From Vermamoeba vermiformis (lineage: Eukaryota): a stretch of 64,000 bases of DNA. Of this stretch, positions 1-64,000 are shown piece after piece. The notes beneath the pieces were generated by a model, which saw only the letters and a list, made by a program, of their open reading frames with translations, was not told the origin of the DNA and ran no database searches. Where the stretch lies: positions 124,001 to 188,000 of the forward strand of contig JBEWZL010000006.1 of assembly GCA_045837725.1 (NCBI GenBank), written 5' to 3'. How positions within the stretch are numbered: position 1 is the stretch's first letter; each line of letters begins with the position of its first letter. The position numbers and the translations under genes were made by a program.

Positions 1-89
1 TTCAGAGGATATTTATTTTAAAACATTAAATAAGTAAACCACAAAGTGGCAGGACAAAAAAGTTCGCGTTGATCCGCTTCGAATCCAAT

Positions 90-1752
90 CTAGTTCTGCA
101 TGTCCAAGTTGATTTCTAACGAGACATAAGGGTAGAACTTTTCGTTGGTGACCAAACCAGAAGGAGCTTGAGAATCCAAGTCTTCATCATTAGCCAAATT
201 GCGACCCATGTGCTTGTACATTTCATTCAGAGTGTCACGCAACTTCTTCTCTTGCCTCTTCTTGGGCTATAATAGTATAATACGTATGAGACCGACGGGT
301 ACTATTAATTCATATAGGTCTCAAGCCTTACCAGAATCAACATAGCTTGGAAATCTGCGGGCAAACCGAAGCGCAAAACTGATTCAACGAAGCAGCGAAT
401 GCACTTCAAATGAATCCAAGCAATAAATGCTTCAGCAAAGTTTGTCTTACACCATCGAGAAAGATTTCGCTAAACAAATAACATTAATATCCCTCTTCAT
501 GTAATGTTGTCAATGTGACAGCAATGAGATCCGTTATTGTTATGTAGTAATATTTGAAACACGTACCTTTTGTCTATCTCGCTCGGTGATTTGTTTTTTC
601 TTGGCCTCAGGATCGATAATGACAGCAGGCTCATATTTACGAACAATAAACTTGTGTTCACGAGCAGCGTTCTTAAAATCATCGACAGCGCGCTTGAACA
701 GAACAACGCACCACAATCCGTTTTCACCGTCTTCGAATACTTTGCGACTTGAACGAGGCACGACATATTGAGCCAATGTCTCGTATTTTGTGAGCCATGT
801 TTGTTCTTCGGATCTGGCGGCAAATTTAAACAATAAATATCATTGCAAATTATCAAAATATTATTTCGGCATTATTTACCTGTTGACTACAACGAAGAGA
901 GTTGTAAGATTTGTGCTTTCAGTAACGTCTTCTTTTTTAACAATATTTCCAAGATCTCGGGCAATAAGTGAGCCACTACATTTTAAAAAATTAGAAAAAT
1001 GCTCAAGAGCAGCAAAGTAAATATTATGATACGAGGGAATTAATATTTTGACGAGATCCGTTAATTAACGTAAACGTACCTTTCTTTTTTCTCTTGAGCG
1101 TGAATAGATTGATTCAAAGTGTTGTATTCCACGGCTTTTTGTCTCAATTCTTCGTCCAATTTGCCCACGTTCTAATAAACCATTTAGCAAATATTTATCG
1201 GATATTTTTTGAAAAGTCGACTAACTTCTTTCTCGCGTCAATTCCAACGGATGTATCAATTTGTACAGCTCTAAAAATTGTATAAATGCGTCCTATACTT
1301 ACGGCATGAACTAAATCAACGAGCTCACGCAGGGATTTTCGTCTCGGGAAGCGAGCATCCTCCCACTTGAATCGTGTCAAGTATTGATCGGCGTTGGCTG
1401 TTTAAAACAATTCGGAATGATAATTAACATCAGGAAAATTATAATTATTATAGCAGAGCAACTTACTGTCAATAATAGGGATATTAAACTTCTCTGGCTT
1501 TTTTTCCATTAAATCAAATAATTGTTTGGCGATCTTTCGAGTCATATTTTCAACGTACATATCGATTTTGTTTAATTCATCGCTCAATTCCATCAATGAG
1601 TTCAATGTGCCGACTTTGAGGTCTGGTATTTCAAATTTGTTATTTTCCTGCGATAGATCCTTGAACTGCATTGTTTGTCTGTTCAGGTCACCGAACACAT
1701 CCGGAGATGTCTTCTTAGGCACTGATATGAGCCAGAATAATTTATCCTCCAT
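90..1752 (-). CDS. ATP6V1C: V-type ATPase V1 subunit C (multi-exon)
   Basis: Exons translate to [67 protein letters not shown] and end in [15 protein letters not shown]. These are the conserved Vma5/ATP6V1C motifs. Confidence 0.95.
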
Positions 1753-1996
1753 ACTTTTGTTGCTTGAAAGAGCTCTACAACAACAATATCGTCGTTGGCG
1801 TATTTCCGTTTACTTTTCAGATGGATTTGCCCGTCAAAATTTTCTCGTTACAAATTTGACGACCAAATTTTGCTCGGGATCGAGACCGTTCTCTGAAAAA
1901 ATTTTGCTTTGCCGGACATTCTTATAAGTTATTTAGTTGTAAAGGTGACCACGACTGGTTTTTATCATTATACAAGAACTCGATCAGGAGATCTAG

Positions 1997-4214
1997 ATGT
2001 CCCGCCGAAACAGTATGTGACGATTAATTATGCTTTATTATATTATATGCTATTATTTTTTATGCGTTATTAACGATTGATAGGAAACAATCGTAATAGA
2101 GACGAGCCCGAGCATCCGAACGGTAATGAACCGGAAATACAAAACGGTCACAACGAAGAGGAGAATGGCTCCGATAACGATGGAGAAGAAGTTGTATCAG
2201 TATTAGACCAAATATTTGATGATTTAAATGAAAAGAGGTAAGCGGATCGTCACTTTCCTAAAAAGATCCCTCATAATTTTTTTTAATTCTTTGGTTTTCG
2301 CAAAATTACGTGATCGTTAGGCATCCTCATAACATTGTGTATTAAATAATATTGTGTAATATTATAATAATTCCTATTCAATAGTTGTGAATTTGATCTA
2401 ACCCGATCCATTTCTCTAGGTCTTCAACTCGCGAAGCAGCGCTTGAAAAGTTATGTAATCAATTACGATTGCATTATAATTTTGATATGGTTCACGAAAG
2501 GTATGTTCGGTGCTATTTTTCGGAGCTGCAGGATCCCCCACGAAAATTATTTAATTTTTCAGAAGCAACCTTTATGCGACATACATTCTATTCAGCTACA
2601 TTTATTGTACATAATCAAATTATTCGCTAGATCACTGTCTTTACGGAAAAGGTTCCGATTAAATTTTATCGATCACGAAATCTGACAATTCCTTTGCTCT
2701 ACAGACGCGAGACTATCGTCGAGGCTATTAAACGAGCACTCAAGCGAGGTGGATCACATGAACAAGTTCTTGGCTCCAAACTCAGCTCTTTAATCACGAT
2801 CACGATCGGAGCTGGTTGCTATGTAAGCAAAATTTTCATTTAGGCCTCTTGTATTACGAAATTAATAGGCCATAATATACCCTTGCAATATTAAAATAGC
2901 TGGATCTGACTTCGTTACCATACTAGGACATTTACTTGGATTTGCTCGACTTTTTCAGGACAATTATTTTGCAAAGCAATGATGCTCACGCCACAGCTTC
3001 CGTAAGTAAAATATACTATTGACCTAACACATACTCTATCATATGCTTATGCTGCCATAAATGCTCATCGTCCATTATTTTTTTCTTCTTCGATTGTTGA
3101 CCTTATTTTATTAGGCTATTGAAGCTCTTGCATTGAACTGCTTTATCGCCGGTGAAACTGAAGCGGATACTCAACAAGCCATGCAATTAATCGCATCAAT
3201 CTTCGATAAGACTCGTTCTCAGACTCCAGTTGAAGTTTTAGAAGCCGCTTTGAACTCTTGGGGCTTACTCGCTACTGTTGCTCCTATTGAATATTTGGTC
3301 AGAAAAGAACTTAATACGTAAGTTAATCCATACAATTGGTTAGGAGTAATTTTCTTTCGAGTTTTACTAATCTTCGGTCAATGTTTAGTCAAGTCAGATA
3401 CTTCGTCAAGTTATTGGACGACAGTGATGTAGATATTAGAGTATCAGCCGGACAAAATATTGCATTAGTGACTAGCCTCTTAAACTCCAACTTGATCGAT
3501 CAACAAGACAACGATCTGAGAAAACAATTGAAGCATTATACTGACGTTGAAAAATTGCTCGATAGATTGTATGATATTCGACATGATAGACGAAAGAGCG
3601 TATTCTCGCAAAAAGAAAAGAAATCAATGCGACAGGATCTGAAGGAAGTCGTTGAAATTATTGAGGTAAGGATCTCGCATTACTTCGCGACCTTTAACTT
3701 GAAGATATTGAATTAGGACATTATATTAATGGTATTTTATGATTAGACTGGCAAAGAACCCACAGAAGTAATCACAATTAAGCACCAGAAGTTTACTTTC
3801 GAAACATGGCCTACTTTGCGACAATTGGATTTCTTTAGAGACGTGTTGGCTCAAGGAACACACATTCACTTTGAAGTAAGTATTTGCCGCCTAAAATGAA
3901 CTTCTTTTTGCCAGTTACCGATCGGATGCGCTTTCCAGTACGCGGACCCGAAAAAATCGTTTTACTGCAACGTTTTTGCGCTTGAAATGAGAACTGTACT
4001 AATTATATGCATTTAGCAAAACGAGCTCCTATCAGACATCTTTGGCTTGGATATCGAGCACGACCTTGTGAATAAGAACTTGAGTGCGATTGAGAAGCGC
4101 ATGACTTTCTCGCCGAACTCGCCTTATGCCAAGGACAGGACACAGAACTTAATGAAGGACCGCGCCGTAAAGAGCGCGAAGACTGGCTCGATCATGTACG
4201 AAGATGACTTCTAA
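1997..4214 (+). CDS. IFRD1: Interferon-related developmental regulator (IFRD family), multi-exon
   Basis: Spliced exons give LNEKRSSTREAAL, AALNSWGLLAT, LLDDSDVDIRVSAGQNIAL, EKKSMRQDLKEV and FETWPTLRQLDFFRDVLAQGTHIHFEQNELLSDIFG, matching IFRD/IFRD_C. Confidence 0.85.
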
Positions 4215-4667
4215 GCCCAAGCAATTGATCTGAGCTCCATAGAGCTTTTGAACCAAAAATTTTGTTTATTACTATCTTTTGCGAATAAAATATTATTTAT
4301 TTGAAAACATGCTTGGATCAGAGTTTGTTTCTGCCTATGTACGGTTAACATCTGAAACTTCCCTTACTAAAATCCTTCGTTCGACCAGCAATTGCAAGAC
4401 CCCAGCCGTAGCCATATGTTCACTACAAATTGGTTAAGTAGAGTCTACTAAAGGTAGTAACAGTTCGGAATTTTCAGCACGTGGCAGCGAACAAGCAGAA
4501 AGAAAATTTTCGTTCTGATTTTGTTCAAAATAATTGTGTAAAGTAACGAGCATATCACTGTTCTGTATTATATAAGTTATTTGCTCCTTTGTATTGTTAG
4601 TTCAATCACTCGGCTCACTCCGATCTGGACATCTGTTTGCAAGCATTAATTAATCAAACAGAATAGC

Positions 4668-5937
<1,270 letters not shown>

Positions 5938-6080
5938 TACTTGGTCTTTTTTTGTTGCTGATCTAGAATTCTGTGGACCATAACATTGTAAATAAAATAA
6001 TAACTAAACTATATTTAACACGACATAATGTTTCATTAATTTACATGCTTGCGTAATACAGGTTGATCCGGATCTTGCCT

Positions 6081-6876
6081 TTATTTCTTCGTTAGGCCTA
6101 GTCTCTTTCGTTCTTCTTCAGTCTTCGGACAATAATCATCGCTAGGTAACTTAACTCCGGAATTTTCGGGTGTTGAGACTTGGATCATGACCATGTCGTC
6201 TGTCAACAAGAGTTCAGCCGAAATCCGGAGGATGCAGAGACTTACTTTCGATTTTAACTTTATGTGTCCGTTGTCTCGGTCCCTTATTAATAATTTTTCT
6301 GTCCATGTCTGCGTAGACGCCCTCTCCTACAATTTTGCGGTTAGTTCAGCGTCACTGGATCTCCTTCATCGTTGTAACACTTTTCTTGCAGCCATTACCT
6401 GTCTCTAGTATAATTTTATAATGATGCCACGGGCAATTCAACACTTTATGACCGCCGAAGTCCTGTGGAAACACAAGCATCCGTTGTTAGGCCAGATGCA
6501 CCAGATAAATTTAATTTTGCTATTATAAAATGTCAATATATACCTCAATATCAGATTGCCATAATGGACCTTCCCCGTCGAAAAGTTAGCCTTCAACTTG
6601 AAAAATAATATCTTCCTATTTTTCTTCTCGCTTACCTCCCATATCTTCATGAGTTAAGGAAAATTGATATTACCGTTATAAATTCGTAATATTAAAAGCA
6701 AGGATACGGTAACAACGCCCATCCATGGCGTAGATTCGCTGATCATTTAAATAAACTAGCACCAGCGTTCTTCCTTCAACCTCAATACATTTCATCCGTG
6801 AATTTTTCAGTTGTGATAGCGGCATTACATTGTGCCAAGTGGGTGCTGCACTCTCGACTGCTTTGTTGACTTCCAT
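6081..6876 (-). CDS. Small Rieske [2Fe-2S] domain protein (RFESD-like)
   Basis: The spliced product has both Rieske ligand boxes, RCYHMGGPL and NCPWHHY. The model needs a 9-nt exon at 6636-6644. Confidence 0.85.
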
Positions 6877-7414
6877 CACGACAATAAATTAATGATCTGT
6901 CCGCAACCGAAGCATCTTGGCCTCTTTTCGTGCCAATCAGCATTTCTATTACCGAGCGAAACGTAGTGCCTCGGCAAATTATCATCAAAAAGGACCTAAA
7001 TACGTTTTGAATTTATTCGAAGTTTCGTCGTGGTCGACGAGCTTTACGTAACACGTATTAAATTACTCATTGTCCTGGCTGACTAGAAATATTAGCGACT
7101 ACATGAGCCAACTATAACAATCGCTATCTGTCTTTTGGCTAAAGGGCAATCTCGTGGCAAATTCTTTTCTTTTCCAATTTTCGATTAAAATTGTACGAAA
7201 TAAGCAAACGACTACCTCTTTTAGTAAATGAGCTGAAACTGTTGGATTATTAGACCGTCATTTTACTCTTATCATCCATTAACAATTCTGTATCGAACAC
7301 AGATCAGATCTACGCGAGAAAAATTAAAACCTTGGTAAATACGATTCCATAAACTTAAACTTACACTAACAATTGTGCCAAACTAATATCAATAACATAG
7401 ATACTTGAATCATT

Positions 7415-7828
7415 ATGGCTGAAGGTGTTGCACTTCGAGTTTTCTTCATGATCGGCTGCTCTTTGCTGCTAGTTTGGGGAGTCATGTCTATCGTCTATTC
7501 AGTGATTGGAAGAGTCGTTGTATTTGATGGACAAATCAGCGGTGTCGCCAATCCGATAGGCCTAGCAGCGGGAGTGACAGAGGTCGTCATGTTCATATTT
7601 GGCATGTGGGGAGCGGGACGGATCGCGTCATTTCCTCTCATCTTTTTTGCCGTACTGGCTGTCTTGCTACTCGGTCTGAATATAGCTGCACTTACTTTAT
7701 ATCTCATACAATGGCCCGTAAGATTCATCGTTTTGGACTTCATTTGGTACTGCCTTGCGATCGGATTCCTTATCATTCTGTTTGTTATGTCTCTGGTTAT
7801 CTCTAGAAGAAGCCGACGACTCTGTTAA
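7415..7828 (+). CDS. Small intronless protein with about 4 transmembrane segments, function unknown
   Basis: 137-aa ORF with four hydrophobic segments and a basic, Cys-terminal tail. AATAAA lies downstream at about 7872. Confidence 0.7.
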   Translation: MAEGVALRVFFMIGCSLLLVWGVMSIVYSVIGRVVVFDGQISGVANPIGLAAGVTEVVMFIFGMWGAGRIASFPLIFFAVLAVLLLGLNIAALTLYLIQWPVRFIVLDFIWYCLAIGFLIILFVMSLVISRRSRRLC

Positions 7829-8777
7829 TGCAATGTATTAGAATCAGTCAGGCCTAATATGTATGAAACGCAATAAAATTGCATTAGACAAGTACCTAGC
7901 TATAAATTTAGTTCCGCGGATCCTGGTGCGAGCTTTCAAGTTGAATTATCACTTGCTTAACGCGTAATTTTCACGAAATAAAATTATTTGAAATATCTAG
8001 TGCTTGGAGCTTAATATAGGTAGGATTATTCCGGTCTGAAGATTTTTCCGTTGAGCCAGACAGATCCAAGTTACCGATTAGAGGCTACATAATGGCTAGA
8101 TCTCTGTGAATGTAGTATATTACGACTCTCTTTACATCGCAAGTTAAAAATCAAAAGCAGATTGCATGGTGATGAAAAATTCGCTGTAAATTTAATTTTC
8201 ACCGCTCGGTGCTGTCTATGAATACTACAAGATATAATTTGTCATCCGTATCAATATCAAAAATATTAAAAATTAACAAATATCTTTTTTTGTGTACTAA
8301 TTTGGATTGGCTCTGTTGCGCGAGGAACCAATCCAGGTGACTGTGAAATTAACCAAAAATCAAGAAAGAACAAACGATTCTAGTATTTCAATGTCGTAGT
8401 TTCAATTTCAGACAGAGAAGGAAATTTACGAGATGCAGCGTCGTTGAGGAGGACGTGCGGTCACTACACGCGCCCAACACTCCAAAACCTCAGCAAACGA
8501 TAAACCACAGCTAAATACATCGAGCCGATAAAGGGCAACTTACATAAAGCGGCTAGAAGCTCCAACTAAGCGCATCTTCTGCTGATCCACGAACGAACTT
8601 GATCCAAATCAACTCCTCGTGCGTCTGCTCAGTGAAAATCTAAATCCCTCGCCATACAGCGGTCTTGGAATCTCAACCACAAGATTACGAATTTAGAGCC
8701 CACGTGACTTTCCGCGCAGTATTTGCCAGAGAACGCGAAATTTCAGTCACCACAGAAAATCTTCGTCGAGAGCATAA

Positions 8778-9968
<1,191 letters not shown>

Positions 9969-10196
9969 ATTATTTGATCGCCTACGAGCATCTTGTAATA
10001 TTAAAAACCCATAAAAATACACAAATTAAAAAAATATCGAGTCCTTTATTCAGTTCGATTGCTATCTTTACGCGGCAGGCGAAGCCTTGCTTCTTGCTGC
10101 AGCAATGTGACATTCTTATGGCGTGAACTTGCTTCGCGGCTGTTCGCTCAAAAAACAATTTCAATTTTCGTTATCAGCACAAGACCACAACTTTTC

Positions 10197-11326
10197 ATGA
10201 GCAACTCGAGCGTTCTATTCGAACAACTCCCTTTGGAACTTAACGTTCTTATCATCAAATTACTCGACGCTCACACTTTACTCGCGTAAGAAGTTAAATT
10301 TTAAAATATTTATTTTTAAATTCAATAATTAATGTAGGGCATCCGCAACGTGCAAACGATGGCTAAATAATACCAAATATATCGTAGATTTAGATATTTG
10401 CCTCTGCAAATCAAGACAACCTGATACTGATCTAGATGCTGCAATCGAGCGTGTATTAGCGAATTTTGCGCCGGAGAATCTTCGCTCTTTAACTATCAAA
10501 CCGTACCTTAACAGTGAGAATCCGGTAATGGCAAGTAAGTTTTCGATGATTAACACTACCGCCTATTGAGCCTCTTTATTTATTATTATTATTACTAGGC
10601 TTTGTTTCAAAATTAACACGCTTAGAGTCCTTGACGATTTACGACACTTTCTTGTCACCAGCGGTGGACAAGTTAACGCATCTGAAACATCTGAATGTAG
10701 TTGGAAAGCTAGCGTGGGGCGACAGATTAGGAAAGTGTATTGCTAGCTGTACTAATTTGGAATCACTCGCCTTTCGTTGTGGACCCAGTTCTTACCAATC
10801 GTACTCGTTTGAGGGTGTCAGATCTGGAGCACTGAAGAATTGTACGCGGCTACAAGTATATGATGCTAATGGCAGGTTAATGCGGTTCGATTATATTGGC
10901 GAATTAACACAATTGAAGCAATTACATTTGGAGCGCGCCTACATTGACGACGAAATGTTCGAACACCTTGCAAAATTGACTAATTTGGAAGTGTTGAGCT
11001 TGGCTGGATTGCGAGCAGATGTGCCTGCTAACTATGAGTTAGACGAATCGATGGAAATGCCAGAACCACTTGGAAACCCAAATCCGATCCGTAGTTTGCG
11101 GTACTTAACTAGCTTACACAATTTGACGTATTTGGATATATCAGGGGTAGTTAAGCCCTTTATAGACGATTTTAACCTATTTAACTCTGAATTTGACGTG
11201 GCTGAGCTTTTAACGAGTCATTGGACAAAGTTGAAGAGGCTTAAGATTACAGGTACTAATATTGGCGAGTCTAATGCTGCTACATTGCAAAGTATTGATG
11301 GATTGGCGGTAGAAATTATTTGCTGA
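10197..11326 (+). CDS. F-box + leucine-rich repeat protein
   Basis: N-terminal F-box-like FEQLPLELNVLIIKLLD...ASATCKRW, followed by LRRs (LTQLKQLHL, LTNLEVLSL, LHNLTYLDIS). Two introns. Confidence 0.8.
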
Positions 11327-11561
11327 ACATGTTATACCAGCGTGGCTTCGAAACAAGATTGATCAAATTGGATCTGCTTGTTGATACGTTCAACATTTAA
11401 TCGTACGAATAAATATTTATTTCGTGATAATACCTTACTGAAACAACGCAAGGACTCAAGAGATCTGCCGCTGGTTATTTTCGACATTTTTTAAAAAAGG
11501 ACGGAAGATTACCACAACCACAACGACATAATTTACTTTATAAGGCACGCTAATTGCTAAT

Positions 11562-13758
11562 ATGAGACGAAATGTTGGTATTGCCGGGTTACAAAATAGG
11601 CAACAACAGGCTGTAAGTGAAAGCTCTGATAGAAGGGCTTCTTCTACGAATACAATAATAATAATAGTGGAATTTATTTAATATTAATTACACGTGTATT
11701 ATTAGTGTTGACGCAATACGCGTCGGCACGAATTATAATTCAATTTCGAATTTTCTTATTTATTTAATTTAGACAAAATTCAAAGAGACCGGCAATGAAA
11801 TAGCCAAGGTACAATCACAACAAGTAAGTAATAAATTATTATTATAATAATTATTCGCAAATTAACTCGTGACAGGTCCAAGAACAGATGGCGAAGTTCA
11901 AGGAGAAGCTGGAGCAGTTCGCTTTGAAGCATAAGAAGGATATTAATAAGAACCCTCAGCTACGACAGGAATTTAATCAAATGTGCGCGAAGATTGGAGT
12001 CGATCCGTTAGCAAGTAAGAAGCCGATCAAGACCCGATCTAGACCCCATATTAATTTTATTGTCTTTAGCTCACAAGGGTTTCTGGGCGCAGCTTCTTGG
12101 AGTAGGCGATTTCTACTACGAGTTGGCTATACAGATAGTTGATATCAGTCTCAAGACACGAGAGATTAATGGCGGCTTGATCTCGATCCGCGAAGTTTTG
12201 CAAAGACTGAATAAGCTACGAGGAGCAAGTGCGCAACAAATCAGCAAGTAAGTATTATTTGCATTGCCGATGCCAGTACGATTGATATCTAACTGATGTT
12301 AGGGATGATATTGAACGAGCTGTTCAGAAGCTCAAAGTACTCGGCGAAGGGTTCAAGATTCTTCACATTGGCGCGAAGAGAATGCTTCAAACAGTGCCTG
12401 GCGAGCTCAACAACGATCAAACGAGCATCATCTTGTTAGCCCAAGTAAGTTTTGACACGTACCGAAGTCACCTCGTGGACTTTTTTCATCTACATTGCGC
12501 AATAGTAATCGTTCTATTGTTAGAACAAAGGTTACGTCACCATTGCAGAGGTCACTAAAGAACTTGTCTGGGACGCAGCACGTGTCGAATATGCCTTGGT
12601 AAGTCTGTTTTAAAGTCAATTCGATTTGCTCGAGGCAAGGCTGTCCGAAAATTCCCCAGTGAATTGTTTGAAAAGCCAATGAGGTTATTTTGAGGTGATA
12701 TTCTTGCAACGTGCCTGGGTTTGGGGCGACTCGAATTGGAAGCGCCTTAGCCGATCAACAAGGTTTCGTGGTGTAGTTGGTTATCACGTCTGCCTCACAC
12801 GCAGTAGGTCCCCGGTTCGAGTCCGGGCGGAACCATTTCTTTTTTTGCATTGCTCTTTGCCACGGTGTTTCTGCCCAGCGTTCTGTTTGGCACCTTGGTT
12901 GGTTTGAAGGTTGCAACCAAATTTCACTTTTGGTCGTGCTCGACTTGCTGGACTTTTTTGGGCACAAAGCGTAGGAAATTAGGCAAAAGGGTTACGACTG
13001 CAGCCGCGAATACCGGTTTGTCTGCGTGTTTGCTAGCTTGGGGGTCTGTCTTTTCGCCCACTCCAATGACAAACGCCTTAAACCCTCAACAACGGCTCCG
13101 TAGTATAATGGCTATTATATTGGATTCTGACTCCAAGGATCCCGGTTCAATTCCGGGCGGGGCCTCTCTTTTTTGCCTGTGTCGGTGCCTTTTGCGCTTC
13201 TCTGGTTCTTGTTTATCAATGGTCATTCTTTCCGCGGGTCAGGCTTCTGCTCGGGAAGAGTTGAGCTTCTTGTGGATTAACTCTTTGGCTTACGCAGCTT
13301 TGCGAAGTCCTAGGATTTACTGAGTGCGAAACGACCTTTGCAAGTTGTTGCGGCAAGTAGTGACCCGAACACGAAATTGCTTTTCGTCTCGGGCACGACC
13401 ACACTAACAAGAATGCACCGCTTCCCGTCCGATCAGCGAAGTTAAGCTTGTTCAGGCCTTCTTAGTACTGGGGTAGGAGACTACCTGGGAATCGGAGGTG
13501 TTGTGCTCTTTTTGCTTTTTTGTATGATCTCGTATTGTGCCCTCGTAGTCTTCCCTCGGTTGCTTTTTCCACGTTCGCAGCGGATCGGATCTGAACTTTT
13601 TAGTTTGATCTGGTATGGCGGTCACTAATTTATTATTGTCACAGCACACAATGATGCAAGAAGGCATGGTCTGGCTCGACACGCAAGCAGGTGGCTCTGA
13701 AAGTTTATTTTGGTTCCCGTCGTTGTACAGCCAGATCAACAAGGTCGAAATGAATTAA
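11562..13758 (+). CDS. SNF8: ESCRT-II subunit SNF8/Vps22/EAP30; last intron 12599-13644 hosts Pol III genes
   Basis: Contains MRRNVGIAG, FNQMCAKIGVDPLA, KGFWAQLLGVGDFYYEL and DDIERAVQKLKVLG. The exon ending ...VEYAL at 12598 joins in phase to HTMMQEGMVWLD...FWFPSL at 13645-13758. Confidence 0.95.
12762..12835 (+). tRNA. tRNA-Val(CAC)
   Basis: Acceptor stem GGTTTCG/CGGAACC plus discriminator A. Anticodon loop CT-CAC-AC, T-loop GGTTCGAGTCC, followed by an oligo-T run. Confidence 0.96.
13094..13165 (+). tRNA. tRNA-Gln(CTG)
   Basis: Acceptor stem GGCTCCG/CGGGGCC plus discriminator T. Anticodon stem TTGGA/TCCAA with loop TT-CTG-AC, T-loop GGTTCAATTCC, followed by an oligo-T run. Confidence 0.96.
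13391..13509 (+). rRNA. 5S rRNA
   Basis: About 119 nt with terminal helix GGGCACGAC/GTTGTGCTC. Contains the eukaryotic 5S hallmarks CCCGTCCGATC, GAAGTTAAGC (A box), TTAGTACT and GAC..CCTGGGAA, then a T-run terminator. Confidence 0.96.
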
Positions 13759-13917
13759 CGATGCACTCGAGCTTACGACACGCACCACCTTAAGAACGTT
13801 TTGCCCAACCTTAGTATGGCTACATTCAACCTCGTACAACGAATCAACTGTAGCAAAGTGGATTCGATCCAAAACGAGATCCATTTTTTCGCAGTTTTAA
13901 TGTGTCGAATAATCTCG

Positions 13918-16900
13918 TTAAAACTTCTCAGAAATAAATTCGCATATCTGATCCATGGTCTACACATACAACGTCGTTAGTACTCTCGTCGTCAACCCAT
14001 TATTTAGTGCGTACCGGTCGTTCAGCAGGATCCTTCTTCCAGCACATCTGCATCACTTCTTTCAATAACGGATCGCAGTCGCTGGGCAGTGGTGGAGTGT
14101 AGCCGTTGTCCCTATAACATAGAGTTAAGTACGCATGAGTAAATATCAATCTCTGAACTGACCTGATCTCACACGCAATCTCGATTTGATTCTCGCCGAA
14201 GTGCGGCTCTGATTCGTTTACAATTTCACTTACTAAATAAGGAAAGTTACATTAATAATTTAATTCCTCAAATGTGAACGAGAAAAAAAGTTACGTACTA
14301 ACGATGCCGAAGGTCCATACATCCGACTTGACGCTGTACGACATGTCTTTGATACTTTCAGGAGCCTATGAAGGGAGGTTACGACTAGCAAGTATTCTTT
14401 ATGGTTCTCGAGACGTACCATCCATCGCACCGGTCCAATGTTCGAATCTGTTTGGCCTTGTTGTGCTGAGTCCTTCAGAACACGTGACATTCCAAAATCG
14501 GAAATTTTTGGGATACCTTTGTCCAGCTGTCAAGCACAGTTAGAATCAGCTAAAATAGACAGGTGGCGTTTTGACATTAGCGCGTGTCAAAGTGTCAAAG
14601 TGTCATAATGTCATTTCCGTCAGTTTTCGTCAGTGACACTTACCAAGACGTTTCTGGCAGCCAAATCGCGGTGCACAATGTTGTGTGTGTGCAAGTGCGC
14701 GAGTCCCTGAGCGATGCCCTTGACCAGTGCGCGTTGTTCAGTCTGCGTCAGTTTCTGTTTGAAAACCACTTTGTCGAGACTGCCGCCGTCACAAAACTCC
14801 AAAATGATGCACGGCACTTCGCTGTCTGTGCTCACACCGTACGTCAACACAACATTCGGATGTGGTGGCATTTTCCTACACGAAATATAATCAGTTAAGA
14901 GACCAGGAGGTCAACGTTTGACACGTGTCATAAGATCACTCAAGCCTCATTAAACGCGGGCTTCTATAGCGATAAGATACAGATCTTGCTGTCCAATTGA
15001 CACGTGTCATTTGAATTTTTCACACTCAAAAGTTCCTCGATCACACGTGTCAAAATATATCTGACCACGTGGTCACTTAGTGGATCGAGGTATCGATGTG
15101 CTTTCGTGAGGGCTGAAGAGTTCACGGTGACACGTGTCAAACTGCAGTGCCCATGAAATTGTACTTACAACGTAAGTCTCGCTTCACGCAAGAACGCAGC
15201 ATAATCGTCAGTCTTGTTGTTCGTTTTGATTGCGACAACAGCGCCGCGCCATTTACTATAAAAGGAAATAGTTGTCAGCCAGGGAAATCACAATTATTAT
15301 CTCGTTTTCAACGTACCCAAGAAACACTTTGCCGAAGCTTCCTGAACCGATTTCTTTCATGAACGTGAGTGACTTGTACGGGATCATTAATTTTTGGTCA
15401 ATTGTTTCGTCTTCTTTTTGCGGCATCAACGAGTACGTGTCATTTGCAGCTCGTGTTTTCTGTTTGTTTTTCTTAGAAAAGTACACCGCGAGGAACATTG
15501 CTGCACCAATCAACGGCAAGCCAACACCGACTAATACTCCGATCAAAATATTCCGCTGGTCGATCGTTAGACCTGCGACTATTTCCGTATTTGGAGTTGT
15601 TGCTGGAACTGACGCGGGTACCGGAATGACACTTGGCGTGTCAAGCGGCGTGTCACTGATTGGCGCGTCATTGACCGGCGGAATAATTGGGCGATCTAAT
15701 TTTAGCACGTCTACTTCGTTAGTTATTCCGACGAGAATAATATCTCCGAGACAATCCATGCCAACGAATCCGAACATTGATTTCGGAACTGGCTCCGATT
15801 GATTAATTATTGCAAAGTCATTGTGCACGTCCAAGGCATAAATAACGTAATTTTGAGTCGTGATGATTAAGAGCAGCAAAGTATCGCTGTCTGGCTGACA
15901 GACGGAATAACTCGATTGTGCTGGCGGTGCTGCAGCGGAGATATTTGCAGGCAGTAGTGTTTTGATGCCTAGAGCCGATGAGCTGGTGCAGTACCAGTCC
16001 TGGAATAATATTTATCAATTTTATTTTACCTCAAAAAAGCAAAATAAATGTACCGAAGCTACGTTCTAATAGCATTTGGTACGACGGTAATATATTAATA
16101 AATAGTATACGTTATAATGAAGCTCAAACTGTACTTAAAAGGCCATATAATTTAAAGTTTTTCTGGATGTGGTAATGCACGAGTATTTTCTCGAGGCGAG
16201 TACGCTAAATATGCGAGAGTCATGCAATCATATTACTTACATTAGTAGTTTTTCCGCAACCGTACCACTGGTCACCCCTCGCAGTCAAGATAAAATCATT
16301 CGTATCGAGAATAATAATCGTTTCGTTGTTGCAGTCACTTCCCGCGCACTTCATAACTAGGTAGTCGTTTGATGCATCTAGCCATATGTAGACCCAGAAT
16401 ATGTCCACTGTAGAATAAAGCTTTAGAGGCTGGTGTAACGGACGAGATCCGAGCCAGATGAAAAATAAATAAATTAAAGTTGCGAGGCTTAGCTGGCCTT
16501 AATGCGCATTAAATGTACTTACAGGTACCATATGTAGTACCATATTTACTGATTTCAACGTCGTTATCCATAATGTAACTCAGTGGTCCTGGCTGGCTAC
16601 AATTGTAAACGGCTTGGACTCCGGTTCGACTCTAATGGCATCATTATTAGTATACTAAGTAATACCTAATAACGTATAGCTCAATCGAGTCTATAACATA
16701 TTTTTAGCGTTCGAGTAAGATCGCTGTGGGAAAGTTCCCACGGATCTCCGTCAAAAGTTGAATTTTCAGGAGGAAATAGACTTACTCGAAATAGATGTGT
16801 CGTTAATATGCCATTGCTAGAAGCAACACTATAAGTAGGCAAGGAGAAGACGATGTCTGGGCCTTGGCACTTCAGTTCTTCGTTTTCAACATTGACAATA

Positions 16901-17415
16901 TTTTGGATGCCATTGTACTGCATAATATTACCCATTAATATATATAAATATATAAATATATATATAGCATGCGTGGATATACACAGCATAATTAAGTATT
17001 GTTTTGAGGACTTACAGTGACGATCCCAGAAACAGCACAAGGCGAGCTGGATCCTTGAACTGCAGTGGCGGAATTATAGTAACTACCGTTAATATTAAAC
17101 GCCGTTGCATTCAAAGGCAAAATTTCAACGCTGCCACTCGTCGCATTGATCGTTATTTGAGCAAATTCTACGGCGTTAACTGAATCTGTTATGCAACCTT
17201 GATGAATGCTAGAAACAGGGTCGTAAGATGTTAAGCGAATGTCTCTATATGATTGGTTGCGTATTGTCTGTGCAGTAGTCAAGAAAGTAAAATCTAACAA
17301 AAAATATTTAAAATTATTATTGGATCTGCTAATGGATTAAATTTTATTACTTACCGATACATTGAGATAAATCAATATAAATATACAAAATAAATAAGAC
17401 CAAAAATAATCGCAT
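13918..17415 (-). CDS. Single-pass receptor kinase with tyrosine-kinase signature (TK/TKL)
   Basis: Signal peptide MRLFLVLFILYIYID, a Cys-containing ectodomain, a Pro/Thr stalk and a TM segment (ILIGVLVGVGLPLIGAAMFLAVYF). The kinase has GSGSFGKV, VAIK, HRDLAARN, DFG, GPVRWMAPE and SDVWTFG. Ectodomain exon boundaries are approximate. Confidence 0.85.
14580..15142. repeat. Intronic cluster of TGACACGTGTCA palindromes and TTTGACAC tandem units
   Basis: Perfect palindromes at 14919-14930, 14998-15009 and 15128-15139, with variants near 15042 and 15062. Tandem GTGTCAAA units run from 14584 to 14605. Confidence 0.75.
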
Positions 17416-17815
17416 TTTGATTATTTTTCTGTTTTCGTTCGTTATTTGCCACGCGCCACTAAATTAAAGTACTAATGCAAATAAAATGCTTAAATGATAT
17501 TACGCGTGGCTGTGTGAGCGAAACGCAACTGAAAATTGTTTTTAAGCAAAAGAAAAATTAGACTGTCCTCTTTCCAAATAAAGGAATAATTTTCAACAAT
17601 TTACTTTGCGTAGCGTACTGTCGAATTGCAGTCACTGTTATAATATAAGTGAATGGAGACTATTCATATAACGTAGCGTGGCATAAGACCAAAATTTCAA
17701 TTTATAAAAGCAAATTTGGATGTGGATCTTTTTAGTATTAATTGTCGCAATAAATCGATGATGAATCTAATTTATTCTTATAATAATATTCTAGTATAAG
17801 TATTGAATAAAACCT

Positions 17816-18486
17816 CTAATAGATTCCTCTGTTCAATACAAAAGTAACGACAGTGACAAACAAAAACAAAAGACCGCAATTGCTAGCTTTCTTAGCAAAA
17901 GGATCAGCAGTTTGTTTACCTAATATAGTAATCGAGCCAAATCCGGCAACAAAAGTCTGCAAAAACCATGGCAACCAGGGGCCGTGGAATTTAGTGATCT
18001 TCAAGGTGTAAATAGCTTCAAGCAGATGCGTCGCGATAGCAGCGTTAAACACTGTAAAATGTTTAATAAGGGCTATATAATACCTAAATGATACTTACAC
18101 AATTGAATGTAATGTTGGTAAGTGAAAAGAATGGCTGGAACGAATCTGAACAAAATCTCGATTATTAAACATTCAAAAATCGTACAATATTAACTATAAT
18201 ATATAATATAACGTAATTAAAGAAATGCACGGTATCCCACGAATTATTCTAATTAAATTGTAATTTTTACGGATTTACAATGACACGGAGTAAAAATCTT
18301 TTAAATTGTATTGCAAATTAAGCCTAATGCTACATACGGTCCAATAGGTGAAGCAACAATATCCTTCACTGGAGCATAAGCCAAGTAACCATGCAGTCCC
18401 AAGGCAACAACGACAATGAGCATTGGAGCCAAAGCGAGTTTAAAGCTCAGATTTTTTGGAGCTCGTTTCTGAAACTCTTTCTTCAT
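17816..18486 (-). CDS. TMEM254/DUF4499-like membrane protein, paralogue 1
   Basis: PIGPY...THLLEAIYTL...WFLQTFVAGFGSITIL resembles the TMEM254 pattern HxxExxYA...WFLQTFFFGIAS. Confidence 0.7.
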
Positions 18487-18635
18487 AGCGTAATTGATGG
18501 CAAGTTAATTTAATGAGCGGAAATTGCAGCAAAGTTATTTTCACCGTAAGAAATTTTGTCCCGCTCGTTCACTGAAAACCAGATCTTAATAGCAGGCGTT
18601 TGCATCGCGTAAACACCACTAAAATATGACGCAAT

Positions 18636-19315
18636 TTATTTAAACATGGTAGGGTACAAATAGTCAAGTCCAAAGACAACGCCGGTGGTCGCGAAGAACA
18701 ACATCCACATGTTCAGCGCAGATGAGGCAAATTTGTTATTTAATTGACGCCCCAATATATTCATTGATCTAAAACCTACGAGAAAAGTTTGGAATGACCA
18801 TTTGTGCCACGGGCCTTTGAAACCTGTCAACGCGATCGAGTAAAGTGCTTCAATGACATGTGTCGTAATGCCTCCAATGAAAACTATAGAATATATTAAG
18901 CTTGAGCATTATTTTTATATTTATCGTGGTAATTACCTAATTGATTGTAATGGCGATAATGTAAAAGAATTTCGGGGATAAGGCTACGTTTAGAGGCATT
19001 AGATTACCAATTTATAATATGTCATAGAGTTAATATATACACGGCAATAGTTTCCGATCATTATTAATTGTTTGAACTGCATTTGAGCGATTCTGTCATT
19101 TCTAAAATCTTCAGAGCGAATGCCACAGCCCCGAAATAAGCTTGAAAATGTACTTACGGTCCAAGTAAAGATGCTCGTACTTTTGCAGGGTCGGTAAAGG
19201 CGCAGAAGTATTGGAATCCAAAAGCGAAGAAATTTGCGATGATTGGAGACCAAGGTACTGGCTTGAAACTAATGTCCTTAGTCGGAGCTTTACTTTGGAA
19301 CTCTCTTTTGCTCAT
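18636..19315 (-). CDS. TMEM254/DUF4499-like membrane protein, paralogue 2
   Basis: MSKREFQSKAP...THVIEALYSI...WSFQTFLVGFRSM. Similar exon layout and motifs to the adjacent copy. Confidence 0.7.
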
Positions 19316-19520
19316 TTGTGATGTTTAATCGGTTGTTTAGTGCACTTGAAGTGAAAAAATCCTGCGCGAAATGCTGCCGGATTACGGAGCTATATTTATT
19401 ACGAGAAACAACAGAAGTGAACCACATACGAAGCCAGAATTATGAATGATAGACTCGAAAGCGATTAAACGTTGCGTTTATTCAGCAAATGATCGTGAAG
19501 CTGCGCAAGGTCAGGATTTA

Positions 19521-19800
19521 ATTTGCTAAGGAGTCCGCGATTATTAATATCGGCATTGATATTCTACTCCAACGAACAGCCGAATTCTCGCCTCTAGATT
19601 TTTTGTTATTTAAATTCATTTTTAAAAATATGTGGGTAACGATTAGGCTATCCCAACCGGTAAATACAATTTACCCTTCGAAATTAAAGTGATGATGATT
19701 AATATAAGTGGTAATATTACAAGGTAAGGCAAAATCAGATCTTAAATCTAGTTCTAACCATACCTCCTCATTAGGATCGATTGAGACTAGTGTAACAGCT
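19521..19800 (+). repeat. Dispersed repeat / decayed gene fragment, copy 1
   Basis: Shares TAAGGAGTCCG, GCATTGATATTCTACT and an ~85-nt block (TATTACAAGGTAAGGCAAAATC...CCATACCTCCTCA.TAGGATCGA.TGAGACT.GTGTAACA) with 25240-25380. Confidence 0.75.
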
Positions 19801-20745
19801 CATTATATACCAATGATATATATTTGAACCGTTGTTCGTTGCAATCCTCGCATTTGATACAGTTCATTGTTTCAACGCTCCCGTGCACCTTTTGAGCCAC
19901 GTGCCAAACCCACAATTACAAGTAAATCAGAATGACAGGGTGATATGATCGCTAGACGTGGGCTATATAGTGATGACGCCTGCCATGCTCACAGCTGTTA
20001 CGCTCTAGAGGAGTAGATCCACCACGAATACGTGACCTTCGAAGGAGAGCAGAACGCGAATGAAGATTTTGTTGAATTCAAATCACTCGGGCATGACGCT
20101 CACAATGCATTGAATGATGGCATTGGCACCTATAGGACCATAACTTCAATACTAACGGATGTGCCGAGGACCGCACATTGTACTTGGTAGTCGGCACGCT
20201 GTGGCCAATTGAAGATACAGTCCAGGTATAGTTGAGAGAGTACGTATTAAGGGCTGACTCAAAGTCAAAATGTTCTATAGATTTACTCGTTCATTAAGTT
20301 TAATTCCCGCTTTAACAGGTTTGACAGTAATTGCTACAATTCATCGCCAAACAATCAAATGTGCACAAATACAAACACAAGTCGTAAGAAGGACATCGAA
20401 TTAATGCAGTGATTGTTGGCCTTGTCAGATCCATGCCATTGAACATTGCAACAATTTACTGCAAGGATCACGAGTTAACATGGTGAAAACGGATTGCCAA
20501 GTTTTGCGAGGTATTCAATTTGAGTAAATCTCGAACAATGGAGATTGTCGTGCCGCGCGAGGTGTTTCGGCAATAAGAAGATTGACAGTTTCCATATTAG
20601 GAAAAGATAGCGTTATAGAAAATCTTTTTTTTTAAAGTTGTCCTTTAAGACACGTGCTCGGTCAGCCTTAAATAGCGAAAAAAATGTCTCGACTCACTCA
20701 ATCAATTATACTCGAACTTGGAACTTAGTAACGACCACACCTGCA

Positions 20746-23700
20746 ATGAATAAGGCTTTGGTTTTACTTGCGAGCACTCTGGTGCTTGTTACGTTTGTGA
20801 ATCTGGCTTATGCTACTACCGCTGAAACAGAAGATATCGCTGGCAAGTACATTCCTGTCAATAGGTTCGGCCAACCTGCAAAAGTAAGTATTTTAACGCA
20901 TTCTGCTTTGATCTAAATTTGTCTAATTCATCGCATCTAGTTTGGTGGCAAAAATCTGCCTCGCTCGATTAACGACGCTTTGCAATCGGGCGTCATGTCT
21001 CACCCTCTTCAAGGTAAGTACTACCGCGTTGTATTTGAATATGCAGTACTGTTTCGGTGGATCCTGATTCAATTAAATCAAAAAACTCCTTGCATAATGA
21101 TTGCTAACGATTGAAAAAATTAAGCTTCAATGAACCTTGATGAACATAGCGCTGTTTGGGTATCGCGCCATGAAAGTCTCAATAACGATGGAAGCGGTGC
21201 TCAATACGTTTCAATTGTTGAAAATGGAGATCAACAAGGCTCAACTATTAGTACTACTGTTGGGTTCCGCTCAGAGCTTATTAGCAGAGGTATGACGGCA
21301 TATTTCTTTGTTATACTTCTTTCCATCTGAAGCAGATCGTGATTCCGATAAACTGAAACAAATGTGCGGAAAAAGAATCTAATGCTTATTTTGAATAGAT
21401 GGTCGACTCATTATAGCAACTGTTGCCGCAGACTTATGGGGCGATAGTCGCAAAGCCATTTTTGAGTTTTTTGCGGATGTGCCTGCTCCTTACTCGTGCA
21501 TCCGAGTTATGCGCCGCAGCTATCCTCCCAAGACCCAAACTGCGACTACTTTAGTTAGTACCTATGGTGTAGATCCATTCTACTACCCTCAAGTTCCTTG
21601 CGCGTTGCACGTAAGCAAGATCTGATTACCTATTTAACGTTTCTAATCTTGATTTCCTTTAGCCTAATCCTGTTGATGAAGTCAAGGCTATAGCATTGGA
21701 CTTAGACCCTCGCACGAATGATACTATGCCGTAAGTCCTCGATTCAAGAATATTGTCAATTGTGTAACGGATCTGATTATTGAAAACAGAAACGATGAGA
21801 TTGTCATTGCTTACAGAGACTCGACTAATGGTCTCCTCATCGGCGCTTATTCTGATTATCCTATTGACCTCGGCGGTGGCTCTTCAATTGCTGGTGGAAA
21901 CTTGTCTTTGTTTGCGTCTCCAGATGCATCCGTTGCTGCTGAGCTTGCTGCCCTTAATCTGCCTGATAGAAACTCATACGATATTACTTCATGCGATTTT
22001 GACGGCGACGGTATCTTTGACGTTTGTTTGGCTTATAGCAAAGGCACCACTGTAAGTAGAGCAGATTTGATCTTTCAAAATTTATTCATCCTCGCTTCAA
22101 AAACGATACTAACTGCTGTATTAACAGCTATATGTCCGAGTATTCGGATTTTCCGGCTTTTCTCGCACTACTTTGGTCCAGAAGTACTCGAAGTCGTTCG
22201 GATCTGCTCCTCAAGACGCTAAAGTCGCTGTTGCTGCTCATTACCTTGGCAGAAGTACGAAAAATATATTACAATTAATATTTTAACTTTACTTATATTT
22301 CAAAAACAGAGGGAAACTACCAAGATGACTTCGTTATTTCAGTTTCGAGCATCCCGTCTTACTATCTTTACCTTGTTCGAATGAATGGTAAATTACATTA
22401 ATAGACATCATATTATATGTATAGTATATTAATACACAATTCATTAGGCTCAGACATCATTGCCAAGAAATTTAACTCGTTGACCCTCACTGGTTCGCCG
22501 GACAGTTTTGCGACAACATACAACATTCACGATCTCGCTATCGGAGATTTCGACGGAGATGGCCAGCAGGAGATCACTGTCAGCCATCACGGCATCGACT
22601 GTGCTAACTGCCCTGAAATTTCAGTCTTCCAGTATAACGACACGACCGGATCCCTCGTCAAAGTCCATCGCCAAACCGTAAGAAATTTGATATGATACTA
22701 TAAAGTATATACTGACATTATTGTAGTATACTTCTAGCGTCGAAGCAGCTGATTATGTTATGGAAATCGATGTTGCTCGCGTTGCCAAGATCTTGACCCC
22801 ATTAGCTGAACAATTGATTGTAATGCACAACGTAAGTAGTATTCTAATGTATATTAGATAACCAGTATCCTAAATATGAATGTTAATAGGGCATTCGTAT
22901 CATTGATATGAGACCATTCTTGACCAAGCCGGATGTGACTGAAGTTGACACAGATTTTGACGTCAAATACTTCGCGCAGTTCTCACAGCCTTATTTCCCA
23001 CAACACACGCACTTAGGTGTCGGCAAGGTCATTGAAAGCAACTTGAAGATTGGTCCGCCAGTGCACTCTGTGTACACTGAAGTGAGACAAGTCTTGGCTG
23101 TCATCAACTCACCGCCAAAACATCGAGGTAAGACACTATATATGATGAAATAATATAGTAATGTGGACTAACGAATGATTAGATTACTTGGATGGCAAGT
23201 TCATTGAAATTGGAAACAGCGACGGCAACACTCTTGCACGCATCACACGCTCCTCAGAAACCACCAAAAAGATTGGTGTCACGCAAAAACGTGATTGGGC
23301 CATCGGTGCCGGTGTCGAAGCCGACATTGGAAGTACGTGCTATATTTAGAAACCTATCTAGACCTATCAAAAGTACTCAACTCACGAAATTTTCACAGGA
23401 GTGTCAGCCTCCCTGACCACGACATACGGACAAAATTTTGAAAAGACTGAAGAGTCCGTTCAAACCGTGTACTATCAAGACGTGTCAGAGGTGTCAGGCG
23501 ATGACTTGATCATTCAGTTGCAGCTCAGTTGGGACGTCTGGGAGTATCCTGTCAAGAACAGCTTTAACAACGCCACATCGACTACGATTCTCGTTATGTT
23601 CCCTAGAATGAGCGTAAGCCAGCCACTTTAGTTACACTTCGTTGACACGTGTCAAGTGTCACGTTGTCGTGTTGTTTCAAAATGGTCACGTGATCTGACT

Positions 23701-25086
23701 AGTTCTATTTATAGCCCACCAATCCCACTCAACCTGACGTTGTCATGGCGTGGGTCACAGCGCGCACGCAAAAAGAAGTTCGTTCGTACCATGAAGTCGA
23801 CAACTTGTTCTCGTACCCCGAAGGAGCTCCAGCCGACATCACTTCTGCCTCGTACAGCCAACAAGTCCGCACTGTCAACGGTGGTGCTTCAGTCGGCATC
23901 ACAGTCCTGCTGACTGATTTGACCAACGCTGGTCTTTCTACTACGTCTACTCTCGCTTTTGATGCCTCGCTCAGTGTTTCTGCTGGCACTACGGTAAGTC
24001 TGCTTTGACACTTTGACACGTGTCATTAGCTATTTTTGACGCGCCAGGATGATCACGTACTAAAAAACGGTCTTCCAGATTCCCTTAATTGGTGACTTTG
24101 GTGTCAAACTGTCAGTGACTGGCTCGTACTCGTCAAGTGACATTCGCACTTCAGAAGTGTCACTTTTGACATCGACACAATTGGATGTTGAATACGGACC
24201 TGGGCAACAATACTCGACTTTGTCTTACAACGTCAGACCTTACATTTACTTCGCTCGAAATGGCTATTTAGGTACCTCTACTCACGTGACAATTAACCAA
24301 AAGTAGTAACCAATCGCGTGTATTTGTAGTGCTTGACTACGCCGTAGATTTCAATGGTGACTCGAACACAGTTTCGCAATGGCAATTGTTGTACGACAAG
24401 CCGGATCTGACTTGGAACTTGCCGTGGAGATGGGCTCGTAACGAATACACGAACGAATTTGACGTGAATCAATGGCGCACTAAAGACGTGTTCATTACGC
24501 CTCGCAGACCTTATGACGGACAAAATGTCACTCTGACAGCTCGTTTGAGAAACTACAGCATTAAACCTGCTTCAGGAAATTTCACCGTGCAGTTCTATCT
24601 CGGTACGCGAGATTAGATATTTCCCAAATGATATCTTTGCTAACATTTTACAGGTGACTTTAACAACCCTGCCAACAAATTTGGTGACACTGTTGTCGTT
24701 GACTCACTTGATGCCCGTGGTGACGCAGTCTTCACATTGACAGACGTCTATCGATCTGACGTGTACTGCCTCTATGGTGTAATTGACAGCGACAACGAAG
24801 TTGACGTAAGTTTTTTGACATTTTGACACTTTGACACGCGACATTTGTGACTCATTTATCTTTGCAGGAACTTCATGAAACCAATAACGTTGCGTATGCC
24901 ATCATTGGCGAGCCCATTGACACTCCTCTGTGCGGCAAGATTATCTCGGACAAGTACGGCGATGCTTTCGGCGGAGTGCCCAAGACCCCTCAAACAGTTA
25001 CCCAGACAAGTGGTGCTATCAGCATGCACGGATCTAGCTGCATTGTTGCTGCTTTGCTCGCTGTTGCCTCAATGGCCTTATTTTAA
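20746..25086 (+). CDS. Large secreted, probably GPI-anchored protein with FG-GAP/VCBS repeats and a C-terminal CARDB-like domain (many introns)
   Basis: Signal peptide MNKALVLLASTLVL. Ca-binding-type motifs CDFDGDGIFDV and GDFDGDGQQEI. CARDB-like VTLTARLRNYS...FTVQFYLGD...YGVIDSDNEVDELHETNNVA. Ends in a hydrophobic tail after SGA. Confidence 0.8.
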
Positions 25087-25239
25087 ATAGTTTAGCTTTT
25101 CTAGTTAGGTTAGATCGTTTTGCAGTTTCGTTAAAAGCTGAAATAAAGGCCTTGGGCCAATGATATTATCCTTTGCGATAAATATTGTGTTTATTCAAAT
25201 GAAGGCGAAGCTACATCAAAGTCGGGAGTGCTAGCTCCG

Positions 25240-25380
25240 TTGATAAGGAGTCCGATTTTTTATATACGCATTGATATTCTACTTCAACTACATGTAGTAT
25301 TACAAGGTAAGGCAAAATCGATCTAAATCTAGTCCTACCATACCTCCTCAGTAGGATCGACTGAGACTCGTGTAACAACT
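25240..25380 (+). repeat. Dispersed repeat / decayed gene fragment, copy 2
   Basis: Direct-orientation homologue of 19521-19800, lacking about 130 nt of internal sequence. Confidence 0.75.
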
Positions 25381-25880
25381 CTACTACCGCTTTATATATT
25401 TGGAATTGGGGTACGTTACAATTGCATTTGATAAGTAAATTCATGCATTTTATTTTTGCCGCCATTTTTAAATAAATAAGATTCAATTTGCGCCAGATAA
25501 GCAACAGAGGAACTACAAAGAAAAAACTCTCAAAAAATCCACATCGCTCCTGAAACAAATCCTCAAGAGGAAAAGCAAAATAAAAACTCGGGTAAGTATT
25601 GTAAGCGCAAAAAACTAATAAAATAGTGGCCCAACCTAAATTACTCCTAATTCAAATTAATTATTCATTCCTTTTGATTCAAAAATTGCGAATAATAATC
25701 GTACAGCTTATCCAAAATTCTTCGTTTTGAACGTTGCCCATACGCGTAATAATTATTTGCAATATTGTTATAATGAAAATATTTAAAGCCAAGAAAAGAA
25801 GTACGTGCGACAGCAGCAACAAAGTAAGCAAATCTTTTTCTCGATTTCGTCCCAAACGCTTAACTCTTCTTTTTTGAAGA

Positions 25881-28231
25881 ATGACGACCTCTTCCGGACG
25901 TATCAAAAAAGAGTTTCAGCAAGCTGATATGGATGCTAATTTGATTCAGATGCCGCGACCTTTTTCTTCTCTCAACAAAGTAATTGCCGAGATCAAAAGT
26001 TGGAAGACTGAAGGGGACAGCTATAAATCAATTGTAACCGAACTCAGCCGCATCCTGCTGGACACAGACAATGCGTTGGATGCGAATCTCAGCGATGATG
26101 AGGTAGGCGGGATCCACATTAAATTAGATTACCGGATCCAGTGCGGAAGCGAGTTAGAAATTAATTTCGCAGAAAATATTTCCCTCGCAATACTTTAACT
26201 TTTTATTTCGATAATAGGCACGGCAATTGTTTCCAAGCGACTCACCAACTCGTGCTACACGCCTAACGTCGGCAGCATTTCTCAGAATACTTGGTAGCAT
26301 CGCGCCGAACAATGAAGTTGAATGGCTTGCAGAACTTCATAATCCAGTTCAAGAATGCTTTAAAGAATTTATTGATCACGGTCAGTCTGCCATCGCGGCT
26401 TCATTTGGGTATGCAAATGACTTTATTTTTTTGGCGGAACCAACCCAATATTTCGAGGAATTTGAAATCACTAATATGTAATGCAGCAACGCAGTTATCG
26501 CGCAAACGACGGAAACAGATCTACGATTGAAACCTGATCGAGTGTTCGGTTGGAATGTGTTACAGTCGTTAGCGGCAAGAAATTGGGTTGGCACTATTCA
26601 AATTCCTTTTATAGTAATTGAAAGCAAACCTGCATCGAAGCAAGATGAGAAAGGCGATTTGTAAGCGTACCCGAATACTAGTCGAGCTTACTAACGGACA
26701 ATATTTAGGTTCAAAAAGTTCATCCTGGAAGCAAAGGCATACGAGCATCAAGAAGCTTGCCTGAAGAATTACGACATTAGCTCTGATTTTAAGGGTACGT
26801 TGCTTTACATATGGAATCTTACTGATTCAAATGAATTCTAGCGACTATATGCTTACCGTTGGTGTTTGGATTGTACATGGTTGGCACGCAATTTACCTTC
26901 GATATTTATCGGGTTATTGATGGCTACAAAACACCTTTGACTTTTATTCCCATTGACTTTCAGACCCATCGTCAACGAATACTACGGGCCATTATCGCAA
27001 TAAAGGTAACAGTACTCGACGTTTTGTACATAGAGCTGATCAATCGCGTTTAGAGATGGGCAAGGGAACTTCGAGAAAACATGATCCATATTGATCAAAC
27101 ATTTAAAGAGCGTAGACCGACCGGACGATCGGAAAGAGAAGATGCTGATGAATCAGACCGAGACGACATGGATTATAAGGAAGATGAGGACGAAGAGGAC
27201 GAAGAGGGTCGTGGCTCAGATGAACAAAGTGATTCGCAACCACCAGAGTCGGACGACCAGGGCGAACAAGACGATAGCGAGTCAGAGCCTCTAGACCGTG
27301 AAGAAGCACCGTCAGATGTATTCAGCTGCATCAGGTATGATATAATGTTACAGTTGTCCTGCGGCGTATTAATGAAGCGTTTTGAAGTCGTCAAAAACAT
27401 CGGTAGTAGCAAGATTTGACAAACGAAGAGGTTATTACGTGGTAATTAAAACAACGGTGGCTGAGGATGGAATACGAGAGGCAGAACTGTTGAAGGGTAA
27501 ATTGAAGTCGCTACCGTTCGTGCCTCAGTTACTTGGCTTTGCCGTTCACGACGAGGAAGCAACACTGACGATGTCTTGGCATGCTGGACAGCATCCGCAA
27601 GGCTTCACTAATCACCGAGAACTGAAGAGGTTCCTCAAGACCCTGTTGAAGGTAAAAAACGGCTGTAAAATGTGTACGACTAAAAGCTGACAATTTATCA
27701 GTACGTGAACCAGATCCACAAACTGGGAATTGTTCACAATGATTTGAAAGAGACGAATGTGCTTTGGGATTCGAACAGGCTGACGATCATTGACTTTGGA
27801 GGAGCAGACACGCATCCGAGCTACAGTACTGTCGGCACGCGGGGCTACAGGGCGCCAGAAGCGCGACGAACCCCTGCAAGTGATGCCTACAGCTGCGGCG
27901 TAATGTTTTTCAACCTGGTAAGGTTTAGCAGACTGCCTTAAGTTAATGTGCTAATCTTTGTAATAGCTCCTTAATATAAGTATTAGCAGCAGCGAGCAAG
28001 TTACGTATTTAAGACGATGCAATTCAGTTCAAGACATAGTGGAGCGGATCTCACCGTAAGTGCTTAATTATCCTAGTCAGACCGTTTTGCCAACACATAT
28101 ACAGATTTCTACCCGTGAGTGTATTACTATGGCATTCCGGAGCTTGGAATCTTGCCAAAAGAATGACGGATCCAAACCCGAACAAGAGAATTACGATCAA
28201 GAAGGCGTTACAACATGTTTATTTAAATTAG
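25881..28231 (+). CDS. PD-(D/E)xK nuclease-like domain + acidic linker + protein kinase (Crinkler-like architecture)
   Basis: The spliced model gives NEVEW...LKPDRVFG...PFIVIESKP...LPLVFGLYMVGTQFTF, then a D/E-rich linker. The kinase has VVIK, HNDLKETNVL, IIDFG, VGTRGYRAPE, SDAYSCG and DPNPNKRITIKKALQH. Confidence 0.75.
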
Positions 28232-28466
28232 TGATAGGACTGATCTTTCTTTTTATCTTCTTCCATCGAATTCGGACGATTTGTCCAAAGCGCCAAACTT
28301 GGCAAAAAACTTCAATGTATACTGGAGTATTTAGTGTACCGGCAGAAATAAATCTAATCAAAAAGAAAAAAGTTGAATCTTGCAAAAAAGGAACGCAATC
28401 ATCATGTTTAGTTGTTAATACAAGTTTTTATTTACATTTGAATGAATCCGCAATACTTTTTCAAGT

Positions 28467-31400
28467 TCAGTTCTTGTTGTAGCCGCCACGACCACCACCT
28501 CGGTAGTGTCCGCGCGAAGGTCCTCCTCCACGGGACTGACCTCCACCACGTGGTCCACCGCGACCTCGATCGTTGTAACCTCCACGGCCTTGGCCCTGGT
28601 AGTTCTGATTGTAACCGCCTCGGTCGTTGTAACCACCGCGGCCCTGCTGACCTTGATAGTTCTGGCCCTGGCCATACTGATTGTTATTATTGTAGTGCTG
28701 GTTGGTATTGCTATTGTGATAGCCTCCCCGTCCTCCTTGATGATGCGGGTACGATTGTTGATGTTGGACTTGATTGGGGTTGTGAGGCTGTGCACCAAAG
28801 TTGAGTAACGGATTGACAGCCATTTGTTGTTGGGTCTGTTGGGCGACGGCAAGTATCGGACTCAACAAGCCTTGGCCGGCCAAACTGAGCAAAAGATTGT
28901 TAATGTTGGCTTGTTGTTGGGGCAGAAGTGGTTGTTGCATAAACTGTTGTTGCTGCGGCATTTGTCCAGGCATGGCATTATTGAATAACAACGGGGCAGC
29001 GTTGAACTGTTGCTGTTGGGGCATTTGTCCGAGCATTGGCACCTGTGCGGGTCGATTGACAGGCGGAGCACCGACTTTGTTCTGCAAACTGCTCAACAGC
29101 TGTGTCAAGTTATCGGATGTGATAGGGACCTAAAGTGCGTTACTTGATTAGTACCCGTAAAGCTCTATAATAACGCCTATGTACTTACGTTAGGATTAAT
29201 AACAACAGGCTCGGGGACTTGTCCGACATTGTCCTCAGCAGGGGCTTCCTTAGGGTTAGGCGGGATCTGAGCATCGTTCCAATACGACACCATCATCTGT
29301 TCTTGTTCGCGCTGGGCAAGTCGTTTAGCTTCATCCGACTCGGGCGAGGCTATCTTAACGACACTTTTGCTAAAGTCAATAGGAACCGGCGTGTGCCAAA
29401 TGATTGTCGGGACCATGTTCTGCGCACGCTCCTTCCACTCGTCTTCTTCTTGCTTCTTGATCGTGTCATTCGACAACTTTTCGTTGCTGTGCTCAGCACG
29501 GGCAGCAGCTTTGAAGTCTCGTTGGGCGTGGACCGAGGCCTCTTCTTTATCGAACAAACGGATCTGAGTCAACTGCTCGTCAGGGGCCCATCGCACACTC
29601 AGACCTTTCCTCTTCCTTTTCCTCGAAGGCGGGGTCTCTTGATCTTCGCTGTCCATCAGTCTCGGCGTCAAGCTGCCTTCGTCGATGATTGGCGTGGATT
29701 GCAGTGGCGGTGTGGACGGTAAAACAACTTCGGGGAGTGCCTCATCGTCAGGCACTCTTTCTAAGTCCACGCCCATGTCATCCTCTTCAGCGCTGTGGCT
29801 GTTGTAATGGCTCTGAGCGCCACTGCTGTACGACTCATTCATCATTTCAATGTCTGAATCATGCAGCACAGGCGAGCTCGGTCGGGCTTGTGTAACTTCT
29901 TCGCGGTCGTTAGAAAGTTTTCGTCGCTTGGCCGCGGGCTCATCGCCTTCATCGGAACTGGGCTCCGGTGAACTATGCGGCTCACTGTGACCCGCGTCCA
30001 TTGAAGTCATATTGCCCACTGAGGCTTCTTGCATAATTTGTTTTTGAACTTTCTTTCTCTTCAAGTCATCAATGCTGATCGGCTTCGACGCCGCTGGTTT
30101 ATTTCCCAATCGCTTCAATCGATCGTCTTCGTTCTGAAGGTCGTCCTTGAGTTGAATGCCGTGCTTTTGTCTTCGCAAATGATCGAATCCAAGACTTGTC
30201 TTTCGCTTTGGCTGCGTCTCCGTGCCACCAAGTTGTGTCTCAAAATCGTCACTGGCCTCGATTCCGTTAGAATGCACGGGCGTTGGTCGAACTGCTGTAG
30301 CCGGTGGCCTGCCTTCATTGCTGATACGGAGATTTCCGGGCGTAGCTCTCGTCGGTGGTGGTGGCGACGGCGTGCCCTTGCGGGGCTGCTCGGGGGTTGT
30401 AGGTCGCGGGGTCTGATCTGATGTTTGCACGAGTTGTTTCCACTTCTCAACGAGTGCTCTTCCAAGCTCTCTTACGACCTCGTCCGTAGCCTTCTTAACG
30501 ATGCTATTGACTGTCTTGCCAATGCTCACCTTGGTCAGCACATCCACGTTGACAGGTGTCTTCGCAAGCACTTTAAGGATGCGTTTAATAAGCAGCACTT
30601 TGTTGTCTTTGCGGTATTGCTGCAACCATTCGTCCAAAATTGCAAGACCGTTCAGATCAAACGCAAAGTAGCGCAACGAGTTCACACTGGATTCGCTCAA
30701 CACCGTTACAATAAACAACCGTTGTTCGAGGTTCTTCTCTTCTTGCATGAGCTGGTGGCATTTAGCCATATGTTCTATACGAGTTATTCCGCCTGTCTCT
30801 TCAATGTATGGCGCCAAAATTGTTTCTGCATTTCGTACTGGCTTCTAAATTTGGAAAAATAAAGGTTAATCAACCGCTGATTTCAAACCGATCCTCAATC
30901 CTTATTAGACTATATTAATGGCATAGATATTTTGATATTTATGTAAATTTCGACGAACGATTGTCAAGCAGACGATCGGATCTCGAAGAAAAGTCAGAAA
31001 TTTTTTTGCCTCAACCTTTTATTATTATTGCCGATACTTACTTCATCGTCTCTCCTAGGCGATTTATTTCCTCCATTTGATGATACTGAATTTTCTTCTT
31101 CGCTCTCGGAACTATTCTTAGACACATCCCCTGACTTGCGTTGACGCGAGAACCAATTAGCGATCTAAGCGAAATAATGACATGGTTAGACCGAAGATGA
31201 ACAATGATAACGTCGTTTATTTCTCAGAAATTAAAATTTGTGGCGCCAAGCGAGTTTGAATATTTAGAAAATAATGAAAGAAAAATATTAGAGCGAGACG
31301 TCTCGACTCGAGTTTATTAAAATTTAGTTAACAGTATGTATTTTAATTACCTGAAGGTCAGCCAAGCCAGTTTGTTGCGCTAGGGATGAAATCTTGGAAG

Positions 31401-32074
31401 GGCTTGGATTTGGATCGGAGTTGAATGCTTGTTCTAAGACTCGCTTTTGTTCAAGAGTATATCTTCCTTTCTTTATGGCTATTTAAAATATAATTTCGTT
31501 AATAAGATCGCTTCACTTACACTAAGATGTCACCAAAGCACCGATCGAATGCTACTTACGTTTAGTATTGTGTTTGTTCTTTCCAATAACTGATTGGGGT
31601 TGTGCTACCGACAGTCGCATGGCTGGTGTATCCTTTATTACAAAATTCATGTTAGAATGAGGTACAGTGGCAAGAAAAGGATGCTCGTACAAAAAATGCT
31701 AAATCTAAATTTGATAAAAAAAAGATGATCAAAATAATGAATAATTTATAATAATTTTGTGGCATATTTTTTCCTGGTAAAAATGAACTTACGTCGAGAT
31801 TTGTCTCAACAGACTCTTCGGGCAAACCCTCAAATAAATTTTCAACAGGGCCTGTAGTAGGCAAGTCCTGATTATATTGAGGTGCCGCTGCGAACGATGT
31901 CGGATAAAAGCTATTACTAGCGCCCATTAACGGGTGATCGCTTGATGGAAAAGGCACATCCCCTACTGCTAGAGGATCAGCGTTCCCCAAATTCAATATT
32001 TTATCGCCTCGTGCGTTCGATCCTGAAGTTGGATCTGCGTTGTTGTAATAATTGGTAGTAGTCATGACGTTCAT
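28467..32074 (-). CDS. Homeodomain + TFIIS-N domain + RVxW PP1-binding motif + Q/RGG tail (PNUTS/LUMINIDEPENDENS-like)
   Basis: Homeodomain RYTLEQKRVLEQAF...LAQQTGL..LQIANWFSRQR. TFIIS-N-like GLAILDEWL...IGKTVNSI...LVEKWK. KRKRKGLSVRWAPDEQLTQIRLF motif and C-terminal RGG repeats. Confidence 0.8.
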
Positions 32075-32704
32075 CACACTAAAGATTCCGATCTTTTTAA
32101 AGCTCTATACCAATCGTAAAATTATGGTTAAATTATATCTGCCTTTCTACTTGATAATTAAATTATAAGACAGATAAAATTAATTAAGCCATGGAAGCTT
32201 TGATCAAATCAAATCTCCCCTTTGTGCTAAACCGAAATAAAATACAAGCAAAAGCACGGAGGTGCAGAAATATTATTTCTTCGAGCTCTAATTATCACTC
32301 CGTGTTATTATTGCTTTCGGCACGACTTGTTGCAATTACTTCGTGGGACAAACAAAAGAAAGAAAAAGAAACGAAATGTTCAAAAATAGACGACCACCAA
32401 AAATCACGTGGCAGACCTTCCAGATGCTACGATGAACTGCCACGAGGGTTTAGGTCAGCAGTGATGAGCTCCATGGAGTACGTCAAACTGAAATCCAGAT
32501 CGCATCAGAAAACCTTCTCAACCGTCTTGCCTATTGAAGTTCCAACTCGATGAAAATAATTACTGGACGAATTAATTGGTAGTTTTATAAAATGAGTAGC
32601 GAGACGATTGAAGAAATCTCTTAGCACTTGGTTGTGGTTTGTTTTTGCTCGCACTTTTATTTTGTTAGCTCTCTGCCTGCTAAACACCACATATTATTAT
32701 AACA

Positions 32705-34884
32705 ATGAGTAGCGCAGTAGCCACTAACGGCGACGTCGATCATGGCGAAGTCAAACTGACCAGATTGCAAAAGCAAAAGCTAAAGCGAGCTGAAAGAAAG
32801 AAAAAGAAGCAAGCAGCTAAAAAACAAAAGGAAGATAATAATAATCACGATGAAAATAATACAGATAATAAGCAAGATGTAGATGTAGAATATGTAATGT
32901 CAAATCCGCTCGAGATGCTCGAAACTGAAGATCCTTATTACCAAGAGTTCGCACAAATTTTCAATAATTTTGGCAAAAGTAAAAAGACAGAGGTGAAGGT
33001 TGTCGAGGGTCAAGAGGAGGCGCCTGCAGAACCCGCTGCAAATCCGGTGGAAGTAAAGAAAGAGGCAGAAGATGAGAAATCAGAAAACGATAAACCCAAG
33101 CTTTCAAGACGTAAAAAGAGAGAAGCTAGACGAGTGAATATTGCTTTATTGAAGACGATGGTTAAAAAGCCAGAATTGGTTGAGATTCAAGATTGCTCAG
33201 CAGCAGATCCATTTTTACTCGTTCACTTGAAGGGTTACAGAAATGCCGTGCCAGTACCTCGTCATTGGTCGCAAAAGAGAAAATATTTACAGGTAAGCGA
33301 TCGTTATTTAGCCCATTGGCGACGAGAAATAATTTTTATGATTTATTGAAAAATTATAAATATTTTTATTTACCGTTTATCAACACCCTCGCACTTTCTA
33401 CGCATACACTATGCACATACACATTAATTATAATTATTATTGATTTTTTAATGACCCGTTACTCGTAGGGCAAAAGAGGTATTGAAAAGCCTCCATTTGA
33501 ACTGCCGCACTTCATTAAAGCCACTGGTATTATGGACGCACGTGGTTCGATGTTAGAAAAGGACGCAGAGTCGAAATTAAAGGCAAAGTCACGTGAGAGA
33601 TTGCAACCAAAGATGGGCAGACTCGATCTCGATTACAACGTTATGCGCGATGCGTTCTTGAGGTATGTTATCATCATTATATCGTTGTATATATAGACAC
33701 GTGTATACTCATCTTATATCGTTAAGGCATCAAACTAAGCCAATTTTGACCAACTTTGGTGAATTATACTACGAAGGCAAAGAGTTCGAAGTCAGATTGA
33801 AAGAGAAACGACCGGGCGTGTTGAGCGAAGAGCTCAAGGCTGCTCTTGGTATTAGAGATGGTCAGCCACCACCATGGTTGTACAATATGCAACGATTTGG
33901 CCCTCCTCCTTCGTATCCAAAACTTAGGATCCCTGGTGTCAACGCACCACTGCCACCTGGGTAAGTCATCTATGTGTTATCGCACACCACATATGACGCG
34001 GTTTTTAATTGATTTACATGTAGTGCTTCATGGGGTTATCATCCCGGAGGTTGGGGTAAGGCACCTGTTGACGACTACGGCAATCCTTTGTGGGGCAACA
34101 TTCAAGTCGAAGACGATGTAAGTATTGTTATACTCAATACGTTCTATAACGTGCATCATTATGATATCATATGAGTAAGTACTAATATCATTTGAATTAC
34201 AGAAAGAGTTCACTACACCGCCCGATCCATTTTCACTGGTTCAGAACATCCCTCGAGGCCAATTGTGGGGTCTCTTGGGTGTTGAAGAAGAGCCTGAACA
34301 AGAAGAGGAGGGGTCAGTCTCAGAAGACCACCAAGAAGCTGGCAAGCCCGAAGGTGAGACCCCTGAAGGTGCAAGCGGAATGGAAAGCGTGCCGGGCATT
34401 GAGACTCCCGCTCAAATGGAACTCAGAAAGAACAGAGGCCGCGAAGAAGACGACACAGAGATGCTCGAAGAGCCCAAGCAATTGTATCAAGTGTTGCCTC
34501 AGAAACAAGCAAGCGCTGCGGGATCAGGCATGACTGCTCACACGTACGACGTGCGCCACAAGCTTGACTTGATGAAGAGTCAAAGAACCGCCGAAGTGGA
34601 AGTTGCTTTGGACCCTGCGGACTTGGAATTGCCCGAGGAAGAGTTGCAGAAGAAATACAACAAAGTTTTGGTAAGTCGATGCGCGATTCGTTTTTGTCTC
34701 GACCGAACAAAACTGAACCTTTTGAGCAATACTGACCGTTCTTTTAATTTAGGCTGACCAAGAAAAGTCTAAGCAACCCGTTCGTGCTGATGTTAGCGAC
34801 GTAATTGAAGAGAACACGAAGAAGCGTAAAGGAGCACCCAAAGAATCCAAGAAGACCAAAAAACAGAAAGAGTTCAAGTTCTAA
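32705..34884 (+). CDS. SF3B2: Splicing factor 3B subunit 2 (SAP145/Cus1)
   Basis: HLKGYRNAVPVPRHWSQKRKYLQGKRGIEKPPFELP, GELYYEGKEFE, PPPWLYNMQRFGPPPSYP and a C-terminal KEFKF*. Confidence 0.97.
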
Positions 34885-34959
34885 ACGCGGTACGCTATTT
34901 CTCTTCGCTTGTACACAGATAAATCGACTTTGTTTAAAAACACAGGCCGTAGAACTCCA

Positions 34960-35055
34960 AAAATATTTTTCCCGCCCAAAGTGACCGTTACATTATTTTT
35001 GAATTTGTGGTTGGCGCGTACCTGTTTTGCTTGCGCGTTATTATTTCAAATTGCA
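34960..35055 (+). promoter_or_regulatory. Candidate cell-cycle promoter of kinesin-5 (E2F, Myb/MSA and CHR-like sites)
   Basis: TTTCCCGC at 34968, CCGTTA at 34985, TTTGAA at 34998, TTGGCGCG at 35011 and TTCAAA at 35045, all within 130 nt of the ATG. Confidence 0.55.
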
Positions 35056-35095
35056 ACGAGCGTGTGAGAGCAGGACTGCGTGTATATATATAATA

Positions 35096-38000
35096 ATGTC
35101 GACTGCTGCTGTTAAGAAAGTTGCTGCTACCAAAGCAGATGACACCAACAAAGAGAACGTTCAAGTTCTGCTCAGATGCAGGTCAGTAGCCGATTATTTA
35201 TTAAATAATGTTCACCAAAATATTAATATTTAATTTATATTATAGACCTTTGAATCCTCGCGAGGCTGAAGATAAGCAAACCACCGTCGTTCATATTGAC
35301 GAAAAGAGAAAGGAAGTGGCTGTCTCTATGAAGTCCAAGGCCAAGAACTTTTATTTTGATAACGTATTTGGACCTACTTCTACTCAAAGAGATATTTACA
35401 ACGCTGGTGTTGCCCCGATCGGTAATTAAAAATTTAGATCTCCTCGTAAAATTCGTGCTCGTAAATCTAACGTAATCTTTTAGTCGAGGAGGTATTGAAG
35501 GGCTACAACTGCACTATTTTTGCTTATGGACAGACTGGTACTGGTAAAACATACACCATGGAAGGTTTGTCTAGCGGCACGAATCCTGAACAAAGATGGA
35601 AAAACAATCACCATGCCGGTATTATTACACGCGCCGTCAACCACATCTTCGACGAGTTGGAGAAGACCGGATCCGACTACTGCGTCAAGGTCTCGCACTT
35701 GGAATTATACAACGAAGAACTTTGCGATCTTCTCAACCCTGGCAACGCCAACTTGAAGCTCTACGACGCCCCTGGAACTCAAGGTGTTACTGTTGCTGGC
35801 TTAGAAGAAGTTGTCGTGTATGCTCCTCAAGACATCTTCACTGTTCTTGAGCGTAGCTGCGAAGAGCGAAGATCCGCCGAGACCAAGTTGAACAAGAACT
35901 CCAGTCGTTCTCATTGCATTTTCTCTATTACCCTTCATATTAAGGAGACCAACCCTGAGGGTGAGGATCTCTTGAAGGTCGGCAAGTTGAATTTGGTCGA
36001 TCTTGCCGGATCTGAAAACATTGGCCGCAGTGGTGCTGATGCCAAGGCTGAACGTAAGGCTGAGGCTGGTATGATCAACAAGTCCTTGTTGACTCTTGGT
36101 CGTGTCATCACCTCTCTTACCGACAACTCCCCTCACGTTCCTTACAGGCAAGTTCTTCGTCGGAATCCCACCATTGGTAATCCGCACATTTCACTAACTT
36201 TTGTATGCAGAGAAAGTAAGTTGACCCGTCTCTTGCAAGACTCACTTGGAGGCACCACCAAGACCTGCATTATTGCTACTGTTTCACCTGCTTCTGGTTC
36301 CATCGAAGAAAGTTTGAGCACCCTCGAATACGGTACGTACTCGATTTACGGACTTTTTTTGAGCGGAAATTGATTTTTTATCGAACAGCTAATCGCGCTA
36401 AGAATATCAAGAACAAGCCCGAGGCTAACGCTAAGATGACCAAGCGTGAAATGATCAAGGAATATTCCGTTGAACTTCGCGAATTGAGACAACAACTCGA
36501 AGCTATGCGTTACAAGATTGGTGTCTACTTGCCCACCGAGACTTACAACAAGCTTCAAGAAGAGTTGACCGAGTTCAAGGAGAAAGAAATCATCTTGACT
36601 GAGAAGATTGAAATGAAAGAGAAAGAGTTGGCTGAAGTTCAAGAGCTGTTCGAAAGACAAACTCGCGAACTCACCCAAACCACTAAGAAGTACGAGGAGA
36701 CTAAGGTAAGACCCAGAAACCGACAAAGTTTCAGTTTTGTAGCGGATCTAACGCGTTGTTTAGACTACTTTGTTTAAGACCTCCGAAGAGCTTAAAATGA
36801 CTCAAGAAGAGTTGGGTGCTACTAAAGAAGACCTCGTTGAACACAAGCACGTCGTTTCTGAGCACGAACGCGTTGAGACTCAGTTCCACAAGGAAGCTAA
36901 TGTTTTGTTGGGCACGATCTCGACCACCGTCACCGACATTGGCGGCTTGTTCTCTAAGATTGGTAAGTGTGCCTTAAACTGCCAATATGTACTGCTTATA
37001 GTAGCTAATTCGCATGTTTAGACCGAAAGGATCAACTCGAAGTTAAGAACAGCAGCAAGGTCGATGACTTCCGTCAAGTCCTTTTGGAACGCGCTCAAGA
37101 GACTGAACAAAAATTGAAGGAGTTCGTTTCAAAGCAGACCAGCCAATACGAAGACCTCAAGGACAACATTGCTAACTTCGTTGAGCGCAAGAACAACGTA
37201 AGTATTGAAGTCTTGCTTGGAGTTTAAAGTACATTTATTAATCAAAATTTATTCTAGGAAATCCAATCTCTTCAATCTCGCATTGAAGATTTGCAACGAT
37301 TGGTCTCGACGACTCAAGGCAGCTTGGGCAACATCGTTCAAAGCTACCAAGACCAAACTGAGACCAAGATCTCGCAAGTCCGCCAACAACAAAAGCAACA
37401 CGACTTCAACATTAAGCACACTGTTGAAGAGTTCAACAGCACTGCTAAGCAGTTGTTCGAAGAGCTCAATGCTTCGTTGAAGAGCCAGCAAGCTGAGATG
37501 GCTAAATGGACTGAATCTCGCCAGGGAGATATGGCTGCCAGTCAACAATTGGTCAAACAATTCGCTGACCAACAACAAACCTTCTGGAACAACGCCAAGT
37601 CTATGGTCGATTCCCAATACACTAGCCAAGTCTCTCGCCTTGATGCTCACCGTAATGAACTTCAAGTCTTGGAGGCCGAACAAAAGAAGAAGACTGAAGA
37701 GTTGCGCGGTGAAATGATGAAGACCTTCAGCGCCATGTTGGAGCAATTCGTTCAAGGTCAAGAGAAGGCCATCACTCGCACCTTCAGCACCATCGACTCG
37801 TCATTGCAAACTTCTGCTGGCGAATGGAAGAGCTACGCTGGTGAGCTCAACACCGTTGCTGCTTCTGCCTTGAAAGACATTTCTGAGTCCTCTAAGACCA
37901 TCGGCAGTGGTCAGACCAGCTTTGTCGAGCAGATCTCGGAGAACTCTCGTCGCGTTGAGTCTGCCATTGCCTCGACTGGTGGCCGCATTGACGAGCTTCA

Positions 38001-38841
38001 AAAGCAAGTGGTGCGCCACAACCAAGAGATCACCGACTTGACACGTGTCAGCCGTTCTGAGACTGAAGAGAAGGCTAATGCTATGGAAGCTGATGTCAAG
38101 CAATTCTCATTGGCTCACAGCGAACAATTGAGCATGATGGAGATTGAAGGTCAAGATCTCAAGCAAGATCTCGCCTCGAACTTGGACGAGACTAAGAAAT
38201 CATTCGCCGAAGCTGCTGAACGATGGACTGAAGATCTTTCTGCTACTCAAGAAAGCACGCAACAGTTCAAGTCGGAGTACACATCCGTTTCTCAGACCGT
38301 TCAACGCGAAGTCAAGTCCTTCAACTTGATTGCTTACGCTCCTACTGGCACTACTCCTATGAAGCGCGAGTTCTCTTATCCTAAACAATTGGCTCGTTCT
38401 AAGCCTAAGGACGTTATCATCAACGAATACAGAAGACAAAAGCAAGGTCTCGGTTCAGATGAGCCCGCCATTGAAGAAAACTCGCCTGTCGAGCCTTCTT
38501 CCCCGGTTACTGAAGTAGAACAAGTCATAGAAGCTCCTGCTCCTCGCGTAGAAGAAAAAGATTCCATCGTTTTGTCGGCATCCAGTCCCGCTATTTCTTT
38601 GAACCAATCATCGAGCCAGATCCAAGCTGCTCCTTTGGCTGTCTCGCAAGAGAATATTCCTGTCGCCAAGAAGGCCGCTCCTGCTGCTACCACTAAGGCC
38701 ACAGCTGCTGGCAAGAAGACTTCGACTGTTAGCGCGGCTCAATCCAAGAAAGAAAATATGACCGCTGTTGGCAAGAAGGTCGTTACTAAGCCTGTTACGT
38801 CGAAGGGCAAGTTGCAAGAGATCACTAACACTTGCAAATAA
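35096..38841 (+). CDS. KIF11: Kinesin-5 (BimC/Eg5/KIF11)
   Basis: Motor motifs [18 protein letters not shown] and [15 protein letters not shown], a long coiled coil, and the BimC box PTGTTPMKR. One GC-AG intron at 36148-36210. Confidence 0.95.
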
Positions 38842-39224
38842 GAATTTTGAGATCTATAACAGATCAATTGATAAAACAGTTTTGGGGTTTTAATTAACCT
38901 CGAAATTATGTACAATGTAAATAAATAACGAATATTAAAGGTTACGCACTTTCGTTACGGAGCATTTCATTAATTGAAAAGTCGTATTTGGTTGACAGAT
39001 CTCTTCAATCAAATCATCAGCGTTGTGTAAGCATTATTTTACAGATCAGTATTCCGTTGCGGTCTAAAACTTTTGAACTTCAAAATCTTTTTTTGGCGCA
39101 GAGTTGCTAGCCCGCAAGGAAAATGGCGTTCAAAGGGGCTATCACAGGAGGCCCTTTTTGGTGTTTGACTTTTCTTTGACCGACAGGTATAAATAACGGA
39201 CAAAAATTCTTGTTTTTCACAATC

Positions 39225-39813
39225 ATGAACACAACAAGCACAACAAATTCAAACTCAGCAAATTTGACCTTCCGTCAAAATTTCCTGCTCATGTCAGATG
39301 AAACTCAGCATTTCGTAGCCGGCCTTCCGAGGGCCAATCTGTTGATCTACACGACAGGCGGTGCTACTGACCACCACTCTACTGTCATTGGCTTTGGCGA
39401 TGAGCCTACTGACGCGCTTCGCATCCACATAGGGTGGCAAGATCAGTCTCTTGATCTGAGACTATTTATCGAGAAGACTACTTGGCGACCCGACGGACAC
39501 ACCGTGTTCGCGACAGAGGTACGATTACTACTGTTGGAGGAGTGGCTTGATGACTAATCACTGGCTTTAGGAGACATATCCCCCTATACGATTAATCCAG
39601 TTTGCACTGCATTGTTGTATTCAGTTTGGGGAGTACCACGAACTGATAAACAATTGCCAAGACTGGAACAACCAGTTCTTAGCAAATCTATACTTGAAGA
39701 AGAGGAACACAGTGCGGGACTACACTGTGTCTGCCATCGCCGTGGGTGTTGCCGTGTACGTTTTGTACAAATGTAAAAACAATCTCACCGGGCCTGAGCT
39801 GCAACAGCTGTGA
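39225..39813 (+). CDS. Permuted papain-like (LRAT/PPPDE-type) protein with C-terminal TM segment
   Basis: Two exons. HHSTV...IHIG precedes GEYHELINNCQDWNNQF, then a hydrophobic VSAIAVGVAVYVLY segment. TATAAATA lies at 39188. Confidence 0.65.
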
Positions 39814-39924
39814 AGTCGTCTTGCAGGTTTTTTCGCTGAAGTGCGTTTCCTGTGATGTAAATAAACTAAGTACACTTTATACTTGAATTTCAAACGTATA
39901 ATACAAGGTTCTTGTCAATCGATG

Positions 39925-40470
39925 CTAATTCCTTTCGAGAATATCACGAATATCGCGTTTTAATCGAGTGCCTTCAAAAATTCCTTCGGATGGAGCTGAA
40001 GGTTGCGTCTAAAATGAAAAAGTGATAAATATATCGTTCTAAATAGCATGTTTACACTTACTTTAGTATTGGTTGTTGTATTTGTTGGATTATTTCTATT
40101 TTGCGTCGTATTTGTTTGAGGACGTGGCGCGGGTCGTGGATCTTCTTTAGGTTTTGTATTATAACTCGATGAATCATTCTAAAAATATGTTAGTAATTTA
40201 TAATAATTAAGATGTATGAATTGATCGTGTCAGGGTTCTTTTAACTGTCATCCAGATCTTCAACTAAAAGAAAATCTGCAAATTACTTACCTTAGTATTT
40301 TTAACATTTTTGGCAGTATTTTTATTATCATTGTTGTTTTTTCGCTATTTTAAAAATAATTAAATATCTGAATTCACTTCTTGAACCTTGATCCAACTTA
40401 CGCGATACCAAATTAAGCCACCACCTGCGACTACTGTGACGCCTATAATTGATCGTATAAGATACTTCAT
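39925..40470 (-). CDS. Small N-terminally anchored N/T/P-rich hypothetical protein
   Basis: Four phase-0 exons with GT-AG boundaries: MKYLIRSIIGVTVVAGGGLIWYR|RKNNN..|NDSSS..|TQPSAP... The last acceptor is uncertain. Confidence 0.5.
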
Positions 40471-40614
40471 TGATATATATTTACTATATCGTTTTTGAGA
40501 CTTGTGTTACTCCCTATGGGAGGATCAATTTGAAATGGCAAAAAAAAGATCCAAAAATAGACCTCGATGTTTAAATAGCATTCCTTTAATTAACTGCCAT
40601 AAATAATGATTTAT

Positions 40615-42304
40615 TTACAATATTTTGAGCGCAGCGGCCTTTCCGCTCGAAATACAATCAAGGACACTAACACCATTGTAACTCGATCCCGCAATGTGCA
40701 AGTGAGGGAATTCTCGCGATAAGATTTGTTCTATTTGTTCGACTCTCTTAGCGTGGCCTACTGTATATTGAGGGATGGCATTCTCGCAAATTTTGACCGA
40801 AGTGAAATCCGGCGATTGTTGGATGTTGAGGTGTTGTTGTAAATAATCTCGTCCAATATTGATGAGCTCTTCATTAGTCATATTTAATACATCAGGTACG
40901 TTCTCGTGGTTATCTCTATCACCTCCAATCATCACTGTCAATCGAGTTTGTTTTGGATCTTGCTGATGCGCAGAAAAAGTGTCCGAATCAAAAATAACTC
41001 CGAGAACTTTTGCTTTTTCTTTCGGAGCAATTAAATATCCGAATCCTTGAATATTACGAGGCAATACTCGATCATTGTAACCAAAGTTAATGACGGCCAT
41101 GTTGATCCAAGGAATTTCATTCAAAACTTTAGCTAATTCTTCGTTATGAGGTTGCATTAATTTAGCGAGTTCGAAAGAAGGCACTGCACTAATAATATGA
41201 TCGGCTTGAATAGGTTCTTGGCCACTTGTCATAATTGTAGCAGATCTTCTTGACGGATCGAACTTGATCTCTTTTGGCGCAGTATTGAATAATATATCTT
41301 GCTTGCATTCTTCCGTTAGTGCATTCGGAAGCTCTCCGAGGCCTTTCTTAAATGAAAATATTCCGCCGGCGTGTTTAACGTCTCGCAGTATTTGCAAATA
41401 TTTCATTTCTTCTTCGCTGAAATTTTTAGCGGGACTGGCTTGAGTGGCCTTCATCATGCCTCTAACAATGCCTCCGTACTTCTGTTCGAGGTCCCATAAC
41501 ATATTGAAGCAAGATTTGACTGATAACTTGGAAGTATTGCCACCGTAAATTCCGATCACCATTGGCGCGACCACATCCGACGCAAAAGTAGGACTTAATC
41601 GTCTGCTAATAAAACTATCGATAGATTCATCATCGGAGGTTGCTTTAGTTCTATTAAAGAACTCTTTGCCCACATCCAACAAAACTCGTCGCGCGATCGA
41701 GCTTGTAAAAATTGCTGTAGGACTGCTTGGCAATGCATTGAGCTTTCCATTTACGTATATGTATCTATAGCATATTAGTATCGTTTAATATGCTTGCAAT
41801 CAAATAATAATGCGCTTACCGTGTTTTCGAAGTTTTATCAGCAGTTATGATGTCAGATGTAAGTTTCAAGTCACTGATAATCTCAAATGTATCTAATGCC
41901 TTAGCACCTGTAGTGTAATAGTATATTAATATAGGTACTACAAGTTGCAGAACTAAATTCGTCCATTAATTTTGGTGAGTTTACTTACTGCGGATGGATC
42001 TAGGTCCGTGTTCCGAGAGCCAACCGTCTTGGACTGTAGTATCGATCCATCTAATAAATTATTAATATAACAGGCAAAAATAGTTGTTTAAGATGACGAG
42101 GAAGCCAAGAAAATTTTCATGATAAATTGTAGATCGAGATCGCGTGCCATAAAATAAATAAAATATTTACCCTCCAGCTCTATTTGATTTTTCTATAATT
42201 TTAGTGTCAATCTTCTTGTTTGATTTTGCTGAATATTTCTTCAAGAAGTGACCCGAAGACAGACCACTAATTCCTGCACCTAGAATAGCCACACGAGACG
42301 CCAT
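40615..42304 (-). CDS. PPOX: Protoporphyrinogen oxidase (HemY type)
   Basis: VAILGAGISGL, RAGGWI, EHGPRSI, GFGYLIAP, LTVMIGG, AIPQYTVGH and YNGVSVLDCI. Confidence 0.95.
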
Positions 42305-42469
42305 GATGATATATTATCGTGTGTTAATATATAAACCAAAACAATATAATTGCTTGCTTCTTGCAAATCTCTCTGGCAAAGCAAAATTATCAATTTTATT
42401 TACTGACAAGTTTTTGTTGCCTGATCTGCGGACATTTCGAAGCTAGAGTATCTGTAGAAGTCCCACAAG

Positions 42470-43330
42470 ATGTTCATTAATGCTACAGCATATTTATTTA
42501 TCGTGATCTTCTCGTTCATTCTGATCGCGAGCTTGTTGATCTTCGTATGGAAATACACGGGAAAAGTAGAGCAACAAGCCGCTGCTAGACAAGCACAAGG
42601 CGCAAATAATAATAATAATGTTGCCAATCAAGAAGGCGAGGAGTCCAGTGGAGAGGAAGAAGAGGATGATAATGTAAGTCAAATCCAAAATAATATTTTA
42701 ATTATTTTATTTAACGCTCGTAATTCAAGCAACTTATGCATTATATCAAAATATTATTTTTAGAAGAATTATACGAGCCGGCAAAATTATTTTAATTTAT
42801 ATGTCATTGGATCAAGACCACTTTTCATTCACCAATGAAAATTCGTTATATTAGATGACTAACATATTATAATAGCGAGCCAATAGAGCAGCAACTAGAC
42901 GTCGCGGAGGATTGGGCCGTATGAATGTTCGTCGACGAAATGTCGGTCAACAAGAGCCCACTGCTGACGCGACTGCCGCAAACAACAATGTAAATAATAA
43001 CGTCGAAGAGACTGATAGTGGTGATGAAGGCGAGACTAGTAAGTATATTATATAGTTGATATGACTATTGGATTCATTGGTGGCGATATTAAGTCATTAC
43101 AACATAACTACTTACACGAGAAACTTTAACTGATCAGTTTTATTGCATTGAACATATATGGCTAAATGTTTATTGCATAATATATATATTCCGTGTATTA
43201 ATAATTTATTTATTATAATTAGCTGGTCCTGAAGGCATCAAGTTAAAGAAAGTTGGCAAGAAGAAGGCATTGAAACTCCAATTGAAAGAAGAACGTGCGC
43301 AAATGAGACAAGTACGTACTAAAATATAAT

Positions 43331-43363
<33 letters not shown>

Positions 43364-44233
43364 CTGCAATTCTTATTGATATTCATTCATTATTGTAGCA
43401 ACAAGAAGAGTTGAAAAAACAACGACTTGAAAAAGAAGAACAAGAACGCAAGGAGCGTGAAGAAAAAGAACGATTGGAAGAGGAAGAAGAGCGTAAAAGA
43501 GTACGTATATATAATCATTATAGTATTAAATAAGTGCCTTGTATTTTAACAAAATAATGTTATTTCTAGGAAGAAGAACTTGAACGAATTAGACTCGAGA
43601 AAGAAAAGAAAGAAGAAGAGGATTATCAATCGTGGAAACAGTTCATTAGCGTCGAGGTAAGCATAGCGACAAATTTATCAATTTTATTTCGAACGGGATC
43701 CGGAGAATTAATTTTTTTGTAAGGGAACTGGATCTGAGTCACAAGAACGAATGAGCGATGAAGAGCTCGCTAGGCAGTTGATTGAATATGTAACCGAAGA
43801 GAAGGTCTCGTTCTTAGAAGATTTGGCGTCAAAGTTCAATCTTAAGACTCAAGATGTGATCACCAAGATCAACCAACTCGAACAAGAAGGCAAATTGACG
43901 GGCGTTATTGACGACCGAGGAAAATTTATTTTTATTACTCCGCAAGAGTTACAGAACGTTGCCAATTTTATCAATTTAAGAGGTAGGAAAACGATTCGAA
44001 GATCAGATCCGTTTACCTTTTATAGTAATTTTAAAATGGAGGATTAGAGAGTCTTAGTTAATGTTTAAAAAAGTCATCTTCATTATTATTTGCCGATAAC
44101 GGTGGATCTGAACATTTTTATTTTAGGTCGTGTTTCGATCGAGGAAATTGTACGTGAAAGCAACAAGCTTATTGACTTAAATACGAAGAATAGAAGTGAT
44201 GAAGCTGAGGCTGAGCCAGAGCAGGAGCAATAA
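42470..44233 (+). CDS. DDRGK1: DDRGK domain-containing protein 1 (UFBP1)
   Basis: N-terminal TM segment, KKVGKKKALK, an E/K-rich coil, and LTGVIDDRGKFIFIT...FINLRGRVSIEEI. Confidence 0.93.
43336..43363. repeat. (AT)n microsatellite in a DDRGK1 intron
   Basis: Uninterrupted AT dinucleotide run of about 14 units. Confidence 0.85.
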
Positions 44234-44378
44234 GTAAAATCTGTTCGTTTTTAAACATAAAAAATATTGCATCCACTTCCAACGTTTGAAAGATCTGATT
44301 TATTTTATCTTTTTCAAGCTAATAATAATGAAACAATTTTACTAAGTGACTAGTGCACCAATATACGATAAAGCGGCC

Positions 44379-45457
44379 TTATTTCTTTGCGGCAGCCGGC
44401 GCATTCGGTTGCGAGATGTAGCGGAACAAAATTCCTACCAAGCAGCAAATAGCAATGAGCATGGCCCAGTAGAATGCAGCAAAGTCCAACAAGCAACCAA
44501 TAGGAGGGCTAGTCGGTGCGGTGTTTCTGAAGGCAGGTAAGGCGAACAAGAGACCTGGGAAAACACCGACAATAGGCGGATCAATCTTTTTAGTAGTCCA
44601 AATAACCATGTTGCAGGTGAAGTAGCCCATGGAAATAATAACAATCCAAAAGGCGACAATCATGAAGCCAGGGTAGATCTTGAAAATTGTAGTTCGTCTG
44701 GCGTTAACCCCAAAGATGGAGTTAGCGCTATTAAATATAAAGGTTAATATGAAGTCCGTACGTTTGGCATTTATAGCACTTACTCAAGAGGGTTTAATAC
44801 GGTGGGAACTTCAAACTCAAATCCATAAACTGGATTGTTCGCCAAAACTGCGGTAAAGTCAGCGGTGTAGTCGGAAGTGTTGGTGGTCAGGAGAGCACCC
44901 ATTTCAATATCTCCCGTGTATTCATCGAAGGGGTAGTTCAGAATGTCGCCTATTAAAGAAAAAATAAAGTCAGTTAACTAACCGCAAGCTAATAAAATTC
45001 AAAAATATTCTAAAAAAATTCAAAATTTAGCTATTTACTTACCGTCCAATGTTACTGAGACAGAGGAACTAATTTGTGCGTTGGCACCGACGGCAGCATT
45101 AAGAACAGTCGATCCAATGAAAAAGGTGTAACCGACCTTTGTTCTTCCCAAGTTGTCAATTAATTCCACGGGTGGTGAAACCATGACATTAAGGCGAAGG
45201 GTATTGCTTTGAGGGTCAATACCAACAATGGTCAGTCTGGATGAGAAGAGGACTACTTCGGGACCAGGCTCGGTTATATTCCTAGGCATTTCCGTTGACA
45301 GCTTATTAATGTCCTGCACGTTCTGGAAGGAAGCTAGAGCCACCGCAAATAATACAAAGAAGCCAATAACAAACAAGCATTGAAACACTACGGCGCGAGT
45401 GAAGCATCCGCGGTTTAAACGCTTGAAGCAATCAAAAACACCGGCTGAGGGAGGCAT
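44379..45457 (-). CDS. DUF4436-like multi-pass membrane protein
   Basis: GDILNYPFDEY and LLFALPAFRNTAPTSPPIGCLLDFAAFYW match the DUF4436 signature as I recall it. Confidence 0.75.
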
Positions 45458-45852
45458 GGCAAAAAATATATATTACAGTGCTAATTCGTGGTTTTGCACA
45501 GGGAATGAGGCAATAAAATGAAAAAAAACAACTTTAAGAAAAAATATCACAAGCCTGAATTCCAAATTTGGGTTTTTTGTAATCTCGAAGCGTTAATTGA
45601 GAAAATACCCGGTTAGGAAGTGGTAGTTTTGATTATCCATGTTCGGAAAAGGTTTCCTACGTTGTCGGGTACCGGTTGGCGGTTCCGACTACAAAAATTA
45701 TTTCATAAAAGTGAAATTAGAGTGAAATTGCAATAACGGAATGCCATTAATTGAAGTGCATAATGGAGTATCATATTTGTAACATAATTATTGGGCTATT
45801 TTGAAATTAAAAAAAAATTGTGACTGACCTTCAAATCCACAACCGGTTGCGT

Positions 45853-47341
45853 TTATTTCTGTCTTGCTGCGGGAAGGCTCTTAAGGATATCTTCACCACC
45901 GTTCTTTAAGCATTCTAACGCCAAGTCTTTGCCAATTTCGCCTGCATCCACAACGCTTCCTTGTTTTTCGCTTTCAACGCACTGTGAACCATCCAAGTTC
46001 AAAATTCTGCCTTTAAGATGCACTGTCTGGCCTTCTAAAGTCGTTATAACACCGACAGGCACGTGGCAGCCACCTTGTAATGTACGCATGAATGCTCGTT
46101 CAGCGGTGCACTTGATCCAAGTGTCAGTGTGATTAATGACTTGCAATAGCTTCTTTAATTCGTCATCGTTAGCTCTGCATTCAATTCCTAGTGCTCCTTG
46201 GCCTTAATATAAGAAAATAAATCAGTCATTCAGTTTCCGGTCGAAACGAAAGCGCCGCCATTTAGTGTCGCTTCACATAGTTGGCTAGCGATTAAGGTAT
46301 TACTAATGTCTATAATATACATATATCGAGTATTATATCATCCTAACTGCTCGCTAATCGGTTAAATTTAAGGTTTAAAAGAGCACTTACCAACGGCGTA
46401 ATAAACGTTGTCCAATCTATGAGTAATTCGACTAGAAAACTCAGGTCCTAGTCTATATACACCAGCATATGCTAATATCATGCCGCTATAATTGTTTTCT
46501 GGGTCATCGAGCTTTTTGAAACGAGTGTTCAAATTGCCGCGGATGTCTTTGAATGTCAAATGAGGATACAATCGCTTTAATTGTGCAATGCGACGTAATG
46601 ACGAGCTTCCAATAACAGAGCCTTATAGAAGATACAGTTAGTATCGAGATGATGAGCAGATCAGCTCGGAAAATTCGATTGAATTATGAAAAGGATAATA
46701 ACAATTAATGAATGAGCCATTATAATATATTATATTCTTTATGTTTAATAAGTAATTGAGAAATGAATTTTACCTGGAGGCAGGTCCGCAATCGATTTGT
46801 AAGTCAGATCTTTTCGTAAAATAACGACATCCGCTGGATCTTCCCGCTCCGTTATTGCAGCTAACGTTAATCCCTATGAATTAATACTAGATTATGTAAC
46901 TGATTTGATAGTAATGTATTGATCGTTAAATTTAACGGGATACAAAAATATCGTCGGGATCAAAAGGGAAAATTTCCCATCTGATCATTAACGGGTCAAA
47001 ATTAGTAAAAATAGCGTAATTAATTATACACTATTTTTTAAAAATATTTGACTTACTTCAGGCAGTTCTGTAGGCAGATCTTTCAATGAGTGCACTGCAA
47101 AATCAATTTTACGCTCGCGCATGTCATTTTCAAGCTCTTCAGTGAACAATCCTTTGTCACCAATCTTTGACAATGCAACATCAAGCACTTTATCGCCCTT
47201 AGTATTCATCGTCAGCAGTTCAAAAGTCAGATGTGGATACGCTTTCTCTAACAAGCCCTTGACATATTCAGTCTGTACTAGGGCGAGTTGAGACTTGCGC
47301 GATCCAATTATAATCTTCGTTCTTGTTCCTCCGAGGCTCAT
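45853..47341 (-). CDS. HMBS: Porphobilinogen deaminase (hydroxymethylbilane synthase)
   Basis: [47 protein letters not shown] and [10 protein letters not shown]. Confidence 0.97.
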
Positions 47342-47574
47342 CTGTGCTCTTTGTTTCCTTCTACAGAAAAATAAGCTCACGGAACAGTATTGCCACCTTC
47401 ATTTGCTCAGTATCATAGTAAATTGCTAATTATGCTTCCGTATTAATAAGGTTATTCGTATCTTTATATCGGTTTTGCCCTAATCACGGCGTAGCAAAAA
47501 AATGCATTTTTTATTCCTCGATCTTAGAGCAGATCCAGAACACCAAAAATTACATATGAGAGTACAATATGAAC

Positions 47575-50500
47575 TTATTTAGTAAGTTCTTTGTATTGTT
47601 GGATCAACTTGCTGTTCTCAGCACGCACTTGCTTCAGATCCTCTTGGATGCGTTCAATGTTCAAGTTGGTCACAGTAGTTCCGCCCTTATTAATATTTTC
47701 TTCCAAACCAAGTTCTGTGTTTTTAATATTTCCTAATTCGGAAGTCATTGTCGTCAAATCTCCAAAATTAGAGTGCAAACTGGCCAAAATTTTGTACGTG
47801 CTGCTCGCGACTGGATCCGTTGGTGCGTCCTTGAAGACCATTTCTTCGACTACGGAGAATGTTCTGTTCAATGTCTCTGACAGCGTGTTGATTTCTTTTT
47901 GCAAAGAACGTGTGTCTAGCAACACCTGCGGGAGAAAAATTGGTCAGAAAAACGCCTCACAAAAAAACTCGAAATTTGGCTTAGCACCAGAATTATTATT
48001 CTAACATAAAAATAGCGATAGATAATATAGGAAATAACGATTATAAGCAAATGCAAATATAGGGTAGCAATTAGTAAATTTTGGAGCGAATTTTTGTGGA
48101 TGCTGTTTAGGGAAGTGGATTTACCTTGTTAATTTCAACTTTTTGTTTCTTGACGTTCTTAACCATTTCCAATATTCTCATCGTGTAATTAGCGCGATTG
48201 TCCTTAGGCAACTGTTTGAACACTTCCACGAGCTGTTTGTATCGTTCGTCTTTCTTAGTCACTTCTTCGACTAACTCCTTCATACGCGCTCTCATTTCCT
48301 TAATCTACAAACCACAAATATCAATAAACTTCCTTAATAGGAAATAATTTTACAAAAAGATCCGGATCCAAATCCGTTTGTAACGATAAAAATTTAATAA
48401 AAAAGCAGCGACTTACCTTTTCTAATTTAACGTCAGCTTGTTCCTTGCGCGTGCTCAACTTGCTCTTGAGTTCGTAGTACTGTTGCACGAGTGGCTTGCG
48501 ATGTTCTTCCCACTGTTTGGCGAGTGAGGTCAAGGTATTCGCATTCTCGCGATTTCTTTCCTTCAACTTCTTGATGTTCTCTTGAGCACTATACGAATAT
48601 ATTAGTATATATTAATGGCATGCTAAGGTTACGTACTTTGGCAATAGGCCCAAAGTAGCGTTGAGCTGATCGAATTGTTTTTGAAGATCTTCGTTCTTGG
48701 ATTGGTCGGTAGGAATGCTTGATTGGAGCTACAAATACGAAGTATTAATTATGTAAGTACATATATGCGATCAAACAACGAAAATACGCTCTACTAAGTC
48801 AGATCGCATCCAGTACGCGGATTGAACTTTTCGTTCTTATTCTTAGTTCTTACCTGTCTAATCTCATTCTGATATCCTTGAATGCGCTTCTCCATCTCAC
48901 TAATCTCGCGCTCAACGTTCTCAAGCTCATTACGCTTCTCTTCCAATTCCAACTTGCGTCTCTTTTCAATTTCCTATAAAAATTTTGAATATAAGCCTAA
49001 TGCATTCATCATTATAGAATTAATGTAACTTGCCTCTTCGGTTTCTTGAGGAGCGACATTAGATTCTTTTCTGAATTCAATGGCACGCTCGAGTTTTGTA
49101 GTGGGCTTGTTAGATCCTGCGTCAAAGATTAGAAATCGTTTTGATACTATCAATAGTATTGTATAATACGTACCGTTCTTCAAGAAGTCGTTGAAAGTAT
49201 TCGCAGCTCTGTCGCTGTTAGCTTCGTTCAAAGCAGTACGCAAGTGAGCTCCCATGCGAGCTAAGATATCAGCCTTTTTCTTCTTCTTAAACTCCTATAA
49301 TACGAACATATCAATATATGCCTCAAACAATATTCGTACTGCGCATAAATAATTTTTCAAAGGCGGATGTGATCTGCTTACAATTGGATTCAAGCCAGAG
49401 CCTAGACCAGCAGAGTTCCATTCAGCATCGCGTTCAGCAGCGTCAGTAATGGCAGCCAAGTTATATTCAAACACTGAAGGCGCTACATCGCTTCTCTTCT
49501 TTGGTTGTTGCGTGATCCAAGGCTGGAATTGGCTGAAGTAACGGTCCATCTCTACGATATCATTTAAGGGTTAATAACATCTTAGGGGTATTATATATCA
49601 ATTATATAGTATCGAAAGCATTGAGCGAGTTCATATAATTCCATGTAAAAGCTAATTTTCAAGCATCATTTTCAATTTTTGTTTAAAAATGCCGATATTG
49701 CATGAATATTGAAACTGTAGCTATAATATATAATGAAATCATAATAAAGAGGAGGTAAATAAGAATTTTGATGAGAGATGGATCTACGTACCGGCAGTTT
49801 TGCGTTGGTTGTTGCGATAATAAAGACCAGTCGAAGGGCAGTAAATATCAACAGTAGTCACATTGATGGTCGTGTAATAGTTCAGACCTCGTTCTTGCGC
49901 TTGATTGCAGAAGTGAGGTGCCCAAATGTTCTTATCGGCGTCGATCAGGAAACTGATCTCTTTTTCTAAGCCTTGAGCGAACTCATCTATAGCAGATATG
50001 CATTAGTATATTACTATATATTATTTAAACGATATTTTTAGATCAACCGAACAAATATTGAATCGGTATTAGATCCGCTAGTTTTCAATATTTTTTATAG
50101 CGGACAAATTAGTCGTTAATCTTATTATAATGAGATTAATAATATAGGTCTTGGTATTAACTTACCATCAGGTCTTTCGTCGCCCTTAGGCAATTTCTCT
50201 TGGAGCCACATGAGAATTTTGCGCGTGTCGCTCTCATTGGGGTACAACAAGTTGTGATAACTGATGTTGCTTTGATCATATCCATTTTCCTATAAGATTA
50301 CATGTTCGTTAGTATTATGCAAACAAGGAGCTAATTTGAAAGAATGGGATCGAGATCTGAAAAACTTGCAAAAATATTGCTTATAATTTCCTTATAGCTG
50401 AAAGTTATATTTTACTAAATATAAATATATATTATCAAGGATGCTTTTAATATTAAAGATGCATTATTGATGGTAGTAGCAATTTTCTTCGGATTTGTTC

Positions 50501-50939
50501 TCTAACTTACCAACATGAGGTTAACGAGCATAGTAGCCTGATTGACTCTTTGCGCTGTATTTTTGGACAATTGACGAGGATAATCTCGTTCTTTATCAAT
50601 AATCTTAAGGCATCGCAAAATACAGTTGATAAATACTTCTCGATCCAACTCTTTTAATCGCTTTACTCCTTCAGGAATATTGCTATAAATAATATATTAA
50701 TAATTTATACTATATTGTACGAATTAAATATCGTTATTGGAGAATTTTGGTACGATCAGAAAGATCAAAAGAAAAATTCGGTTGCAATTTCCGTATTTAT
50801 TTTTCGGTAGCTATTGTGGTCTATTATTTAATATATAATAAATTATTTGATAATTATAACAGTTAAATAACTCCAATAGATTTTGTTACCATTTTGCGTC
50901 ACGAAGATCTCGTAAAATTAATTCGTCAACTTCATCCAT
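47575..50939 (-). CDS. CCDC22: Coiled-coil domain-containing protein 22 (CCC/Commander complex)
   Basis: MDEVDELILRDL, ISYHNLLYPNESDTRKILMWL, QWEEHRKPL, YTMRILEMVKNVKKQK and LNRTFSVVEEMVFKDA. Confidence 0.92.
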
Positions 50940-51219
50940 TATCGTCAATATAATATGCTAGGTACTATTGTTGATACTTCTCGATAATAGATACAAAAAT
51001 AATTCAGATTTTTCGTGTGATTTTCTTGCGCATTAAATTTTGGCCTCGCGTGAACGGCTAACAATTTATATTTGAACTTGCAATAGTATAAACACACGAG
51101 ACACAAAATCGGGTATATTTATTACAATTTATTATCCGAATTGGCACGTTATTCTGTCGCGAAGGACTCTGGTGACAAATCCTTGAAGGAATTCAGACCT
51201 GCGATAACAAGCCACGAAA

Positions 51220-54031
51220 ATGGAGAAATTAAAAGAATTTACGAATACGCCCAATAGATTATTATTAACGAGCGTGTTGGCAATGAACTTTGTTCTGCTC
51301 ATCGCGTTCGTATTACAAAAAATTGGCATCTGGTATCACGTCTTGCTATTCCTGATTGGTTTAGGACTCGGATTAGGATCAGCTATTGGAGGAATATTTT
51401 ATTATATTACTAGAGCACAAGGCAAAACTGACAATTTATTGCTCACGTAAGTCAAATCCGGAAATTCTGTGTTATTTGAATCTTTCGTAATTTATTATTA
51501 ATACTAATATTATTGTAGTGCACGACAAAGAAATAGATCGTTTCAAGCCGCGCCTGATTGGAAAGAACAAGACCTTTATGAATTGGCGAAACAAGATGAG
51601 GCAAGTTGCAAATTACAACAGAAATTAAATCATCGGCTTTCGCCGGTATAATAACATTAATTGACCTTAATTATATTTAATAGTCCAAACCAATTGAGAT
51701 TGAAGGCCAAATCATGATCCAACTCGGTGGAAAAAAGAAAACTCGAACAGTTTATAACTGCTGCATTAAGGGAACGACGTTCTACTTCCAGAAGAAGGTA
51801 ATCATATTTATATAGTAGTAATACCTCAATCGATTTTGTTTTCGGAATTTCGGACCGAGGCAAACTAGATCCGTTGAATGAGATTTGACTCAACGTCTTA
51901 ATTAAGCTGCAACTTATTAGATACTCTAATACTATACTATCATATGTTCTAATCGCAAGTAATATAGAAGTCAAAAGATGAAGGCCACAAGATCCACGCA
52001 GTGCCGTTGATAGGTACCGAGATCCGTCGAATTGAGGAGAAACAAGGTCGATCGAGTAAATACACCATCGAGATTATGCATCCTCAACGCAAGATCATGT
52101 ATAAGGTCGATTACCTTTATTTGATCTCCGAATCCGCCAAAGACGTCGAGCGCTGGTACTTCGCCTTACTTCAAATTGGCAAAAAGAATACTCACGCTTA
52201 TTTAACACCTGTAAGTATCCCTAATCAAATTAATTTACATCAAATACCATTTCTTTAGCTTTTTTAAATTTAGCGTGCATAACTAATATTTGTTTTGTTA
52301 GCCTGTGTCGAAGAATAAGAGAAAATCGACCGCTGACATGAAGTTATCGACCTCTATGACTGACGGAGAAAAAGACTCGAGTCTAGTGCGCAATTACTTT
52401 ATGAATTTCTTGGCGAACCACGGATTTGACGGATTTAACAGAAGTACCTCGATGTCCCTCGGTGAGAGCGGATCACTTAAAGATAGTTATAGCAACCCTG
52501 GTAGTCCTACCTTTAGTCCGATGATGGACCCTAGAAAGAGCGCTCTTGAAACTAGCCACAAGAATAATAATCAGTACGTATTATACGTGTTATGAAAAGA
52601 ATTGGAATTGCATTGTTGTTAGAGAAATTCGGTTTATATTAATAACTTTCTATATTTAGAAATGAAGAACAATCTGAACCTGCAGTCGATCCGAACTTGC
52701 CACCTCCTGTTAGCAACAACATTAACATCAACAACTTTGATATTCGTCCCGAATCCGCTCATTGGTTCAATATTATCGCAGAGAGATTCTTCCAGAACAT
52801 TAGAGACTCTGCGGATATTGAGAAGAAGATCACCGAAAAGTTCTCGAGACGGATGAGCGAGAAGATCGAAGAAAAAGGTTTGCAAGGATATCTGCAGAAT
52901 GTAACGATCAAGGACATCGACTTTGGCTCGAGACCACCTGCATTTGAATCTATCAGACTTATTCCTGCTGACGAAGATCTTGCGTTGGATGCGAACATGG
53001 TTTACAACAATGGCGATGCTCGTCTTACTTTATCAGCCAAACTGAATCTGTCGTGGTTCTCTACGCAAGTTACATTCTCTGTGCGCTTAGTGTCAATGCG
53101 CGGACTTTTGCACGTGCGGATCCCACCCTTCCCTGCCGAAAGGTTCATGGTCTGTTTCTACGAAGAGCCTGATATGGAGTTCGTCATAGATATGTCATTA
53201 GGCGAGAGAGGCACGAGCTTGAACCTCGGAAAGGTGAAAGAAATGATTGCTAGTAGAATCAAGCTGGCTTTGGTCGAGCGATTTGTGCTGCCCAACAGAA
53301 AATACTTCAGAATTCCTGGTGCACCGAAGCGAGATCCAGGACCCAACACCAATCCCAACTACAAAGTCAATGTGGCCTTACAAAATAGATCGACTAGCGA
53401 TGGATTGTTGGAGAAGATTAGCGGCAAGCAAGTCGGTCAAGCAGTGCTCGTCAAGGACAACAGATCCGACGAGATTACTGCCGTGGACAAGGGCGTGGTC
53501 GAGGCACTCATCGAGAACGACTTACAGGACAAGATCAAGGCTGATTTGAGGGCTAAAGCTGTTGGCACGAGTTCGAACAATAACAGCAACGGACCTTCTC
53601 CGATCCCAGAAGATCTGATGGACAATATTGCGGAAGAAGACGAGTCTGAGACATATGATGAAGACCTCGAGCGACGCGCGAAGAATTTCTTCGAAAAAGA
53701 AGAGCGAATTTATACCGAGGACGATCAATTAGTACATAAGACCTCGTACACTTTGAACATGCCCAAAGTCCTCTTGAAGCGAAGGAGCGTGGAGAACCTT
53801 ACTCACTCGCATGCAGGAAGCCGAGCATCAGATTCGGACGATGAAGCAGACTCAGTCTCTGTTAGTGAAAGCTTGTCGACGGCGCAAAATTCGAAGCGTG
53901 CGCGGATCAAGGAGTCTTTGTCCAGGAAGAAAGATAAGCTCAAGAAGTTCTTTTCATCCTTTGGAAGTGGTGAAAAGAGCAACGAGAATTTGTTAACGAA
54001 TCCTATTAACATTCCAAGCAGCCCTAAATAA
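51220..54031 (+). CDS. TM + PH-like + SMP lipid-transfer protein (TEX2/Nvj2-like)
   Basis: N-terminal TM segments, a PH-like region (YLISESAKDVERWYFAL) and an SMP domain (PESAHWFNIIAERFF, IDFGSRPP, FYEEPDM, FVLPN). Confidence 0.8.
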
Positions 54032-54281
54032 TGTTAACGGTTCGAATCTGACATCCCGAAGTTTTTGTAAATAAATGTTTCATTCATTGGTAATGTAATG
54101 ATTAACATGTACTCGACGTTACACGAGCGTTACCGTCAATAGTTCACATAAACTGCCTCCCATAGTATTGCTTTTAAGGGAGGAAATTCAATTAGCCAAA
54201 AAACCGTTTGTTTGCCTAATAGATATTCGTATTTATTTTGTATATAACCGCAACGACTTTATATATATTAGGCCTATTATA

Positions 54282-58393
<4,112 letters not shown>

Positions 58394-58568
58394 ATTATTG
58401 CAATATTAATTTATTGGTAGCGATTATTTATTGACCTCTGTTATGATACAGAAATATTGTAAGCTATGATTAACTGTTTAAGTGCATGACTGCACGCTTT
58501 GAAAATAAAACGATTTGATTCAAAAAAACCGTTCCATTTTTATTCTGAGCTTGAAGACAGTACCAACT

Positions 58569-60063
58569 ATGAAGAAAACAAATAATAATAATAACAATAA
58601 GAATAATAACAATAATGCCAAGGGTGGAGCTCCTGGCAAGGGCAAATCTGACGCAGTAGATGACGGTCTTTTCAAACACTTGGAGCTAAGAAAGCGCGTG
58701 GTGATAGAAAAGCCTAACGATGGTACGTGGGGTGTCATATTTCATATCAGACGAATATTCTAAATATTTATTGATTTTTAAAATTAATTTCGTTCGATCT
58801 TGAAAACTTCTCAAAATTAGAATCATCGCTTAATTATCTTAATCAATTTAGGCGATAACACCGTGTCGATACTTTCATACAATATCTTATCGGAGGCTTC
58901 TGCGCAAAGCAATTGGTTTCCTAAGTCTGATCCAGAGCATCTGAAATGGTTACACCGAAGCAAAAATTTAATGCACGAAATTACTCACTACAAACCCGAT
59001 GTTTTCTGCTTGCAGGTATTATATATACCATATTCTCCTATTTTCTAATTATTTTAACGATATTCATGATTTAGGAAGTTGAAAAAGACGCTTACAAAGG
59101 AGATTTCGTGCCATTTTTTTCAACGGGCTTTGATTCAGTCTATAAACAACGCACTGCAAATAAGAATGATGGATGTGCTATATTTTGGGACCGCAATCGA
59201 TTCTATACTATGGGTCAAAAAGACGTAGAATTTGACGATATTATTCACTTGCCTGAGAATGCTAATGCCACCGCGGAACAAAAGTACGTTAAAATAATAT
59301 TAAATTTGATAAATTTATGCATTTTTATGTCAATCAAGCAAAAAGATTGAGCAGGATCCGCTACTTAACAAATCGTTCAAAATTATTTTTGCGAATTGAA
59401 GTTATTAATAGGACTCATTTATGTCATCTTAATGTATTATTATAGGCGTGATTGGGTGACAAGAAATGTCGCTACAATCGTTGTATTAGCCACGCCTGAA
59501 GTCAAACCATTCATCGTTGCCTGCTGTCACTTGTGGTGGCACCCGAACGTAAGATATTTCCAAAAAAGGAAATGGTCACTAATACTTGCTCTCAGCACGA
59601 GATATTGCGAGTAAAACAGTCGCAATATTTGTGTCAGAATGTCGCACAATTGGTCGAAGATCTTGGACTTGAAGATCCGGCGGTGTTTATTTGCGGAGAT
59701 TTCAATTCACGTTGGGGCAGTGACGTCACGCAATTCATGAAAAACAGAAATAACAACTTGCCCAATCCATTGCCGAATTTGCACAGCGCTTATGATAATT
59801 TTTTGCGACATTTGTTCAAAACAGAGGACGAAAAACAATTAGAAAAGGCCTTGAACACTTATCACACGCAATTTACACATGAATTGAAGTGTCATATTGA
59901 TTATATATGGTTCAATCATATCAATACACAAGTGATGGAGGTGTTAGAACTGCTCGATGAAGACAAAATTTTGAGTTCGTGTGGCGTGTCATTGCCGTCA
60001 AAATATTATTCGAGCGATCACGTGGCTTTGATGGCGACCTTCAAAATACCCAATATTCAGTGA
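58569..60063 (+). CDS. CCR4/Nocturnin/Angel-family EEP phosphoesterase
   Basis: SYNIL, DVFCLQEV, DGCAIF, CHLWWHP, ICGDFNS, IDYIW and SSDH. Confidence 0.9.
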
Positions 60064-60193
60064 ACCAATAATAAAATTGATAAACACTATAAAATTAATG
60101 ACTTGATCGTTTCTTTATTAAATTTATTCTAATGGTCCTACAAATGTTTATTTATTATATTTCTAAGAATTATTATTAAAGATAGATTTAACT

Positions 60194-62145
60194 TTAATAT
60201 GAAGGTTCTTTAGGCAAGTGGCTTCTGAGGAGCTTCGCGGTCGAGTAATGTAGAGTGCATTCAATAATACTTGTACCAGTCTCATCTTCATAATCTACTC
60301 GAGCTCCCTTGGCAATAAGAAACAGTAAGAAATCATTGTCGCATGATTCGGTTACGGCAATCATCAAAGGTGAGCACATCCGCTTTTTGTACAAACATGG
60401 TGCGTTGAGATCTGCTCCATATTCAAGTAGTAAGTTAATCCAATTATAAGTGTAATACATTTCCTTCGAATTCAATTTATGTATGGCTGTACCAAGCGGT
60501 GTCATGCGGTCACCGCGATGCAGATTTGGATCTGCTCCGTGACTCAACATCCGTTCAACGACAGCAAAAGAAGTATTTGATTCGATAGCACTGATCAACG
60601 GGGTAAGGCCACTGCTATCGACGTGATTGATTAAATTCAAGTTATCTTTGATCTGTTCCGATAAGTATGAGCTATCTGTTTTTATCCACGAATTCAGCAA
60701 ACATATTCCTTCGTGTTCCCATTTCGCGTCGACATCATATTTTGTCATTAAATGCTTGGATATTGTATACGGAAAGTAATCTGATGTTAATGCCAAAAAT
60801 AGATGAGATTTGTCCAACTTGACTAGCGCATCCACGTAGTATTCATAAGACAACATTTCGCTTATTTTTTCGTACGGAATGGAGCATTTGTACGTCGCCA
60901 TCGCTATGAAAAGATCCATGTCCCCCGTTACTTTCGCTTCAATTTTTGACCAATCTCGTAGATCTGCGATCTTTTTAAAAGAGGCCGCAGAGTCCACATT
61001 ATCAGCCATTGTTGTGTCTTTTTTATTCTTTTTCTGACTGCTTCGCATAAGTCAGGTCGCTGTCTAATGTATTCGACGATCTTTTCATTCCGGAGTATCA
61101 ATAGAAGACATTGTTCCAACTCCAGGCTGTAATTAAGTCTGGGCAAAATCTCCAAAGCTTCCCGGTAATTTCCTTTGCGGCATAAGCATATAAATATCGA
61201 TTCATCTGATGCTTGAAGCACTTTTGGTTCAACCAAGTAATAAAACGTTCGGAGATCATTCTTCAATCTGTCTTCTAGTCTATCGTCATCGTAGAATGCA
61301 TCTCTTGATTCAATACAAAGCTTGGTTGGAAAAATATAGCTTCGTTGGTAAAACAAATCGCTTTCGTATTCAAGTGATGTTTTTCCGCTTTGCAACACCT
61401 GTGCCATTTTTTTGTAATTCTCATTACGAAAGGCAGCGGCCAACTCAGTTTCGCCGAAATATCGAAAATATCGCTCGTACGATAATTCATTGTCCTCTAC
61501 TGGAATCTGTTCACCTCGAACAAATACTTTAACTGTTCTGGAATTTTGGTTTCTGCCAGTGAGCAGCACAAGCTCTTCCAATTGTTTAGCTACATGAAAA
61601 TCTGTAATATTTATCTCGAGATTCCCATCCAGTTGCAAACGAGTAACGTTTGGAAATAGTTTCAATACGAGATTTTCTATTGAAACCGTTTTGTAACCAT
61701 AGAAGCTGACGGCTAACGTTTTGATTTGCGGCAATGGTCCATAGCATTTATCTTTTTTAATATCGGTTGCTTGTACGATTAACGTGTCCAATCTTTTAGA
61801 CGCGTCCACAAGATTCTTAAGTGCAAATCGACCACACCGGCAGAATTCGGGAGTCAAAATATTCGGCTGATACTTTTGGACCATAAGTATTTGAGTACCA
61901 AGGGCATGTACATTGGAAACTTCTTTAAATGCAAGGTGCTTTTCTGCAATCTTTGCAGTTTCAACGATCCGCTTCCATCGTTTACAGACCACCGTAAAGC
62001 GCGTAACCCAATAAGTGAACCAAAAGTATTTGAATATGTGCTGCTCGATAATTTCATTAAGAAGATCGTTGAATGATAAAGGACCAGCAACGATCTGAGG
62101 CGCACCCATTGCTTGATCTGCGCATACTGCAGTGGAAGTGTCCAT
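60194..62145 (-). CDS. Intronless F-box + ankyrin-repeat protein, split by a -1 frameshift near 60973-61024
   Basis: ORF 60928-62145 has an F-box (FNDLLNEIIEQHIFKY...VVCKRWKRI). The overlapping ORF 60194-61048 has ankyrin repeats (GLTPLISA, GADPN, TPLGTA, GADLN). Confidence 0.65.
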
Positions 62146-62575
62146 TCAATGGTTGTGCCTTTGAACGTTAAACTATTTAAGTCTATTGTTTCTTGCTTGG
62201 TACTGAACTCCAAACGAAATGTGCTTTGATTCGCAGGCGAATTTTTTTTTACGCTCCGTGGCCGCTTTGCATTTGCAGATCTGCCAAAAAATAGCAATCG
62301 TGAGTAAGGCTTTCGTCGCGCATTGTTAGCAAAACAATTGCAAAAGAAGAGACCAGTTTCGTCGTCATAAAGAGGTTCATAAAAACGCCTTTGCATCTAC
62401 TGGATGCGGTTGAACATTCAACACATACTCTTCATTCTCAGACAAAAAGCTACGTGCTTGCAGCATCGTAACATATGCAAGTACCTTGTATTGATTTACC
62501 TCAGATTCTTGAGACTTGCCGTTGAGGTTCCAGATCCGAGCAGATTCGAGTATAAAATACAAGAGGGTTTATTTT

Positions 62576-64000
62576 CTAAGAAATAAAAGGATTGTTAGGA
62601 CTCGCCTGTATTCCATTCGGCAGTATTATTGTCGGTGCAGCTTGCGAGCCATCATTAGCATCGCTGTTATTTTCAACTGCAGATCCGTTTTGATTTTCGT
62701 TGTTGCTGATTGGTGCATTTGATTGAAATTCAGTGAACGAAATATCTTCGAAGAAAGCGCTCGTTGATAACGGCGCTTCTTTTTGAGGTGACACGTGATC
62801 TTTGAAGGCTTCAGCGGGATAACTCGAAAAATCATCGGATCCGAATGAAACTTTTGTCGGTGATTTCCCAGAAAATGAAACACGTAGTCTAGGCTTAGGC
62901 GCAGGAATAACAACTTCACTAGTCTTATCTTCAGGTGATAACTGATTGTTATTCTTCGGTTCGGTCGCTGGATTGATGTTGACCTGGAACTTTCCTTTTT
63001 TGGGTGTTGAATTTGCAGATAACGAAGGACGGCGGTATTGCGGTGGGTTAACGACAGCGCCAGTAGTATTGTTATGAATATAGTCCGATTGACTTAACGT
63101 GTTGTCATTGTCCTCGTCATCGTCTTCATTGTCCATGCTTGCCAAGTCCTTTTCACTATATGCTCGTTTGAATACGGGCTTGTTTTCATCGTCCTCTTCG
63201 TCATCTGAACCCGTCGGAGATCCCACGGGAAAATCCGATTTGTTTCTACGATGACCAAACGCTCTTTGCGGCGTTGGCTTAGGCTTTTTATGCTCCTCAC
63301 CAAGCACGATAGAACTGGTCAAAATAAAATTAATAAATATAAATTTCTTCGAAATTAATGAATTTTTACGTACTCAGCGATTGGCACGATTTTTTTCTTG
63401 AGCTCATCCATTTTGTTCATGAACAGACCAAAATTCTTTTTGAAGCCTTGATTAAAGACGTTCAAATGGGCATCAATATTACTATAGTACTATTAGTATA
63501 GCTATCTAACATAATTATACGCATCACTTACGTTTTTAAGTTGGTCAACGATTGGTCAAACTCGGTTTTTCGACTCAAAGTGTCAGCTTGGTTCTCAAAT
63601 GTAACGAAGATCAATTCGTTATTGAATTTGCTCGGCACGTCTTTGAAGTTTTTGGGCAGTTGTTGATTCGGATTCGATGCGCTAGGATAAAATAATTCGC
63701 CTTTGTGTTTGTTGAAATGCGCCTCTCGTTCGGCCATAAACCTTTCGAACATTTGCAAATTGCAAAAACTATTCATAAACTAGATATAAATAGCATTAAT
63801 ATCATTATATATAGATATATAATATTTAAATATTGATTACGTACGTATGAAGCTTGTTTCGGTTGCTTGCTCAAAAACAGATCTTTTTCGAACTCGTACT
63901 GGCCATTAACTTGCTTCATATATTTCTTATAACTACCAATTAATAGCAAAAAGAATTGTCTGAATCCACTTCGAACAACCTCTTCGTCAGCTGATTGCGT
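62576..64000 (-). CDS. DENN-domain protein, C-terminal part (5' end outside the window)
   Basis: dDENN-like FRQFFLLLIGSYKKY...FEKDLFL...FLNSFCNLQMFERFMAER, followed by a long disordered tail. The 3' end is uncertain. Confidence 0.65.

Follow-up and report, generated by a model that had tools for sequence, protein, structure and literature searches.

The question raised by this locus is how three genes of the kind transcribed by RNA polymerase (Pol) III, encoding a tRNA-Val, a tRNA-Gln and a 5S rRNA, come to lie within a Pol II gene of Vermamoeba vermiformis, SNF8/Vps22, in the last of its introns, and, more specifically, whether they constitute a mobile or regulatory module or, instead, are independent units that happen to be nested there. 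The locus is examined here within a stretch of 64,000 nucleotides (the window), with the help of three RNA-seq runs (X21, X22 and X23), all bearing the same species label, and of one DNA run (X1).

The host gene encodes a subunit of ESCRT-II. Its gene model comprises 249 amino acids in seven exons, which are joined in frame by introns that all have GT..AG borders. The exons and the last intron are as follows:

11562..11612, + strand: SNF8 exon 1, with its ATG at 11562 (in-frame model; the N-terminus aligns with homologues)
11773..11823, + strand: SNF8 exon 2 (in-frame model; an RNA joint follows the exon)
11876..12014, + strand: SNF8 exon 3 (Pfam EAP30, PF04157, E=1.3e-15, 58.1 bits, profile 29-71)
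12070..12247, + strand: SNF8 exon 4 (Pfam EAP30, E=2.7e-14, 53.8 bits, profile 83-131)
12303..12444, + strand: SNF8 exon 5 (Pfam EAP30, E=0.0013, 19 bits, profile 133-168; alone, under the family cut-off)
12524..12598, + strand: SNF8 exon 6, ending ...VEYAL (gene model and homologue alignment)
12599..13644, + strand: SNF8 last intron, 1046 nt, phase 0, GT..AG, GC 0.48 (RNA-seq joint)
13645..13758, + strand: SNF8 exon 7, starting HTMMQEGMVWLD, with the stop codon TAA at 13756-13758 (matches solved SNF8 C-termini)

The exons were searched singly against Pfam, where the EAP30 cut-off is 26.8 bits. Exons 3 and 4 each exceed this cut-off alone and the profile positions are collinear over exons 3-5, which establishes the EAP30 domain; exons 6 and 7, searched in the same way, have no Pfam match. 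Exon 7 matches residues 192-222 of one solved SNF8 chain (3cuq_A, E=0.0014) as well as two others (2zme_A and 1u5t_A). The best named SNF8 match is from Arcella (65% over exon 4), and exon 4 is 100% identical to a public gene model, P0001, whose source name is 'ESCRT-II complex subunit VPS22'. (As a separate observation, P0001 appears to continue into the last SNF8 intron and to be without the final exon.) Overall, the DNA has the character of an intron-rich microbial eukaryote with a GC content of about 40%; its actin, at 94-95% identity to those of animals and chytrids, is not discriminating as to taxon, and for a kinesin-5 tail a single relative, 90% identical, was found. RNA-seq reads join exon 4 to exon 5 (12247 to 12303) in all three runs, exon 5 to exon 6 (12444 to 12524) in X21 and X23, and exon 2 to exon 3 in X22 and X23 (11819 to 11872, skipping 52 nt, with a placement that is ambiguous by three letters). 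The joint between exons 1 and 2 is absent among the RNA-seq joints listed, and the exact fit of the reads starts at 11773.

The last intron differs markedly from the other five SNF8 introns, which are 52-160 nt long and have a GC content of 0.21-0.39. It begins with gtaagt at 12599, and carries ctaat at 13625-13629 and cag at 13642-13644. Its removal is documented by an RNA-seq joint from 12597/8 to 13644/5, which skips 1046 nt bordered by GT..AG and which is present in two reads of X21 and three of X23 (X22, none), that is, in five reads altogether. The predicted protein aligns gap-free with six full-length SNF8 homologues over the 12598/13645 junction; taken together, this alignment, the exon 7 matches and the five reads show that the splice restores the winged-helix C-terminal end. 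In exons, the strain used for RNA-seq is about 5-10% divergent from the window (159 of 250 X21 reads are only 90-95% alike), so that these reads prove the exon 6-7 joint rather than the presence of the trio inside that strain's own intron. No RNA reads fall on the gene-free parts of the intron (bins 12634-12714, 12877-13038, 13201-13281 and 13525-13605) in any of the three RNA runs.

All three Pol III genes (12762-13521) lie in their entirety between a donor and an acceptor at which this Pol II gene is spliced. These and their flanking elements are listed below; the motifs upstream of the tRNAs were read directly from the sequence, and Rfam was scanned at its gathering thresholds (38 bits for 5S, RF00001, and 29 bits for tRNA, RF00005):

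12743..12761, + strand: upstream motif of tRNA-Val, CGCCTTA (12743-12749) ... TCAACAA (12755-12761)
12762..12835, + strand: tRNA-Val(CAC) (ARAGORN; Rfam tRNA, 62.4 bits against 29)
12840..12846, + strand: T7 run, Pol III terminator of tRNA-Val
13074..13092, + strand: upstream motif of tRNA-Gln, CGCCTTA (13074-13080) ... TCAACAA (13086-13092)
13094..13166, + strand: tRNA-Gln(CTG) (ARAGORN; Rfam tRNA, 60.6 bits against 29)
13169..13174, + strand: T6 run, Pol III terminator of tRNA-Gln
13360..13372, + strand: 5S upstream box GTGACCCGAACAC, at -31 to -19 (RNA reads of other 5S copies)
13391..13509, + strand: 5S rRNA (Rfam RF00001, 104.7 bits against 38; model positions 1-120 of 120, not truncated)
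13509..13521, + strand: T5 (13509-13513) and T6 (13516-13521), Pol III terminator of 5S

The starts of successive genes are 332 and 297 nt apart, and the spacers between genes are 258 and 224 nt long. In the entire 64 kb, ARAGORN predicts exactly two tRNAs and Rfam, at gathering thresholds, gives exactly three matches; a permissive Rfam scan found no further Pol III-type gene either in the intron or elsewhere in the window. In particular, the T-runs in the spacers at 12954-12959, 13564-13568 and 13597-13601 are accompanied neither by a permissive Rfam match nor by RNA reads that would point to a hidden small-RNA gene. (A scan for bacterial-type signals gave no promoter-like and one terminator-like site, no more than in shuffled sequences, and is irrelevant in a eukaryote.) The initial annotation had placed three intact, sense-strand Pol III genes, each followed by a T-run, within the last intron of SNF8/Vps22, and had given that intron's borders and phase, with the C-terminus restored by its removal. 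These assignments hold up well: ARAGORN, Rfam and the T-runs agree on the RNA genes, whose covariance-model scores (the 5S and both tRNAs being above the Rfam thresholds) speak against pseudogenes, while the gene model, the alignment and the five junction reads agree on the host, the predicted 12598/13645 junction being seen in two of the three RNA runs.

The flanks of these genes suggest how each might be transcribed. The words CGCCTTA and TCAACAA precede both tRNAs at the same distance, within 1 nt, and are putative promoter-like elements. Upstream of the 5S gene, RNA reads derived from other 5S copies retain the 13 letters of the box at the same distance, in flanks that are otherwise different; loose read ends before 13389 that carry this box number 19 in X21 and 8 in X23. 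RNA reads over the 5S gene are abundant and, among those listed, show no base difference inside the gene, which leaves them unassignable to a copy of origin. All RNA reads over tRNA-Val and tRNA-Gln differ from the window (e.g., at 12788, 12794, 13121, 13131 and 13135), and therefore originate from other copies or from another strain. Pol III transcription of these very copies is thus something that we infer.

The site of the last intron is probably older than the RNA genes within it. In a distant homologue of SNF8 (L057, about 50% identical), the same position and phase are occupied by a 31-nt GT..AG intron, at a codon boundary where ...DQAL is followed by ILLMQEGFAWVD, which suggests that the site predates the RNA genes and that these would have entered an already existing intron. 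Neither a tRNA gene (ARAGORN, the window serving as positive control) nor a 5S gene (nhmmer) was found at any of 80 metagenomic SNF8 loci; the best of these is only 58% identical, and all the others at most that, so that this result is uninformative regarding close relatives. An exact 59-nt word of the 5S gene had no match in prokaryote genome contigs and none in viral contigs, as is expected for such collections.

The clustering of the three genes is real (three random starts would fall within 629 nt of 64 kb with p of about 2.9e-4, a post hoc value); its meaning is a separate question, and 'incidental' alone does not explain one-strand clustering within 629 nt at a regular spacing of 297-332 nt. 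This tight clustering, single orientation and regular spacing favor the proposal of the initial annotation, namely that the trio is a dispersed or mobile module settling in introns; on this view it would be one copy of a mobile or duplicative Pol III unit that spreads as a block and prefers introns. The spacers, moreover, are unlike the other SNF8 introns in composition (GC 0.46 versus 0.21-0.39, with an AT skew of -0.30 that is attained by 0.55% of 780-nt windows), a difference that fits local evolution equally well as it does a block imported from elsewhere; 5S units are very numerous and occur in differing flanks; and one X1 contig, which joins 13174 to 13352 (skipping 177 nt, its shorter side being only 23 letters), may link the 3' end of tRNA-Gln to the 5S upstream region through a different spacer and could reflect another place where Gln adjoins 5S, or else a shorter allele. 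What argues against a spreading block is that the spacers appear not to recur along with the genes. Word depth in the DNA run (a rough proxy for copy number, which diverged copies would escape) is 204-405 in the four spacers versus a baseline of about 400 in the exons, corresponding to about a single copy, as against roughly 1,400-4,500 in the tRNA bins and 154,000-248,000 in the 5S bins. In X1, multi-copy depth is hence confined to the tRNA bodies and to the 5S unit, together with about 36 nt upstream of the latter, and elsewhere these units occur in unrelated flanks: other copies of tRNA-Val diverge from the window at 12762 and 12845, and those of 5S at 13354/5 and 13510/1, positions that coincide with the borders of the gene or unit. 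Nor does the window contain a second copy of any spacer, a pair of direct or inverted repeats bracketing the cassette as target-site duplications or terminal repeats would (the repeats found are 10-16 nt long and scattered), or a tandem array (TRF reports three trivial arrays of about two copies each, with scores of 31-39); the trio is one unit in 64 kb. Given also the intron position shared with L057, which is probably older than the cassette, a mobile module appears quite improbable. The same low probability is assigned to the bolder notion of a 'Pol III island' that is conserved and under selection as a partner of SNF8, whether as a member of a class of multi-gene, intron-colonising blocks in this lineage or as a roadblock by which the output of an ESCRT-II subunit would be tied to Pol III activity; its traces would be the unusual makeup of the spacers, a spacing that is regular at about 300 nt and the possible second adjacency of Gln and 5S. 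The initial annotation had also named a chimeric assembly as a way in which it could be mistaken; in that case repeated 5S and tRNA sequence would have caused a false join, and the genes would not truly be in SNF8. The three genes are indeed repeats, and among the contigs listed none spans the whole stretch; however, X1 unitigs having 0 differences chain the locus, running from exon 6 into the intron (12537-12739), from the 3' end of tRNA-Val into the first spacer (12819-13072), from the 3' end of tRNA-Gln into the 5S box (13138-13374) and from the 3' end of 5S into exon 7 (13493-13730). Both intron borders are thereby bridged, by a DNA run that may be the window's own source and hence not independent, and an artefact is extremely improbable.

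Two further explanations give the nesting itself a role. In the first of these, which is judged unlikely, the arrangement is selected either because TFIIIC, TFIIIB and Pol III bound to the sense genes would slow or block Pol II and so adjust the output of SNF8 to Pol III activity, or because the SNF8 promoter would license the nested genes, as a host promoter reportedly does for the nested gene sup-7 in C. elegans. One Caenorhabditis study (PMC4999229) lends this some plausibility, in that it describes an effect of a host promoter on an intronic tRNA in C. elegans, lower Pol III occupancy at sense intronic tRNA genes, and tRNA-host pairs that are conserved between species. Within the DNA run, where an alternative X1 contig at 12537-12739 has 12 differences from the window, both haplotypes seem to keep at least the 5' part of the intron and the Gln-5S spacer (depth 405). 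RNA reads, however, cover exon 7 to much the same extent as exons 5-6, with depths of 1-10 reads, and thus no strong block to Pol II is visible; a coupling of Pol III activity or of pre-tRNA cleavage to SNF8 splicing is speculation. In the second explanation, the tRNAs and the 5S rRNA would depend upon Pol II and be released from the SNF8 intron after its excision, much as intronic snoRNAs are. This would account for the sense orientation of all three genes and has a precedent in a tRNA-like RNA, Arabidopsis GUT15 (PMC6152437), but a T-run directly after each gene, upstream elements shared with non-intronic copies, canonical genes with internal promoters that are multi-copy elsewhere, and an SNF8 expression of only a few reads together render it very improbable.

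Comparison with known systems helps to define what is unusual here. In filamentous fungi and other protists, 5S rRNA genes can form dispersed families, with many copies in varied contexts and with a short upstream promoter element of their own; the very high word depth of 5S and its varied flanks fit this pattern. To our knowledge, an intronic site and a tight linkage to two tRNA genes are not standard in such families. An open-access keyword search, which is weak evidence of absence, returned no description of 5S and tRNA genes together in a protein-coding gene's intron. The initial annotation overstated the unprecedentedness of the arrangement: intronic tRNAs are common in nematodes (PMC4999229) and linkage of 5S to tRNA genes is known (PMC2566860, PMC2652664). 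The Caenorhabditis study (PMC4999229) places 44% of the 609 C. elegans tRNA genes in introns, which is no more than chance predicts, and describes Caenorhabditis genes that resemble those seen here in being canonical Pol III genes located wholly within Pol II introns, many in sense orientation, with hosts that are spliced normally. The SNF8 intron differs in holding three genes, one of which encodes 5S rRNA, and in belonging to a microbial eukaryote with compact introns, among which a 1-kb intron is exceptional. In Yarrowia (PMC2566860), a dispersed 5S gene is found immediately 3' of, and in the same orientation as, a tRNA gene, and the two yield a fused co-transcript; here, by contrast, a T6 run after tRNA-Gln, a 224-nt spacer and a conserved upstream box belonging to the 5S gene itself put the SNF8 trio outside of this dicistronic tRNA-5S class. 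The tRNA array units of Entamoeba likewise bring several tRNA genes and 5S close together, but there the unit recurs in tandem, with short tandem repeats separating its genes (PMC2652664), whereas the SNF8 trio is single, intronic, and without an array or notable tandem repeats.

What best accounts for these observations, and is considered likely, is that an old SNF8 intron houses three mutually independent Pol III units rather than a mobile or regulatory module. On this explanation three such units would be arranged head-to-tail inside a pre-existing intron of a single-copy SNF8/Vps22 gene, each with a separate promoter, made up of internal elements and one short element upstream, and with a T-run of its own at the end, and each, for that reason, most likely being transcribed by Pol III alone. 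Pol II would read across the entire block, which the spliceosome would then remove as one 1046-nt intron, an intron that is long only because RNA genes take up about 270 nt of it and their spacers about 780 nt. In other words, this would be a local cluster of Pol III genes whose location within a Pol II gene is fortuitous, a kind of nesting that tRNA genes commonly show in some other eukaryotes, and any effect upon SNF8 would, we infer, be incidental.

The locus is useful for annotation. It would carry greater weight only if the trio proved to be recurrent, to be conserved along with its host gene, or to be able to disturb Pol II. As it stands, it shows that a 5S gene, besides tRNA genes, can sit within a spliced intron and, if this plain reading is right, it provides a compact-genome instance of one polymerase's genes nesting in another's, with three Pol III units accommodated within a single Pol II intron.

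The last intron of the SNF8/Vps22 gene (12599-13644, + strand) harbors a tRNA-Val(CAC) gene, a tRNA-Gln(CTG) gene and a 5S rRNA gene, and is best read as a spliced Pol II intron in which three autonomous Pol III units are nested.

Features of the SNF8/Vps22 locus (window positions):
11562-11612, + strand, SNF8 exon 1
11773-11823, + strand, SNF8 exon 2
11876-12014, + strand, SNF8 exon 3 (Pfam EAP30)
12070-12247, + strand, SNF8 exon 4 (Pfam EAP30)
12303-12444, + strand, SNF8 exon 5 (Pfam EAP30)
12524-12598, + strand, SNF8 exon 6
12762-12835, + strand, tRNA-Val(cac) (ARAGORN; Rfam tRNA)
12840-12846, T7 run directly after tRNA-Val
13094-13166, + strand, tRNA-Gln(ctg) (ARAGORN; Rfam tRNA)
13169-13174, T6 run directly after tRNA-Gln
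13391-13509, + strand, 5S rRNA (Rfam, 104.7 bits)
13509-13521, T5 and T6 runs directly after the 5S gene
13645-13758, + strand, SNF8 exon 7 (C-termini of solved SNF8 chains)

Within the 64-kb window ARAGORN detects exactly two tRNA genes and Rfam, at its curated thresholds, exactly three matches: the 5S rRNA (threshold 38; 120 of 120 model positions, not truncated) and both tRNAs (62.4 and 60.6 bits; threshold 29). Looser Rfam settings revealed no further Pol III-type genes in the intron or the whole window; the remaining sub-threshold rows were just mir-3533 (within an actin ORF), SNORD47 (a fragment) and a bacterial sRNA. The genes start 332 nt (tRNA-Val to tRNA-Gln) and 297 nt (tRNA-Gln to 5S) apart. 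The mir-3533 match (9642-9725; 69.8 bits, under the threshold of 104) most likely reflects that family's resemblance to actin coding sequence, rather than a miRNA gene. The window as a whole is about 40% GC, with short GT..AG introns. Besides the intronless actin ORF itself (8841-9968), whose identity to actins of animals and chytrids is 94-95%, it contains an ORF with an MMM1 domain and a weak Mid2-like match.

The host gene model consists of seven exons encoding 249 aa in frame, with every intron GT..AG. Exons 3, 4 and 5 match EAP30 (PF04157) collinearly (profile positions 29-71, 83-131 and 133-168), and exon 4 shares 100% identity with a protein called 'ESCRT-II complex subunit VPS22' in one source; the best named SNF8 relative is from Arcella. 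For Pfam, exons 6 and 7 are too short; by itself, exon 7 matches the C-terminal ends of SNF8/Vps22 chains with solved structures (3cuq_A, E=0.0014; 2zme_A; 1u5t_A), and the spliced product aligns without gaps to six full-length homologues across ...VEYAL|HTMMQEGMVWLD... The last intron (1046 nt, GC 0.48) stands apart from the other five (52-160 nt, GC 0.21-0.39). A public protein model of a near-identical SNF8 (P0001, 177 aa) ends ...VEYALVSS, which is exon 6 read on into the intron (12596-12607) without exon 7; it seems that the long intron defeats automatic annotation or that the contig ends there.

Three raw-read RNA-seq runs (X21, X22 and X23) and one DNA run (X1), all under the same species label, were compared over 11500-13900. 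The splice joining 12598 to 13645 (skipping 1046 nt, GT..AG) occurs in five RNA reads--two from X21, three from X23 and none from X22--as compared with 8, 3 and 4 reads in the three RNA runs for the control joint 12247->12303, and 7, 0 and 7 for 12444->12524. The exon 1-2 joint is not among the RNA joints listed, and exact read fit begins at 11773. With depths of 1-10 reads, exon 7 is covered about as well as exons 5-6, and gene-free bins of the intron contain no reads from the three RNA runs. The majority of SNF8 reads match the window at only 90-95%, and therefore come from a diverged strain or haplotype; the RNA-seq data thus prove the exon 6-7 joint, and not the content of the intron in that strain. 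The initial annotation, which had described an in-phase splice around three intact, sense-oriented genes with starts about 300-330 nt apart, each followed by a T-run, was correct in every particular.

Every RNA read over the two tRNAs departs from the window at several positions, and these reads therefore stem from other tRNA copies, while 5S reads, for which no difference from the window is listed, cannot be assigned to one source copy among many; the RNA reads thus do not single out the three copies in this intron as transcribed ones. For a tRNA-Val copy whose flank is different, seven X23 reads extend upstream by 71 nt (median), so at least one other tRNA-Val gene of the species lies within a longer transcript. 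At 13113-13174, the three RNA runs have 42, 57 and 11 reads that fit tRNA-Gln over its 3' two-thirds only, with paired anticodon-stem changes (13121 T>C and 13135 A>G); the sequence before them is unrelated, and long T or A runs come after. These may represent a tRNA-Gln-derived element or another transcript with a tRNA-like piece. Some 5S reads run on into 19-25 A directly past the 3' end (13505-13510), which points to 5S RNA with poly(A) tails in the cDNA libraries, perhaps from surveillance tailing.

In the raw DNA reads, the intron is covered by a chain of unitigs that breaks only at the repeated genes; X1 is perhaps the window's own source, so that this chain demonstrates consistency, not independent proof.

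X1 unitigs with 0 differences from the window:
12537-12739, from exon 6 into the start of the intron
12819-13072, from the end of tRNA-Val into spacer 1
13138-13374, from the end of tRNA-Gln into the upstream box of the 5S gene
13493-13730, from the end of the 5S gene into exon 7

A second X1 contig over 12537-12739 (12 differences, 3 indels, about half the depth) shows a second haplotype with the same intron start. X1 holds two versions both of this region and of 13701-13889--one identical to the window, the other 12 differences away and about half or a third as deep--and thus the sample contains two diverged haplotypes, nuclei or strains, to which the RNA-seq strain seems to add a third version. 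In another contig, of depth 182, 13174 is followed directly by 13352 (177 nt skipped), with only 23 letters on its shorter side; it could be an allele whose Gln-5S spacer is shorter, or mark a second place in which tRNA-Gln and 5S are adjacent. Word depth in X1, which is only a rough proxy for copy number, is about 400 over exons, 204-405 over spacers, 1,425-1,570 in tRNA-Gln bins, 2,450-4,489 in tRNA-Val bins and 154,000-248,000 in 5S bins: the gene units are clearly multi-copy and the spacers are not.

Where other copies part from the window delimits the repeated units. Other tRNA-Val copies diverge exactly at 12762 and 12845, and other 5S copies exactly at 13354/5 and 13510/1; the repeated 5S unit therefore begins some 36 nt ahead of the gene. 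It contains GTGACCCGAACAC (13360-13372; -31 to -19 of the 5S gene), which recurs at the same distance in RNA reads from other 5S copies, whose flanks otherwise differ, and is thus a probable upstream promoter element, specific to the lineage, of the dispersed 5S genes. CGCCTTA ... TCAACAA precedes both tRNA genes at distances equal to within 1 nt, and may serve as their upstream element.

Each gene is best read as having its own terminator as well as an internal promoter and a short element upstream, with Pol II transcribing through all three and the intron being spliced out whole. Processing of the RNAs from the SNF8 intron is unlikely, given these terminators and upstream elements common to other copies. 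Co-transcription of tRNA-Gln and 5S, as in Yarrowia, where 48 of the 108 dispersed 5S genes directly follow a tRNA gene on its 3' side in dicistronic units (PMC2566860), is not supported, since here a terminator and a 224-nt spacer part the two genes; nor is an array of the Entamoeba type, whose units contain up to five tRNA genes and in some cases also a 5S gene (PMC2652664), inasmuch as the trio occurs once in the 64-kb window and lacks short tandem repeats. At SNF8, Pol III complexes and Pol II might plausibly interfere with one another to some extent, both on general grounds and from work on C. elegans, in which 44% of 609 tRNA genes are reported to be intronic (not above chance expectation), 56% of these in sense orientation, with sense copies showing lower Pol III occupancy and being affected by host promoters (PMC4999229).

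Neither a mobile nor a regulatory module is supported by the sequence and read data examined. Against the suggestion that a mobile Pol III module had settled here, the cassette is not flanked by any pair of direct or inverted repeats (those found are 10-16 nt and scattered, except for the conserved T-arms of both tRNAs), no tandem array occurs at it, its spacers have no copies elsewhere in the 64-kb window, and the intron site appears old. This last point comes from 80 metagenomic SNF8 loci, 16 of which have more than one HSP; one of these (L057, about 50% identical to the SNF8 model) has an HSP break at residues 212/215, where a 31-nt intron (gtatgt...tttag) lies after ...DQAL and before ILLMQEGFAWVD, at a codon boundary and phase identical to those of the last SNF8 intron of the window. 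L057 also has an intron at the position of window intron 3; both of these L057 introns (1140-1180 and 1580-1610, corresponding to introns 3 and 6) are very short. A shared site is most simply an old one, into which the RNA genes would have come to lie later; parallel intron gain in the two lineages is a possible alternative. Tight clustering (the window's three Pol III genes lie within 629 nt; post hoc p about 2.9e-4), a single strand with regular spacing, and spacers unlike other SNF8 introns (GC 0.46; AT skew -0.30, reached by 0.55% of 780-nt windows) speak for more than chance placement.

Dispersed 5S families also occur in filamentous fungi. A keyword literature search--weak evidence of absence--found no report of a 5S gene together with tRNA genes inside a protein-gene intron. 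The trio is thus an instance of nested intronic Pol III genes with 5S-tRNA linkage, both of kinds already known: a neat arrangement, and an unsurprising one.
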